Of a stretch of DNA of 64,000 nucleotides, positions 1-64,000 are shown in pieces; the first letter of the stretch is position 1; every line of letters starts with the position of its first letter. This DNA comes from Candidatus Latescibacterota bacterium (GTDB taxonomy: Bacteria; Latescibacterota; UBA2968; UBA8231): NCBI GenBank assembly GCA_965248265.1, contig CBDFJF010000001.1, forward strand, positions 2,016,001 through 2,080,000, read 5' to 3'. The notes beneath the pieces were generated by a model. That model ran no database searches. It saw nothing but the letters and a program-made list of their open reading frames with translations, and was not told where the DNA came from. Position numbers and translations under genes: made by a program.

Positions 1-368
1 TCTCGGTGGGCATACTTGGCGATCTCGTCGCAGGCCGCGACGATGAAGGTTATATCGGGATCCTTGGTCTTGCTCAGGGGAGTCGGGACACAAATGCAGA
101 TGCAGTCAACGTCCTGCAATACGGAGAAATCCGTCGTTGCCTTGAGCGTTCTTGCCTGTACAACTTCATTGAGCCGTTGATCCGGCACATCGTTCAGATA
201 AGACACGCCCGAGTTGACGCGCTCGACTTTTTTCTGGTCGGTGTCGATCCCGGTGGTCTCTATGCCACCACACGCGAATTCGATCGACAACGGTAACCCG
301 ACGTATCCGAGACCGATGACAGCCAGCCTTGCTTCGTGAGCTTCGATTTTCTCTACCAGATTACTCAC
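1..368 (-). CDS. Nucleotide-sugar 6-dehydrogenase (WbpA/WecC/TviB family), 5' part only; runs off the window start
   Basis: Not in the ORF track. Manual translation from GTG 368 gives MSNLVEKIEAHEARLAVIGLGYVGLPL...CICVPTPLSKTKDPD, with the Rossmann GxGYVG and CVPTP motifs; GAGGA RBS upstream. Confidence 0.9.
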   Translation of the reverse strand, partial: MSNLVEKIEAHEARLAVIGLGYVGLPLSIEFACGGIETTGIDTDQKKVERVNSGVSYLNDVPDQRLNEVVQARTLKATTDFSVLQDVDCICICVPTPLSKTKDPDITFIVAACDEIAKYAHR

Positions 369-408
369 GATTCGATTGAATCCTCATTCTCATCGCTGTT
401 ACTACCGG

Positions 409-1338
409 TCATTTCCGATACCACGCTACGGCTAGCTCTAAACCTTCTGTTGCGTGTACGAGTGGGTGGTAGTTTAGCTTTTCCTGTGCGGCCCCTATGT
501 CGGCTTGGGAAAGTGGCAGATCTCCGGTTTTTGCAGGACCGTAGGAGATATTCCCCTCTGTTGCTATCAGTTCCTGCAAGCGAGCGATGATCTCATTCAG
601 GCTCAAGCTGTCGCCGCAGCCGATGTTGAAAACACCGCCAGCTGCGTTCTGAGCATCGATCGCACACATGTTCGCGTGCACGACATTGGTGATGTAGGTG
701 AAGTCCCGCGAAATCGTGCCGTCGCCGTTCACCGTCAACGGGCGCCCTTCCATCATGCCGACGATGAAGATCGCGATGAAGGCCGAATACGCCGAGGTCG
801 GATCCATCCGCGGGCCGAAGACGTTGAAATACCTCAGAGCGACTGTCTCGAGACCGAAGGTATCGGCGTAGACCCGGCAGTATTTTTCTCCGGTCAACTT
901 GGTTACGGCGTATGGCGAGATTGGCTTCGGAAGCATATCCTCCCGCTTCGGCATCCCCTCACCCGAGCCGTACACCGAGGACGAGGACGCGAACACGACC
1001 CTTTTGACCCCGGCTTCCTTGGCCGCATCCAGCACATTCAGTGTCCCCCCGACGTTCACCTCGTTGGTCGTGATCGGATCCTCGATAGAGCGTGGAACAG
1101 AAGGCAATGCGCCCTGGTGCAGGACGTAGTCAGCCCCATTGACGGCCTGGCGAACGGTGTGCTGACTGCGCAGGTCCCCTTCGATGACCTCGATATGTCC
1201 GGCAAAGGGCGCCAGGTTCTCGCGCTTGCCGGTGGAAAAATTGTCGAGCACGCGGACTCGTTCGCCGCGGCCGAGGAGCTCTTCCACTAAATGCGATCCG
1301 ATGAATCCGGCACCGCCGGTGACAAGGAATAGTGCCAT
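409..1338 (-). CDS. NAD-dependent epimerase (UDP-GlcNAc/UDP-Glc 4-epimerase, WbpP-like extended SDR)
   Basis: TGGAGFIGS, ASSSSVYG, YAVTK (YxxxK), RYFNVFGP. Confidence 0.9.
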   Translation of the reverse strand: MALFLVTGGAGFIGSHLVEELLGRGERVRVLDNFSTGKRENLAPFAGHIEVIEGDLRSQHTVRQAVNGADYVLHQGALPSVPRSIEDPITTNEVNVGGTLNVLDAAKEAGVKRVVFASSSSVYGSGEGMPKREDMLPKPISPYAVTKLTGEKYCRVYADTFGLETVALRYFNVFGPRMDPTSAYSAFIAIFIVGMMEGRPLTVNGDGTISRDFTYITNVVHANMCAIDAQNAAGGVFNIGCGDSLSLNEIIARLQELIATEGNISYGPAKTGDLPLSQADIGAAQEKLNYHPLVHATEGLELAVAWYRK

Positions 1339-1350
1339 CAGTGCGCCACG

Positions 1351-2535
1351 TCAGGACCTGAATCCCACCTTGCGCCGCTCGCCGCTCCAGTGGATGTCGG
1401 GAGTGACCGCGTGTTTCTTGCTCTCGATCCTCTTTTTGTACTTCAACAAATCCTCGATTACCGTGCTCATCTCCTGGTCCATGTCATGGGTCGGCTGGTA
1501 TCCCAGGTCGAGGAGGTGTTGATGGTCGGGATTGTAGTAATGCTCTTCCATTTCCTTTCTTGGATTGTCCATGTTGCGAACCTCGACACTGAGTCCGTGA
1601 CTGGCACCCACCGTTTGGACCTTGAGGGCCAGCTCAGTGACGTCGTAAACCTCCTCGAACTGGTTGAACACGCGATACTCCCCCAGTGCCGGCGGATTCT
1701 CGATCGCCAGAGTCATGCATTGCATCGAGTCGCGCAGAGCAATGAAACCTCGTTTCTGATGGCCACCTCCGTATGGCGTGAGGGGATGACCGATCACGGC
1801 CTGAGCGCAAAACCGGTTGATGGCAGTCCCAAAACATTGATCAAAATCAAACCGTGTCACCAGATCCTCGTTTCCCTCGAAGGCGTCGACGCGAGTGCCG
1901 TAGACGACACCTTGCATGATGTCCGTCGACCTGAGACCCCAGATCCTGCACGCCATGGTTACGTTGTTGGAATCGTGCACCTTGCTCTGGTGATACCAGC
2001 TGCCGGCCTGCCGCGGGAAGGGCAGTTTGTCTTTTCTACCGCGATACTCGATCTCGAAGAAGCCTTCGGGGATGTCGAGATTCGGTGTCCCGTATTCACC
2101 CATCGTCCCCAGCTTCACCAAATGGCATTCCGGACAAGCTTCCTTCATCGCGTAAAGCAGGTTGAGGGTCCCAATTATATTGTTCTGTTGGGTGAAAACA
2201 CAGTGATGGACATCTATCATGCTGTAGGGAGCAGACGGCATCTCACCCAAGTGCACGATGGCTTCGGGTTGGAACGAGCGCAGAAAATTCAGTAGAAAGT
2301 CGAAGTTCATCAGGTCGCCTTTCCTAAAATCAAGGCTCGACCCGTAGGTCTCTGTAAATGCCGTCAGGCGGTCAGTCATGCGGCGAATCGGCGTTGCTGA
2401 TTGCGACCCCATTTCGGCGACCCAATCACGCCTGAAATACGTGTCAATGCCGGCGACCTCATGGCCTTTGGCCGTCAGGTGACACGACAGTGTCCATCCC
2501 AGGTACCCGTCTACACCCGCTATGAAAACTCTCAT
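1351..2535 (-). CDS. sqdB: UDP-sulfoquinovose synthase
   Basis: GVDGYLGW, PSAPYSM, HLVKLGTMGEYGTPN, YHQSKVHDS, NRFCAQAVIGHPLT and NPRKE match SqdB/SQD1/Agl3. Confidence 0.88.
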   Translation of the reverse strand: MRVFIAGVDGYLGWTLSCHLTAKGHEVAGIDTYFRRDWVAEMGSQSATPIRRMTDRLTAFTETYGSSLDFRKGDLMNFDFLLNFLRSFQPEAIVHLGEMPSAPYSMIDVHHCVFTQQNNIIGTLNLLYAMKEACPECHLVKLGTMGEYGTPNLDIPEGFFEIEYRGRKDKLPFPRQAGSWYHQSKVHDSNNVTMACRIWGLRSTDIMQGVVYGTRVDAFEGNEDLVTRFDFDQCFGTAINRFCAQAVIGHPLTPYGGGHQKRGFIALRDSMQCMTLAIENPPALGEYRVFNQFEEVYDVTELALKVQTVGASHGLSVEVRNMDNPRKEMEEHYYNPDHQHLLDLGYQPTHDMDQEMSTVIEDLLKYKKRIESKKHAVTPDIHWSGERRKVGFRS

Positions 2536-2720
2536 CCGTTATCCGTTGTGAGCAGATGCTCGTTTGTTAAGTCACGAAATAGTGTGCTCTGCAACGAGGA
2601 TTCTCCGTTTCACGATGTTGCCCATCCGAGAATCTCGAGACTTCGATGATAGGGTACGTCCGGATTCTTGCCCCGTGAACGGCATCACGTCCCGGATCAA
2701 TGCGGCCGAATGCATCGTAA

Positions 2721-3134
2721 TCACAGAAACGGCGCAAAGGCCTTCCGCAACTCCCCGAAATCCCCCAGGCGCTGATGAAGCACGTCGTACACGATCCCCC
2801 TGTCGATATCCAGATATTCATGCACAAGGATGTTCCTGAATCCGATCATCTGGATCCACTTCTCTGCCGAGCTTTCATTCAGGTGTTGTTTCTGGGCCAG
2901 AAGCGTCGGTATGTCAGCGTACGAATCGACCTCACCCAACCCCAGATCGGCGATAACGTGGTTGCCCAGGTCGATCAGTGCCTCTACGGCCAGTTGCAGA
3001 AAGCGCTCGGCGCTCCCATAGCGCTCTGGATTCTCCAGGAATTCCTCGCGCGTGTACTTCTGCAAGTCACCGAGAACAGCCACGTACTCATCGAGCTTGT
3101 TCAGGCGTTTCCGGATGACCTCCTTATTGACCAC
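2721..3134 (-). CDS. hepT: HepT-like HEPN ribonuclease toxin (DUF86)
   Basis: RX4H motif FRNILVHEY; ERFLQLAVEALID; GTG 3134 overlaps the end of the upstream MNT gene. Confidence 0.85.
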   Translation of the reverse strand: MVNKEVIRKRLNKLDEYVAVLGDLQKYTREEFLENPERYGSAERFLQLAVEALIDLGNHVIADLGLGEVDSYADIPTLLAQKQHLNESSAEKWIQMIGFRNILVHEYLDIDRGIVYDVLHQRLGDFGELRKAFAPFL

Positions 3135-3561
3135 TGAGTATCCTCCGGCGGTACGCCCGGCGCTGAACATCGAGATATGGCTTCAGATCCAGATATTGGC
3201 GTACCACGTTCGAAAACAGAGTGCCCCGGTCGAAGTCGACAGCCTGGTACACCAGCCGGTTGTGCCTGATCGCCTCGTACTTCAATACCATGTCACTGGT
3301 GTCCAGGAAGACGAGATCGACGTCGGTAAAGCCGAGACGCGCCAAGTCCGTGAGGATCTTCAGCTTCTTCTCACGCGCGGATCGGCTTCGCGGGACTACC
3401 GCCAGGTCCAGGTCGCTGCCGTGACGGGCCGCACCGATGGCGCGCGAGCCAAACAGGTATACCGCCTGGATATCCGGATAACGGCCGAACACCCCGGCCA
3501 GCACGGATAATTCACTGTCTGTTTCGGTCTGCGTGCTCACGGCCTCGTTCTTCGATTCCAT
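3124..3561 (-). CDS. mntA: MntA-like minimal nucleotidyltransferase antitoxin (type VII TA)
   Basis: YLFGSRAIGAARHGSDLDLAV (GSX10DXD) and DVDLVFL; paired with the HEPN gene. Confidence 0.85.
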   Translation of the reverse strand: MESKNEAVSTQTETDSELSVLAGVFGRYPDIQAVYLFGSRAIGAARHGSDLDLAVVPRSRSAREKKLKILTDLARLGFTDVDLVFLDTSDMVLKYEAIRHNRLVYQAVDFDRGTLFSNVVRQYLDLKPYLDVQRRAYRRRILSGQ

Positions 3562-3703
3562 CTCGTAATATCGCCGGATTTCCCTATCCCGTGGTTACCC
3601 ACCACTACAATCCAATTGATAATGTTCACCCCATCGGTTAGAATCCAATGTACCTGAGATTTTCCACCCATCAATAATAAGAAAAAGCCAGGATTCCTAT
3701 CTC

Positions 3704-5242
3704 ATGGACGCATCACACTATGCTATCAAACCCGCCATCAGGCCCAGGTTTTGTGGGGACTCGAGCACTCGTCGCCATCTAGTGGGCTTGTTCTCCTTCA
3801 CGTTCGCCCTGGCTCTGATATGGCTACTCCCACAACCCGTCCAAGCCAGCGAACCCCTCCCCCTCGAGGACTGCATCGCCCTGGCCTTGTCCAACAATCT
3901 GCAGCACCTCAGCGACCGCCAGAATCTCGAGGCCAGCCGAGCCCGCTACGAGCAAGCGCATTCGCCTTTCGCCATCGACGCCAATCTGGCCGTGACGGCT
4001 CCCAGCTACGTCGAGACGCAAGACACCTTCGAGGAGGCCGCGCTCCGCGAGCGTTTCCAGGAAGAGAACACGACCTTCCGTTATGAGACGCAGCTGAACC
4101 TGTCGCGCCGCGTCGACCGCGTCGGGCGCTTCAACGTGCGCAGCACCGGATTCCGCCACGACTTTGACTCCAACCGGCGGGAGGACTTCCTCGAGTACTT
4201 CGGCGATATCGACCTGCAGTACCAACGCGATTTACTGTCGACACCGAGCGACGAAATCGGGCTGCGGCAGGCTGAGCTGGACCTCACCATCAGCGGGTCA
4301 ACCCTGGAGCGCAGGGAGCTATTGCTTGAACAGCACGTCTCTGACACCTACTTCGACCTGGCCCGCAGCATCCGCCAGCTCGAAATCCAAGAACAGCGCC
4401 TGACCCAGGCCTCTGCCGCTTTGATTCTTGCCCAAAAGAAATACGAGATCGGCCTCATTGCTGAGGTCGAAGCACTGCGCCTGCAGGTCGAAAAACTGAA
4501 TGCCGAGGCCACCTTCGCCCAGGCGGAGACCGAGATTGAACGGCGACGCGACATTCTCCGGGACGTGCTCGGCCTCGACCACAACTCACCGCTCGAAATC
4601 GACACCGACGTTCAGGCCGAACGCCTCACCATCGATGAGGAGCACGCCGTCAGCGTCGGACTGGAAAACCGATCCGACATCATGGAGGCCGAGCTCCGCG
4701 AGCAAATCAACGAGCTCGACCTCGAGCGTCGCAGAGACCAGAGCGAGCTCAATGCCTCCGTCGTCGCTGGGGTGACCCTGCGGGGGCGCGGTCCTGAACC
4801 GGGCGACGTGTCCGACAGTTTCGAGCGCAGCAGGGTGATGGCGAGCCTTCAAATTGGCCTGCCCGTCGTCGACAGCGGTTGGCGTCGTGGCCTGGTGCGG
4901 CAAGGCGAAGCTGCGCTGGAACAGAGCCGGCTCTCGAGGAAAATGCAGCGCCAGCAGGTCATCCTCGACATCCGGGATGCCGTGCGTAACGTGCGTGAGG
5001 CGGAGCGTCAGATCGACTTGCGACAGGCCTCGCTGGAGGTAACCGAGCGCCAATACGAAGTCGAACAGGCACGGTTCGAACTGGGAATCGGCGACAGCCA
5101 GGAATTGTTGGATGCCCAGACGACGCTGACCTCGGCGCGCACGGAAGCGCTGGAGTCGGTCATCAACTACCGGCGCTCTCTACAGAGCCTCCGAGTGGCC
5201 ACGATGTCGGATTTGTCAGAGCTCGAAGCTGGAAAACAATAG
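3704..5242 (+). CDS. TolC-family outer membrane efflux protein
   Basis: Signal peptide ending VQA; LEDCIALALSNN; two OEP-like repeats (YEIGLIAEVE, RFELGIGDSQELLDAQ). Start codon uncertain. Confidence 0.85.
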   Translation: MDASHYAIKPAIRPRFCGDSSTRRHLVGLFSFTFALALIWLLPQPVQASEPLPLEDCIALALSNNLQHLSDRQNLEASRARYEQAHSPFAIDANLAVTAPSYVETQDTFEEAALRERFQEENTTFRYETQLNLSRRVDRVGRFNVRSTGFRHDFDSNRREDFLEYFGDIDLQYQRDLLSTPSDEIGLRQAELDLTISGSTLERRELLLEQHVSDTYFDLARSIRQLEIQEQRLTQASAALILAQKKYEIGLIAEVEALRLQVEKLNAEATFAQAETEIERRRDILRDVLGLDHNSPLEIDTDVQAERLTIDEEHAVSVGLENRSDIMEAELREQINELDLERRRDQSELNASVVAGVTLRGRGPEPGDVSDSFERSRVMASLQIGLPVVDSGWRRGLVRQGEAALEQSRLSRKMQRQQVILDIRDAVRNVREAERQIDLRQASLEVTERQYEVEQARFELGIGDSQELLDAQTTLTSARTEALESVINYRRSLQSLRVATMSDLSELEAGKQ

Positions 5243-5255
5243 GAGCCTGTCCGCT

Positions 5256-5744
5256 TTAGCTGTCGTCGTTCGAGTCCATCAGGGGATGACTGAACTCCTC
5301 GTCCTCACCGAAAATCATGCGTCGTGGCCTGAGGCGAGTGTAGTTGGGAATCTGGTTGGTCTCTTCCGCCTCCTGACAGGCGACACACAGACGCGCGGTC
5401 GGCAATGCATCAAGTCGTGGCTTGGGGATAAACGGACAGCCGTCACATAAGTGTAACGGGGTATCCAGACAGGCCTCACACTTGCCGTAGGTTCCGGTCT
5501 CCAGTTTCTCCAGCGACAGCAGGATCTCTTCCAGCTCACGTCTCTCGGTGTCTCCGAGGGCCACGAGCAGTTCCATGGTCCCGGCCTCAACGGCGCGATC
5601 AAGGTCATCGGCTTTGGGATCCTGCAGCTGATCGATCTCAGCCTCGTTGCCGTGTAGATCGGCGAGCAGCGCGGAGCGACGATCCAGCAGTCGCTTCCTG
5701 ACTTTGTCACGATCTCGTTTGTTGAGGGCGACCCTTTTGGCCAT
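5256..5744 (-). CDS. TraR/DksA-family C4 zinc-finger transcription factor
   Basis: Coiled-coil tip DDLDRA; GTYGKCEAC...RLDALPTARLCVACQE. Confidence 0.85.
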   Translation of the reverse strand: MAKRVALNKRDRDKVRKRLLDRRSALLADLHGNEAEIDQLQDPKADDLDRAVEAGTMELLVALGDTERRELEEILLSLEKLETGTYGKCEACLDTPLHLCDGCPFIPKPRLDALPTARLCVACQEAEETNQIPNYTRLRPRRMIFGEDEEFSHPLMDSNDDS

Positions 5745-5958
5745 TGTGTGCCTTCCTTCGTCTCGGACTTCCCGTCCTCTTCGGACTGACTGCCTTCTAA
5801 ATACACGGCCTTTCTTGACTCATACCGCGAGCCGGAGTTCCCGCTTTTCTGCGCCCATATCCGGCTGAGCCGCCGCGTTCCCAATATCGACTGAACCGAG
5901 CCAACGCTTTAATCCGTCCTGCCTCCATGTCGGGCATAATTTCGGACGTATTTTGGGC

Positions 5959-5998
5959 AAAAAAGAAGGCGGAGAAAGATAGCGATCCTCCTCCGCCT
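5959..5998 (-). terminator. Rho-independent terminator downstream of the UVR-motif gene
   Basis: Stem aggcggag/ctccgcct followed on the minus strand by tctttttt. Confidence 0.6.
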
Positions 5999-6078
5999 GT
6001 CAAACGCCAGAATCGTTTACGTATAACTACTTATTTTTATTGGATTAACAGAAACTACTACCAGCTATTGCTGCCGGT

Positions 6079-6861
6079 TTATTCCCGATCGATGTCTCGG
6101 AGCCGGTCTCTCAGTCGTGCGGCGAGCTCGAACTTCTCTTCCTCGACTGCAGCCTGCAGATCCACCAGCAGTTTTTCCTGAGGACTCCGGGGCCGGTTGT
6201 CCTCCACCTCTTTCTCCCAATCCCTGAGGAACTTGAGTTCGGGGCAATCGCCGTCAACAGCCTCCAACTCGTCCTGGGCAACCAGTATCTCTTCTATCTC
6301 AGCAATCCCTGTGCTGATTACCCGCAGAGCCTGCTCGTGCTGTTCGTGCTCGAGCGCGGCGAGTGCCCGAGCCTGGATGCGATGGGAGGTGACGAAGATC
6401 CGGTACTGGTCGGCAATCTGGCGATCTTCGTCGTGCTCTGCGTAATCCTGGCACATGTCCAGGATAGACAGGTTGTGTTCGGCGTCCTCCTGAGCCCGCG
6501 CATACTCCTTCAACTCGAAGAAGCTGATCCGGCGCCAGTAGTACTGCATCGCTTCCTGACTGAGAGCCCAGCAGTCTTCGCGCGACAGGGTAAAGGGTGT
6601 GCCATTCACTTTTGTCTGTTCATGATCGCGATGCAGTTCGGTAAAATGATCGAGCAGGGAGGTCCGATCGTGCGGTTGAGTACCGTCAGGCCGGCCTGAC
6701 CATTCCAGCTGCATCAAACCCAGATCCATGCGGATTTGAATCTTTTTTTCTTTATCGTGCCCCTCGATGGTCCGGACCTTGAGCTGACCCGGCTGGTAAT
6801 CCCAGTCTTCGAGGATTTGGCTGATGTCTTCGGATAAAGTTCGCATAGTCGGAACGACCAT
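6079..6861 (-). CDS. Conserved protein with C-terminal UvrB/UvrC (UVR) motif, paralog 1
   Basis: C-terminal LQAAVEEEKFELAARLRDRL; N-terminal KIQIRMDLGLMQLEWSGRPDGTQPH. Confidence 0.75.
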   Translation of the reverse strand: MVVPTMRTLSEDISQILEDWDYQPGQLKVRTIEGHDKEKKIQIRMDLGLMQLEWSGRPDGTQPHDRTSLLDHFTELHRDHEQTKVNGTPFTLSREDCWALSQEAMQYYWRRISFFELKEYARAQEDAEHNLSILDMCQDYAEHDEDRQIADQYRIFVTSHRIQARALAALEHEQHEQALRVISTGIAEIEEILVAQDELEAVDGDCPELKFLRDWEKEVEDNRPRSPQEKLLVDLQAAVEEEKFELAARLRDRLRDIDRE

Positions 6862-6942
6862 CAGTTCGTGGCGGCGGTCGTCAATACAATAATGGAGCGG
6901 CGAATAATACAGGGGCCGATCCGGGATGTCAATCTTGTATTT

Positions 6943-7851
6943 TCAATTTTCCGGCTGGAGCTGATTCTCCGTGGTTATTTCCTCCACGATCGCGAGTAAC
7001 TCCTGTCGCAGAGACGGCGTCGTCTGCTTGGTTCTGATCTGAGTTTCAATGACCGGCAGGGCGTCCTCACCCACTCCGACCAGAGACTGATGGGCCAGCT
7101 GTCTTTCTTCGGGGGTAAAGTTTCTGCGCTGTGGGGCCGGCCCGACATCCGGACCGAACATCCCGATCGGGGACCCGCCACGGCCACCCAATCCCCCCAG
7201 GCCTGAACCCAGCGTCGGATCGTCGAAAAACTGGGGAGGTAGTCGCAGAGAATCCTGCTGCGAAAACCAGGGATTCTCTTCGCCGGTGAATATCCCACGC
7301 ATGCCTCTGCGCTCCTGCTGCAAAGTCAGGATGTCGTAGTACTGTAACGCGGCCACCAGTATTTCGGCTGCCTTGGGGCCGCCCAGCTGCGAGATGACCG
7401 GCCAGGTGGCCAGGCGCAGGTCGACGTATTCGTCACCGAGGGACCGATCCATCAGTCGTCCCATCGGTTCGACGGCGCTGCGGTCGCCGATCTTACCCAG
7501 AGCAACCACAGCTTCTTCCTTGAAGGTCGTCCGCTTTTCATAGGAATGAAGCGCGCCGATCAGCGCGGGGACCGCGACCGGATCGCCGATCTCGCCCAGC
7601 GCCCGCGCTGCGCTGCGCCGGGTTCCGTAGGGATAATCCGGACGGGAGATGATCTCTATCAATTTCTTAAGCGCGCTCGCGCGCTCCTTCTCGTCACCCG
7701 CTTCGTATTTCTTCTGAAGGTTGGAGACGTTGCTGCAACCGACTCCACTCGCACACATCGCTGCAAACACAAGTATCCCCATTGCCAGGCGCAGCCCTAG
7801 CGCTTGCCGCCCTCTCGAGTGCTGTGGATATTCAGTTCCCTGTCGTGTCAT
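6943..7851 (-). CDS. HEAT-repeat protein, probable lipoprotein
   Basis: PBS-lyase-type HEAT repeats AARALGEIGDPVAVPALI and AVVALGKIGDRSAVEPM; hydrophobic stretch plus GVG-C lipobox. Start approximate. Confidence 0.7.
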   Translation of the reverse strand: MTRQGTEYPQHSRGRQALGLRLAMGILVFAAMCASGVGCSNVSNLQKKYEAGDEKERASALKKLIEIISRPDYPYGTRRSAARALGEIGDPVAVPALIGALHSYEKRTTFKEEAVVALGKIGDRSAVEPMGRLMDRSLGDEYVDLRLATWPVISQLGGPKAAEILVAALQYYDILTLQQERRGMRGIFTGEENPWFSQQDSLRLPPQFFDDPTLGSGLGGLGGRGGSPIGMFGPDVGPAPQRRNFTPEERQLAHQSLVGVGEDALPVIETQIRTKQTTPSLRQELLAIVEEITTENQLQPEN

Positions 7852-7918
7852 CTCAATGGAGTACCCCGTTGGAGCACCGTGCTGTTTGCGGGCGCGTAAA
7901 AGAAAGAACACTCTCGCT

Positions 7919-8731
7919 TTGACTCAGATTCAGCCCCATGACCGCCAACCGATTGCTGGTGTAAAAGATACGTGGGCGGTATCCAGCGGCAAGGGCGGTG
8001 TGGGCAAATCCACCCTGTGTGCCAATCTCGCCGTCGCCCTCGCTGCTCACCCTCTTCGGGTCGGCCTCATGGACACGGATATTTACGGGCCCAACATCCC
8101 CGGCATGCTCGGTCTGGACGCCACGAAACCGGAGGTCGACGAGCAGTCCGGTCGCATTCTGCCGCGCGAGGCGATGGGGGTACGCTGCATATCGATGGGC
8201 ATGCTCATCGACCCGGGAGTCCCCGTCATCTGGCGCGGCCCCATGCTGGCCAAAATGATCAACCAGTTCCTGTTCCAGGTCGCTTGGGGAGAACTTGACC
8301 TTCTGTTGCTGGACCTTCCTCCCGGCACCGGGGATGTGCAGATTTCGCTGACCCAGAGCGCCCCATTGACGGGTTCCGTCATCGTCACAACACCTTCTGA
8401 GATTGCTCTGGAAGATGTGCGCCGCGGTGTACAGATGTTCCGCCAAACAGAGGTTCCCATTCTCGGACTGGTCGAGAACATGAGCCACTTCATCTGTGAC
8501 AACTGCCAGGGATCCAGCGCGATTTTCGGGGAGGGCGGGGGGCAACGGACAGCCGAGCACTTCGACATTCCCTTCATTGGCCAGCTTCCTCTCGATGCTC
8601 GTGTACGAGAATGCGCTGATGGCGGCGCACCGATCGTCAGCGCCTTTCCGGAGTCACCGGCCGCCATCGCCGTTCGAGAAATTGCCAACAGCTTGTTGGC
8701 GCGGGCGGAGTCGCTGGAGCCCGCTTCGTGA
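7919..8731 (+). CDS. mrp: Mrp/NBP35 (ApbC) Fe-S cluster carrier ATPase, short form
   Basis: SGKGGVGKST, DIYGPNIP, WRGPM, DLPPGTGD, ENMS and CxxC; start placed at TTG 7919. Confidence 0.9.
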   Translation: MTQIQPHDRQPIAGVKDTWAVSSGKGGVGKSTLCANLAVALAAHPLRVGLMDTDIYGPNIPGMLGLDATKPEVDEQSGRILPREAMGVRCISMGMLIDPGVPVIWRGPMLAKMINQFLFQVAWGELDLLLLDLPPGTGDVQISLTQSAPLTGSVIVTTPSEIALEDVRRGVQMFRQTEVPILGLVENMSHFICDNCQGSSAIFGEGGGQRTAEHFDIPFIGQLPLDARVRECADGGAPIVSAFPESPAAIAVREIANSLLARAESLEPAS

Positions 8732-9552
8732 GCAAGAGACCTATCAAGGCCTACCGCGACGCGAGGTTCATGTCCAGCCCTGATGCGCGCACACTGCGCA
8801 TGCTGGCTGAGTACGTCGAGCCCGAGAGCCGGTTCTGTAACCAGGGCATCGACCGCACCATCGTCTTCTTCGGATCGGCACGCGCCCTTCCCCTGGAAGC
8901 GGCCACGGCTGCTCTCGCCCAGGCTCGCGAGACCGGCGTCGATGGCGCCGCGTTGGATACCCTCGAGATGCAGTTGCAGTTAGCACGCTATTATGAAGAC
9001 GCACGCTCACTGTCGGCTCTGCTGACCCGCTGGGCGCTGGAAACGACCACGGAAAGCGGAGAGCCATTCGTCATATGTTCAGGTGGAGGGCCCGGAATCA
9101 TGGAAGCCTGCAACCGGGGTGCATCGGAAGCTGGCGGACGCTCCATAGGCCTCAACATCAGCCTGCCGGCAGAGCAGGAGCCCAATCCTTACATCACCGA
9201 TGAGCTCAATCTGGATTTCCATTACTTCTTCATGCGCAAGCTCTGGTTCGTGCAGCTGGCCTGCGCCGCCGTGGTCTTTCCGGGTGGGTACGGCACCCTG
9301 GACGAGCTCGCCGAGCTGCTGACGCTGATACAGACAGGCCGCTCCAGCGGCATGCCGGTAGTGCTGTACGGCAGCCAGTACTGGGAGGAGGTGCTCAACT
9401 TCGAGGCATTGGAGCGCTGGGGCACGATCGAGGCGCGGGATCTGGAACTCATCCACCGGTGCGATACACCCGAAGACGCTTTCTCCTACCTGAAATCGAG
9501 TCTCGAATCAGAGCTGACGCCATCCGAGGCTTCATCGAAGCCGACTCCGTAG
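8728..9552 (+). CDS. LOG-family nucleotide phosphoribohydrolase, long type
   Basis: FFGSAR, SGGGPGIMEA, YFFMRK, PGGYGTLDE; GTGA overlap with mrp. Confidence 0.88.
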   Translation: MSKRPIKAYRDARFMSSPDARTLRMLAEYVEPESRFCNQGIDRTIVFFGSARALPLEAATAALAQARETGVDGAALDTLEMQLQLARYYEDARSLSALLTRWALETTTESGEPFVICSGGGPGIMEACNRGASEAGGRSIGLNISLPAEQEPNPYITDELNLDFHYFFMRKLWFVQLACAAVVFPGGYGTLDELAELLTLIQTGRSSGMPVVLYGSQYWEEVLNFEALERWGTIEARDLELIHRCDTPEDAFSYLKSSLESELTPSEASSKPTP

Positions 9553-9558
9553 ATCTGC

Positions 9559-12003
9559 CTAGTCGACGGTGAACCGGGAGGTGCCCGTCGCTTCATTGCC
9601 ACATCGATCCGTCACCTTCACGACGAGCTCGTGAACGCCGGGTCGCTGAGGTTCATTGCTGCTGAATTCGACCAGATCGGCATCTGGGTCATAGACGCTG
9701 ATCAATCGCTGGCCGTCCAACAGCATCACGATATCCTCTTCCAGCCCGATACCTGAATCCTCATCCTTGATCGAGGCACTGAGCTTCAGCCCCGTCGCGG
9801 ACACCCTCGCTCCGTCAGCAGGTTGCATCTGACTGATCTCGGGGGGACGACGATCTGCTCGCAAGGCGTACTGCCGCCCAAAGCTGCGGACACGAGCCAA
9901 CACGTAGCGCTCCTCTCTCTCCGGCGCGAACTCGCGGCCGGCAAATGCCCACTCGCCATCACCGCTGTGATCGACGTACACAGCCATTTTTTCCGCATCC
10001 TCGATCTCATCGGGGATGCGGATTGCGATGGAAACCTTGTGGTTGAAGGTCACGCCGGCCGGTCCGAAGCGATAGGCGGCATCGAAGGTCGGGGCACCGG
10101 TGTCAACCGTGGGAGTTGGTACCCGTATTTGCTCAGATTGAGGATATACGGTCTCGTAGACGCTCCCCCTTGGAAAAGACAGGCGGGTCGCTCCTCCGTG
10201 GAATGACACAACGGCCGCAGACGCCGCATCAACCGGCGTTGCGCTCAATACGGTCGTCCGCAAGAGGCGCGCCCCGGTGTCCGCGCCTTTCGCTTCGATG
10301 GCGATGGAAAGCGCGTCGGCTTCAACTGGCGTGGGAGTGGCTGATCCCTGCACGGGACCTGAAGGGGTGAATTCATTCACAGGCGTCTTGAATCGAATGA
10401 CAGCGCGATACTCCGTCGGTCCGGTCTGCCTCAGCTCCCCCGTTGCCGCGTCGAATGGATGCCACAGCAACGCGGGAGGCCCCGTCATCGCCTGATCAGA
10501 CGCAATCCGGAGTTCGACGAAGTTCCGGAAATGCGTTTGCTCAATAGCCAGGTCCAATTCGGATTCTCCTCGCCGCAGCCTGTTGGCAGCAATTTCTCCC
10601 GTGGCATGTGTACGAAATGCTCGAGCACCGGTGCTATCTTCGACACTCAGGCGGACCATCCGGCCGGATTTCGGCAGGGGCCAGGTAAAGGGGCCGGAGT
10701 CGGCCGACAAGGTCTGCGTCGAATGCCCTTTCCAGCTGTCGCCGGCATCGGCCAGCGCCAGTGTTACCGTGAGCAGGTCGTCGTCTGCATCGCTGAGCTC
10801 CGCCTCCAGAAAATCGCCCTCTTTCTCGTGCACTATGCGACTGCTGACGATCCGCGGTGGTGAGTCCACGACGAAACCCACTCGGGCCGCACGCGAATTC
10901 CCTGCCGCGTCGAAGGCAACGACCTCTACAGTGTGCTTGCCCTTGTGAAGGATGGCTGCAGAGGTCGGCGTGGGCGATTCGTCTTGTGATCCACAAAAGA
11001 GCACGCCTTCAATCAGATTACTGCTCAGATTACTGCCCGCTGTCGACGGGCTTGTTTGTTTGCTGCGATAAAACCTTAGTCTGTTCCCAGGTCGTCGAAA
11101 CAGAGCGGCATACGTTCCCTTTGGTCCTAGCCGCAGCCGGTCCATGTTGGCCTGGAAAGCATCACTGTAAGCGAACTGCTCATAGGTCGACGACAGGATA
11201 AACACGCCATCGACCCGCAGGTCGGTGCGGTAGGGCGCCATGCGGTTGTCGGCGAGATCGGCTCGGTCGTGCCCGCGTACAGCGATACCGATGTGACCGA
11301 AGACGATGGGCGTGGAGGCGCTGCGGTACAACTGGCGCTCGCCGTCCCAGCGCAGATCCACGGTGACTGGGTTGTGATAGCCGCCGACGGTGCTTTGGGG
11401 GCCCAACGGCACGAACGCGATGCTACGGATCGTCGGCGGGGTCGTGTCGCGAACCTGAAAACCGTGTGATAGTGGATTGACGGGGACGTTGTCGCTATTC
11501 CGAAGTTCCAGATGAAGATGCGGCGGCCCGGCCCCACTCTTGCCGCTCCAGGCGATCACCTGCCCTCTGTCGATGGTGATCTCGCCCTCTTCGAGCCACA
11601 GATCGGTTGTGTACCGTTGGCTATGCTGTTGGGCTTGTTCGACGCGCGTTGCCAGTGGTTCGGAGAAAGCCTGCAAATGCGCGTACACCGCGATGCGGCC
11701 ATCTCTCAATCGCTGATAGAGCGCCCGTCCGTACCCCCACGGAGATGTGCGCACCCGCATGACGTGTCCGTCGGCGAGCGCTCTCACCTCGTAACCGGTC
11801 TTGCCCCAGGTCTTGAGATCGATGCCGGCGTGGAAGGCGGCCGGTGGGGCGTTGCCTGGCGGACGGGTCTCCCCGAATGTCGAAGACAGGGCACGTTCCA
11901 ACGGTAGGGGCCAGACGTAATCGGACTCTGCTGCCCCCGCCTGTGTCAGTAAGAAAAGGAGTATGCAAAGGGGGGCACAGGCAGTATCAGACGACGTCAT
12001 CAT
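9559..12003 (-). CDS. Secreted M23-family metallopeptidase with long beta-rich C-terminal region
   Basis: Signal peptide; HAGID (HxxxD), YAHL, PHLHLE (HxH), PVNP. Confidence 0.8.
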   Translation of the reverse strand: MMTSSDTACAPLCILLFLLTQAGAAESDYVWPLPLERALSSTFGETRPPGNAPPAAFHAGIDLKTWGKTGYEVRALADGHVMRVRTSPWGYGRALYQRLRDGRIAVYAHLQAFSEPLATRVEQAQQHSQRYTTDLWLEEGEITIDRGQVIAWSGKSGAGPPHLHLELRNSDNVPVNPLSHGFQVRDTTPPTIRSIAFVPLGPQSTVGGYHNPVTVDLRWDGERQLYRSASTPIVFGHIGIAVRGHDRADLADNRMAPYRTDLRVDGVFILSSTYEQFAYSDAFQANMDRLRLGPKGTYAALFRRPGNRLRFYRSKQTSPSTAGSNLSSNLIEGVLFCGSQDESPTPTSAAILHKGKHTVEVVAFDAAGNSRAARVGFVVDSPPRIVSSRIVHEKEGDFLEAELSDADDDLLTVTLALADAGDSWKGHSTQTLSADSGPFTWPLPKSGRMVRLSVEDSTGARAFRTHATGEIAANRLRRGESELDLAIEQTHFRNFVELRIASDQAMTGPPALLWHPFDAATGELRQTGPTEYRAVIRFKTPVNEFTPSGPVQGSATPTPVEADALSIAIEAKGADTGARLLRTTVLSATPVDAASAAVVSFHGGATRLSFPRGSVYETVYPQSEQIRVPTPTVDTGAPTFDAAYRFGPAGVTFNHKVSIAIRIPDEIEDAEKMAVYVDHSGDGEWAFAGREFAPEREERYVLARVRSFGRQYALRADRRPPEISQMQPADGARVSATGLKLSASIKDEDSGIGLEEDIVMLLDGQRLISVYDPDADLVEFSSNEPQRPGVHELVVKVTDRCGNEATGTSRFTVD

Positions 12004-12012
12004 GCCTGGGGG

Positions 12013-12696
12013 TTATTCAGCTGCGATTGTTCCGTTCGGATAAGTCTTGAGATCGATGCTCTGACCGTTCACCGATATGTAATAATGAGGTTGTTCGGTC
12101 CAGGCACCGGTATTGAGGTAACGCCGGCCATCGAGTTCGATTTCCGTGGCGGCATGCGTGTGGCCGCAGGTCACGACCTCGAAGTCCTGGGCCTGCGCAA
12201 TCTGCAGAGCCTTGCCGGCGACGTGATGGTTGAGCACGCGGTAGAGGAAGTCCCATTTCTTGGCGTACTCGGCGACGTGAACGTCGGGAAATCCGACCAG
12301 GACGAGTACCCGGTGCAGGAGCTTGAAGAGGTGCCTGAAAATCGGATAGCGCGGCATGACGCCGTCGAGATAGTCGCCATGTACGGCCAACAGGCGACGC
12401 CCGATCTCCCACCGCTGCTCGAAGCGGATCTTGCCAGAATCATCCAGCTCGACGTTTCGATCATGATTGCCCAGGATCCATATGATCGATCGTTTGTGCG
12501 ACTCATCCCGCAGACGATCCAGCACCCGGGTGTGCTCGGCGCTCAATGGAATGTCCGGATCGTCGAGGACATCCCCGTTGAGGACGAGTCGTGCCCCCTC
12601 GGGTAACGAGTCCAACCAGGACAGAAAATTTCCCTGGCAGAAATGCTCGTTGCCCAGATGTAGGTCACTGACAATGTAGGTGTGGGTTGGGTCCAT
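12013..12696 (-). CDS. Calcineurin-like metallophosphoesterase (LpxH-like)
   Basis: SDLHLG, NGD, GNHD, HGD, GHTH, NTGAW. Confidence 0.8.
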   Translation of the reverse strand: MDPTHTYIVSDLHLGNEHFCQGNFLSWLDSLPEGARLVLNGDVLDDPDIPLSAEHTRVLDRLRDESHKRSIIWILGNHDRNVELDDSGKIRFEQRWEIGRRLLAVHGDYLDGVMPRYPIFRHLFKLLHRVLVLVGFPDVHVAEYAKKWDFLYRVLNHHVAGKALQIAQAQDFEVVTCGHTHAATEIELDGRRYLNTGAWTEQPHYYISVNGQSIDLKTYPNGTIAAE

Positions 12697-12755
12697 CCCG
12701 GCTTACTGCGCGGTGGGCGCTTATATTCTGCGGTCGTCGTCGATCTCGCACTTTT

Positions 12756-12787
12756 CCAGAAACATCATCAGCCAGAAACATCATCAG
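12756..12787. repeat. Perfect 16-bp tandem direct repeat in a divergent intergenic region
   Basis: ccagaaacatcatcag x2. Confidence 0.85.
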
Positions 12788-12796
12788 AACGTCTAG

Positions 12797-14415
12797 ATGA
12801 ATAACGCCACGTATCCGGAAATCCGCAAAGCAGAGTTCGAACCGGTTGCTCTCCCCCACGAAGAGCGACGCGAACAGCTGTTGCGCCACCTGGAGAGGTT
12901 GTTGCCGGAGGCCACACAGGCTGGCGCCTTTCGCGAGGGCATGATGACTGAGCCAGCGGCGGCGATACGGCTCAATACCCTGATGCCGGCGTTCGGAAAG
13001 CTCGGCGACCTCCTGCGTCGCTGTGCCACGGCAGTACCATGGTGTAGGGACGCCTTCGTGCTTGCTGAAACCGAACGCCAGTGCGGCAGCACCCTCGAGC
13101 ACGCCCTTGGAGCCGTGTACATGCAGGCCAAGGCAACGACGCTGGCGGTCGAGGCGTTGGACCCGCAACCGGGCGAACGGATCCTCGACATGGCGGCAGC
13201 ACCGGGTGGCAAGGCGACGCAGATCGCCGCCCGTCTGGGCAACACGGGTCTGCTGGTGGCCAATGAGCCTCGACGGCGACGGATTCCGGCACTGGTCGGC
13301 AACCTGGAACGCTGCGGGGTACACTGTGCCGCGGTCACCCGGGCTCCGGGGACACTGCTGGCCCGTCAATTCCACAACTACTTCGATCGAGTGTTGCTGG
13401 ATGCGCCGTGCAGCGGCGACGGCATTCTCTGCAAGAACCGGGGCATGCTGCGCTACTGGTCCGTTGAAGACGCCCGCAACAAGAGTCACGAACAGACGGG
13501 ATTGATCAGGGCGGCCTTCCACACCCTGCGCCCCGGGGGCACCCTGGTGTACTCGACCTGCTCGCTGTCAACGGAAGAGAACGAGGAAGTCCTGCGGGGG
13601 TTGATACACCGTTACGGCGACCTCGTGGAACTGCTGCCGGTGTCTGGCGTCGAGGAATCGGGAAGATTATCAGAGGAAATCGCCAAGCAATATCCGCCAT
13701 TATTCAGACACGCGGCCAGGGTCTGGCCGCACCTGCACCACACCGAGGGGGCCTTCGTGGCACGGATTCGCAAGCTTGGCCCAACTGAATGGCGCCACCG
13801 GCAACCTGAGACTGTGGCGGGGGGGATATTGAGGCGACGGCCGGACAGGATGGAGGTGAATCGCTCGCCGGACCCACGGGTGTTTCGACGATTAGATCAC
13901 CTTCACGGCAGTCGAACGAGGGAGGTGTCCGCATAGTGGGCGTCGAGGGCCAGAGGTACATCGAAGAGCATTGGGGATTCCAGGTACCAGTACCGGCGGA
14001 TCAGCAGATCGCCCAGAATGGCCGCGATTTGCAACTGCTGCCGCGAGAAGCGGACTCCCTCAAGGACCAGCTCGGATCCATGTTCGTGCGCGCCGGGATG
14101 CGTGTGGCCAACCTCCACAAGGGACACTACTACCTCACCCAGCAAGCGATCGCCATGTGGAGTCACCTCATGTCATCCCCCCGATTGGTCGACCTGACTT
14201 GGGCGCAGACTCAAGCTTTGTTCAGGCACGAATCCATCCAACTTGAGAGGCCTCAGGTGCTCGGAGAAGTGATCTGTTGGCATGACTCCTGGCCCCTGTG
14301 CCGTGGGATCCTGAGGGGCGAAAACAACCTCGAGAGCTTTTTGCCACGTTCGCTTCGAGGCATTGATGTGCGCCGGCTGGTACCTGAGCCCTCCGGGAAT
14401 CGATCCGCTGACTGA
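12797..14415 (+). pseudogene. RsmB/RsmF (NOL1/NOP2) RNA m5C methyltransferase, split by a frameshift at a G7 run
   Basis: ORF 12797-13936 has DMAAAPGGKAT, DAPCSG, YSTCS and EGAFVARIRK. The frame of ORF 13936-14415 is open back to 13810 and the G7 run lies at 13819-13825; one extra G joins the two. Confidence 0.7.
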
Positions 14416-15569
14416 TGGGTGGCATAGCGCTGAGGTTGCTGGCTTCGGGGATGATGCTGCCGGCGATTACAACCATCGTCAGTGGCGATGATGCTCTCAC
14501 CTCTTCCCGGGAGGGCGTCCCGAATCTCTCGCAAGCGTCAATAGAGCGAGCCCCGGCACAACGGAACATCCCCCCGCCTGTGTGGCAGAAAGGTATCACC
14601 TACACACACCTCTACCACCCCAGCGACAATCTGCTCTCCAGGCGCTCGCGTCTCTCCCTCGAGCACATCCGCTCGCGGCTGCACGCCGAGTGGATCGCCC
14701 TGAATCCATTCGGATACCAGTCCGGAATCAGCGACCCTCATGTCTACCACGGCGACGACCCACCCGACCCCCACTTGCTGCATGCCATTAGAGAGGCGCA
14801 CCAGCTTGGCCTGAAGGTGATGCTCAAGCCTCACATCTGGTTGCGCCGGGCCAGTTCCGACGATTGGCGTGGAGTAATTGCCATGAACACGGAGGAGGAC
14901 TGGCAGTCCTGGTTCGCCGACTACGGCAAGTTCATCCTCCACTACGCCGCCATGGCTGAGCGTGAAAATGTCGCCCTCTTTTGCGTCGGCGTGGAGCTCT
15001 CGCGCACGGCGATCGAGCGCGAGGCGGACTGGAGAGACTTGATCACCCGGATTCGGCAGCGCTATTCCGGCCCGATCGTCTACGCCGCCAACTGGTGGGG
15101 AGAGTACGACCGCGTCGCCTTCTGGGACGCCGTAGACTATATCGGCATCAACGCATTTTTCCCGCTGACCGATCGAGCGGACCCGTCTCTGGCCGAACTG
15201 CGTGCCGGCGCCGAGGCTGTCGCTGACCAGATCGCGCTGGTCCAGCGCGCGGCCAACAAACCCGTCATCTTCACCGAAGTCGGATTCAAAAGTATCACGG
15301 GTACCAGTGTGCGCCCCTGGGAGTGGCCGCGCCGTATCGAGCCTGCCATCAACTTGGAGGAACAGTCGAGGTGTTACCAGGCCGTGCTCGAGACGTTCTG
15401 GAACAGACCCTGGTTCTACGGCCTGTACTGGTGGAAGTGGTACAGCGACCTCAACCCCGGCGGCATCCATGATGGCGATTTTACCCCTCGCCGCAAGCCG
15501 GCCGAACAAGTGCTCTCCGAGTGGTATAGAAAACCGGTTGTGACCGTGAAAGCGGCTGCACCCAGGTAG
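14415..15569 (+). CDS. Glycoside hydrolase family 113-like TIM-barrel protein
   Basis: GLKVMLKPHIW, CVGVEL, YAANW, IGINAFFPL, IFTEVGF. Confidence 0.8.
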   Translation: MGGIALRLLASGMMLPAITTIVSGDDALTSSREGVPNLSQASIERAPAQRNIPPPVWQKGITYTHLYHPSDNLLSRRSRLSLEHIRSRLHAEWIALNPFGYQSGISDPHVYHGDDPPDPHLLHAIREAHQLGLKVMLKPHIWLRRASSDDWRGVIAMNTEEDWQSWFADYGKFILHYAAMAERENVALFCVGVELSRTAIEREADWRDLITRIRQRYSGPIVYAANWWGEYDRVAFWDAVDYIGINAFFPLTDRADPSLAELRAGAEAVADQIALVQRAANKPVIFTEVGFKSITGTSVRPWEWPRRIEPAINLEEQSRCYQAVLETFWNRPWFYGLYWWKWYSDLNPGGIHDGDFTPRRKPAEQVLSEWYRKPVVTVKAAAPR

Positions 15570-15841
15570 AACGAGACCGACCACCAGACCTGCCAGAATA
15601 GCCTGCCAAAACCGACGTCGGAAATTCCTTCACCCGGTTTCGGAAACTTTTTCCCTTAGCTGAATGACGATTCGCGATAGCCCGACCCGCTTGCGCAACA
15701 TGTAGCGCAGTTACCGTTGGCGAGGGCAATATGAAGCGATCGATCCCAAGAAAACACATGTAGTACTACGTGCGTTTTCTTCATTGTTAGAAAATTTTAA
15801 CTAATTGTTAATACATATCTTACGCTTGGTATCACGAACTT

Positions 15842-15856
15842 TGGCACAGCCGTTGC
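15842..15856 (+). promoter_or_regulatory. sigma54 (-24/-12) promoter
   Basis: TGGCACAGCCGTTGC is an exact TGGCAC-N5-TTGC consensus match, preceded by an AT-rich tract at 15780-15830. Confidence 0.8.
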
Positions 15857-15867
15857 GATACGAGGGC

Positions 15868-15975
15868 CAGACCAAACACTCCTCTGTTTGTTTGGGATCC
15901 GAAGGCAAGAACTCCCCTTCTGGTCTGTCTGTCTCTCCTCGCGCAGATGGAGCCTTCGGATCCCAGCTCTTTTCC
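15868..15975 (+). ncRNA. Candidate structured small RNA or leader with three anti-SD loops
   Basis: Hairpins caaaca-CTCCTC-tgtttg, agaa-CTCCCC-ttct and tctgtctg-tctCTCCTCgcg-cagatgga; 14-bp closing stem tgggatccgaaggc/gccttcggatccca followed by ctctttt; begins about 12 nt after the sigma54 -12 box. Confidence 0.65.
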
Positions 15976-16009
15976 CTGAGCAAAAAGACTAACCAGGACA
16001 GGAGCTGAT

Positions 16010-16225
16010 ATGATGGGACGTTCGGCAGGACACCTACGTAGCAGGCCACGGATGTACGTGATCGTGTTCATCACGTGTGCCATGCTCGCGCTCGTGCTTC
16101 AGTGGCTCGTTTCGGCGACCGGTGATCTGAGTACGTACGCAGATCGGAGAATCCAGTCTGCCGTGGATGAAGCAGTGCAATCGCAGGTGACGGAGGCTTC
16201 CAGGAACCTCGATCGCGGTAGATGA
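16010..16225 (+). CDS. Small hypothetical single-pass membrane protein
   Basis: AGGAG RBS near 16000; hydrophobic YVIVFITCAMLALVLQWLVSA. Confidence 0.55.
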   Translation: MMGRSAGHLRSRPRMYVIVFITCAMLALVLQWLVSATGDLSTYADRRIQSAVDEAVQSQVTEASRNLDRGR

Positions 16226-16284
16226 TCGGGTTCAGACAATCAGATGCACCCCTAACCAACCACACTAACCATATGAGGTGATCA

Positions 16285-16476
16285 GTGAATCTAAGATGGT
16301 ACAAATCCCAACTTGACCTGTTGCCGCCGGACAGCCGCAAGAGGTTGAGCAACCAGTTGCGCAGGGACATGCGAGTCGGCGGATTGCCTTCCAGGAGGGA
16401 GTGGCGTCAGACCATTCAGCAGGTGCTGGGCAGTTACCGACCGTCGATGAGCAGTCCTGTTACGTATTATCGGTAG
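16285..16476 (+). CDS. Small basic hypothetical protein (63 aa)
   Basis: GAGGTG RBS just before the GTG start; fills the gap before the convergent ubiX. Confidence 0.5.
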   Translation: MNLRWYKSQLDLLPPDSRKRLSNQLRRDMRVGGLPSRREWRQTIQQVLGSYRPSMSSPVTYYR

Positions 16477-16538
16477 GCAACACTCGGCTGCGGCAACAAA
16501 GCGATCCGCTGCAAGCGATCCGCTGCCGCTGACATCAA

Positions 16539-17156
16539 TCAGTCACCCGCACGCCAGGGCGTGAACAGGTCATGCTCGATGTGCAGGAGGTTCAATACCC
16601 GTCCGGCGATGAAGTCGCCGAGATCATCGAAGGAGGTTGGCTTTTGATAAAACGCCGGCATGGCCGGCACCACCGATGCGCCGGCTTCGGCCACCGTCGT
16701 CAAGTTGCGCAGCTGGATTAGATTCAGCGGCGTTTCACGGGGCACGATTACCAGCGGCCGGCGTTCCTTTAGGGAAACGTCGGCTGAACGCTCGATCAGA
16801 TTGGTCGAGGATCCGTTGGCGATCCCGGCCAGGGTCTTGGTGGAGCATGGGATTACGACCATGCCGTCGGTGCGGACGGAACCGCTGGCCACGGCGCAGG
16901 TCAGGTCGTTCAGGCCCAGTTCAACCAGCGTACCGGCTGAAATCTCGTCGCCGTACAATCGTTGTAGAAAACCAGTGATCGTTTCCTTGTCGGGCAGCCA
17001 CCCCATCTCTTCGACGAGCAGGTAGCGTCCGTACTTGGAGAGGATCAGATCCACGGAGTGTCCCCCTCGCAGCAAGGCGCGCAGGAGTCTTGTCGCGTAC
17101 ACGGCGCCGCTGGCACCGGTAACGGCGACGATGACTTTCTTGCCCTGTGCCATCAA
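16539..17156 (-). CDS. ubiX: Flavin prenyltransferase
   Basis: VTGASGA, ASGS, PCS, RSADVSLKERRPL, PRETP, PAFY. Confidence 0.92.
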   Translation of the reverse strand: MMAQGKKVIVAVTGASGAVYATRLLRALLRGGHSVDLILSKYGRYLLVEEMGWLPDKETITGFLQRLYGDEISAGTLVELGLNDLTCAVASGSVRTDGMVVIPCSTKTLAGIANGSSTNLIERSADVSLKERRPLVIVPRETPLNLIQLRNLTTVAEAGASVVPAMPAFYQKPTSFDDLGDFIAGRVLNLLHIEHDLFTPWRAGD

Positions 17157-17167
17157 CCTCTCCCTAC

Positions 17168-19138
17168 CTACTCCCGTTGGCCACGCGCGGTGGCCAGGGC
17201 TTCAATAATCCCGTCGACATCGTAGACGCAGCCACCCCACGTCCCACCACCGACATCCTGCAACGCCGCCCACAATCGAGTGTCATCGGGAAGTGCATCC
17301 TCCTCGGCCAGGTCCGATCGAAGCTCCCTTTCGGACAAGCGGCGTTCGCCTTCACTCGCTCCGAACTCCTCTTCGTCATGCCCGACCAGATCGACGCTGC
17401 CTCGCAGATTCACGGTATCGACGACGATCTCGATGATATCACCCTCCTGCAGCTTTCCCAATGGCCCACCCGCCAGAGCCTCCGGACCTATGTGCCCGAT
17501 ACAAGCCCCGGTAGAAACGCCGGAAAAGCGGGCATCCGTCAGTACCGCGACATACTTACCCCAATCGACATTTTTCAGAGCAATTGTCACCTGGGCAATC
17601 TCTTCCATGCCGCTGCCCATGGGACCGCAACTGAGCAGAACCAGCACGTCTCCAGGCTCGAGTTGCTTGCCCTTGATCGCGGCCATGGCATGTCGCTCAG
17701 AGGTAAAAATGCGCGCCGGACCACGCAGACGGTAAACACCTTGTTCGTCGAGCACACTCGGATCGATTGCCGTGCTCTTCACCACCGAGCCTTCTGGAGC
17801 CAGATTGCCCTTCGGAAAGCTGACGGTGCTGGTCAGGCCCCGTTCCCGGGCACGGCCTGGCGACATCACGACATCATCGGGATCCACGCCATCATGCTCC
17901 GATAGGAGTTCTCGAAACCTGCCGCGACGCTCCGAAGCCGCCCACCAGTCCAGGTTTTCGCCAAGACTGCTGCCCGTCACCGTCATGGCTTTCTCCTCGA
18001 GCAGACCCAGAGCCCGCAGGTGTAGCATGACTTCGGGAACGCCACCGGCCAGAAAGGCCCTCACCGTCGGATGAAAAGCGGGCCCGTTGGGCAGCACATC
18101 GACAATGCGGGGAACCAGCCGGTTGATGCGATCCCAGTCCTCGACCGTCGGCCGCCGACGTCCCGCCGCATAGGCAATTGCCGGTATGTGTAAGATCAGA
18201 TTGGTGGAACCGCCGAAAGCTGCGTGGACGACCATGGCATTGTGTAGGGCCGCGTCGGTGATGATGTCCTGTGAGGTGATGCCTTCGGCTTCCTGGCGCA
18301 CCAGGGCTCGGCCGGTACGGGCAGCCATCTCCAGCCACACAGATTCACCGGAGGGTGCCAGCGCCGAGTGGGGCAACGACAATCCGAGGGCCTCGCCGAC
18401 GACCTGCGAAGTGGCCGCCGTGCCCAGAAACTGACAGCCGCCGCCAGCCGTAGCGCAGGCCCGGCAACCCAGGTCGTTGACCTCATCGATCGTCATCTCG
18501 CCGTGAGCGAGTCGTGTGCCCACCGACTGGATGGTGCCCGCGTCCTCACCGCGAATGGGAGGCAGAGTAACGCCCCCTGGAACCACGGCCACCGGCAGCT
18601 GATGAATCCCGGCCAGAGCCAGCATCATGGCCGGCAGCCCCTTGTCGCAGGTGGCTACTCCCAATACCCCGCGCCGCGTCGGCAAGGAGCGGATCAACCG
18701 GCGCAACACGATCGCTGCATCGTTGCGGTAGGGCAGGCTGTCGAACATCCCCGTCGTGCCCTGGGTGCGCCCGTCACACGGATCGGAGCAGTAACCGGCA
18801 AAGGGAATCCCACCCTGACGGCGAATCTCCACTGCCGCCGCCTGCATCAGCAGGCCGACTTCCCAGTGCCCGGTGTGGTAGCCGAGAGCCACGGGCGAGC
18901 CATCGGGAGCACGAATGCCTCCCATCGTGCTGAGAATGAGGAACTCCTTGCGTCCCAATTCAGCCGGGTTCCACCCCATGCCAGCATTCTGGCTGTAAGC
19001 GAAAATGTCCCCGCTGGGGGAATTGATGACCTGATCTATTTGCAGAGGAAGCTTGCCACTGGGACCCTCGGCTTTAGTGCGTAGCTGGTAGACCGAGTCG
19101 TCATCCTTGACGAGGTCGTGGAAGGTTATGTTATCCAT
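17168..19138 (-). CDS. YjhG/YagF-type sugar-acid (D-xylonate) dehydratase, IlvD/Edd family
   Basis: [56 protein letters not shown]. Confidence 0.88.
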
Positions 19139-19147
19139 CCGTCTTTG

Positions 19148-20044
19148 CTAGTTGAACTGGAGGGCCAGTTGGTCACCTAACACCAGCAGATCCGCCAGCG
19201 TGAACCCGAAGTAGAGAACGCTGACGACACTATTCATGGTCATGAAGGCCATGTTGACCCTGGTCAGGTCATCCGGTCGCACCAGATAATGCTCATACAC
19301 CAGTAGACCGGCGATGATGACGATGCCAGCCAGGTAGATACCATTGAGCGCTGCGATGTAGCCGACAGCCGCCATCGCGACGATGGCAAGACCGTGAAAG
19401 AAACGGGCGCATAACAGCGCACCCTTGAGGCCAAAACGGACCGGAATCGAGTGCAGTCCGGTCCGCGTGTCGAACTCATAATCCTGGCAGGCATATAGGA
19501 TATCGAAGCCGGCAACCCAGGCGAGTACGGCCACACCGAGAACGACTGGCGCCAACGAGAACCCACCGGTAACTGCGATCCAGGCGCCGAGGGGGGCCAG
19601 TCCAATACTCAATCCCAGCATCACGTGCGAAAGCCAGGTAAAACGCTTGGTGAGCGAATAGAGTAAGACGACCCCCAGAGCCACCGGCGACAGGTACAGG
19701 CAGAGCGTGTTCAATTGGCCAGCGGCGTACACGAGAACGGCCGCTGAAACAAGCACGAAGGTCAACACAGCACGCACGGAGACCAGACCGGTCGGCAGTT
19801 CGCGGGCGCTCGTCCTGGGATTGGCCGCGTCGATGAAACGATCTGCGATGCGATTAAACCCCATAGCGGCGCTGCGGGCACTGACCATGGCGACGATGAT
19901 CCAGGCGATCTGGCTCACCGTTATGCCGTTGACGCTGGCAGCCAATGCCGCCCCGCTGAGGGCGAACGGCAGTGCGAACACACTGTGCGAAAACTTGATC
20001 ATGCGTCCGTAAATGGTGACCGGACGCAGTGGATTCATCGCCAT
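19148..20044 (-). CDS. UbiA-family polyprenyltransferase (MqnP type)
   Basis: IKFSHSVFALPFA, NRIADRFIDAANPRT, YSLTKRFT, DILYACQD; futalosine operon context. Confidence 0.9.
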   Translation of the reverse strand: MAMNPLRPVTIYGRMIKFSHSVFALPFALSGAALAASVNGITVSQIAWIIVAMVSARSAAMGFNRIADRFIDAANPRTSARELPTGLVSVRAVLTFVLVSAAVLVYAAGQLNTLCLYLSPVALGVVLLYSLTKRFTWLSHVMLGLSIGLAPLGAWIAVTGGFSLAPVVLGVAVLAWVAGFDILYACQDYEFDTRTGLHSIPVRFGLKGALLCARFFHGLAIVAMAAVGYIAALNGIYLAGIVIIAGLLVYEHYLVRPDDLTRVNMAFMTMNSVVSVLYFGFTLADLLVLGDQLALQFN

Positions 20045-20073
20045 CGCTCTACCTTCATTCGCTCACTGCGCAT

Positions 20074-20913
20074 TCATTCACCGCGCTCGTAAAACCGCAA
20101 TTCGGGAATGCTGTCGATCATATTGTGGGCGGCGGCCAGCTGGTAAAACTCTTTCAACCCACTCACCGCTGGCGGCCCCAGATCGTATTGGATGTGATCG
20201 CGAAGATAGCGTTCGTAGAGCTCGCTTGAGCCCGCGCGTTGTCGCTGAAAGTCGACTGCGATGTCGGCGTAGAGAGCTTCCCCCGCTCGCTTTGCAGCGA
20301 TCAAACGCTTGACTTCTGCCGGCTCCAATGCGGCTTCCCGTCCTGCCCAGAAAGCGAATACGAACGCATGACCGGTAAGGTCGAGCCATTCCTGACCCAG
20401 GTCCAGACTACGCCGGTCCGATTGGGCTTCTTCCTCTACCAAAGGCAATACGGGATCCCCTATCAATAGCGCCGCGTCCGCCTGGTGAAGCATGGCGTCT
20501 AGATCAGGTGCCGCGTCATGTAAGACGGGATCCAACCCGTACTTCTCTCTCAATACGATCTGCAGCAGGCCTATCGATGTCTGCGAACTGCGATCGGCGG
20601 CGACGGTGCGAATGCGTTCCAGGGACCCGCGGTAGAAGAGGCGCACGGTGAGCACTTTCCCATTACAACCTATGGCCACATCGGGAACAACGTGGTAACA
20701 GATGTCGCTGGATCCGTACGCGATCGCCGGGATCAGCCCCACGTCGATCCGGCCGGCCGCAAGTTCGGTGCTGCACGCGGAAGGAACGTGGTATGAAAGC
20801 TCAAAGTCGCGACCGAGTCCGCGAACACCATCGCCAGTTAGGGTCGCTGTCAGAGGGCGGGCATTGAGATAACTCACCGCGCCCAGGCGAACCGGAGTGC
20901 GGGGAGCGCTCAC
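20074..20913 (-). CDS. mqnA: Chorismate dehydratase
   Basis: VSYLNARPL, SQTS, ALLIGD, DLGQEW, FVFAFW. Confidence 0.88.
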   Translation of the reverse strand: MSAPRTPVRLGAVSYLNARPLTATLTGDGVRGLGRDFELSYHVPSACSTELAAGRIDVGLIPAIAYGSSDICYHVVPDVAIGCNGKVLTVRLFYRGSLERIRTVAADRSSQTSIGLLQIVLREKYGLDPVLHDAAPDLDAMLHQADAALLIGDPVLPLVEEEAQSDRRSLDLGQEWLDLTGHAFVFAFWAGREAALEPAEVKRLIAAKRAGEALYADIAVDFQRQRAGSSELYERYLRDHIQYDLGPPAVSGLKEFYQLAAAHNMIDSIPELRFYERGE

Positions 20914-22046
20914 GAAGCCTTATTGAGGGCCTGCAACCGTGGACGCGTGGCCACGAGATCGTAGCGGGTGTTGCGCCGCTTCGGCTCGTACCCCGCGTCC
21001 TTGATCAGGCGCTCCATCGCCTCGAGATCCATCTCGTTGGTGTGGCTGGTTCCGGCGGCGCTGACGACGTTCTCCTCGAGCATGGTGCTGCCGAAATCAT
21101 TGATGCCGTAGCGCAGACTGACCTGGGCGATGCGCGGACCCTGCGTTACCCAGGAGGCTTGCAGGCTATCGATGTTGTCGAAGAAGAGGCGGGCGACTGC
21201 AACCGTGCGCAGGTGATCGAAGCCAGTTGCCTTGAAGCCGTGCCAACGCTCGGCGTCGGCGCCCAGGTCAGTGGACTCGGGTTGGAAATTCCACGTGATG
21301 AAAGCGGTAAAGCCTCCAGTCTCATCCTGCAGGTCTCTCAGCAACGCCATGTGTTCCAGGCGATGATCGACCGACTCCACATGACCATACATCATCGTCG
21401 CCGTCGTCCGCATCCCCAGACCATGAGCAACCCGATGCACCTCCAACCACTCCGCCGTGCGGTCTTTGCGAAAACCGATAACATCACGCACCTCGTCATT
21501 GAGGATCTCCGCGCCAGCTCCGGGAATGGAATCCAGTCCAGCCACCTGCAGACGAGTGATGGTTTCTTCAAGCGACAGGCGTGACAGATGGGCGATATAG
21601 ATGATCTCGGTTGCCGATAGGCAGTGCAGTTGGACCATCGGGTAGCGTTGCGCGATCTGTCCGAGCAGGTCTTCGTAGTAATCCAGACGCAGCTTCGGGT
21701 TGAGCCCGCCCTGCATCAGTATCTCGCACGATTTGGGCTCATCACCGCCAAAGGCCACGAGTTCGTCGATCTTGGCGAACACCTCCTCGTGAGGCAGCAC
21801 GTAACCTTCCTCCGACCCCGGTGCCCGGTAGAAGGCACAAAAATCACACTTCACCCAGCACACGTTCGTGTAGTTGATGTTGCGCCCGACGTTGTAGGTA
21901 ACGATCTGATTGTCGTGGCGCCGGTGACGCACCCAGTGCGCCAGCATGCCCAGCTCTGCGAGGTTCGGATGCGCCAACAGACGCCTGGCATCCTCGACCT
22001 CAAGGCGCACCCCGCCGTAGACCTTCTGGGCAATATCGTCGATCAC
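20910..22046 (-). CDS. mqnC: Cyclic dehypoxanthinyl futalosine synthase (radical SAM)
   Basis: NINYTNVCWVKCDFCAF, LMQGG, FTAFITW, QASWVTQG, GSTMLEENVV. Confidence 0.9.
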   Translation of the reverse strand: MIDDIAQKVYGGVRLEVEDARRLLAHPNLAELGMLAHWVRHRRHDNQIVTYNVGRNINYTNVCWVKCDFCAFYRAPGSEEGYVLPHEEVFAKIDELVAFGGDEPKSCEILMQGGLNPKLRLDYYEDLLGQIAQRYPMVQLHCLSATEIIYIAHLSRLSLEETITRLQVAGLDSIPGAGAEILNDEVRDVIGFRKDRTAEWLEVHRVAHGLGMRTTATMMYGHVESVDHRLEHMALLRDLQDETGGFTAFITWNFQPESTDLGADAERWHGFKATGFDHLRTVAVARLFFDNIDSLQASWVTQGPRIAQVSLRYGINDFGSTMLEENVVSAAGTSHTNEMDLEAMERLIKDAGYEPKRRNTRYDLVATRPRLQALNKAS

Positions 22047-23197
22047 CCCGCCGCTTCTCCCGTCATTTCCATGTCAGGGACGATGTTGTAAAGGCTGTCA
22101 CGCTCCACCGGCTTGCGCCCAGCTTCCACGATGCGATCGAGAAGTTGTTGTTGTGTCAGTCGCTGCTGGGTTTCCTCGAAGCTTTGCCGGGTAATCTCGT
22201 AGTCCATGATGGTGCCATCGATGTCGTTGGCGCCGTACCACAGGGCAACCTGCGAGATCTCTATCGTGTTCATGATCCAGAACGTCTTGACGTGCGGAAA
22301 GTTGTCCAGCATCAGGCGACCGATGGCGATCTCTTTCAGATCCAGCGCCCCGGTTGGTCCGGGTAGATGATCAATCTCCGTCCGCTCGGGATGGAAGGAG
22401 AGTGGGATGTAAGCCAGGAATCCGCCGGTTTCGTCCTGTACCTCGCGGAGCCGCGTCAGGTGATAGACCTTCTCTTCCTTGTTCTCGACGTGACCGTACA
22501 GCATCGTCGCGTTCGTGAGCAGGCCCGCCTTGTGTGCGGTGGCGGCGATGCGCAGCCAGTCATCCGAATCACCCTTGGTCCAGAACAGGGTCTCGTGAAC
22601 GCGCTCGCTGAAGACCTCCGCGCCACCACCGGGCAACGACTCAAGTCCGGCCTCCTTCAGATCAGCCAACACCTCCTCCAGCGGCTTTTTGGCGACTCGC
22701 TGTATCTGCGCCAGCTCGATCATCGTGAACGCCTTCAGATGCGCCGCCGGCCGCGCCTCCTTCATCGCCTGCAGGACCTCGAGGTAGTAGGAGTACGGCA
22801 GTTTGGGATTGACGCCCCCCACCATGTGGATTTCCGTGATCGGAGCATCCCCATACTCGAGGACGCGCTGTTGCACTTGTCGCGGTGTCAGCACGTAGCC
22901 CCGCTCGTCCTTCGGCTTTACATAGAAGGAGCAGAACTTGCAGAGCTTGTTGCAGACGTTGGTGTAGTTGATGTGTTGATTGCGCACATAATAGGTGGTG
23001 TCGCCATGCAGCTGCTCGCGCACCCGATTGGCGAGGTAGGCGAGCGCCGGCAGGTCGGGGGATGCGTAGAGGCGCAACCCATCGTCGGCATTGAGACGCT
23101 CGTTGGCGCGAATCTTGGCCTCGATGTCGGCGAGGCCAGCTCGCGCAATCTCCTGCTCAAAAATGGCGCTGCGATTGTCGCGTACGGAAGTTGGCAT
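22043..23197 (-). CDS. mqnE: Aminofutalosine synthase (radical SAM)
   Basis: HINYTNVCNKLCKFCSF, EIHMVGG, PGGGAE, NFPHVKTFWIM, PVERDSLY. Confidence 0.9.
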   Translation of the reverse strand: MPTSVRDNRSAIFEQEIARAGLADIEAKIRANERLNADDGLRLYASPDLPALAYLANRVREQLHGDTTYYVRNQHINYTNVCNKLCKFCSFYVKPKDERGYVLTPRQVQQRVLEYGDAPITEIHMVGGVNPKLPYSYYLEVLQAMKEARPAAHLKAFTMIELAQIQRVAKKPLEEVLADLKEAGLESLPGGGAEVFSERVHETLFWTKGDSDDWLRIAATAHKAGLLTNATMLYGHVENKEEKVYHLTRLREVQDETGGFLAYIPLSFHPERTEIDHLPGPTGALDLKEIAIGRLMLDNFPHVKTFWIMNTIEISQVALWYGANDIDGTIMDYEITRQSFEETQQRLTQQQLLDRIVEAGRKPVERDSLYNIVPDMEMTGEAAG

Positions 23198-23253
23198 GGA
23201 TGAGGTTGGCTTGGATCAGGTGGAGAAGAACATAGGCAAGGCCTCTGCGGTCC

Positions 23254-24069
23254 TCAATTCGCTTTGTGACCCTGGTACACGGCGCAGATGCCGAGAGTCA
23301 ACGAGGTCATCCTCTCTCTATCGAAACCGGCATCCCGCATCAGCCGAAGAAAGCCGTCGGGCTGTGGAAAAGCGGCAACCGATTCAGGCAGGTACGCGTA
23401 GGCCTGACGGTTCCCTGAAATGATACCGCCCAGAACCGGAAGTATGTGCTTGAAATAGAATCGATACAGCTGGCTGAATACGGGAGCGGTAGGCTCGGTA
23501 AACTCGAGTATTACCAGCTCTCCACCCGGTTTGAGGACTCTCCGGGCCTGTGCTAAGCCCACCGAGACATCTCCGAAGTTGCGGACCCCGAAGGCCGCGG
23601 TAACCAGGTCAAAACTGTCGTCGGCGAATGGCAAGCTCTCAGCATCCGCACACAGCAGTGTCATGGGAATCTCTGGAGTTCCAGCCACAGCCGCTGCGCC
23701 AATGTCGGCCGCGACCTGACTCGACCCGTTCGCGCGCGATCCGAGTTTGCTCGACCCGAGTCGTAGCATGTTGAGAGCAACATCAGCACCGACCACGCGC
23801 CGTGGTTTAAGACGCCTCGCGGCTATGGCGAAGTCACCAGTGCCCGTGGCGAGATCCAGCACGCGTGCAGGGCGCTCACCACGGACCAGAGAAAGGGCAC
23901 GACGGCGCCAGTAGAGATCGATACCGGCGCTCAACAAGTGGTTGAGCAGATCGTATCGGGAGGCGATGGCGTTGAACATTCCCTGAACACGTCGTTTGCG
24001 TTCGTGTATCGCATCCTCCGACTCACGGCCTTGCCAGGCATTCAATGCCGACCTGCGCCCATCTGTCAA
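23254..24069 (-). CDS. menG: Demethylmenaquinone methyltransferase (UbiE/MenG)
   Basis: MFNAIASRYDLLNHLLS, LDLATGTGD, AFGVRN, AYAYLPESV. Confidence 0.9.
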   Translation of the reverse strand: MTDGRRSALNAWQGRESEDAIHERKRRVQGMFNAIASRYDLLNHLLSAGIDLYWRRRALSLVRGERPARVLDLATGTGDFAIAARRLKPRRVVGADVALNMLRLGSSKLGSRANGSSQVAADIGAAAVAGTPEIPMTLLCADAESLPFADDSFDLVTAAFGVRNFGDVSVGLAQARRVLKPGGELVILEFTEPTAPVFSQLYRFYFKHILPVLGGIISGNRQAYAYLPESVAAFPQPDGFLRLMRDAGFDRERMTSLTLGICAVYQGHKAN

Positions 24070-24173
24070 TGTGTTCCTGTTCGTGGTATTGTACGATCGA
24101 ATCTGGCCATTTCACCCCGCATCGAACGGTTAATTAGTATAATACCACCCATGCGGAATGACATTTTTTTGTA

Positions 24174-25562
24174 ATGGCTGAATCTGATACCCCCCTTCCC
24201 CGCATCCTGGTCTGCGACGTCGACGACGACGTCCTGGGGTGCATAGCTGCCAGCATCGACGACTCGTCTGTCGATATCGAAGAGGCCGCAGACCGAGAGG
24301 ATTGCCTCGAGCGGCTCGGGCGCCGGGAGTTCGATCTCGTCCTCGTGGACCTGACGGCGGACGGAGAATCCGGCCTCGGATTGCTCGAACAGATTCGCGA
24401 TCGTTTTTCCGAAACACTGGCCATCGCCCTGTCCGGCGCCGCGACCGGCCAGGAGACGGCGGAAACGGCACTGGCCCGGGGGGCCTACGATTTCTTCTCG
24501 CAGCCGACTGACTTAACACGGCTGCGCTGGGTGGTGGATAGAGCCCTGGAGCGTGTTCGGCTGTCGCGAGCCAACCGCGACCTTCGACACCAGCTCGGGC
24601 AACGCAGCGACGATTCCACCACATTTCGCCGGATCGTGCGCTTGAGTCCGGCGATGGAGGCGGTCACCCGCACCGTCAAGCAGGTGGCGCTGACGGATGT
24701 CCCGATCCTGCTTCGCGGAGAAACCGGGGTTGGCAAGGAGCTCACTGCACGCACGATACACGAACGCAGTAAGAGATCGAATGGACCTTTTGTCGCCGTG
24801 AACTGCGGCGGGTTCACGGAGGATCTGTTCTCCTCGGAGCTGTTCGGCCATGTCAGGGGTGCTTTCACCGGAGCCCACGCCGATCGCCCTGGCCGCTTTG
24901 CCATAGCGGAAGCCGGCACCCTGTTTCTCGACGAAATCGGCGAGGTTCCGTTGAAGAACCAGGTTGAGCTGCTGCGTGCTTTGGAATCGAGGGAGTACCA
25001 ACCGCTGGGTGATACACAGGTTCATCAGGCCGATGTGCGTATCATCGCCGCCACCAACCGGGATCTCGAAGCCAGTGTTCAGAGGGGCACCTTCCGCGAC
25101 GATCTGTACTACCGCCTCAACGTGGTACCCATCGACGTCCCGCCTCTGCGGGCCCGCCAAAGTGACATCCCGGTTTTGATCGAGACCTTTCTCGAGGAGG
25201 CCTGTCGCGCCTACGACCAGCCGCTGAAGCGGGTAGACGCCGACACCATGGAAAGCCTCATCCACCATCCATGGCCTGGCAATGTCCGGGAATTGCGCAA
25301 CCTAATCCAACGACTCGTCGTCACCACTCCTGGACCATCGATCCTTCCGCGCCACCTCGACGAGATCTTGGACAATAGCGGCAACAATGATGGAGAGCGG
25401 CACTTCGATGTCGCCGTAGGCTCCACCATAGAAGATGTCGAGGCGGAGTTGATCCGGCAGACCCTGCAGCGGGTCACCTCCAACAGACGGGATGCTGCCT
25501 CGATTCTCGGAATAAGCGTGCGGTCGCTTCAATACAAGTTGAAGAAGTACAAGATCAGGTAG
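24174..25562 (+). CDS. sigma54-dependent response regulator (REC-AAA+-Fis HTH; NtrC/AtoC family)
   Basis: GETGVGKE, SELFGHVRGAFTGA, LFLDEIGE, WPGNVRELRN, C-terminal HTH; N-terminal receiver domain somewhat degenerate. Confidence 0.92.
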   Translation: MAESDTPLPRILVCDVDDDVLGCIAASIDDSSVDIEEAADREDCLERLGRREFDLVLVDLTADGESGLGLLEQIRDRFSETLAIALSGAATGQETAETALARGAYDFFSQPTDLTRLRWVVDRALERVRLSRANRDLRHQLGQRSDDSTTFRRIVRLSPAMEAVTRTVKQVALTDVPILLRGETGVGKELTARTIHERSKRSNGPFVAVNCGGFTEDLFSSELFGHVRGAFTGAHADRPGRFAIAEAGTLFLDEIGEVPLKNQVELLRALESREYQPLGDTQVHQADVRIIAATNRDLEASVQRGTFRDDLYYRLNVVPIDVPPLRARQSDIPVLIETFLEEACRAYDQPLKRVDADTMESLIHHPWPGNVRELRNLIQRLVVTTPGPSILPRHLDEILDNSGNNDGERHFDVAVGSTIEDVEAELIRQTLQRVTSNRRDAASILGISVRSLQYKLKKYKIR

Positions 25563-25631
25563 CCACCCCCTGATATTGCACCGTCCCACCACTTTATCTT
25601 GTTATAACTCCACCCAGATCCCCTGCCAATC

Positions 25632-26051
25632 GTGCAATAATTGCACTTTGGTGATATTACTCACACAACTGAGTTGATCCCACCGCGAAGTAATTTCTTA
25701 TATATAATTTATAAACAACAAGTTATAGTCATTTTATATGCGGTCGGTACCATATTTGCATATACCAGTGCGCGAGGAACCAATGCCGGGGTTGTTGGAA
25801 CCCCCAGCAGTAGTGGGAAAAGCTGGTAAGTGAAGATGTGATATCAACTTATCACGCTAATGGAAACGCCGCACGGTTATACGATTGCGGCGCTTCCGGT
25901 TCGACCAGTGATGCCGCCGATCGTGTTTGATGCAATATTTGCATGCTGCGTTCGGCCTGTTCAAAGCACCTACGTAAGCGGTAAAATGGCAAGTTAGGAA
26001 AGATGTCGAAATTGTCGCTCTGATCTGGCAATTTGGCATGCAATATTTGCA
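25632..26051. promoter_or_regulatory. Three palindromic TGCAA-N3-TTGCA boxes (candidate activator sites)
   Basis: GTGCAATAATTGCAC 25632-25646; ATGCAATATTTGCAT 25930-25944; TGCAATATTTGCA 26039-26051. Confidence 0.65.
25745..25760 (+). promoter_or_regulatory. Candidate sigma54 promoter with an upstream IHF-like site
   Basis: CGGTACCATATTTGCA has GG-N10-GC spacing; AACAACAAGTTA lies in the AT-rich tract near 25714-25725. Confidence 0.55.
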
Positions 26052-26124
26052 CAGTCGCGCGGCCGATACCAAATCAACCGTGCGCCACAGCGGAGATCAG
26101 AGACCACGCAAGACAAGGAGAGAG

Positions 26125-26997
26125 ATGGCTTACTCCATTCAGAACGTCCTGAGAGAGGATGAGAGCACCCTGAGGCGGTATTTCGATGACATCGCGGATT
26201 CCACACCGCTTTCGCGGGAGATGGAAGTGGCGCTTTCTGAGCGCATCCACAAAGGCGATCAGGACGCTCGGGATGAACTGGTCCAGGCCAATCTGCGGTT
26301 CGTCATTGACGTGGCCAAGAATTATCAGAACCGGGGGTTGTCTCTCACCGATCTGATCAGCTCGGGCAACGTCGGCCTCATGACCGCGGCAGAGCGATTC
26401 GACGGGACCAAGGGGTACAAGTTCATCTCCTACGCGGTATGGTGGATCAAGCAGTCGATCCTGCAGAGCATCGCCGATCATGCCCGCACCGTCAGGCTTC
26501 CCCTGAACAAGCTGAGCCTGCTCAAGGACATCACCAAGGCTTCGCGCAAACTGGGTCAGGGCCGCGAGAGTGAGCCGAGAGTGGAGGAAATTGCCGAGCA
26601 CCTCGAGATCTCCTCACAGGAAGTCCTCGATACCATGCTCAGCGCCCGCAGCATCCGATCGTTGGACGAGGAGTTCGAGGAGGGCGACGAACGCAGCCTG
26701 ATGAACACACTGGCTGACGATCGTCAGGATACGCCGGACGTAGACGTGATCGAGTCCTCCGCCAAAAACCATCTCGAGAGCATCCTGCGCTGCCTCGACG
26801 AACGCGAACTCTACATCATCCGCCTGTATTTCGGTCTCGACGGCACCGAGGCATTGACGCTGGAGCAGATCGGCGGACTCATGAACCTGACTAGGGAGCG
26901 GGTCCGTCAGCTCAAGGAGCGAGCACTCGGAAAACTGCGCTCTCCCGAGCGCTATCAAGCCCTGCAAGCCCTGTGTGACGAAACCGAGGTCTTCTAG
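26125..26997 (+). CDS. RpoD/SigA-family sigma70 factor lacking region 1.1
   Basis: ANLRFVIDVAKNYQNRG, GYKFISYAVWWIKQ, LTRERVRQLKE; AAGGAG RBS before ATG 26125. Confidence 0.92.
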   Translation: MAYSIQNVLREDESTLRRYFDDIADSTPLSREMEVALSERIHKGDQDARDELVQANLRFVIDVAKNYQNRGLSLTDLISSGNVGLMTAAERFDGTKGYKFISYAVWWIKQSILQSIADHARTVRLPLNKLSLLKDITKASRKLGQGRESEPRVEEIAEHLEISSQEVLDTMLSARSIRSLDEEFEEGDERSLMNTLADDRQDTPDVDVIESSAKNHLESILRCLDERELYIIRLYFGLDGTEALTLEQIGGLMNLTRERVRQLKERALGKLRSPERYQALQALCDETEVF

Positions 26998-27175
26998 CGA
27001 GCCCGTAAGGCACGCCAGAGACAATCATGCTTGGATTTCTGGGGCTTGGCCTCTGGATTCTGGCGCTTGCGGCTTATTTCCGCGGACGCAAGCAATAGCA
27101 TCCGCCAGCGCGTGATCTGGGGAGGGATCATGTTTCTGAGGTCCCACTGGCAAGCAACATAGCGCTGTAAAAATC

Positions 27176-27217
27176 ACGAGCGGGGCTCAGATTAGAGCGA
27201 GCCCCGCTTGTTTGTTT
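27176..27217 (+). terminator. Rho-independent terminator
   Basis: acgagcggggctc/gagccccgcttgt stem followed by ttgttt. Confidence 0.75.
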
Positions 27218-27247
27218 CTACCTCAACGTTTGCAGCAGGAGAGCCGC

Positions 27248-27811
27248 ATGCCTGAAACCGCGAAGATCTGCGTCTACTGCGGCTCAAAGGCCGGCAAGGC
27301 CGGCTCGGGCTCGACCTATGCGCAAGACGCAGAGGCTCTTGGAAACGCGATCGCGAAGCGCGGATTCGGGCTTGTGTACGGCGGTGGCAACGTCGGCCTT
27401 ATGGGCGTGGTCGCGGAGGCCGTGATGGATGCGGGCGGCGAAACGGTCGGGGTCATTCCCCGGGCACTCGAAGAAAAGGAACTCGCTCACCGGGGTGTTT
27501 CCGAACTCGTCGTGGTCGATGACATGCACCAGCGCAAGGCGATAATGGCACAGCGCTCAGTCGCGTTCGTGGCTTTGCCTGGGGGGTACGGTACGCTGGA
27601 AGAATTGTTCGAGGTGACGGCGTGGGCGCAACTGGGTTTTCACCAGAAGCCGATCGGATTACTGAATACAGACGGTTACTTCGATCACCTGCTCGCCTTC
27701 CTCGACCATGCCACGCGAGAGGAATTCCTCCGTGAACGTCATCGTGCCCTGCTTAGCGTTGAGTCGGATCCGGCTGCCCTCATCGACTCGACGGTAGCAA
27801 GCCTGAGCTGA
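27248..27811 (+). CDS. LOG-family phosphoribohydrolase, short type (TIGR00730-like)
   Basis: CVYCGS, YGGGNVGLMG, MHQRK, PGGYGTLEE; AGGAG RBS. Confidence 0.9.
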   Translation: MPETAKICVYCGSKAGKAGSGSTYAQDAEALGNAIAKRGFGLVYGGGNVGLMGVVAEAVMDAGGETVGVIPRALEEKELAHRGVSELVVVDDMHQRKAIMAQRSVAFVALPGGYGTLEELFEVTAWAQLGFHQKPIGLLNTDGYFDHLLAFLDHATREEFLRERHRALLSVESDPAALIDSTVASLS

Positions 27812-28594
27812 TCAGAGATTTTTCAGCCTATCTCGCAAGCGGGCGGCTGTCTCGAACTCCTCTCCCTCGATGGCCTGCTGAAGCTCCCTCTCCAGCGTTT
27901 CTTTTTCGCTCAGTGGACGCCGGTCACAGAATTCCCGTTCCAACTCATCGAGTGCTTCGCGTGAACGCTCCAGTTCGGAGAAGAACTCCTCTGCATCCAC
28001 CTCCGGAAGCGCGTCGATCTGCCCCCTCACCTCAGTGACGATTCCGAGCGCCTCGTCATACTGGTCCTCGTCCGCCTTGACCATCGCTCGGGCCGTGCCA
28101 TTGATTCGCAGGATATATGGCCACCACTTCTGCAGATTCATGCGGTCATCCTCATGGGCCGCGTAGCGGTGGACAAAACGGAATAACTCCATATTCCGCT
28201 CGGTATCGCGGATGACCCGATCATATTCCTTGAGCTGTAGCAGAAACACGTAGCGACCATAAACTCGAGCGCCTTCGTCGAACAGCTCCTGGCAGGATTC
28301 CCGATTCAACTCAAACCCCTCGGTCTCATCCCGCTGTGCACGGTGGCTCTCCAGAGAAGCGAGGTAGTAATCCAGGACGAAATCGGCATCATGTGGCCGC
28401 TTTCCGTCCGGCCGGCCATCCAGGTTCAGCTGCAGAATACCCTGGAAGGCGCCCTGGTCGACTCGAATCTGAATCTTGGGGATACCGTCCTCACCGACAA
28501 ATTTTCTCACATTCGAGTCCGGATTGTACTCCCACTCAGTGAGAATCGAGATGATGTCTTTTTCGCTGCCCTTGTTGTCGTTCTCAATATCCAT
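27812..28594 (-). CDS. Conserved protein with C-terminal UVR motif, paralog 2
   Basis: KIQIRVDQG...LQLNLDGRPDGKRPH and LQQAIEGEEFETAARLRDRL; aligns by eye with 6079-6861. Confidence 0.75.
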   Translation of the reverse strand: MDIENDNKGSEKDIISILTEWEYNPDSNVRKFVGEDGIPKIQIRVDQGAFQGILQLNLDGRPDGKRPHDADFVLDYYLASLESHRAQRDETEGFELNRESCQELFDEGARVYGRYVFLLQLKEYDRVIRDTERNMELFRFVHRYAAHEDDRMNLQKWWPYILRINGTARAMVKADEDQYDEALGIVTEVRGQIDALPEVDAEEFFSELERSREALDELEREFCDRRPLSEKETLERELQQAIEGEEFETAARLRDRLKNL

Positions 28595-28834
28595 CTCGCG
28601 CCATCCTTTCGACGCAGTCACAGATACGCGTCGTAAAAGGGTTTACACGGCGAAACGATACCCCTGCTCTGATCGAATGTCAACCAACCTGATCGCCCGA
28701 CGACCTGCGACTTGGAGATTTCCGTTTTTGCCTTGACAGTCTTGCCGCTTGGGGCCAGGTTTGGATGACAATTTTGTTGGTTTCTGTGTCTGGAAAGACA
28801 TTTATGTCTTTTTTAATCGGGTGACGGTGGAGAG

Positions 28835-30367
28835 ATGAAAGAGCGATCTGATCGACAGGTAATGATCCTGCTCCACGAAATTGGGGAGGTGCTGGGATCT
28901 GCCGCCAGTTTTGAGGAGGCGGTGCAGAAAATTCTCAAGCTGCTGTGTGAACGGGCAGAAATGGATCGGGGCACTCTCAGTCTTGCAGAAGACGACAGTG
29001 AAGTCGCCATCGACATCGCCTACGGTCTCTCCAAATCGGAGATACGTCGTGGCCGTTACAAAATCGGCGAAGGCATCACCGGACGAGTGGTTGAATCGGG
29101 AAAACCGGTCATTGTCCCCAGAATCAGCAGCGAACCGCTGTTCCTCGACCGCACGGGATCGCGGGGGAAAACGGAAAAATCGGAAACCTCCTTCGTCTGC
29201 GTCCCAATCCTGCTGCAGAGCAATGTCGTTGGCACACTGAGCGCCGACCCCCCATACATCGACGACGCCGGGCTGCAATCGAATGTTCGCCTGCTGTCCA
29301 TCATCGCGGCCATGATCGCTCAAAATGTCGCTTCCCGGCGGCGCGCCCGCGCCGAGCGCGCCAGCCTGATAGACGAGAACCAGCGTCTCCAGAGCGAGCT
29401 GAAGGAGCGCTTCCACCCGTCAAACATCGTCGGCACTTCAAGGCCGATGCAAGAAGTCAGCGACCTCATCGTCAAGGTCGCAAGCAGTGACGCCACCGTG
29501 TTACTGCGGGGTGAAAGCGGCACCGGAAAGGAACTGGTGGCTGACGCTTTGCATTACGGCAGCCTTCGGGCTCGTAAACCGTTGGTCAAGGTGCATGTGG
29601 CTGCGTTGCCGGAATCACTCGTCGAGAGCGAGTTGTTCGGCCACGAGCGGGGCGCCTTTACAGGCGCTACCGAAGCCAAGGCGGGACGCTTCGAACGCGC
29701 CGAAGGCGGAACCATCTTCCTCGACGAAATCGGCGAACTGGCACCCTCGGTACAGGTGAAACTCCTGCGGGTGGTACAGGCGCGCCAGGTCGAACGTCTC
29801 GGAGGATCCTCGCCGATACAGATCGACGTGCGCATCATCGCCGCCACCCATGTGGATCTGGAACAGGCAGTTGTGGACGGCACCTTCAGAGAGGATCTGT
29901 TCTACCGCCTCGATGTGTTTCCGATCTTCGTACCGCCCCTGCGAGAGCGTAAATCCGACATCCTCTTGCTGGCAGACACCTTTCTCGAGAAATACGGGCG
30001 CAAACACACCAAAGAGATGCGACGCATATCCACCCCCGCCATCGACATGTTGATGAGCTATCACTGGCCAGGAAACGTGCGCGAACTGGAGAACTGCATC
30101 GAACGCGCCGTCATCCTGTCCACGGACGGCGTCGTCCACGGACACCACCTGCCACCGACGCTTCAGACGGCGACTTCGTCAGACACCTCCCTGTCAGGGA
30201 GCCTGGAGACGATGATGGGTGCCTACGAAACGGAGATCCTCGCCGAGGCCCTGAAGAGTTCGCGCGGCAACATGGCCAAAGCAGCCCGACTGCTTGGGAC
30301 AACCCAGCGCATCTTCTCTTATCGTAGCCGCAAGCTGGGAATACACTCCAAGCAGTATCGAGCCTAG
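28835..30367 (+). CDS. NifA-like GAF-AAA+-HTH sigma54 activator
   Basis: GAF segment RGRYKIGEGITGRVV and SFVCVPI; GESGTGKE; ESELFGHERGAFTGA; LLGTTQRIFSYR. Confidence 0.9.
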   Translation: MKERSDRQVMILLHEIGEVLGSAASFEEAVQKILKLLCERAEMDRGTLSLAEDDSEVAIDIAYGLSKSEIRRGRYKIGEGITGRVVESGKPVIVPRISSEPLFLDRTGSRGKTEKSETSFVCVPILLQSNVVGTLSADPPYIDDAGLQSNVRLLSIIAAMIAQNVASRRRARAERASLIDENQRLQSELKERFHPSNIVGTSRPMQEVSDLIVKVASSDATVLLRGESGTGKELVADALHYGSLRARKPLVKVHVAALPESLVESELFGHERGAFTGATEAKAGRFERAEGGTIFLDEIGELAPSVQVKLLRVVQARQVERLGGSSPIQIDVRIIAATHVDLEQAVVDGTFREDLFYRLDVFPIFVPPLRERKSDILLLADTFLEKYGRKHTKEMRRISTPAIDMLMSYHWPGNVRELENCIERAVILSTDGVVHGHHLPPTLQTATSSDTSLSGSLETMMGAYETEILAEALKSSRGNMAKAARLLGTTQRIFSYRSRKLGIHSKQYRA

Positions 30368-30409
30368 AGACCTCCACCTTCGCGATCTTGATACCTACTT
30401 AGTCATCCA

Positions 30410-30452
30410 CAACAATAATGTCGTTTTCTGCGGTACTGGCGACGTTATTGTG
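30410..30452. promoter_or_regulatory. Candidate upstream activator sites (inverted pair)
   Basis: AACAATAATGTC (30411-30422) and GACGTTATTGTG (30441-30452); similar GACAATTTTGTT at 28767-28778. Confidence 0.5.
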
Positions 30453-30542
30453 TTTTCTCAGCAAATCTCGCCATTGATCAAATACTACGTATCATGTTTA
30501 TACACAATATGTTATGCGTTTTTGCGAGTTTCGTCTTGTTGA

Positions 30543-30557
30543 AGGCATGGGCCTTGC
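30543..30557 (+). promoter_or_regulatory. sigma54 promoter for porin-glnA
   Basis: AGGCATGGGCCTTGC has GG-N10-GC spacing; preceded by an AT-rich tract. Confidence 0.7.
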
Positions 30558-30761
30558 TGTGCTATTTCGAGCACTAACAAGAGTCATAGGTCGAAAAGAT
30601 GTATAAGCGAACAGATGGCAAGCCGAAATTGGCGCCGCTGCCGCAGAGAAGAAACCTCCCGTGGATTCTCAAGGGTGCAAGGGGTGGTGGCGGCGCCTCA
30701 ACGACAACGAGTTCATTCTCACACCCAGGCGGTCGACAGACTGTCAAACACGGAGGTCACG

Positions 30762-31409
30762 ATGGCGAGAAAGATTCTATCCGCAGCAATCCTAACAGGG
30801 CTGGCCTTGAGCTTCAGTCCCCCCCCTGCTGATGCCGAGTTTGGCGTCGGCGCCGACGTCGTCAGTCGGTATGTCTGGCGCGGCGCGCTTCTCGATGACA
30901 ACGTCTCGGTGCAACCCTCGCTGTCGTACAGCTCAGGCAACTTGGAGATTGGCGCCTGGTCATCCTGGGCAGCCACATCCAGTGGCGCCAATGAGAACGA
31001 CCTGTACGTGACGTATTCCAGTGGGCCGATCGCCATCACCGTCACTGACTACTACTTTCCCAATGGCGCCGGTTCGGACTTCTTCAAGTACAGCGACAAA
31101 GACGCTATCCACCAGCTCGAGGTCATGGGCTCGTATGGTCAGGGGCCGATCGGTGTCACTGCCGCCGCGATCTTGTCCGGTGATCCCGACACACCCATCT
31201 ACATCGAGGGCTCCTACGAATTGATGTCCGACGACGATGCCAGCGCCAGCCTCACAGCCGCATTGGGGACCGAGAACTACTACACCAGCGACGGTGACCC
31301 GGCTTTGATCAACGTCGGCCTTAGTGTCACCAAGGGTGATTACACGGCACAGTACATCTTGAATCCGGACGCGGAGCAGGCCTGGATGGTTTTCATGATG
31401 AGCTTCTAG
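30762..31409 (+). CDS. Small outer-membrane beta-barrel, TorF-like putative porin
   Basis: GGAGG RBS, signal peptide ending ADA, GADVVSRYVWRG, VQPSLSY, ENDLYVTY, TDYYFP, terminal Phe. Confidence 0.75.
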   Translation: MARKILSAAILTGLALSFSPPPADAEFGVGADVVSRYVWRGALLDDNVSVQPSLSYSSGNLEIGAWSSWAATSSGANENDLYVTYSSGPIAITVTDYYFPNGAGSDFFKYSDKDAIHQLEVMGSYGQGPIGVTAAAILSGDPDTPIYIEGSYELMSDDDASASLTAALGTENYYTSDGDPALINVGLSVTKGDYTAQYILNPDAEQAWMVFMMSF

Positions 31410-31435
31410 CACCTCCCGTTCGCTGCAAAACCCGA

Positions 31436-31468
31436 AAGGCCCCGGACGCATAGTGCGTTCGGGGCCTT
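31436..31468 (+). terminator. Strong hairpin between the porin gene and glnA
   Basis: aaggccccggacgca-tag-tgcgttcggggcctt; only a weak U-tract follows. Confidence 0.55.
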
Positions 31469-31561
31469 CACCTTGTCTGGACCCCCAACACATACTATCA
31501 TCGATCTTTCCCTTTTGCGCCCGGCCACGGCGCTGAGATATCCCCTAGTAAGGAGGAACTC

Positions 31562-33031
31562 ATGGCAAAGGCAAAATCCAAGGGTGGAGCGAAAGCCAAG
31601 TCGAAGAGCGCGGGCGGCTCAGCCCGCTCCGTTGTCGCGTCCGCCAAACAGCAAGGGGTCCAGTTCGTCGACTTCAAGTTCGTTGATTTTCCTGGAACCT
31701 GGCAGCACTTCTCCCTCCCCATCGGCGAATTCGATGCCGATATGTTCACGGACGGTCTGGGATTCGACGGCTCCAGCATCCGCGGTTGGAAGGCCATCGA
31801 CGAGAGCGATATGCTGGTCATGCCGCAGCTTGAGACCGCGTTCATGGACCCCTACACCGCCGTCCCGACGCTGTCCTTCATCTGCGACATCATCGATCCC
31901 ATTACCCGTGAAGACTATTCCCGGGATCCACGTGGAGTCTCTCGGCGGGCAGAGTCCTACCTGAAATCGACCGGCGTCGCCGACACCGCTTTCTTCGGCC
32001 CGGAGGCCGAGTTCTTCGTCTTCGATGACATCCGCTATGACCAGAACGCGAATTCCGGATATTACGTCATCGACTCGGTGGAAGGCGCCTGGAACTCCGG
32101 CGCCGAAGAAGATCCGAACCTGGGTTACAAGCCGCCGTACAAGGGGGGCTATTTTCCGGTACCACCGCACGACTCAATGCAGGACCTGCGCTCAGAGATG
32201 GTGATGACGATGATCGACAGCGGTATCGAGGTCGAAGTCCATCACCACGAGGTGGGCACCGCTGGGCAGGGCGAAATCGATATCAAGTACTGCCCTTTGG
32301 TAGTCTGTGGCGATCGAATGATGAAATACAAATACATCGTCAAGAACACGGCGTTCAAGCATGGCAAGACCGCGACCTTCATGCCCAAACCGCTCTTTGG
32401 GGACAACGGCACCGGCATGCACACGCACCAGAGCCTGTGGAAGGGTGGCAAACCACTATTCGCCGGCTCTGGATACGCCGGCATGAGCGACATGGCCATG
32501 CACTACATCGGCGGTCTGCTCAAACACGCGAAAGCGATCCTCGCGTTCTCCAACCCGACGACGAATTCATACAAACGGCTGGTCCCCGGGTACGAAGCCC
32601 CAGTCAACCTGGCCTACTCACAGCGCAACCGCAGCGCCGCCATCCGCTTGCCCATGTATTCGAGCAGCCCGAAGGCCAAGCGCGTGGAGTTCCGCTGCCC
32701 GGACCCGAGCGCCAACATGTACCTGGCTCTATCCGCGATGTTGATGGCAGGCTTGGACGGCATCGAAAACCGTACCGATCCGGGCCAACCATTGGACAAG
32801 AACATCTACGACCTGTCGCCCGAGGAGCTGCGCGCGGTGCCGCTGACACCGGCTTCGCTCGAAGAGGCGATGGATGCCTTGGAAGCCGATCATGACTTCC
32901 TGCTCAAGGGCGATGTCTTCAGCACGGACCTGGTTGAGGCCTGGATCGACTACAAGCGCACGGAGGAAATCGATGCGCTCAGACTGCGGCCGCATCCATA
33001 CGAGTTCGCACTTTATTACGATATGGTGTAA
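31562..33031 (+). CDS. glnA: Glutamine synthetase type I (beta subtype)
   Basis: [47 protein letters not shown]; adenylylation-site NIYDL. Confidence 0.97.
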
Positions 33032-33067
33032 GACCGTACAGGTGGTGTAAGACGTCCAACGATCGCG

Positions 33068-33102
33068 AAAAGGGGTGGACCGTCAGAGGTCTGCCCCTTT
33101 TT
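33068..33102 (+). terminator. Rho-independent terminator after glnA
   Basis: aaaaggggtggacc/ggtctgccccttttt. Confidence 0.75.
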
Positions 33103-33128
33103 GCGCGTCAAACACGGGAAAGGATTCC

Positions 33129-34058
33129 TTGAGTCACTCCTACCCACCGCAATCCCAAGTGCGCATCGGCACGCGCGGCAGTGAACTGGCACTCGCCCAG
33201 GCTCACCAGGTCCGTGATCAGCTGCTTGACCTCCACGCAGAGGCTGTGAGTGTGGAAGTTGAAATAATCCGTACAGCAGGAGACACCAAGCCGGGGCCAC
33301 TGGCTGAGATTGGCGGCGAAGGAGTCTTCACGGCCGAGCTCGAACGGGCTCTGCTCGACGGCCGTGTTGACGTCGCCGTACACAGCCTCAAGGACCTGCC
33401 GACACAGATTCACCCGGAACTTGCGCTGGTGGCCACGCCTCAACGCGTCGACGTGCGGGATGTTCTGATCGCGTTGAGCGCTACCAGTGTCGAGGGGCTC
33501 CCGGAGAATGCCAGTGTGGGTAGCGGCAGTCTTCGTCGTCAATGTCAACTACTCGCTCTGCGTCCGGACGTCCGCTTCGTCCCCATACGCGGCAACATCG
33601 GAACGCGGATGGCTCAGGTAACTGAAGGAGTTGTTGATGCGGTAATACTGGCGGCGGCCGGACTTCATCGTCTTGGACTCGAAGGGGAAATCAGCTCGTA
33701 TTTCGACACCAGTCAGATGCTGCCCGCTCCAGGGCAGGCTGCCATTGGGCTGGAGATGCGTGACGACAGCCAACTCGTCGCCTATGTCGAGCCGCTCAAC
33801 CATGCTCCGACGCTGGCGAGCGTCACCGCGGAGCGCAGCTTTCTGCAGGCACTCGGGGGCGGATGCCGGGCTCCGATCGCGGCCTGGGGCCGTGTCGTGG
33901 GTGGTGAACTCCACCTCGATGGCCTGGTCGGCTCTGCCGACGGCGCGCAGCTGATCCGGGGCTCGGTGGTCGGCTCACCGGACGAGGGCGAGGCTACTGG
34001 CACTCGGTTGGCCTCTAGGTTGATTGATCAGGGTGCCCAGTCTCTGTTGCCCTCATGA
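33129..34058 (+). CDS. hemC: Hydroxymethylbilane synthase
   Basis: IGTRGSELALAQ, AVHSLKD, SLRR, RGNIGTR, LPAPGQ, GGGCRAP; start approximate (TTG 33129). Confidence 0.95.
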   Translation: MSHSYPPQSQVRIGTRGSELALAQAHQVRDQLLDLHAEAVSVEVEIIRTAGDTKPGPLAEIGGEGVFTAELERALLDGRVDVAVHSLKDLPTQIHPELALVATPQRVDVRDVLIALSATSVEGLPENASVGSGSLRRQCQLLALRPDVRFVPIRGNIGTRMAQVTEGVVDAVILAAAGLHRLGLEGEISSYFDTSQMLPAPGQAAIGLEMRDDSQLVAYVEPLNHAPTLASVTAERSFLQALGGGCRAPIAAWGRVVGGELHLDGLVGSADGAQLIRGSVVGSPDEGEATGTRLASRLIDQGAQSLLPS

Positions 34059-35605
34059 ACTCGAACTCCCTGCCACACTCAGTCCCGGGGTGCGTCTACT
34101 TCGTCGGCGCCGGTCCCGGCGATCCGGGATTGCTCACCCTGCGCGGGGCCCAGTACCTCGGAGAAGCGGACGTCGTCCTTTACGACGAACTGCTGGACCG
34201 TCGCCTGCTGGATCTCGCCAGTCCCACGGCCGAGAAGATCGGCGTCGGACACCGGGGCGGTGACGGCAGGCGTTCACTCGAACAGATCTTCGATTTGCTG
34301 ATCACACACGCACGGGCTGGCAAGCGGGTCGTGCGCTTGAAGGGCGGAGACCCCTACGTGTTTGGCCGCGGCGGCGAAGAGGCCCTGGCAGTGCGCGATG
34401 CCGGCATCCCCTTCGAGGTGGTGTCCGGAGTATCCGCCGCCAGCGGGGTCCTGGCCTATGCCGGCATCCCGTTGACTCACCGCAATCTCGCAGCGATGGC
34501 CGTACTGGTAACCGGACACGAAGACCCCACCAAGGACTCGCCCAGCGTCAACTGGAAGGATCTGGCCGTCCTCGATGCCACCCTCGTCATTTTCATGGGC
34601 AATCGGCGCCTCATCGATATCGCTGAGGCGCTGATTGCCGGCGGGCGCGATGCCGACACACCGACCGCGGTGATCGAATGGGGCACGTGGCCGAATCAGC
34701 GCACGGTCATGGGCACGCTGCACACGATCGCCGGTGAAGTCGAGGCTCGCAGCGTCCAGTCTCCGGCCTTGATCGTCGTCGGCGAAGTTGTTTCTCTGCG
34801 CGAACAGCTCAGTTGGTTCGAGGCCAAGCCCTTGTTTGGCAAACGGGTGCTGATCACCCGTAGCCGCGAACAGTCGGGATCGCTGCAACTGCTGCTTGAA
34901 TCAGAAGGCGCCGCCGTGACCGGGTTACCCGTCCTGGACATACAGCCCCCCGACGACTGGTCTTCGATCGATCAAACCATCGACAATCTTGCTCGCTTTG
35001 ACTGGATTGTCTTCACCAGTCCCAATAGCGTCGGCTACTTCTTCCTTCGGCTGCAGCACGCCGGTATCGACAGCAGGGCACTGGGAGGAGTCACCGTCGC
35101 ATCGGTCGGGCAGGCGACAGCCGAGGCTCTGCATTCAAGGGGCATCGTGCCGGACCTGATTCCCGAGAAGCAGTCACAGGAAGGTCTGGTTGTCGCCTTC
35201 GAGCAGATCTCAGTGGATGGTGCCACCATTCTGGTTCCGGCCTCCAGCATTGGCCGCACACTGCTGGATGACGCACTGCGCGAGCGCGGGGCACAAGTGA
35301 TCCGCGTCGTCGCCTATCAGAACCGGCCTCCGGAGCCGTCCCAGGTCGAACTGCCCCCGGCGCTCGAACAGGGCGAGATCGACCTGTTCGTGTTCGCCAG
35401 TCCATCCAGTGTGCACAACTTCCACACCGTGGTCGGCGACGCAGCGAAGGCGGAAACTTTTCTTTCGGGAAAGGCCATCGCCTCCATCGGGCCGACGACG
35501 AGCCAAGCCCTGACTGAAATCGGACTGCAAACCACGATCGAGCCGGCTCACAGCAGCGTGCCTGCACTCGTGGCTGCCATCTGCGCCTACTATGAGAATA
35601 AATGA
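34055..35605 (+). CDS. cobA: Uroporphyrinogen-III C-methyltransferase / uroporphyrinogen-III synthase fusion (CobA-HemD)
   Basis: VGAGPGDPGLLT, RLKGGDPYVFGRGGEE, then KPLFGKRVLITRSREQ, FTSPNSV, SIGPTT. Confidence 0.93.
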   Translation: MNSNSLPHSVPGCVYFVGAGPGDPGLLTLRGAQYLGEADVVLYDELLDRRLLDLASPTAEKIGVGHRGGDGRRSLEQIFDLLITHARAGKRVVRLKGGDPYVFGRGGEEALAVRDAGIPFEVVSGVSAASGVLAYAGIPLTHRNLAAMAVLVTGHEDPTKDSPSVNWKDLAVLDATLVIFMGNRRLIDIAEALIAGGRDADTPTAVIEWGTWPNQRTVMGTLHTIAGEVEARSVQSPALIVVGEVVSLREQLSWFEAKPLFGKRVLITRSREQSGSLQLLLESEGAAVTGLPVLDIQPPDDWSSIDQTIDNLARFDWIVFTSPNSVGYFFLRLQHAGIDSRALGGVTVASVGQATAEALHSRGIVPDLIPEKQSQEGLVVAFEQISVDGATILVPASSIGRTLLDDALRERGAQVIRVVAYQNRPPEPSQVELPPALEQGEIDLFVFASPSSVHNFHTVVGDAAKAETFLSGKAIASIGPTTSQALTEIGLQTTIEPAHSSVPALVAAICAYYENK

Positions 35606-35663
35606 TGGAACGCAACTGGGAGAGTACGCTGATGCTTGTGCGTGAGGTGACCGTGGTATCCCG

Positions 35664-36689
35664 ATGAGCCACCCCCGTTTACTCCCGCCCGGTAAGCTGC
35701 CGCACGATCTGCTCGAGCGCCTGGTGCGTGACTATGCCCATGTCAGCGACCCTCGGCTGCTGGTACCTCCCGGCATCGGCGAAGATGCCGCCGTCATCGA
35801 TTTCGGGGATCGCTGCCTGGTGGCCAAGACCGATCCCATCACCTTCGCCACCGACGCCGTCGGCTGGTATGCCGTTCACGTCAACGCCAACGACATTGCG
35901 GCCATGGGGGCGCAACCCAGGTTTTTCCTGGCCACCATCATGGTGCCCGAGCAGATGGCAACGGCTGAGTTGATCGAGTCGATTTTTGCATCCGTACACG
36001 CTGCCGCCGGGGAGTTGGGGGTAACGGTGTGTGGTGGCCACACCGAAATCACTCATGGCATCGACAGGCCACTGGTCATAGGGCAGATGCTTGGCGAGGT
36101 TGATCGCGACGGCATCGTCCGATCCTCTGGTTTGCTTCCCGGTGATGTCGTTCTGCTGACAAAGGGGTTGGCCATCGAGGCGACGGCCATCATCGCCCGC
36201 GAGAAGAGGACGGAACTTCTGGCGCGTGGCTACGATGACGAAATGCTGCAGCGCTGCGCCGACTATCTGACGGATCCGGGAATCAGCGTCGTCGCCGACG
36301 CCCGGGCGGCACTGGAGGCAGGCGACGTCCACGCCATGCATGACCCTACGGAGGGCGGTGTGGCGACGGGATTGTTCGAGCTTGCCCAGGCCTCCAGGGT
36401 CGGCCTGGCCGTAGATGGGGAGGCCCTGACCCTGTCGACGGAATCGCAACAGCTGTGCCAGGAGTACAACCTGGACCCATTCGGCGTGATATCATCGGGC
36501 GCCCTCCTGATCGGATGTGCGGCGAACTCGGCACCCGCGATTTCGTCGGCTCTCGAGGCTGTCGGCGTGCACTCGGCCTGCGTCGCGCAGGTGATGGATC
36601 CGGCACATGGCCTGCAACTTGTGAAGGACGGAGCGTCTCAACCATTGCCCAGATATCTTGTGGATGAAATCACCAAACTGTTCAGTTGA
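35664..36689 (+). CDS. AIR-synthase-related (PurM/HypE-like) protein
   Basis: GKLP, GIGEDAAV, TDPIT, NANDIA, GGHTE, MHDPTEGG. Confidence 0.85.
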   Translation: MSHPRLLPPGKLPHDLLERLVRDYAHVSDPRLLVPPGIGEDAAVIDFGDRCLVAKTDPITFATDAVGWYAVHVNANDIAAMGAQPRFFLATIMVPEQMATAELIESIFASVHAAAGELGVTVCGGHTEITHGIDRPLVIGQMLGEVDRDGIVRSSGLLPGDVVLLTKGLAIEATAIIAREKRTELLARGYDDEMLQRCADYLTDPGISVVADARAALEAGDVHAMHDPTEGGVATGLFELAQASRVGLAVDGEALTLSTESQQLCQEYNLDPFGVISSGALLIGCAANSAPAISSALEAVGVHSACVAQVMDPAHGLQLVKDGASQPLPRYLVDEITKLFS

Positions 36690-36690
36690 C

Positions 36691-37287
36691 ATGAGGACGG
36701 GGACATTGAGGGCCGTTCTCTTCGATATGGATGGGACCCTGACTCAGCCGCTCATCAACTGGCAGGAGGTGCGTCGTCGGTTGAAGGTGCCTGAGGGAGC
36801 CTCCATCATGGATCACATCGAGGCGCTGAACGTCCATCGCCGCCATCAGGCCGAGAACTTACTCCAACAGATCGAATTCGAGGCCGCTACCGCCGCCGTG
36901 CCCAACGACGGTGTCGTCGAGTTGATTGACCGGCTGCGCGAACACGGTTTGAAGACAGGCCTGGTCACCAACAACCACCGGCGCGCCATGACCCACATCG
37001 TAGAAAAACTCGGCCTGAGGTTTGATCTACTATTGTCACGTGAGGACGGCGTTGCCAAGCCGGCACCCGATCTGTTGATCCTCGCGCTCGAGCGACTCGA
37101 CCTGAGATCGAGTGAGGCTCTGTTCGTCGGTGACGGCCGTTATGATCGAACAGCGGCCGCTGCTGCTGAAGTCAGGTACATCCACCTGGATCACGACCCA
37201 GCGGCCGCACCGAACGGCCCCACCGTTCACAAGTTGGCTCAAGTCTGGCAACTGCTCGAACCGTTGATGTCTGCACCACCTGAATGA
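36691..37287 (+). CDS. HAD-superfamily hydrolase
   Basis: FDMDGTL, VTNN, KPAP, VGDGRYD. Confidence 0.88.
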   Translation: MRTGTLRAVLFDMDGTLTQPLINWQEVRRRLKVPEGASIMDHIEALNVHRRHQAENLLQQIEFEAATAAVPNDGVVELIDRLREHGLKTGLVTNNHRRAMTHIVEKLGLRFDLLLSREDGVAKPAPDLLILALERLDLRSSEALFVGDGRYDRTAAAAAEVRYIHLDHDPAAAPNGPTVHKLAQVWQLLEPLMSAPPE

Positions 37288-37336
37288 GATCGCGCCGCCT
37301 TGACTCGTCCGCATTCGAGGACGAACGTAAGACGTT

Positions 37337-38491
37337 ATGCCCTTCCAAAGTACATTCGATTTCCGTTTGCCGGCCCGTCTCATCCACGGTTCCGGATCCA
37401 TTGCACGTCTGCCGGAAGTCGTCGACTCGGACGCCAAACAGCTGATCGTCACGGATCGCGGATTGATCGAAGCCGGAGTCGTGGATCAAGTCACGGCGGT
37501 CCTGGACTCTACGGGCATACCCTATTGTGTCTTCGACGGTGTTGGCGCCAATCCACTTGGCAAGAATGCCCATGCCGGAGCGCGTCAGTACATCAAAGAA
37601 GATTGCCACGGACTGATCGCCGTGGGTGGGGGCAGCCCGATGGATGTCGCCAAAATGGTCGGCATACTGGCGACCAACGGCGGCCGTATCGAGAGCTACC
37701 TCGGAGCTGGCAAGGTACGCGCCGACCTACCCCCATTGGTCTGCGTGCCGACGACCTACGGCACGGCCAGCGAGGTAACCCAGTTCAGTGTTCTGACCAA
37801 TCCGAAAACCAACAACAAGGATCCGATCATCAGCTGGAAAATCGTCCCACAGGTGGGCATCCTCGACGCCGATCTGTCGGTTGCCCTGCCGGCTTCAGTG
37901 GGTGGGCCTACCGGCATGGACGCGCTCACGCACGCGATCGAGTCCTATACCAATCTGCTGTCTACGCCGATCACGGAGGGCATCGCCATTAGCGCCATCG
38001 AGTTGATCGGGGCCAGTATCCGCACCGCCTGTGCCAACGACTACGAGACGGAGGCGACCCAGGACATGCTGATCGCCAGCGCCATGGCCGGTATCGCGTT
38101 CTCACAGACCCGGCTTGGTAACGTGCACGCCATGTCCCATCCGGTGGGGGCGCAGTTCGGTGTCCATCACGGGTTGGCGAATGCCATCCTGCTGCCCCAT
38201 GTGATGGAGTACAACCTGTCTGCTCGCCTCGACAAGTTTGCCTCCGTCGCGCAGGCCCTGGGCGAGGACGTGGACGGTCTGCCCGCCAGCGAGGCCAGTG
38301 AACTGGCCGTCGAGCAGGTGCGGCAACTGAATCATGACCTGGGAATACCCCCTCGCTTGAGAGACGTAGGAGTTCGGGTCAGCGGTATTCCCAAACTCGC
38401 ACGAGCCGCCATGAACAGCGGCAACATCGCCGTCAACCCCCGCAAGACCACGCAGAAGGATATCGAGCAACTCTTCCGGAGCGCTGTCTGA
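37337..38491 (+). CDS. Iron-containing alcohol dehydrogenase
   Basis: GGGSPMDVAK, PTTYGTASE, GMDALTHAIE, HAMSH, HGLANA. Confidence 0.92.
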   Translation: MPFQSTFDFRLPARLIHGSGSIARLPEVVDSDAKQLIVTDRGLIEAGVVDQVTAVLDSTGIPYCVFDGVGANPLGKNAHAGARQYIKEDCHGLIAVGGGSPMDVAKMVGILATNGGRIESYLGAGKVRADLPPLVCVPTTYGTASEVTQFSVLTNPKTNNKDPIISWKIVPQVGILDADLSVALPASVGGPTGMDALTHAIESYTNLLSTPITEGIAISAIELIGASIRTACANDYETEATQDMLIASAMAGIAFSQTRLGNVHAMSHPVGAQFGVHHGLANAILLPHVMEYNLSARLDKFASVAQALGEDVDGLPASEASELAVEQVRQLNHDLGIPPRLRDVGVRVSGIPKLARAAMNSGNIAVNPRKTTQKDIEQLFRSAV

Positions 38492-38555
38492 GCCGCTCTG
38501 AACCTGCTATATTCCGAGACTTCGTTTTCTGCCAGAGCCGATAGGAGAACAACTG

Positions 38556-39812
38556 ATGAGTTTACCGCGAATGATGAAGGTGCGTCAGCATTTCGACGGC
38601 CCAACCCTCAAAGACATCGAAGGGGCCGTACGGGCAGAGGTCGCCAAAATGAACCTGGATAACCGGGTGAAACCGGGCGACAGCGTCGCCATCAGTGTTG
38701 GCAGCAGGGGGGTGGCCAACATCGCCCTGATAACGAAGACGCTGATCGAAGAGCTCAAGGCGGCTGGCACCGAGCCCTTCATCGTTCCGGCCATGGGCAG
38801 TCACGGCGGCGGCACCGCCGAGGGTCAGCGCGCCATCATCGAGGGGTATGGGGTCAGGGAGGAGTACATCGGGGCCCCAATCCGGGCGACGATGGAGGTG
38901 GAAAAGGTCTCGGAGACGGAGGATGGAGTCCCCGTCTACTTCGACAAGTACGCCTTCGAGGCGGACCACGTCGTCGTCATGGGACGGGTCAAGCCGCATA
39001 CATCATTCAATGGGGAAATCGAGAGCGGACTCCACAAGATGATGCTGATCGGCCTCGGCAAGCACAAAGGCGCCGCTCTGTATCACCGGGCCATCGTTCA
39101 CTACAGCTTCGACCGCATCGTGCGATCCGTCGGCCAGCAGGTGATTGACAAGTGTGGTATCCTCTTCGGGCTGGGCATCGTCGAAAATCAGTACGACCGC
39201 ACTGCCCTGATACGAGCGGCATCGCCGGAAGACTTTCTCGAAACTGAGAAGGAAATGCTGATCCTGGCCAAACGCTGGTTACCCAGCATCCCCTTCGACC
39301 GCATCGACTTGTTGATCGTCGACTACATCGGCAAGAATATCAGCGGCTCGGGCATGGATACGAATGTCGTCGGCCGCAAGTACAACGATCATCATGCGAT
39401 CGACAAAGAATTCCCGAAGATCACCCGCATCTTCGTCCGTGATCTGACGGAGGAGACCCACGGCAACGCCTGCGGCATCGGTATCGCCGAGTACACGCAC
39501 AAGCGCATGACTGAAAAAATCGATCACTCCGCCACCGCCATAAACGCGATGACCGGGAACCACCCGTCTGCGGCGGCCATGGCCATCTACTTCGACACCG
39601 ATCGCGAGGTGTTGAATGCAGCCTTGAAAACCGTCGGCCTGGTGGACCCTGAAAACGCCAGAGTCGTCCGCATCACCGATACCTTGCATTTGGAGGAGAT
39701 TCAGGTCTCTGAATCTCTCATGCCAGAGATCGAAAAGCGCGACGACCTCACCGTCACTGAACCACTCGCCGAGATGTCCTTCGACGGCGCCGGAGACCTG
39801 CACCCCCTGTAG
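38556..39812 (+). CDS. Lactate-racemase (LarA)-like domain protein
   Basis: GSRGVAN, PAMGSHGG, RVKPHT, ESGLHKM, GKNISGSGMDTNV, HGNACGIG. Confidence 0.7.
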   Translation: MSLPRMMKVRQHFDGPTLKDIEGAVRAEVAKMNLDNRVKPGDSVAISVGSRGVANIALITKTLIEELKAAGTEPFIVPAMGSHGGGTAEGQRAIIEGYGVREEYIGAPIRATMEVEKVSETEDGVPVYFDKYAFEADHVVVMGRVKPHTSFNGEIESGLHKMMLIGLGKHKGAALYHRAIVHYSFDRIVRSVGQQVIDKCGILFGLGIVENQYDRTALIRAASPEDFLETEKEMLILAKRWLPSIPFDRIDLLIVDYIGKNISGSGMDTNVVGRKYNDHHAIDKEFPKITRIFVRDLTEETHGNACGIGIAEYTHKRMTEKIDHSATAINAMTGNHPSAAAMAIYFDTDREVLNAALKTVGLVDPENARVVRITDTLHLEEIQVSESLMPEIEKRDDLTVTEPLAEMSFDGAGDLHPL

Positions 39813-39890
39813 CCGTCCAGCGACACGTAACGAGGACCCAACCGCTTGCATCATGCTGCTGGTTGACGAAACGACTCGAGACCCCGCACC

Positions 39891-40907
39891 ATGCTGAATC
39901 TCGGTTTCATCGGCTGCGGTGGCATCGCCCGGCATCACGCAGCACGACTGTGCCAACTGCCCAAGTCGGTGCGACTCACCGCCACCGCTGATCCCAACCG
40001 GACGGCCGCGGACGCGCTGGCGCGTGACTTCGGCGGTCATGATGTCTCCGTGTTCACAGACTACCACGATCTGTTGAAATCCGGGAAGGTTGACGCGGTC
40101 CTCGTCTGCACGCCGACCTACCTCCACGCACCACCCGTCATCGCCGCGGCCCGCGCCGGCGTGCACGTGTTCTGCGAGAAGCCGATGGCTCTAAAAATCG
40201 GCGACGCCCATCGCATGGCCGAAGCCTGCGAACGTCACGGAATCCGTCTCACCATCGGCTTTGTCAGACGCTTCGATCCATTCTGGGGCTGCATGCGCAA
40301 GATCGTGGAGTCGGGGGTACTCGGCAGCCCCGTTATCTGGCGTTCGGTTTCCGCCGGACACCAGAGCACGGTGTGGATGCGGGACGCCGACAAAGGGGGC
40401 GGCCCTCTCATGGATGGGGGTGTTCACAACTACGATTTCGCGTTGCAGATGCTCGGTCCGGCGGAGTCGGTGCAGGCCTCATCCGCGCGTTTCGACGCAA
40501 CCAGCGTGGGTGCCGACACGACCAGCGCCATCGTGACCTTCGCAGCTGGCCACCAGCTGCTCATGAACTGGTCCTGGGGCCTGCCGGAAGGCGTCAGTTC
40601 GAGCGGTATCAATGACATCATCGGCCCCGCAGGCGCACTGCCGATTCAGCCTGCAATTCCCGACAATGCCCCCAAGGGGTTCGACCCCAAGCGGCAGGCT
40701 GCCCTCGTCGTCAGCTTGAAAGGAGGCGTACAGCGCGTTCGCACTTACCGCCGGGAGGACATGTTCGCGCAGCAACTCAAACATGTGTGCCGCCACTTCG
40801 CCCGCGACACCCAGCCGCTGGTCACGGCCGCTGACGGCATCAACGCCTTGGAAGTCGCCGTCGCCGTCCTCAAATCGGGCCGGTCCAGACGCACAGTGCG
40901 ACTGTAG
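39891..40907 (+). CDS. Gfo/Idh/MocA-family oxidoreductase
   Basis: IGCGGIA, HVFCEKPMA, GFVRRF, GGPLMDGGVHNYD. Confidence 0.92.
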   Translation: MLNLGFIGCGGIARHHAARLCQLPKSVRLTATADPNRTAADALARDFGGHDVSVFTDYHDLLKSGKVDAVLVCTPTYLHAPPVIAAARAGVHVFCEKPMALKIGDAHRMAEACERHGIRLTIGFVRRFDPFWGCMRKIVESGVLGSPVIWRSVSAGHQSTVWMRDADKGGGPLMDGGVHNYDFALQMLGPAESVQASSARFDATSVGADTTSAIVTFAAGHQLLMNWSWGLPEGVSSSGINDIIGPAGALPIQPAIPDNAPKGFDPKRQAALVVSLKGGVQRVRTYRREDMFAQQLKHVCRHFARDTQPLVTAADGINALEVAVAVLKSGRSRRTVRL

Positions 40908-41063
40908 CCTTGCTGCGCGAGAGCCTCTTGTCGATCGGCGGGCAGCTTCGTAAGTGACAGTTTTATCTTGATTTGAGACCGATTTGGCCGTACTGTGTTT
41001 GGCTGAATGCGGCTATTTGAGGGTTTTTCTGCGCAGCCTGCTGTCACAAAAGGAGCGTTCGAC

Positions 41064-42302
41064 ATGTTGAAGTGGTCCAGATCACTCATTTGCCTGCAGT
41101 TGGTGGCCCTGCCACTGGTGTCTTCCGGGTACGCCGAGACCGACGACAAGGGAGACATTATGGATTCGCTGCGGCGAAAGACGCCCAGTGGTCAATACAT
41201 CGATCCCGCCAGTTTCTTCAGGTTCCACGGCTACATCAGTCTCAGTTACATGCAGGCGGATGATGACCTGGGACCCGGCGCCAACGGCACGCCCAATATC
41301 CTGGTGAGTGGCCCCGGTCCCAGCGCCCTGACGGGCAAGAACGAAGGTGGTTTCCGCAACGACGCCGCCCTGTTCGTCGGCGGCGAGCCCTTCGAGGGAG
41401 TGGGCGGCATTATGGAAATCCACTTCGTCGGCGACGCGTCTGATCCGGTTATCACGGAAGCCAAAATGACCTGGGACGTGCTCACAGCAGACGATGGCGA
41501 TCTGACGCTGCGCTTCGCCGGAGGCCGTTTCTGGTGGCCCTTCGGCATTCACAACGGTGAGTGGTTCAGCGCCATCAACAATTTCAGCCTGTTGTCACCG
41601 ACGGCCACCGAGATCGTTCCCGCCCACTACAACGAAGTCGGCGTGATGGCCGAGGGCGAACTCAAGGTCAACGAGGGTCTTGGACTCAACTACGTCGCCG
41701 CCATCGGCAATGGCGTGCCGGGGTTTGGACTGATGGACAATGTCCGGGGCACCGGCGCCGACACCAACAGCAACCGCACCATCACCGGACGCGTGGGATT
41801 GCTGCTGCGCAGTGCCGGTGACATTGAAGTCGGTTTGAGCGCTGCCTCGGGCGAGTTGCGCTCGGTTGGCGATGCCACGATGGCCGGGGCGGCCGAAGGT
41901 TACGAGGGCGAGTTCAGCGCCTTCGGACCGGATCTTACGCTGAGCTGGCAGGCCTTGAGCCTGCGGTCCTACTACTACTCCTCGTCTGAGGACCTCAAGG
42001 GCGTTGCAGCCGGTGAGAATGACTCGATCAGCCGCAGCGGCTATACCTTCGAACCAATCTACACCTTGACTTCCGAGCGCGAGCGCCTCAACAGCGTATC
42101 CCTGATGCTACGCTACAGCATGGCCGAGGAGGAAAACCTGCAAGGTCAGACATTAACTCGTAGTCAGCTCGGCATCGGCGTGAAGACCAACATCACCGCC
42201 CAGTTCGTGGGACGCGCAGCCTACATGGTCCAAAGTGAGGACGATGCCCTCGCCGACGTGGACAATAATGCCTTCACGATCAGCTTCACGAACGACTTCT
42301 AA
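41064..42302 (+). CDS. Outer-membrane beta-barrel (porin-like) protein
   Basis: AAGGAG RBS, signal peptide ending GYA, alternating beta-strand pattern, C-terminal Phe. Confidence 0.65.
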   Translation: MLKWSRSLICLQLVALPLVSSGYAETDDKGDIMDSLRRKTPSGQYIDPASFFRFHGYISLSYMQADDDLGPGANGTPNILVSGPGPSALTGKNEGGFRNDAALFVGGEPFEGVGGIMEIHFVGDASDPVITEAKMTWDVLTADDGDLTLRFAGGRFWWPFGIHNGEWFSAINNFSLLSPTATEIVPAHYNEVGVMAEGELKVNEGLGLNYVAAIGNGVPGFGLMDNVRGTGADTNSNRTITGRVGLLLRSAGDIEVGLSAASGELRSVGDATMAGAAEGYEGEFSAFGPDLTLSWQALSLRSYYYSSSEDLKGVAAGENDSISRSGYTFEPIYTLTSERERLNSVSLMLRYSMAEEENLQGQTLTRSQLGIGVKTNITAQFVGRAAYMVQSEDDALADVDNNAFTISFTNDF

Positions 42303-42338
42303 CAAGCCTTCGGGCCTATTCACGGAGGTTTCGAGGCC

Positions 42339-42929
42339 ATGATGAATGACCGACTGTCATTTGGGCTGATGTGGCACCGGCGGGCGCTGGTGTGGGTCGT
42401 CCTGGCGGCTTGTGTAGCGATCGGCGTTGACGCGCAGGAGTCCGTCTCTCCGGCGAGTCAGGCTGAGCTCCTGCTCAAAGCCATGTCGTACGACAAGAAT
42501 CTGCTGAAGCGGTCCGGGGACGGTATCCGGATCGCCGTCGTCCATCGAGATGCCGTCGAGGATGCTACCAAACTCGTAAAGGCATTCGGCGTAGCGGGCA
42601 AGGACAAGGTGTCCGGGCTCGCCGTCAACGTCCGTGCCTTGCCGTTCTCGAACGTCGAAGACCTCTTGAAGCAGGTCGACTCGGGCGGCCTCAACGTCCT
42701 CTACGTCCACGCTTCGACGACGACGGCCCTGTCATCGATACAACAGGTAACCCGGGGCAGGAAGCTGTTGTCCGTGGGCGGCTCGAAGCAACTCGTCGAG
42801 CAGGGCGTCTCGCTCGGTGTGTACATGAAGAAGAACGTCCCCCGCCTGGCTGTGAATCAACGCTCGGCCAAGGTCGAGGGCCTGGATCTCAAACCCGCAA
42901 TCAAACTGATCTCCACAGTAATCAAATAG
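42339..42929 (+). CDS. YfiR/HmsC-family periplasmic protein (DUF4154-like)
   Basis: Signal peptide; LLLKAMSYDKNL; GVSLGV...PRLAVNQRSAKVEGLDL resembles the YfiR C-terminus. Confidence 0.7.
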   Translation: MMNDRLSFGLMWHRRALVWVVLAACVAIGVDAQESVSPASQAELLLKAMSYDKNLLKRSGDGIRIAVVHRDAVEDATKLVKAFGVAGKDKVSGLAVNVRALPFSNVEDLLKQVDSGGLNVLYVHASTTTALSSIQQVTRGRKLLSVGGSKQLVEQGVSLGVYMKKNVPRLAVNQRSAKVEGLDLKPAIKLISTVIK

Positions 42930-42997
42930 CAGAATCGAACGCAAACAGCACGATCCGAATGACGCTCGAGTTTCGTTAGCGTCTTTCGAACCAGCAG

Positions 42998-44554
42998 GTG
43001 ACCCTCATGTTGAAGATGGCCTCCATACGCTTCAAAATCATCGCGCCGCTCGCGGTCTTCATTCTGGGTATCGCTGTATTCAATGTCTACTACTTCCCCA
43101 CCAAAGAAGCCAGCATCATCAGCGCCGTTTTCGAAGACCGGCTGCGCCAGGCCGTCGCCACCCTTACCCTGGGCACGAGCATCTCAATCAGCTCGGGGAG
43201 CCTCGAGGGCGCTGAAGCTACCGTGCAGTTGTTGGAGCGTGATGAAAACATCGCCTTCCTCTTCGTCCTGGACCCCGACGGTGCTGAACTCATCAGTCAC
43301 GGCCAACCGGAAGAGGGTAGTGAGATGGAAAACCTGGAGGCCCTGGCGCAGCTACCGCAGTCCGTGTTCGTCGACAGGAAGCCGTACCTGCTGCTGAAGG
43401 AAGAGATCATCTTCGACGACGAGTTGCTTGGCTCCGCGATTGTCGGACTGGACACTAGAGAACGGGAACGGCTTATCCGCGAGAGCATCCTGTTCACGGT
43501 GATCGTCAACGTCATTCTGGCGGCGCTGGGTATAGGTGTCATCGTATGGGTGACCCAGTCCGTGATCCTCGCATCCGTGCGCGAAGCAGTCGATGTCGCG
43601 GAGGCCATCGCCACTGGTGATCTCACCGTCCAGGTAGGCGGCGAGCGCCAGGATGAGATGGGGCAGCTCTCGAATGCCATAAACGTCATGGCCGGTAACC
43701 TCGGATCCCTGATTGGACAAACGCAGCGATCGGGTATCCAGATAACCTCGTCGGTGACTCAGCTGGCGGCTTCGGGTAAGCAGTTGGAGGCGACGGTCAA
43801 CCAACAGGCAGCGGCGACCAATCAGGTAGTAGCCACAGCCAAGGAGATCTCTTCCACTTCACACGAACTTCTATCGACCATGGGTGAAGTCTCATCGATG
43901 GCCGAGGACACAGTGGGATCCGCCGATTCTGGCCGCCAGGGTCTCAACCGTATGGAGTCGACGATGCAGGAGATGGAAGAAGCGACACAATCCATCTCCT
44001 CCAAGCTGGCCGTCATCAATGAGAAGGCCTCGAGCATCAACTCGGTGGTCACGACCATCACCAAAGTCGCGGACCAGACCAATCTCCTGTCCCTCAACGC
44101 GGCCATTGAAGCGGAAAAGGCCGGAGAATACGGCGTCGGTTTCGCCGTGGTCGCGCGGGAAATTCGACGGCTCGCCGATCAGACCGCGGTGGCCACCCTG
44201 GACATCGAGCAAACCGTGAAGGAAATGCGCTCCAGCGTCAGCGCCGGTGTCATGAGCATGGACAAATTCTCGGAGCAGGTTCGGCGCGGCGCTGACGAAA
44301 TTCGCAATGTGGGAACCCAGCTGGCCGGTATCATCGAACAGGTTCATGCCCTGACCCCCCGTTTCGACACAGTTGAGCAGGGCATGGAGGCTCAGTCCCA
44401 GGGAGCGGTTCAAATCAGCGAATCGATGGTCCAACTCAACGACGGGGCGCAGCAGACGGCGACCTCGCTACGCGAGACCAACGAAACGCTCGAGCAACTC
44501 TCGCAGGCCGCCCACGACATGCAGGCAGAAATCGCCCGCTTCAAGCTCACCTGA
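42998..44554 (+). CDS. Methyl-accepting chemotaxis protein, WspA-like
   Basis: Two TM helices, HAMP (DEMGQL), [40 protein letters not shown]. Confidence 0.92.
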
Positions 44555-44591
44555 CCGCTGCCACTGACTGCGAAGCCACACGACCCTTCTG

Positions 44592-44842
44592 ATGGACCAT
44601 CTCCCGTCCGCTGATGCTCTCGTCCAGGTCCTCGACCCCCTGATCCGGCAGCGTACAGGGGTCGATTTGGCTGAGATGAACGCGACGATGCTGCGCACGG
44701 CTGTCGCCCAACACATGCAGGACCTGGGCATCGAAGAGTTTTCCGCCTATGGGCAGCTGCTCCACGGCGCAGAAACCCGCGTCGACGAGCTCTCTGAGAG
44801 GCTGGCGGTGATAGAATCCTGGTTCTTTCGCGATGTCGGTCC
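44592..44842 (+). pseudogene. N-terminal remnant of a CheR/WspC methyltransferase
   Basis: RQRTGVD...ELSERLAVIESWFFRD, after which similarity stops; no SAM-binding domain. Confidence 0.75.
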
Positions 44843-45001
44843 CTCTACGATCTGCGACCACGAGACCTCAGTGAGCCGCCGGTTACCGTGGGCACGGCGA
44901 CCTCGACGCTGACCCGTAGTTTGTTTCATTGGCACGACAAGGACGTGGCCTTGCTTGACGATGATGCCCTCTTTGCCGGTTTGCGGAGCAGAGTGCTGTG
45001 A
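44843..45001 (+). pseudogene. C-terminal remnant of a CheW/WspD-like adaptor
   Basis: Start-less frame LYDLRPRDLSEPPVTVGTATSTLTRSLFHWHDKDVALLDDDALFAGLRSRVL*; its TGA overlaps the GTG of the kinase gene. Confidence 0.65.
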
Positions 45002-47265
45002 CCGAAGACGGGATGAGTGATTTCTTCGACGATCTAGGGTTGCTGGACTTGTTCAGCACGGAGATGGAATCCCTGTCTGGCGTGCTCAACAATGGCTTGC
45101 TGGCGCTGGAGCGCGACCCCTCCGACAACAGCGGCATCGAGGAGTTGATGCGTGCGGCCCACTCCGCCAAGGGTGCAGCACGGATTGCTCAGTTAGACCC
45201 GATCGTCGAATTGGCGCATGCCATGGAGGACTACTTCGTGGCCGTTCAGGAGGGCAAGGCGCATGTCGCCGCCGAGCATGTCGACGTGTTGCTCGCCGGC
45301 GTCGATGCGATGGAGCAACTATCCAAGGTGGCCACCGATGAGTTCTCGCAGTGGCTGGAGAGCCAGCAAACCGGCATCTCCGCACAGGTTGACAGAGTGC
45401 AGTCGCTGACTTCGAAGGAAGCTGCTCCGGCCGGCCCGCCGCCCCCGGTGCCCGAAGCGCCTCTTGATTCCGATCTTCAACAACTGCCAGCGGCGAGCGC
45501 CAGCGATGCGGCTGAAGGAAAGGAGGCGCGCGATCGCGTCGTCCGTCTCACCTCCGACAGCCTCGACCGTCTGATGTCACTGGCTGGTGAGGTACGTGTC
45601 GACACCTTGTGGCTGCGGCCGTACGCCGACTCGCTGCTGCAACTGAAATCCAGCCAGGCGGGCCTTGCCAACATCCTGGAAAACATTCGCCGTGCAGAGG
45701 GAGAGAACGGTGAGACCTCCAGCGCCGACTTCGATGAGGCCCAACAAAGGATCGAGGACTGCCGCAACATGCTGGCCGAACGCATGGAAACGCTCGAGAC
45801 CTTCGCGCGCCGCACGGCCGACCTGAGCAGCCGCTTGTACCGAGAGGTTATCAACAGCCGCATGCGGCCGTTCTCCGACGGAGGGCAGGGGCTGCTTCGA
45901 CTGGTCCGCGATATGGCCCGTTCGCTGGGCAAGAAGGTGCGACTCGAGACCGTCGGCGAAGACACCGACGTCGATCGCGACATACTAGAAAGGCTTGAAG
46001 CCCCCCTCACCCATCTCGTACGCAACTCCCTCGATCATGGGATCGAACTTCCGGCCGAGCGCGTCGCGGCGGGCAAGCCAGAGGAAGGCGTGATCCGGCT
46101 GGAGGCCAGGCACAGCGCCGGCATGCTATCCATCGTCATTTCCGACGACGGCAAGGGCATCGACCTGACGAAAGTCCGCGCCAAGGTGATCGAACGTGGC
46201 CTGACCGATGAGAGTACAGCCGAAAGCCTGTCCGACACCGAGCTGCTCGAATTTCTGTTCCTGCCGGGCTTCTCCACGGCCACGGAAGTGACGGAAATCT
46301 CCGGCCGCGGCGTTGGCATGGACGTCGTCCAGAGCATGGTTCAGGAGGTGGGTGGCATCATTCACTCGACGACTCAGCTCGGCAGTGGCACTTCGTTCCA
46401 CATGCAGCTCCCCTTGACGCTGTCGGTAACGCGTACCCTGATGATGAAAATCGGCGACGAACCATACGCACTGCCCATCGCCCGTGTCGACCGGACCGTG
46501 GTGCTGCCGCATGACCAGATCGAGTTGGTGGAGGGCAAGGAGTATGTCAGTCATGAAGGCAAGCGGATCGGCCTGGTGTCGGCCAGGCAGATCCTTGAAA
46601 TTGGCGCCGGCCACGAACGTTCTGACGTCCTCCACGTCGTCGTCGTCAGCGACCGCCTCAACACCTACGGTTTGGTCGTCGACGCTTTCCTGGGAGAGCA
46701 TGACCTCGTCGTCAGGCCGCTCGACCCGCGCCTTGGCAAAGTGCAGGATGTGAGCTCGGCCGCCTTCACGGAGGAGGGCGCACCCATCCTCGTGCTCGAT
46801 TCTGACGACCTGGTGCGCTCGATCGATGCGCTCATCAGTGGCGATCGCCTGCGAAAGGTCGTCCAGGTCGACGGCGAGGCTGTCGGTGTCGAACACAAGC
46901 GCGTGCTCGTAGTGGACGATTCCATCACCGTGCGGGAGGTAGAACGAAAGCTCCTCGAAAACCGAGGCTATGAAGTAGATGTGGCCGTCGATGGAGTAGA
47001 CGGTTGGAACGCCGTGCGCCAGAAGACCTACGACCTGATCATCAGCGACGTCGACATGCCGAGAATGACCGGGATCGAATTGGTGCGCCATATCAAGAGA
47101 GACCCGGAGCTAAAATCGGTTCCGGTGATGATCGTGTCCTACAAGGACCGTGAAGAAGACCGTTTGCTGGGACTCGAAGCAGGTGCCAACTACTACCTAA
47201 CCAAGAGCAGCTTTCGCGACGAGACACTCCTCGACGCCGTGCGAGAACTGATAGGCAATGCCTGA
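44998..47265 (+). CDS. Hybrid CheA kinase (Hpt-HATPase-CheW-REC), WspE-like
   Basis: LMRAAHSAKGAAR, HLVRNSLDHGIE, SGRGVGMDVV, VVDDSITVRE, IVSYKDREED. Confidence 0.92.
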   Translation: MTEDGMSDFFDDLGLLDLFSTEMESLSGVLNNGLLALERDPSDNSGIEELMRAAHSAKGAARIAQLDPIVELAHAMEDYFVAVQEGKAHVAAEHVDVLLAGVDAMEQLSKVATDEFSQWLESQQTGISAQVDRVQSLTSKEAAPAGPPPPVPEAPLDSDLQQLPAASASDAAEGKEARDRVVRLTSDSLDRLMSLAGEVRVDTLWLRPYADSLLQLKSSQAGLANILENIRRAEGENGETSSADFDEAQQRIEDCRNMLAERMETLETFARRTADLSSRLYREVINSRMRPFSDGGQGLLRLVRDMARSLGKKVRLETVGEDTDVDRDILERLEAPLTHLVRNSLDHGIELPAERVAAGKPEEGVIRLEARHSAGMLSIVISDDGKGIDLTKVRAKVIERGLTDESTAESLSDTELLEFLFLPGFSTATEVTEISGRGVGMDVVQSMVQEVGGIIHSTTQLGSGTSFHMQLPLTLSVTRTLMMKIGDEPYALPIARVDRTVVLPHDQIELVEGKEYVSHEGKRIGLVSARQILEIGAGHERSDVLHVVVVSDRLNTYGLVVDAFLGEHDLVVRPLDPRLGKVQDVSSAAFTEEGAPILVLDSDDLVRSIDALISGDRLRKVVQVDGEAVGVEHKRVLVVDDSITVREVERKLLENRGYEVDVAVDGVDGWNAVRQKTYDLIISDVDMPRMTGIELVRHIKRDPELKSVPVMIVSYKDREEDRLLGLEAGANYYLTKSSFRDETLLDAVRELIGNA

Positions 47266-47290
47266 CTGGTGTGAAGGAATAGGCTAGACC

Positions 47291-47671
47291 ATGGTCATAC
47301 GCACAAAGAAGAACGTCCTCATTGTCGACGACTCACCCTTCATTCGCGAAATGGTCGGCAAGATCGTCGAACGCCTGGGACACCTTGTCTCCAAGGCTGG
47401 GGATGGCATCGAGGGCATCGCGGTCGCCAGCAACCAGGAAATCGACGTAATCATCCTCGACGTCCAGATGCCCAAAAAAGACGGGTTGCAGACGCTCAAC
47501 GAGCTGCGCGCCGATCCACGCCACGCTCAAACGCCCATAATCATGCTCACCTCGGTCGGAGATGGCGATATCGTCAAGCGCAGCATCCAGGGGAAGGCGA
47601 CACACTACCTCCTCAAGGACGACCCCCAGGAAATCATGAAGCGGCTCAAAGAAGTCTTCGCTACGCTCTGA
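47291..47671 (+). CDS. Single-domain response regulator (CheY-like)
   Basis: LIVDDS, ILDVQMP, MLTS, YLLK. Confidence 0.9.
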   Translation: MVIRTKKNVLIVDDSPFIREMVGKIVERLGHLVSKAGDGIEGIAVASNQEIDVIILDVQMPKKDGLQTLNELRADPRHAQTPIIMLTSVGDGDIVKRSIQGKATHYLLKDDPQEIMKRLKEVFATL

Positions 47672-47829
47672 TGGACAGCTGAGTTCGCGTCAGTGGACCT
47701 TCCGGATCGAGCCACCGTCGCTCGATCCGGGCAGCGAGATTCCCCTTGCGGGGGTTCGCCCCGCACGCGAAGCTATGTCTCCAACCGCTGACCCCATCCC
47801 CCACTTCCCAATCCTCACATAGACTGCAC

Positions 47830-49071
47830 ATGACAAAGCCCGGCGCCGAGGCCTGGAAGTCGTCGACTCTGGCCAAGACCTACATCGAGGAGGTCCGCAT
47901 GGGCATCCCCCTGGCTGAAGAGCAGATCGATATCATGCTGCGGCTCGTCGCCTCCAAAGACCAGCCGATGTCGAACTTTCTGGACCTTGGCTGCGGCAAC
48001 GGCATCCTCACCTCCGCGCTGCTGGACAGCCATCCGGAGGCACGCGGAGTCCTCGTGGATTTTTCAGCCCCGATGCTGGATGCCGCTCGTACGGCGCTAT
48101 CAGACCACGCAGCGAAGCTCACCTTCGCCGAACTCGACTATGGAGATCCTTCCTGGTCTGAGGCAGTAGCCCGGCACGGGCCGTTCGATGTCGTCGTCTC
48201 CGGGTTCTCCATTCACCATCAGACGGATGTGCGCAAACGCGGACTGTACGCGGAGATCTTCGACCTGCTCGGACCCGACGGTCTGTTCGTAAACATCGAA
48301 CATGTGGCTTCGGTCAACGCCTGGGTGCGCCAGCGTTTCGACGACTACTGCATCGATTCCTTCTACGCAACCCATGTGAAGGGGGGCGGCACGCGTACGC
48401 GGGAGGAAATTGCGGTCGAGTTCTATCACCGTCCGGATAAAGCAGCCAACATTCTCGCTCTGGTCGAGGATCAATGCGCCTGGTTGCGTCAGACCGGCTT
48501 CCAGGATGTCGATTGCTATCTCAAGATCCTCGAGCTGGCCGTTTTCGGCGGACGACGCCCCCCGGTGAGCGCTGACCCGGTGTCCAGTCCAATTGTGCTG
48601 CGACCGATCGCCTCTGAAGACCGCGATTGGATCGTGGAAATGCTGAAGCAGCACTGGAGCGCGACCACCGTCGTCGCCCGCGGCCGCACCTTTCAGGGTG
48701 ACGAGCTGCCTGGGTTCGTCGCCCTCATCAACGACGAGCGCGTAGGATTGGCGACCCACAGTATCGAAGAGGGAGAGTGCGAAATCATCACCCTCAATTC
48801 CTTCCGGCGCGGCCTCGGTATTGGCACCGCGTTGGTAGAGGCAGTGCGCGAGGCTGTCGCTGCCAAGGGCATCAAGCGGCTGTGGGCGGTGACGACGAAC
48901 GATAACACCGGGGCGCTCGCCTTCTACCAGAAGATCGGCTTCAGCATCACGGCCGTGTACCCCGGGGCCTTCGACTCCGCCCGCAAACTGAAACCGGAGT
49001 TGCCCCTCATCGGTTACGACGGCATACCGCTCAATGACGAGATCGAGCTCGAACTGACGCTGACAACGTAG
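47830..49071 (+). CDS. Class I SAM methyltransferase fused to a GNAT acetyltransferase
   Basis: LDLGCGNG and SGFSIHH in the N-terminal part; RRGLGIGTAL and TTNDNTGALAFYQKIGF in the C-terminal part. Confidence 0.8.
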   Translation: MTKPGAEAWKSSTLAKTYIEEVRMGIPLAEEQIDIMLRLVASKDQPMSNFLDLGCGNGILTSALLDSHPEARGVLVDFSAPMLDAARTALSDHAAKLTFAELDYGDPSWSEAVARHGPFDVVVSGFSIHHQTDVRKRGLYAEIFDLLGPDGLFVNIEHVASVNAWVRQRFDDYCIDSFYATHVKGGGTRTREEIAVEFYHRPDKAANILALVEDQCAWLRQTGFQDVDCYLKILELAVFGGRRPPVSADPVSSPIVLRPIASEDRDWIVEMLKQHWSATTVVARGRTFQGDELPGFVALINDERVGLATHSIEEGECEIITLNSFRRGLGIGTALVEAVREAVAAKGIKRLWAVTTNDNTGALAFYQKIGFSITAVYPGAFDSARKLKPELPLIGYDGIPLNDEIELELTLTT

Positions 49072-49307
49072 TTCGCAAGCGTTCGCACGGACTCAATCAA
49101 CTCAGGTGTCAGATCTTCATCCGGCACTTCGATCCCGAACTCCGCCTCCACTGCGGCAATGACCTGAAGGGTGGCTATCGAATTCAGACCCAGCCCACCC
49201 TCGAACAGAGCCTCGTCGTCTGCTATCTCATCGGCTGAAAGCTGGAGTTCGAGGGCCTTGATTACACAGCCTTTCACACGTTCGCTCACGCTCTCTTTTT
49301 GTCCCAT
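49014..49307 (-). CDS. Acyl/peptidyl carrier protein
   Basis: GLGLNSIATL (phosphopantetheine Ser), VEAEFGIEVPDEDL, SVRTLANYV; acidic, core of about 80 aa. Confidence 0.85.
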   Translation of the reverse strand: MGQKESVSERVKGCVIKALELQLSADEIADDEALFEGGLGLNSIATLQVIAAVEAEFGIEVPDEDLTPELIESVRTLANYVVSVSSSSISSLSGMPS

Positions 49308-51244
49308 CTCGCTTCCTCCGATTGTGAATGACCAGTTTTCCGGGCGCGCCCGGAAAATTGGTGTACGATGCGCTCTGTGAGCCGGCGAATCCCGGACTCG
49401 GAGGCTATCGATATTGCTGCGATGGAAAAATGGTCCTCCAGACGCTGTAGGGTTCGTGACATGTCCGTGTCACCTATACGGTGTTCAACCGCCGGCGAAG
49501 CGCCGGCGATCCTGGACTGGTCGCTCAATGCCAGAGCCAACACCGGACACTTACCGATGGCTCCGATCGCTTCAATGGTATCCCGGATGTAGGATTCGGC
49601 ATCAATCGCGTTGACGACGAGGACACAGGCGTCCGGCTTGATGCCCAGCATGAAACTCAACGACGGCAGGGCGAAGGTTTGGGGGTCGTGCAGGTCGAAG
49701 GGGATGGTACCGGACTGGCTCCCGGCTATGATCAGATCTGGCCGTTTGCGCTTGCACAGCTCGCGCATTTTGCCGTCGAGGTACTCGGGATATGAGTCGA
49801 GCGGGAGCTTTACGGTTGATGCGTGTCCGATCGGAAACGCGTAGTCCATGCCGAGCAATTCGGCATGCGGTTCCGTTCCAATCTGGCCGATGCAGTAACC
49901 CCTTTCAGCCAGGATGCGGCGCAAGGCGAGCTGTAGTGTGAGCTTGCCTTGAGAAGAACTCGTCCCGAACACGGCTAGCACGGGCACATCGACTGGCTCA
50001 GTCTGCACGGGGGGTAGCAGCTCTCCCTCCGCGGGTACCTCCGGCGCCATGAACGTCAGACCCTGCTCCCTGGCTGCTCGCAGGTAAGGTTGGTATCGCG
50101 GTGCGGACAGCGTCTGAAAGCTGAAGACATTGAGTTGCCTCTCCAGTGCCCTTGAGAGCCACCGGGCGAGGATATCATCCCCGCGGAGCCGGCCCAGTTC
50201 CCCCGTATATCCAAGGATCAGCGTGTCAGCCTTCTCCATGACGCGGTCGATGTGGCTGACGATGTGGATACCAGACCGGTTGACCCCGAAAGCCTCCCCC
50301 GCGTCCTTGCCGACGTTGCCTCGCAGCGGCAGGTCGACGATACCGACGACCTCGAATTCAAGCAGATCGCTGAAGCGGACGAGGGCGTGCATCTCTTTGG
50401 TGAAGGGATACAGTATGGCTCTGCTGAGCCACTCGTAGTTGCGACCCGGCCGCCCTGATGGATTTTCCAGATCGGCGTGTGAACTCTCGGACGCGCTTCC
50501 CTTGCTGTTTTGGCCCAGCAGGACGCGCACGCCTTGAAGGGAGTGCCCGGGGAAATGCTCCCGAATCAGAGCCACGAATGCACTTACTTTCGGTGCGGCG
50601 AAACTGTTGCCTCCCATCCAGACCTCTTTGCCGCCAGCCCAGCGCAACCGTTGACGACCGCCATTAGCCAGACACTCCGGCACTTCGCCATGCCGATGGA
50701 TGTAATCGAATTTCCCTGGCAGGTCCCGCGAACCGACACTGATGACCGGTTCGAGGCAGGCGGGATAGCTGGCGGTCGATCTGTTTGCCATGGCCGCCAC
50801 CACGATGACATTGGCCTGCATGGCACGCTGGCAGATGTCGAGAAGGTCCCGGCGAAGCGAGGCATCTTCGGTGCCCAGACTGAGGTTGACGACGTCCATG
50901 CCCTCCTCGATCGCCCAGGCAATGGCCGCCACCAGGAGCCTACCATCCGCTCGCATGGACTCGTCTAGAATCCGCACCGAGTACAACTCGACGGCCGGAG
51001 CAATTCTGCGGATGATGCCGGCGCAGGCCGTGCCATGGCCAGCGCGATCGGTGACGGCGACTCCAACTCGCACCCCGCCGCCGGGGCTCAAGGACAGATC
51101 GACACCGCGCACGAATCCCGCCGATTGCTGAGCCAGCGCGTCGATGCCGCTGTCAACGACAGCGACCTTGACCCCTTTCCCGTCGAGTCGATCGAATGGA
51201 ATCTTGTGATCTTTGCCCATGACACCATGAGTCGTGCTCATCAC
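49286..51244 (-). CDS. S8 (subtilisin-like) peptidase fused to a DUF1611/DgcN-like domain
   Basis: Triad VAVVDSG / GHGTACAG / GNSFAAP and NLSLG; C-terminal half YPFTKEMH, VFGTSSSQGK (P-loop-like), GQIGTEP, GSQSG; no signal peptide. Confidence 0.8.
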   Translation of the reverse strand: MMSTTHGVMGKDHKIPFDRLDGKGVKVAVVDSGIDALAQQSAGFVRGVDLSLSPGGGVRVGVAVTDRAGHGTACAGIIRRIAPAVELYSVRILDESMRADGRLLVAAIAWAIEEGMDVVNLSLGTEDASLRRDLLDICQRAMQANVIVVAAMANRSTASYPACLEPVISVGSRDLPGKFDYIHRHGEVPECLANGGRQRLRWAGGKEVWMGGNSFAAPKVSAFVALIREHFPGHSLQGVRVLLGQNSKGSASESSHADLENPSGRPGRNYEWLSRAILYPFTKEMHALVRFSDLLEFEVVGIVDLPLRGNVGKDAGEAFGVNRSGIHIVSHIDRVMEKADTLILGYTGELGRLRGDDILARWLSRALERQLNVFSFQTLSAPRYQPYLRAAREQGLTFMAPEVPAEGELLPPVQTEPVDVPVLAVFGTSSSQGKLTLQLALRRILAERGYCIGQIGTEPHAELLGMDYAFPIGHASTVKLPLDSYPEYLDGKMRELCKRKRPDLIIAGSQSGTIPFDLHDPQTFALPSLSFMLGIKPDACVLVVNAIDAESYIRDTIEAIGAIGKCPVLALALSDQSRIAGASPAVEHRIGDTDMSRTLQRLEDHFSIAAISIASESGIRRLTERIVHQFSGRARKTGHSQSEEARWDKKRA

Positions 51245-51938
51245 GCGGCCCGACGATGATCGCCCTCAATGGCCGCGATCCTGCGCCGTCGCCAATCCAC
51301 GAGCACTCGCAACAACCCTTTAGGACCAGACCACTCATACACAAACGTGCTTATGCCGCCCCATGAGACGTCGTCATAACCATAGCTGCGCTTCGTCGTC
51401 AGGCCCCGGAGCAAGTCGGTTTCCGCGAAGTAGAAACCCAGATCGGGATGCCGGGCGATCAACGGCAGGTAATTCTCCATCAAGAACGAACTGTCCGGCA
51501 GAGCCCGAAAACCAAAGCGTTTTAGACTGGAATACCCTTGCGGTTGAACACCCAGGTGACGGCCTCAATGCGATCGAATGAACCACTGCACAATACCCGA
51601 ATAACGGGAAGGGCAAGTTGGCGCCAGAAGGTCCCACGTCGCTGAAAGAGGGGTGCGGTTTCAGCCGCCGACATGATGGCGACCCGGCCATCATCTTGTT
51701 TCTCGTCAACCTGCACCGAGGCGATGACGGCACCATCGCACTTGAGAATGAAAGTGCCGACTCGATTGGGGCGGCGTTCCTCCCGCACCAGAGCGCGGGC
51801 CGTAACGGTTTCGGCCTGAGCTGGTTTCGTCCGGTATCCCTGCGAACTCAACGACCAGTGCTCATCGCGCATCCAGTTCAGAAACTGCGCGAACGCTTCG
51901 GCGTTGTCGGGGTTGAGTTTGGCTTTCACGAACGTCAT
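51241..51938 (-). pseudogene. GNAT-family acyltransferase, split by a 1-bp deletion near 51523
   Basis: PLFQRRG (motif A); TWVFNRKGIPV then TA-AAA-CGC-TTT-GGT-TTT, where one added base restores YKRFGF (motif B) and joins ORF 51241-51483. Confidence 0.78.
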
Positions 51939-53590
51939 GCCCTGACCCTGACCTCGGCGATCTTGCCCTCCTCCATGGTCACTATGTAGTCGGCGATCTC
52001 CGTCAGTGCCTTGCGGTGGGCGACCATGATCGTCGTGCGCTCACGGCGTACCCGTTGCAGGGCTTGCAGAATTCGCGCTTGCGACTCCACATCAAGCGCG
52101 GAAGTCGGCTCGTCCAGGATGAGGATGGGATGGTCGAATAGGAATACCCGAGCCAGAGCCAGACGTTGCCTCTGGCCGTCCGACAGGCCGGCGCCGCCTT
52201 CGCCCACCAGCGTGTCGTAGCGGTCGGGCAGCGCGCAGATCTGGTCATGGATGCAGGCCACGCGGGTTGCCTCCACCATGTTGGCTTCGGTGACATCTCT
52301 CCCGAACAAGAGGTTGTCTCTAATTGTGCCCTGAAACAGCTGCGTGCCCTGCATGGCGAATCCGATCTGCCGTCGCACGGTGTGCAGTTGCTGTGCCCGT
52401 ATGTCGGCGCCATCGATCGATACCACGCCGGCGTCCGGGTCATAGAAGCGCGGAATCAGCTTGACCAGCGTGCTCTTGCCGGCGCCACTTCGACCGACGA
52501 GGGCTACCATGGCACCGGCCGGGATGGTCAGGTTGATTCGATCCAGTACGCGCTCCGTACCGTAGCTGAAACTGACATCGTGGAAGCATACGTGCCCCTC
52601 GATCCGGCCAAGCGCCGGCAACGAACGGTCATTGCGAATGGCGGGGAGGCGTTCGTAGATCTCGAAGAAGCGATCGGCATGCACCAGGGTGACCTGCAGA
52701 CGTGGCCACAACCCAATCAGGGCCTGCAAAGGCCCGTACAAATAGCCGACGTAGGCGGAGAACGCCATCAGCGTACCCAGCGAGAGATGACCATGCAGCA
52801 CCTGAGTCCAGCCGTACCATCCGTACGCCGCGGTTCCCACTGCCTTGATCACGACCCCCGCAAAGCCGATTGCCGAGCCTATGCAGCTGATGCGCACCCG
52901 CAACCTGGCTACCGAGGCGAAGCGCTCCCGCAGATTGAGGTAGAAGCTTTCTTCGAGGGAGAGCGCTTGAACCGTCCTCATACCCGCCAGGGACTCTATG
53001 GTCTTGGCCGACAGCTCGGCGCTGCCCTCCGCGATATGCCTGGCATACCGGCGCTGATAGCGCCCCGAGACGGCTACCAGCAGCGAATCGAAAGGCAGTA
53101 CCGCGATGCTGATCAGCGCCAGCCTCCAGTTGATATAGATGAGCACGGCGGGAAAAACGGCCAGCTGCAGCAGGTTGATGATCACACTTGAGATCAGCGC
53201 CACGGTGCCCGACACCGAGCTCTGCATGTCCTGGAAGCGCGCCATAATCTCTCCGGTTTCACTCTCGTCGTAAAAACGGAAGTCGAGGCTCTGCAGATGG
53301 CGATACAGACGGGACTGAAAGTCAAAACTCAAGCCGATGCCGATACGCTGCTGAAACAGCCCGGTCGCCGTATTGGTCACACCCAGCACCAGAGAGACGG
53401 CGGCTCCGAGAATCAGCAGGCAGTACAGCAACCCGAAGTCCTGGTGCGGGTAGACATCGTCGATCAACACCTTCGTCAGGTAGGGGCCGGGCAGACTTAT
53501 CACCGCGATCAGAATGGCCGCCAGCAAGGCCTGTAACAGCTGCATCCAATAGGGTCGCAGCAGCGCGAGAATTTTACACACCGACTTCAT
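51935..53590 (-). CDS. ABC exporter (TMD+NBD), peptide/type I secretion type, without a C39 domain
   Basis: Multiple TM helices; GRSGAGKST, LSDGQRQR, ILDEPTSALD, VAHR. Confidence 0.9.
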   Translation of the reverse strand: MKSVCKILALLRPYWMQLLQALLAAILIAVISLPGPYLTKVLIDDVYPHQDFGLLYCLLILGAAVSLVLGVTNTATGLFQQRIGIGLSFDFQSRLYRHLQSLDFRFYDESETGEIMARFQDMQSSVSGTVALISSVIINLLQLAVFPAVLIYINWRLALISIAVLPFDSLLVAVSGRYQRRYARHIAEGSAELSAKTIESLAGMRTVQALSLEESFYLNLRERFASVARLRVRISCIGSAIGFAGVVIKAVGTAAYGWYGWTQVLHGHLSLGTLMAFSAYVGYLYGPLQALIGLWPRLQVTLVHADRFFEIYERLPAIRNDRSLPALGRIEGHVCFHDVSFSYGTERVLDRINLTIPAGAMVALVGRSGAGKSTLVKLIPRFYDPDAGVVSIDGADIRAQQLHTVRRQIGFAMQGTQLFQGTIRDNLLFGRDVTEANMVEATRVACIHDQICALPDRYDTLVGEGGAGLSDGQRQRLALARVFLFDHPILILDEPTSALDVESQARILQALQRVRRERTTIMVAHRKALTEIADYIVTMEEGKIAEVRVRA

Positions 53591-54753
53591 GCGCTTTTGA
53601 CTCGAAAGCGTATGGCCTCAGTGTCGACCCTCCCCAGCCCTCGCGACGCCGCCCGCCACAGCAATTCGAGAATGCGCCCGCGATCGACGATGATGCGCAC
53701 CGTCGCAGTCATGCCCGCGAAGAATTCATGCGACCGGTCGAAATCATTGATGGTCGTCTGGCGCAGCGCAACTCGAACAGGATAGCCCGCCGGCGTCGGT
53801 TGTACGCCGATGCGGGCGACCTGTCCGTGCAGTATCTCGTATTCCATGTGCGGAAAACCACTTACCTCGATCCGTGCGCTCTGACCGAGTCGTACCCGCG
53901 GGATATCGGTCTCAGCGATGTCCGTCTCAACGACCCAGGACTTAGCCTCGGCCACCTCCACGACGGTTTCCCCCGCTTCGACCCGATCGCCCTGACGCTC
54001 TTCCAGTTTTGCCGTCAGCACCACGCCGTCCAGTGGCGAGAGCAGAAGAGTCTGCTCGATCTTGCGCATGAGACGCTGCCGCTCCTCTTCCCATTTCTCC
54101 AGCTCCCTACCCAGTTCCTCCGGCTCGCGTTCGCGACCCTCATGTGCCGACTGGCGCGTTGCAGCCAGTTTCCAGAGTGCCACTTTGTGCTCGAGCACTC
54201 CCTGCACCCGCTGCACGGGAATCAGATCGTCGACAGGGTTGCGGCGCCACCCAAGTAGGTTGCCGGATACTTCGTCGGCTGCCGAATGCTCCAGGCGCAC
54301 TCTCCTCACTTCGAGAGCCGCCCGCTTGACCTCGATTTGCGCCACCGTCAGTTCTTCACTGGCAATGCGGCGATCACTGTGCAGTCGAGCGCGCAGACGG
54401 TACAGCCGGCTGTTCATGATTGCAATCTCGTCGTCAACCCTTTCCAGCTGGCTTTTCCACTCCCGGTCATCCAGCGATACCAATCGATCGCCGGCGCGCA
54501 CCAGGGCGCCAGAGGGTACATGGACCTCGCTGACGATGCCGGCCACCACCGACTTGACCTTGTGGCGTACGGCGGGCGCCAACACCCCTTCGCCTTTGAC
54601 GCTTATGTCCATATGGAAAAGCCAGGCCAGGATCGCGGCGGACCCGGCGAATACTATGAAGGCACCCAGCAGGATCCACAGGAACGAGCGCGTCAGGGCG
54701 AAGCCGGTATCCGCGAACAGGTCATTGCCGTCATGTTGATCGGGTGTACTCAA
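53587..54753 (-). CDS. HlyD-family membrane fusion protein
   Basis: N-terminal TM, lipoyl halves VAGIVSEVHV and SPLDGVV, coiled coil, FPHMEY, AGMTATVRI; start placed at TTG 54753. Confidence 0.88.
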   Translation of the reverse strand: MSTPDQHDGNDLFADTGFALTRSFLWILLGAFIVFAGSAAILAWLFHMDISVKGEGVLAPAVRHKVKSVVAGIVSEVHVPSGALVRAGDRLVSLDDREWKSQLERVDDEIAIMNSRLYRLRARLHSDRRIASEELTVAQIEVKRAALEVRRVRLEHSAADEVSGNLLGWRRNPVDDLIPVQRVQGVLEHKVALWKLAATRQSAHEGREREPEELGRELEKWEEERQRLMRKIEQTLLLSPLDGVVLTAKLEERQGDRVEAGETVVEVAEAKSWVVETDIAETDIPRVRLGQSARIEVSGFPHMEYEILHGQVARIGVQPTPAGYPVRVALRQTTINDFDRSHEFFAGMTATVRIIVDRGRILELLWRAASRGLGRVDTEAIRFRVKSA

Positions 54754-54845
54754 AGAACTCTCACCGGTGGCTGGAATCGTCCACGGTTCCGATATGTGTA
54801 ACAAACCATGGACGTGGAGGTGGCCTCTTGCAGAGGTAACTCGGG

Positions 54846-54860
54846 GCAAATGGTGTGCCC
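54846..54860 (-). promoter_or_regulatory. sigma54 promoter for the hlyD operon
   Basis: Minus strand GGGCACACCATTTGC = GGCAC-N5-TTGC, about 90 bp upstream of the hlyD start. Confidence 0.65.
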
Positions 54861-55011
54861 GCGTACTACAGTGCCCTCGATCCGGTCGAGAAAACTGGCA
54901 TGAGCGAGAGGCTCACCGGCCATCAGACCTTGCCCCCTTCGTTACCTGTTGGATACACGAGTGTGTGCACGACTACATGCCCCGGGCATGCAAAATCCTT
55001 ATGTTCAGGAC

Positions 55012-55419
55012 ATGCCCGATCCCGTGATCATCTACGACGGCGAGTGCCGTTTCTGTCAGTGGAGTGTGCGCCGTATCCGCAAGCTCGACCGGCGCCAGCA
55101 GTTCGAGTACGCCCCGCGCCAGACCGAGGGGATCGACGCACGGTTTCCGGTACTAACAGAGTCCGATTTCAACACCGGTCTTCGTCTGATCGACGGTGAG
55201 GCCGTGCACGTAGGTGCTGATGCCATCTACCAGATCTACCGCCACATCCCGCCCTACAGTTTGATTGCGTGGCTGTATCGCATTCCGCCGTTTACCCAGC
55301 TGGCTCGTCTCGGCTACGGCATCATAGCCCGCAACCGCCACCGCTTCGGTCGCGTTGAGTGCGACACCGACGTCTGCGCCGTCCCGGCGGTGACTGAACC
55401 TGCCCCTTCTGAGGTTTAG
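55012..55419 (+). CDS. DCC1-like thiol-disulfide oxidoreductase (DUF393)
   Basis: IIYDGECRFC, GADA, YGIIARNRHR. Confidence 0.88.
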   Translation: MPDPVIIYDGECRFCQWSVRRIRKLDRRQQFEYAPRQTEGIDARFPVLTESDFNTGLRLIDGEAVHVGADAIYQIYRHIPPYSLIAWLYRIPPFTQLARLGYGIIARNRHRFGRVECDTDVCAVPAVTEPAPSEV

Positions 55420-55589
55420 AACTGCCGAGTTGTCAGGTACTTGAACCACCGGTGTGTACCCAACCTCACAAACGCCCCAGAATGACCATGGCTTCCTGTG
55501 TGTGACTGAGCGGTACGGCTTTTGCCCTCTGTGACTCGGCAACTTGGAACTGCACGAGACACGCGGTATATTGGGAGGGATCAGCAAAA

Positions 55590-55904
55590 ATGGCCGAATC
55601 CACCGAACAAACCCCACACCAGTAGCCAGAAGAAATGTACTGGGCCCTGACCCTTCGGACAGATCTTCAGGACATCCGCAATGAGATCCGCGGTTTGCAC
55701 ACACGCATCGACAATAGCAGTGCTGCTGCCAACGCTCGCATTGACGACATGGGTGCTTCGATGAACGCTCGTTTTGACGAGGCAGCAGCGACTACCAACG
55801 CGCGATTCGAGGCCTTGTCTCTCCGTCTGGATTCCCAGTTCCGCTGGATGATTATGGCGATGATCGGGATGACAGGGTTACTCGCCGCGCTCATCAAACT
55901 GTAG
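55590..55904 (+). pseudogene. Small coiled-coil protein with C-terminal membrane anchor, interrupted by an in-frame TAG
   Basis: GGGAGG RBS and ATG 55590, TAG at 55623, same frame resumes at ATG 55635; heptad-like NARID/NARFD/NARFE repeats; hydrophobic C-terminus. Confidence 0.6.
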
Positions 55905-55950
55905 TCCGGCAGCGCTCAGCCCAGAGCGCACCGAGCAATCTGGCCAACCG

Positions 55951-56766
55951 ATGGCTACCCTTCCTTTCTTGCGCACGCGCGAAAACCGGCTACGACTGCT
56001 CGCCGTCCTCACCGTCGCCTTTCTCTCTCTTATCCTTTTCAGAGAGCCGATTCCACAGGATTCGGCCTATCACGATTTCGCCGACCAGCGCGTGCTCGCT
56101 AGCCTGCCGCATGCGCTTAACGTGGTTTCTAACCTGCCGTTGGCGCTTGTCGGCATCTATGGTTTGCTCGTCATCGGCCGACTGGTTCGGCGAGCGGACT
56201 CGACCTCGTTCGCGACAAACTCGGAGTCGATCCCTTACATCCTTCTGTTCCTCGCTCTGTCGTTAACGGGCCTGGGCTCTTCCTACTACCACCTGGCTCC
56301 TGACACACCCCGCTTGTTCTGGGATCGTCTGCCGATGAGCGTCGCCTTCATGGCCTATCTTGGCGCCGCCATCACCGAGCGCATCGACCGCCGCACCGGA
56401 CTCGTGTCTCTGATCCCCCTGGTGGCCTCTGGCATCCTCAGCGTCCTTTACTGGCGCGCCACCGAACTCGCCGGTGCCGGCGACCTGCGCTTTTATATCC
56501 TTGTCCAGGGGTATCCGACGTTGTTCGTGCTGCTGATGGTGCTGTTGCTGCCCTCATCCTATACCCGCGGCCGCATGCTCATCACCGTCACCGCCCTCTA
56601 TATGCTCACCCGTCTCGTCGAAATCTGCGATGCTGCCATATACCACCTCGGTCATCTTGTCAGCGGCCACACCCTCAAACACCTGCTCACCGCCGTCGCC
56701 GTATGGTGGATCATCCGCATGCTGCAGCTGCGGAAAATACACCCGCCCACCTCCTCATCTGGCTGA
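55951..56766 (+). CDS. Alkaline ceramidase-like (CREST superfamily) membrane hydrolase
   Basis: YHDFADQR, NVVSN, GSSYYH, WDRLPM, SGHTLKH; multiple TM helices. Confidence 0.8.
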   Translation: MATLPFLRTRENRLRLLAVLTVAFLSLILFREPIPQDSAYHDFADQRVLASLPHALNVVSNLPLALVGIYGLLVIGRLVRRADSTSFATNSESIPYILLFLALSLTGLGSSYYHLAPDTPRLFWDRLPMSVAFMAYLGAAITERIDRRTGLVSLIPLVASGILSVLYWRATELAGAGDLRFYILVQGYPTLFVLLMVLLLPSSYTRGRMLITVTALYMLTRLVEICDAAIYHLGHLVSGHTLKHLLTAVAVWWIIRMLQLRKIHPPTSSSG

Positions 56767-56948
56767 ATCTATCGCATATTGCGTCACCCCAGGCCCTGCG
56801 ATATACTAACGGTAACCTTTACGCAAAGGTCACTGTTCCAACACCTTACAGGACCAGGTCCGGTCCCTCGTTACCGGGGAAAATGATCATGCATCACCCA
56901 GTCAAAGTTCACGAGCACCACGTAGAGTCAGCCGTGTTTGGATATCCC

Positions 56949-57040
56949 TTAGAGAAACGCGCAGGCGTTTCTCGGTGTGCCGCTGAGAGCCAACACTAAT
57001 GCCTGATCAACCTATCAGCGGCACCCCTATCAGCGGCACC
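56949..57040. repeat. Dispersed palindromic (REP-like) element, copy 1, ending in a 15-bp tandem duplication
   Basis: ttagagaaacgc-gcag-gcgtttctcggtgtgccgct...aatgcctgatcaa(cctatcagcggcacc)x2. Confidence 0.75.
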
Positions 57041-57041
57041 G

Positions 57042-58433
57042 ATGTCTGAATCACCTACCAGCAGCTACGACGCCATCGTCATAGGTACCGGACAAGCCGG
57101 CCCGTCACTGGCTGACCGCTTCGACGACGAAGGGCTCAAGGTAGCCGTCATTGAGCGCAAGCTATTCGGCGGCACCTGCGTCAACGTCGGTTGCGTCCCG
57201 ACCAAGACCCTCGTCGCCAGCGCCCGCGCCGCCCACATGGCACGACGGGCAGCCGATTTCGGCGTCGTCCTCGATGCCCCCGTGCGCGTCGACATGGAGC
57301 AGGTGAAGGCGCGCAAGGATGCCATCGTCGCCCGCTCCAACTCCGGTCTCAGTGGCTGGATGCACGGCCTCGACAACGGCACCGTTTTCGAGGGCCATGG
57401 ACGCTTCGAGGGGCCAAACCTGGTGCGGGTCGGTGATGAGCTGCTCCAGGCCGACAAGATCTTCCTAAACGTCGGCGCCCGCGCCGTCGTACCACCGATC
57501 CCCGGGGTGGATCAGGTTGACTATTTCACCAACTCCACCATCATGGACGTCGACTTTCTGCCAGAGCATCTGGTCATCATCGGCGGCAGCTACATCGCGC
57601 TCGAATTCGCGCAGATGTACCGCCGCTTCGGCAGCCAGGTTTCCGTCATCGAACGGGGCCCGATGCTATTGGCCCGGGAAGACGAAGACATTTCCATCGC
57701 CATCCGCGACATCCTCGAGAAGGAAGGCATTGCCATATACTGCGGCTCTTCCGCTGACTCGATCAGCAAGACTGAGGATGGCCTGGCCGTCGACTTGACC
57801 ACCCCGTCCGGACCGGAGACGGTCTCAGGGTCACACCTGCTGATGGCCGTCGGCCGGCGTCCCAACACGGACGATCTGGGAGCCGAGGCAGCCGGGCTCC
57901 AGCTTGATGAGCACGGCTTCATCACCGTGGATGACCAACTGCGTACTAACGTGCCCGGTATCTGGGCTATCGGCGACTGCAACGGGCTGGCCGCCTTCAC
58001 CCATACCTCGTACAATGAGTTCGAAATCGTCGCCGCCAATCTTTTCGATGACGACCCACGACGGGTCAGCGACCGCATCCCCTGTTACGGCTTGTTCATC
58101 GACCCCCCGTTGGGACGCGTCGGCATGACCGAGACCCAGGTGCGAAACTCGGGGCGCAAAGTCCTCGTCGGCCGGCGTGACATGGCGGATGTGGGACGCG
58201 CCAAGGAGCGCGGTGAGACCGACGGCTTCATCAAGATTCACGTCGATGCAGAGGATGGTCAGATTCTGGGCGCCGCCATCCTCGGCATAAGCGGCGACGA
58301 GGTCGTCCATCAACTACTGGACATCATGTACGCCAGGGCCCCTTACACAGTGATACAGCGAGCGGTGCACATACATCCCACAGTCTCGGAACTGATTCCC
58401 ACCGTGCTGGGTGATCTCAAACCCATGGACTGA
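57042..58433 (+). CDS. Class I pyridine nucleotide-disulfide oxidoreductase
   Basis: GTGQAG, GGTCVNVGCVPTK, GGSYIALE, AIGD, HPTVSE. Confidence 0.9.
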   Translation: MSESPTSSYDAIVIGTGQAGPSLADRFDDEGLKVAVIERKLFGGTCVNVGCVPTKTLVASARAAHMARRAADFGVVLDAPVRVDMEQVKARKDAIVARSNSGLSGWMHGLDNGTVFEGHGRFEGPNLVRVGDELLQADKIFLNVGARAVVPPIPGVDQVDYFTNSTIMDVDFLPEHLVIIGGSYIALEFAQMYRRFGSQVSVIERGPMLLAREDEDISIAIRDILEKEGIAIYCGSSADSISKTEDGLAVDLTTPSGPETVSGSHLLMAVGRRPNTDDLGAEAAGLQLDEHGFITVDDQLRTNVPGIWAIGDCNGLAAFTHTSYNEFEIVAANLFDDDPRRVSDRIPCYGLFIDPPLGRVGMTETQVRNSGRKVLVGRRDMADVGRAKERGETDGFIKIHVDAEDGQILGAAILGISGDEVVHQLLDIMYARAPYTVIQRAVHIHPTVSELIPTVLGDLKPMD

Positions 58434-58449
58434 GCGTGGAAACACAGCC

Positions 58450-59157
58450 ATGAACATGAGCGTAACCGACGAGAAGATGTGGCATCTGCATCATTGCCCG
58501 TTGTTCGCCGGCGTCAGCATGAAAGAGATGAAACACCTGGCGGCTATTACCGTCATGTTCAAGCTGGAGCCGCAGGAGCGAATCGTCTACGACTCCGAGC
58601 ACGCCAACGCCATCTGGATGATCAAGGAGGGTCTGTTGACCTTGACTTACGGCGACGCCGAAGGCAAGGACGCCACCGTGATGCTGTTGAGCGCCGGAGA
58701 TCTCTTCGGGGCCATAGGCGAGCAGCAAGATCTGGACTACAGCCAGAACGTCGTGGCCCTCAAGCCGACCGTCCTCTGCCGCATGACCCAACAACAGATG
58801 GAGGCGCTGCTGCACAAGTACCCGGAGATGGGCTACCGCCTCACCAAATTCTCCTGGCGCCGCATCGCGCGGCTGCAACAGCGCCTTGCCGAAATCATGA
58901 CCAAGTCGGTCAAGGTCCGCCTGGCAACCCTGCTGCTGAACCTGTCGGACGAATTTGGGGAGGCGAACGCCGACGGCACGCGCTCGGTCGGCCTCACCGT
59001 CACTCACGACGATCTCGCTCGCCTGGTGGGATCCAGTCGCGAAATGGTCAGCAAGGTCATGGGCAGTTTCCGCGACAATGGTTGGATTCGTTCGTCCCGG
59101 AAGCGGATTGACCTGCTCCAGGTGGATGTGTTGTCGAACACGGTAGCGGCCGGGTGA
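58450..59157 (+). CDS. Crp/Fnr-family transcriptional regulator
   Basis: cNMP-like domain (GDLFG) and HTH THDDLARLVGSSREMVSK. Confidence 0.9.
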   Translation: MNMSVTDEKMWHLHHCPLFAGVSMKEMKHLAAITVMFKLEPQERIVYDSEHANAIWMIKEGLLTLTYGDAEGKDATVMLLSAGDLFGAIGEQQDLDYSQNVVALKPTVLCRMTQQQMEALLHKYPEMGYRLTKFSWRRIARLQQRLAEIMTKSVKVRLATLLLNLSDEFGEANADGTRSVGLTVTHDDLARLVGSSREMVSKVMGSFRDNGWIRSSRKRIDLLQVDVLSNTVAAG

Positions 59158-59207
59158 TCGGCGAACCATCCCAGCCCGATCCTCGCTGAAGATGAGCCTG
59201 TTGCCCT

Positions 59208-59960
59208 TTGCTTGAACTCTCCGGTGTATCCAAATCCTTCGGCGACACCGTCGCCCTGACACCAACCGACCTGACCATTGACGAGGGCTCAACCACCGTT
59301 CTGATCGGTCCAAGTGGCTGCGGCAAGTCCACCCTGTTGCGATTGATGATCTACCTGATCGAGCCCGATTCCGGGTCGGTCCGGTTCGAGAATACACAGT
59401 TCACACAGCAAGGGGCCCTGTCGCTGCGTCACCGCATGGGTTACGTCATCCAGGACGGCGGTCTGTTCCCGCACCTAAGTGCGCGCGACAATATCGCCCT
59501 GCTGGCCCGGCATCTGGGGAGGAGGGAAGAGCAGGTCGAACAACGGCTCTTCGAGCTCATCGACCTCACGCATTTTCCCCCGGAAGGCCTCGATCGCTTT
59601 CCAGTCCAGCTTTCAGGCGGTCAGCGCCAACGCGTCAGCCTAATGCGGGCGTTGATGTTGGACCCCCACATCCTGCTGTTGGATGAACCGCTGGGAGCAC
59701 TCGACCCGATCGTGCGCTCGGAGCTGCAGCACGAACTGCGCGAGATCTTCCGCGCCGTCAACAAGACCGTGGTCATGGTCACCCACGACATCGGCGAGGC
59801 CGGTTTCTTCGGGAACCTCATCGTCCTCATGCGCGAGGGCGCCATCGTCCAGCGTGGGTCCCTGCGCGATCTCGTCGACAACCCTGGTGATCCCTTTGTG
59901 ACCCGATTCATCAACGCCCAGCGCACCGCCATTCAGGTACTCGGGGGAGGCGAATCGTGA
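59208..59960 (+). CDS. Osmoprotectant-type ABC transporter ATPase
   Basis: GPSGCGKST, GYVIQDGGLFPHL, LSGGQRQR, DEPLGALD. Confidence 0.9.
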   Translation: MLELSGVSKSFGDTVALTPTDLTIDEGSTTVLIGPSGCGKSTLLRLMIYLIEPDSGSVRFENTQFTQQGALSLRHRMGYVIQDGGLFPHLSARDNIALLARHLGRREEQVEQRLFELIDLTHFPPEGLDRFPVQLSGGQRQRVSLMRALMLDPHILLLDEPLGALDPIVRSELQHELREIFRAVNKTVVMVTHDIGEAGFFGNLIVLMREGAIVQRGSLRDLVDNPGDPFVTRFINAQRTAIQVLGGGES

Positions 59961-61480
59961 TCACTCCGCTTGCCGCCACTCTCTGCGTGCTCTGGGTATT
60001 CCCGTCCGTCGCAGGAGGCGACGCCGACGCGCCAGCGGGCACGGATGTGCGACCGGTGAGAGTTGGCTCGAAAGCCTTCACTGAGAACGTCATCTTGGGC
60101 GAACTTGTCACCCGCCTGGGTGCTGACGCCGGTGCCGTCACCGAACACAAGCGCGAACTCGGCGGCACCCGCGTGCTGTGGAATGCCCTGCTGCGTGGCG
60201 ATCTCGATGTATATCCGGAATACACCGGCACCATCAGTCAAGAGATTCTCGCTGGTCAGAATGTCGAGGGAGAGACAGCGATCAGAGCGGCTGTCGCCGA
60301 GCACGGCCTGCGCATGAGCGCGCCGCTTGGCTTCAACAACACCTATGCGATCGGCATGCGGGAGCAGGTGGCAGACGAGCTGGGCATCCGCACCATCTCG
60401 GATCTGACTGCACACCCTGAGCTCGTGCTCGGATTCAGCAACGAGTTCATGGACCGCGGCGACGGCTGGCCCAGTCTGCGTGACCGCTACCGGCTGACCC
60501 AGACCGATGTGCGCGGCCTGCAACACGATCTCGCCTACCGCGGCCTCGAATCGGGCGCCATTCACGCAATGGATCTGTACTCTACCGATGCGGAGATCGA
60601 GTACTACGGCTTGCGGGTGCTCGAAGACGATCTGGCTCACTTTCCCGTCTACAACGCCGTTCTTCTCTACCGGATCGACCTCGATGCGCGACAACCCGCC
60701 GTCGTCAAAGCCATACTCCAGCTCGAAAAGCTCATCGATGACAAAACCATGGCGGGCCTCAACGCCCGCGCCAAGCTGGATGGTGTGGCCGAAGCGCAGA
60801 TCGCCGTCGATTTTCTCGCCACGCACCTGCAGATTGAGACCTATTTCGAGAACGTCACCTTCATCGACCGCCTCAGTTTGCGCACTCGCGAACATGCCAC
60901 GCTGGTGTTGATCTCGTTATGCGCAGCCATCTTGATTGCCGTACCGTTAGGTGTGCTTTCCGCCCGGCTGCCGCGACTTGGCCAGGTCATACTCGGAGCC
61001 ACAGGTATCGTGCAGACGATTCCGGCCCTGGCCCTGCTGGTGTTCATGATTCCCGCACTCGGTCTGGGCACACCGCCCGCGATTGCCGCACTCTTCCTCT
61101 ACAGCCTGCTGCCGATCGTCCGCAACACCTACACCGGACTGCACAGCATACCGTTGGAGATCCGAGAATCGGCCGAAGCCCTTGGCCTGCCATCGCGCGT
61201 GCGCCTGCGCCGGGTAGAGATGCCGATGGCGTCCCAGTCTATCCTCGCCGGGATCAAGACCTCCGCCGTCCTCACCGTGGGCTTTGCCACCCTCGCCGCC
61301 TTCATCGGGGCCGGCGGTTACGGCCAGCCGATCATGACCGGAATACGGCTGGATGACACCGCGCTGATTCTTGAAGGCGCCGTCCCGGCCGCGCTCCTGG
61401 CGCTGATCGTGCAGGGTCTGTTCGAACTGTCCGAACGCCTGTTTGTGCCCAGAGGACTGCGGCTCAAACCGGTCGAATAG
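59957..61480 (+). CDS. Fused substrate-binding protein and permease, betaine/ergothioneine-type ABC transporter
   Basis: GSKAFTE, YPEYTGT, FNNTYA, YSTD and FPVY, followed by QTIPALAL, LPIVRNT, GAGGYG. Confidence 0.88.
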   Translation: MITPLAATLCVLWVFPSVAGGDADAPAGTDVRPVRVGSKAFTENVILGELVTRLGADAGAVTEHKRELGGTRVLWNALLRGDLDVYPEYTGTISQEILAGQNVEGETAIRAAVAEHGLRMSAPLGFNNTYAIGMREQVADELGIRTISDLTAHPELVLGFSNEFMDRGDGWPSLRDRYRLTQTDVRGLQHDLAYRGLESGAIHAMDLYSTDAEIEYYGLRVLEDDLAHFPVYNAVLLYRIDLDARQPAVVKAILQLEKLIDDKTMAGLNARAKLDGVAEAQIAVDFLATHLQIETYFENVTFIDRLSLRTREHATLVLISLCAAILIAVPLGVLSARLPRLGQVILGATGIVQTIPALALLVFMIPALGLGTPPAIAALFLYSLLPIVRNTYTGLHSIPLEIRESAEALGLPSRVRLRRVEMPMASQSILAGIKTSAVLTVGFATLAAFIGAGGYGQPIMTGIRLDDTALILEGAVPAALLALIVQGLFELSERLFVPRGLRLKPVE

Positions 61481-61491
61481 AAAGGACCATC

Positions 61492-62502
61492 ATCACTCAG
61501 TTCGCCATACAGCCTACCAACCTGGCAGCCGCCATCACCCTGATTGCCTCAGCGCATCGAGAGCAGGACACGGATTTCGCGGAGGATGTCAAAGACGGCC
61601 TGATGTCGACGCCAAAGCACCTGTCGTGTCGGTATTTCTACGACGAGGAAGGCTCTGCCCTGTTCGAAGAGATCTGCGGGCTTCCCGAGTACTACGTCAC
61701 CCGCACGGAGCACGCGATCCTGATTGAGAATGCCGCCGAAATTGCCTCGCTGTTCGAAAACCAGGTAGACCTGATCGAACTCGGCAGCGGCAGTGCATCG
61801 AAAACGCGTTTACTCATGCAGGCGTTGATCGCCCAGCATGGCCCGTTGCGCTTCATCCCCATCGACATATCGAGATTTGCTCTCGAAGAGAGCGCGAAGT
61901 CTCTAGTCGAAGAGTTCGATGGGCTCGAAATTCTCGCCGTCGCCGGCGAATACACCGACGGCCTGGAGTACCTCAAGCAGAGCACCGGCCAACCACGACT
62001 CATCCTCTGGCTCGGCTCCAACATCGGAAACTTCGAGCGCCCGGATGCTGCCGCCTTTTTCCAACGCGTCCAGGACACCATGCAGGAGCATGACCGTTTT
62101 CTCGTCGGCATCGACCTGCGCAAGGACCGCGCCGTGCTCGAGGCCGCTTACGACGACAGTCGCGGCATTACCGCACGCTTTAATAAGAACATTCTCAAAC
62201 GCGTCAATGCCCAACTCGGCGGTCACTTCGACCTCGACCGCTTCCGCCACCTCGCCCTCTACGATGAAGACCTCGGCAGGGTGGAAATGCACCTCGTCGC
62301 AAATTCCTCGCACACCGTTGCCGTCGATGCGTTGGAACTAAAGATCGAATTCGCCGAGGGCGAGACCATTCACACCGAGAACTCCTACAAGTACAGCCAG
62401 CAAGAGATCGAAGAGCTGATTGCCCGATCCTCGTTTCACCTCGAACGCCAGTGGTTCGACGCCGAGCACCGGTTCAGCCTGAATCTATTTGCTCCAGAGT
62501 GA
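61492..62502 (+). CDS. egtD: L-histidine N-alpha-trimethyltransferase; start uncertain, apparently non-AUG
   Basis: FAEDVKDGL, YFYDEEGS, PEYYVTRTE, ELGSG, GSNIGN, AYDD, HTENSYKY. Confidence 0.9.
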   Translation: MTQFAIQPTNLAAAITLIASAHREQDTDFAEDVKDGLMSTPKHLSCRYFYDEEGSALFEEICGLPEYYVTRTEHAILIENAAEIASLFENQVDLIELGSGSASKTRLLMQALIAQHGPLRFIPIDISRFALEESAKSLVEEFDGLEILAVAGEYTDGLEYLKQSTGQPRLILWLGSNIGNFERPDAAAFFQRVQDTMQEHDRFLVGIDLRKDRAVLEAAYDDSRGITARFNKNILKRVNAQLGGHFDLDRFRHLALYDEDLGRVEMHLVANSSHTVAVDALELKIEFAEGETIHTENSYKYSQQEIEELIARSSFHLERQWFDAEHRFSLNLFAPE

Positions 62503-62536
62503 TGTCATGACCGCTTTGGCAAGATTCGCCGCGTCA

Positions 62537-62691
62537 CAGGCGTTTCTCGGTGTGGCGCTCAGATTACCATTATCGCCCAATCAGCCTCCCATCGGGACTT
62601 ATCGCCGTTTAGAGAAACGCCAGCCTTCAGGCGTTTCTCGGTGTGGCGCTTAGTGTCACCACCAATGCCCGGTCACCCTATCAGCGCCACC
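62537..62691. repeat. Dispersed palindromic (REP-like) element, partial copy and full copy 2
   Basis: caggcgtttctcggtgtggcgct at 62537-62559; ttagagaaacgc-cagccttcag-gcgtttctcggtgtggcgct...aatgcccggtcaccctatcagcgccacc at 62609-62691. Confidence 0.75.
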
Positions 62692-63798
62692 GCCACCGTA
62701 GTTGGCAGCCTCCTCCGCCCCCCCTGGTTGCTCAAGGCCCGCAATGACTTCGCTGCAAACCGCATTTCTAACCCAGAATTCAAACAGATCGAAAACCGCG
62801 CCGTCGACGAGGCCATCGCCTTGCAGGAGGAAGCTGGCCTTACCGTAATCACCGACGGCGAAATGAGACGCCTCTCTTTCCAGTCACAACTTCCAGAGGC
62901 CGTCGACGGCTTCGGCGAGTTTGCCCTTGGCGCCTTCTTATGGGGAGAATGGCACAGCGAAGGAGTAGGCAGCGAGTCCGTACCTCGACCCGCAGCTCTC
63001 GGCGTCGTCGACAAGCTGAAACGCAAACGTTACCTGTGCACCGAAGAATTCACCTACCTTCGAGCCCACACGCAAACCATACCCAAACTCAGTCTGCCCA
63101 GTCCCAGCCTGTGGGCGAACTTCTGGTCGCCGGAAAAATCCGGTCATGTCTACCCGACCCTCGATAGCTTCCTCGCTGATGTCGCCGATATTCTCAAGGA
63201 CGAAGTGGCTGAGCTCCTCCGGCTCGGCGCTACCTGTATCCAGCTCGATGCACCGCATTATCCGCTGCTGATAGATCCAGGAACCAGAGCCTTCTATGAA
63301 TCGCGCGGCTGGACCCTGGATCGCTGGTTATCGGCCGGCATCGAGCTCGACAACGCCGTCATCGGTGACTTTGTTTCCCAGGCCACATTCGGCATCCATC
63401 TGTGCCGCGGTAACCAGCAGAGCCGCTGGTTGGTCGAGGGCGGTTACGACGACATCGGGCAACGCATCTTCCGCGAAACCAAGGCCCAACAGCTTTTGCT
63501 CGAGTACGACGATGCACGCTCTGGTTCGTTCGAGCCGCTGCGGCATGTCCCAGAAGACAAGACCGTGGTCCTGGGCCTGGTCACGACCAAATCCGGCCAC
63601 CTCGAAGACCCTGCTGTCCTGATAGAGCGCATCCACACGGCCGGCCGATTTTTTCCGTTGGACCAGTTAGCATTGAGCCCACAGTGCGGTTTCGCCAGCT
63701 CTGTCGTCGGCAATTGTCTGACTCCTCAAGAGCAACAGGCCAAACTTCGCATGGTCGTCGAGACGGCGGCGAAGGTCTGGGACGGAGCGACCTCGTGA
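62665..63798 (+). CDS. Cobalamin-independent methionine synthase II-family (single-barrel MetE-like) protein
   Basis: VGSLLRP, TDGEMRR, HLCRGN, LEYD, LSPQCGFAS (Zn ligands H, C, C). Confidence 0.9.
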   Translation: MPGHPISATATVVGSLLRPPWLLKARNDFAANRISNPEFKQIENRAVDEAIALQEEAGLTVITDGEMRRLSFQSQLPEAVDGFGEFALGAFLWGEWHSEGVGSESVPRPAALGVVDKLKRKRYLCTEEFTYLRAHTQTIPKLSLPSPSLWANFWSPEKSGHVYPTLDSFLADVADILKDEVAELLRLGATCIQLDAPHYPLLIDPGTRAFYESRGWTLDRWLSAGIELDNAVIGDFVSQATFGIHLCRGNQQSRWLVEGGYDDIGQRIFRETKAQQLLLEYDDARSGSFEPLRHVPEDKTVVLGLVTTKSGHLEDPAVLIERIHTAGRFFPLDQLALSPQCGFASSVVGNCLTPQEQQAKLRMVVETAAKVWDGATS

Positions 63799-64000
63799 AC
63801 ATTCTTGGAATAGACGCCGGCGGCTCCAAAACTCGGGTCGCCTTCGGCTCGAATACCGACCTCGCCGCGGATTCGCTGCGAACGGAGACCTTCGGACCTG
63901 GCAACTTCCGACAAGTCGGCTCATCTGGAATACGCACGCTGGTTCGAGACATCATCTCTCGTTGCCACTTGATGAACCCGTCTGACACACTCGTCGTCGG
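63795..64000 (+). CDS. BadF/BadG/BcrA/BcrD-family (GlcNAc-kinase-like) ATPase, 5' part only
   Basis: Manual translation MNILGIDAGGSKTRV...GPGN; GTGA overlap with the previous gene. Confidence 0.8.
   Translation, partial: MNILGIDAGGSKTRVAFGSNTDLAADSLRTETFGPGNFRQVGSSGIRTLVRDIISRCHLMNPSDTLVV

Follow-up and report, generated by a model that had tools for sequence, protein, structure and literature searches.

The window analysed here, a stretch of 64,000 nucleotides from the genome of an uncultured Candidatus Latescibacterota bacterium, contains a perfect sigma-54-type promoter box followed by a short sequence able to fold into several hairpins. This raises the question of whether the sequence is an RNA gene in its own right and, if so, upon what the RNA would act. 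A sequence-only reading had proposed an unannotated small RNA (sRNA) whose loops, complementary to Shine-Dalgarno (SD) sequences, would pair in trans with ribosome-binding sites or, alternatively, a cis leader controlling the AGGAG ribosome-binding site before the open reading frame (ORF) that follows.

Fold and boundaries of the element

Direct reading of the window places the hexamer TGGCAC at 15842-15847 and, five bases further, TTGC at 15853-15856, so that the perfect TGGCAC-N5-TTGC box reported earlier is indeed found at 15842-15856. Downstream of it, the segments 15893-15906 and 15952-15965 are exact reverse complements over 14 bp. RNAfold, applied to the plus strand of 15866-15978, yields a structure of -41.5 kcal/mol (z = -3.84) that none of 200 shuffled sequences matched in stability, and recovers the three hairpins, the 14-bp closing stem, the CU-rich loops and the short U-tract described by the sequence-only reading (Table 1). 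The minus strand of the region folds worse, with a z of -1.66 and 14 of 200 shuffles performing equally well.

We infer that the element is transcribed, with a start near 15868, placed by the usual spacing after the GC of the -12 element, and an end placed by the U-run. Following the closing stem, the RNA tail reads AGCUCUUUUCC. Among the 30 homologous loci, the U-run attains 8-10 U in L017, L021 and L031, compared with 4 U in the window, and is weak or absent in L016, L019, L023, L027 and L040. With its branched stem and only 4 U in the window, the 3' end is atypical as a terminator; a consensus terminator scan found no intrinsic terminator at the RNA end, because the closing stem encloses two hairpins. 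A small ORF inside the RNA was also considered and discarded, since its ATG, which falls within the 3' strand of the hairpin-3 stem, reads ACG in L002 and L003, and the ORF lengths after it differ.

With regard to environmental reads, a marine oligo-dT RNA run (X22, kept as contigs, share 0.11) provides one 151-nt contig of depth 3 over 15859-15975, which shows no start, end or strand, could derive from DNA carry-over, and was counted neither for nor against transcription. This contig overruns the interval by 9 nt on its upstream side, into the -12 region, and by 25 nt on its downstream side, and other contigs of the same run cover both strands of the next ORF. Two marine DNA runs (X5 and X6) gave contigs over ~15714-15986 only, at a likeness of at least 85%.

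Table 1. Features of the RNA locus and of its surroundings in the window, with one divergent homologue from a related genome (last line). Paired-cell values refer to the alignment of 30 sequences.
Feature	Position	Strand	Basis and remarks
Hairpin and T-run, resembling the terminator of the upstream gene	15620-15655		MAFFT alignment of 30 upstream regions
Box B, CACA-N3-TGTG-like dyad in relatives	15694..15707	+	~-168 from predicted start; MAFFT alignment
Box C	15726..15748	+	~-131 from predicted start; ~30-35 nt from boxes B and D; MAFFT alignment
Box D, palindrome: A-run, two CAYRTG-like hexamers 4 nt apart, T-run	15750..15778	.	Centre at ~-104
A+T-rich spacer, box D to promoter	15779..15838	.	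A+T-rich in most loci; genome 60% G+C
Sigma-54-type promoter, -24 TGGCAC / -12 TTGC	15842..15856	+	Direct reading; 30 aligned loci
Predicted small RNA, ~108 nt	15868..15975	+	Fold, matches of covariance model R1, covariation, strand-specific G-U pairs
Hairpin 1, variable 5' module, loop CUCCUC 15879-15884	15873-15878/15885-15890 (15873..15890)	+	RNAfold
Conserved 3' core, closing stem around hairpins 2 and 3	15892..15966	+	RNAfold; 30-sequence alignment
Closing stem, 15 bp here (13-15 bp)	15892-15906/15952-15966	+	RNAfold; 99.2% of cells paired, 7/13 pairs changed on both sides
Hairpin 2, loop CUCCCC 15912-15917	15908-15911/15918-15921	+	RNAfold; inside closing stem; 55% of cells paired, 4/4 pairs changed on both sides in few cells, poorly supported
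Hairpin 3, loop CUCUCCUCGC 15933-15942	15924-15932/15943-15951	+	RNAfold; inside closing stem; 97.4% of cells paired, 5/8 pairs changed on both sides
U-rich tail, terminator-like	15967..15976	+	Direct reading; 3' of closing stem
orf71, 71 aa, hydrophobic stretch	16010-16225		AGGAG at 16001-16005; no Pfam match
orf63, 63 aa	16285-16476		No Pfam match
Menaquinone-type (futalosine-type) operon	16539-24069	-	UbiX-like flavoprotein, ILVD/EDD-like dehydratase, UbiA prenyltransferase, MqnA-like, two radical-SAM MqnC/E-like, UbiE methyltransferase
REC-AAA-HTH enhancer-binding protein gene	24174-25562
Sigma-70-family factor gene	26038-26997		Between the two enhancer-binding protein genes
GAF-AAA-HTH enhancer-binding protein gene	28835-30367
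Divergent homologue in genome G017	L077:2246-2260 (promoter box) and ~125 nt downstream	minus strand of locus	Locus and promoter comparison

Distribution, covariation and variants of the RNA

The element is single-copy in its own genome. BLASTN retrieved it from 11 of 24 genomes of the same family, and from none of 16 genomes belonging to other families of the class. A first covariance model (R1), built from 12 sequences and describing an 86-nt core, detected the element in 38 of 76 family genomes, always as a single copy, and thereby in 16 of 18 genera. When searched at the class level, R1 matched 37/75 genomes of family f1, none in f2 (0/31) or f4 (0/22) and, weakly, a single genome of f3 (G026, E = 7e-5). 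A second model (R2), built from 30 sequences, found the element in 35 of the 63 f1 genomes sampled and in none of 87 genomes sampled from 13 other families of the phylum. An exact-pattern scan covering one genome per species for 185,579 species returned 32 loci, among which 23 were confirmed by the model with the same bit scores as the family matches; these carry the depositor labels Ca. Latescibacterota (11), Gemmatimonadota or its sub-taxa (8), Ca. Handelsmanbacteria (1) and uncultured bacterium (3). The nine others (Lachnospiraceae, Bosea and others) lack a model match and were set aside as chance matches. The window, like 11 homologous loci, contains no match to an Rfam 15 family at or above the gathering score, and a permissive Rfam scan gave chance-level matches only, in agreement with the earlier suggestion of an unannotated RNA belonging to a new family.

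When 12 sequences were aligned with MAFFT without regard to structure, RNAalifold retrieved the closing stem together with hairpin 3, with 8 of 21 pairs changing on both sides, and the CTCCTC of the hairpin-3 loop is invariant. In the alignment of 30 sequences, which was fitted to the covariance model and is thus somewhat biased towards it, 91.8% of the cells are paired and 16 of 25 pairs show changes on both sides. None of 500 shuffles reached these values, and sliding the alignment by 1-3 columns left only 32-51% of the cells paired. The helices contain frequent G-U pairs that are compatible with the plus strand only. Several pairs of hairpin 3 and of the closing stem are identical in 28-29 of the 29 distinct sequences, despite neighbouring pairs that covary. 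The fold, the CU-rich loops and the promoter, which the sequence-only reading had described from one genome, are conserved across genera, with covariation in the closing stem and hairpin 3.

The number of CU-rich hairpin loops varies from one to three per RNA in the minimum free energy (MFE) folds of all 30 full RNAs. The hairpin 1 module is missing in L016 and L019, and in L028 and L039 it takes the form of a GNRA-like hairpin whose loop is not rich in C and U. In genus g13, the 5' module is replaced by an extension of ~90 nt containing a second copy of the hairpin-3 module, including its stem and CUCCUC loop. The RNA of these g13 loci (L030-L034) measures ~200 nt, its promoter lies 135-138 nt 5' of the core, and the 5' copy of hairpin 3 is a near-copy. 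A divergent homologue in genome G017 was missed by both covariance models, and shares its promoter box and locus with the others; its RNA consists of three tandem G+C-rich hairpins with the loops ACCUCCC, UCCCC and CUCCC. G017 thus keeps the loop motif in a different architecture, and the motif therefore outlives the architecture. In this genome, CAYRTG-like repeats are found directly upstream of the promoter, as opposed to ~75-95 nt away elsewhere.

Absence of the RNA is frequent in genus g14, where 27 of 31 species have no R1 match. In two genomes of this genus (G061 and G063; loci L076 and L078), the RNA is absent at the syntenic locus, the rsmF-like gene abuts ubiX, and the GH113 gene is likewise missing. 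Here, the RNA appears to have been lost together with its upstream region as one block, or the two were never gained, and loss of the RNA seems to be tolerated within the family. As judged by this comparison, the element is a real, previously undescribed RNA gene family in one family of uncultured aquatic bacteria. The 30-sequence alignment, with its covarying structure, represents a ready seed for a new RNA family model and for the annotation of metagenomes.

Promoter, upstream boxes and neighbouring genes

The sigma-54 promoter proposed by the sequence-only reading finds support in both the relatives and the genome itself. The signature GG-N10-GC is kept in 30/30 loci, and the exact box in 26 of them, while the flanks diverge; the four remaining boxes differ by a single change in the -24 hexamer (GGGCAC or TGGTAC). 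The distance from promoter to modelled core is 28-50 nt in most loci, and 105-138 nt in L023, g7 and g13. The genome harbours one rpoN gene (Sigma54_DBD match, 211 bits) and 29 strong genes for enhancer-binding proteins (EBPs; Sigma54_activat matches, E <= 4e-46). Strict boxes amount to 35 in the 7.3-Mb genome, versus ~17 expected from its composition, and the promoter box alone is not beyond chance. It rises above chance because it is conserved at the same place in relatives and because 26 of the 35 strict boxes are intergenic, intergenic DNA making up ~10% of the genome according to crude gene calls. Most of these 26 boxes lie 35-250 nt 5' of a gene, and the intergenic enrichment leads to the conclusion that the sigma-54 consensus is in real use in this genome.

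Elsewhere in the genome, near-identical sigma-54 promoter regions occur in pairs (C2:1383589 with C2:3922272, and C1:198319 with C2:1951090), and represent duplications of a promoter or a gene. For three strict boxes (C1:2777626, C1:1862775 and C2:3922272), no gene was called in the 3 kb that follow, and these boxes may belong to small genes or to additional RNAs.

Four conserved blocks 5' of the promoter emerged when the 30 upstream regions were aligned with MAFFT. Box D, alignable in 27 of the 30 loci and absent from three loci of genus g16, stands out in a whole-genome scan with its position weight matrix, the site in the window scoring 29.5 bits and the next-best 19.2 bits, and is hence unique in the 7.3 Mb. 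We propose it as a candidate EBP site. Box B would be either an activator site or a -35-like element, a function is proposed for box C from its conservation as a block, and the A+T-rich spacer is possibly a bending or IHF-type region. Alternatively, boxes B and C may form a pair of -35-like (TTGnnn) and -10-like elements 18 nt apart, and box D may be a weak RNA hairpin with a T-run rather than a protein site, in which case the region would contain a tiny upstream transcript or a second promoter.

Two EBP genes are located in the window itself, and were rejected as linked activators, since their orthologues lie 8-14 kb away in four RNA-bearing genomes but also in the RNA-less G061. In five complete relatives, one of them RNA-less, both genes occupy the same place, 8-14 kb away from the ubiX locus.

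The upstream neighbours of the RNA are genes for an RsmB/F-type methyltransferase and a GH113 glycosidase, together with a 159-codon ORF, and the menaquinone-type operon, on the opposite strand downstream, converges on the RNA. The ubiX gene is convergent to the RNA in 28/30 loci; in 14/30, its end is located 13-130 nt beyond the modelled RNA core. The AGGAG ribosome-binding site noticed earlier downstream of the RNA is present at 16001-16005, followed by the ATG of orf71 at 16010. If the RNA were a cis-acting leader or attenuator of orf71 and orf63, transcription would read through past the weak U-run, and the 5' part would control this AGGAG site. The window itself has features that suit such a role: the RNA is followed by orf71 at a distance of 35 nt, the U-run is limited to 4 U, and a fold of 15868-16045 pairs the tail AGCUCUUUU with the AGGAGCU of the orf71 ribosome-binding site. 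Homologues of orf63 also occur 3' of the RNA in 7/30 loci, but this is a small fraction, orf71 was detected in only 2/30, and a conserved co-directional downstream gene is absent. In the 14 loci with a nearby ubiX end, no room is left for a regulated gene, and the RNA and its promoter are conserved even there. The proximity of the convergent ubiX and the rarity of orf71 and orf63 therefore imply that, in the majority of the family, the RNA does not function as a leader, and the cis alternative of the sequence-only reading becomes very unlikely. The element is, in other words, independent of its neighbouring genes.

The invariable location of the element between convergent transcription units and its closing stem, which constitutes a long G+C-rich inverted repeat, could also be read at the level of DNA, as a mere terminator or insulator separating the rsmF/GH113 and menaquinone (ubiX) units, the RNA being functionless. 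However, invariant loop sequences are needless in a terminator, and a dedicated, conserved sigma-54 promoter is positioned immediately 5' of the element. Moreover, the G-U pairs suit an RNA of the plus strand only, and the minus-strand fold is no better than that of many shuffles. We regard a purely terminating or insulating role as extremely improbable.

Mode of action and relation to known small RNAs

The translation signals of this bacterium correspond to the loops of the RNA. Its 16S rRNA 3' tail carries the canonical anti-SD sequence, and GGAGG/AGGAG are most frequent between -14 and -11 relative to start codons. Of 5,895 first starts, 30.8% are preceded by a 4-mer SD core, versus 11.8% of 71,637 internal ATG/GTG codons. 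The loop motif CUCCU(C) is complementary to AGGAG/GAGGAG, and the latter rank among the most frequent SD hexamers of the genome. A search for Hfq found no gene in the genome.

Our preferred reading, to which we assign a probability of roughly one half, is that of an Hfq-independent, trans-acting sRNA that masks SD sites, an analogue and not a homologue of NfeR1/cuckoo, placed under a GlmY/Qrr-like promoter. An independent gene would thus produce a small RNA of ~108 nt from the sigma-54 promoter, upon activation by an EBP bound at the conserved upstream boxes, the clearest of which is the palindrome near -104 predicted as its site. The long closing stem would serve both as a terminator-like hairpin and as a scaffold displaying two to four pyrimidine-rich loops (CUCCUC, CUCCCC). 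In trans, and without Hfq, these loops would base-pair with a group of mRNAs at their ribosome-binding sites, leading to a block of their translation. The RNA would then probably switch off the translation of other genes.

With regard to the putative targets, the three loop segments were compared by RNAduplex with the region -35..+15 of 5,897 gene starts, relying on rough gene calls and start choices, and no separation from internal control windows was obtained. The duplex energies at starts and in random internal windows were -20.8 and -20.3 kcal/mol, respectively, at the 1% quantile, and -17.9 and -17.3 kcal/mol at the 5% quantile. Nor did any gene close to the RNA stand out as a target. The invariant six-base seed matches ~314 of 5,897 gene starts, a count made with a start choice that favoured SD-bearing starts, and such a seed gives little specificity. 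Also weighing against the preferred reading are the atypical terminator, the stem pairs that never vary and the tolerated loss of the RNA in genus g14. The trans-acting anti-SD sRNA of the sequence-only reading is thus partly supported, namely as regards the new family, its conserved promoter, fold and loops, and its independence from neighbours; the trans mode of action fits best, and the duplex scan did not bring out targets.

The outcome of the target scan and the lack of a detected Hfq would suit a decoy or ribonucleoprotein RNA, whose pyrimidine-rich hairpins bind an RNA-binding protein, the RNA titrating or delivering it like CsrB/RsmZ or CrcZ. Conceivable partners are proteins of the KH or RRM type, or a factor whose usual ligand is the 16S 3' tail. 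The pairs of hairpin 3 and of the closing stem that are invariant in 28-29/29 sequences while their neighbours covary, and the duplication of the complete hairpin-3 module (stem and loop) in genus g13, hint at a recognition of shape plus sequence, as by a protein. However, known protein-sponge RNAs carry more binding loops than the one to three CU-rich loops per RNA of the MFE folds, and the G017 variant differs in both stems and architecture while retaining the loop motif, an indication that function resides in the loop sequence. No candidate protein gene is linked to the locus. A csrA gene is present in the genome, but the pyrimidine-rich loops are devoid of GGA, which argues against CsrA as the partner; an sRNA sequestering CsrA/RsmA was ruled out on this ground. 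Overall, we consider a protein-binding function unlikely, without being far-fetched.

A bolder variant of the anti-SD reading, which we put forward as a rather improbable speculation, would be a circuit of one regulator and one RNA. Through the genome-unique activator site, an RNA mimicking the 16S anti-SD tail two to four times would be produced as a global brake on the few hundred genes led by GAGGAG/AGGAG in an Hfq-less uncultured lineage, and its conserved stems would also recruit a protein partner or a processing nuclease.

For this uncultured family, with its records under the labels Ca. Latescibacterota or Gemmatimonadota, no candidate riboregulator would have been defined before the present RNA; among the best literature matches listed, there was no paper on small RNAs in Ca. 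Latescibacterota/Gemmatimonadota, which is a weak negative. The RNA would further represent a separate instance, reached by convergence, of a design already described in Alphaproteobacteria and Firmicutes, namely, several anti-SD loops on one small RNA, and the combination of this design with sigma-54/enhancer control outside Proteobacteria.

The alphaproteobacterial NfeR1/alpha-r14 RNA ('cuckoo', CcsR) is reported to display an anti-SD loop on each of its three hairpins; these loops act redundantly, and repression occurs independently of Hfq by occlusion of ribosome-binding sites (PMC10746234). In the same paper, the stems diverge and the motif is kept, the 9-nt CCUCCUCCC being identical in three tandem hairpins, and the promoter is presented without a sigma-54 signature (PMC10746234). 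Both RNAs share the design of a same pyrimidine-rich anti-SD motif repeated in several hairpin loops. They differ in the motif itself, which is here CUCCUC/CUCCCC in loops of 6-10 nt instead of the 9-nt sequence, and in the architecture, with two hairpins nested in a long closing stem (Y-shaped) instead of a tandem arrangement. Furthermore, the present RNA has a sigma-54-type promoter, belongs to another phylum, and shows no sequence or model similarity to NfeR1/alpha-r14 (no Rfam match).

In Firmicutes, RsaE/RoxS and LhrC also pair with SD sequences via unpaired C-rich motifs, which are of the UCCC type in this phylum. The same is reported for RsaA and the class of C-rich-motif sRNAs to which it is assigned (PMC3961350). 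All these RNAs (RsaA, RsaE/RoxS and LhrC) differ from the present one in their motif, folds, phylum and control by sigma-B or two-component systems, and no model match relates them to it.

GlmY/GlmZ and Qrr resemble the element in that their sRNA genes are driven by a -24/-12 promoter, and are not homologous to it (no Rfam model match). The Qrr sRNAs are LuxO-dependent, and GlmY acts by protein mimicry and not via anti-SD loops. At the glmY sigma-54 promoter, three conserved sites for the activator GlrR are reported upstream, together with IHF (PMC3045617), an arrangement similar to the layout of boxes B, C and D and the A+T-rich spacer. CJnc230 (CJnc230/FlmE) of Campylobacter is reported as an RpoN-dependent RNA with a putative anti-SD stretch, for which SD masking has been proposed (PMC11187230). 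As described there, it differs by being processed from the flgE mRNA and by its one single-stranded CCUU stretch, and it is not homologous (no Rfam match). Homologous to neither, as far as sequences and models can tell, the present RNA joins two known themes, that of multi-loop anti-SD sRNAs and that of sRNA genes driven by sigma-54 and EBPs.
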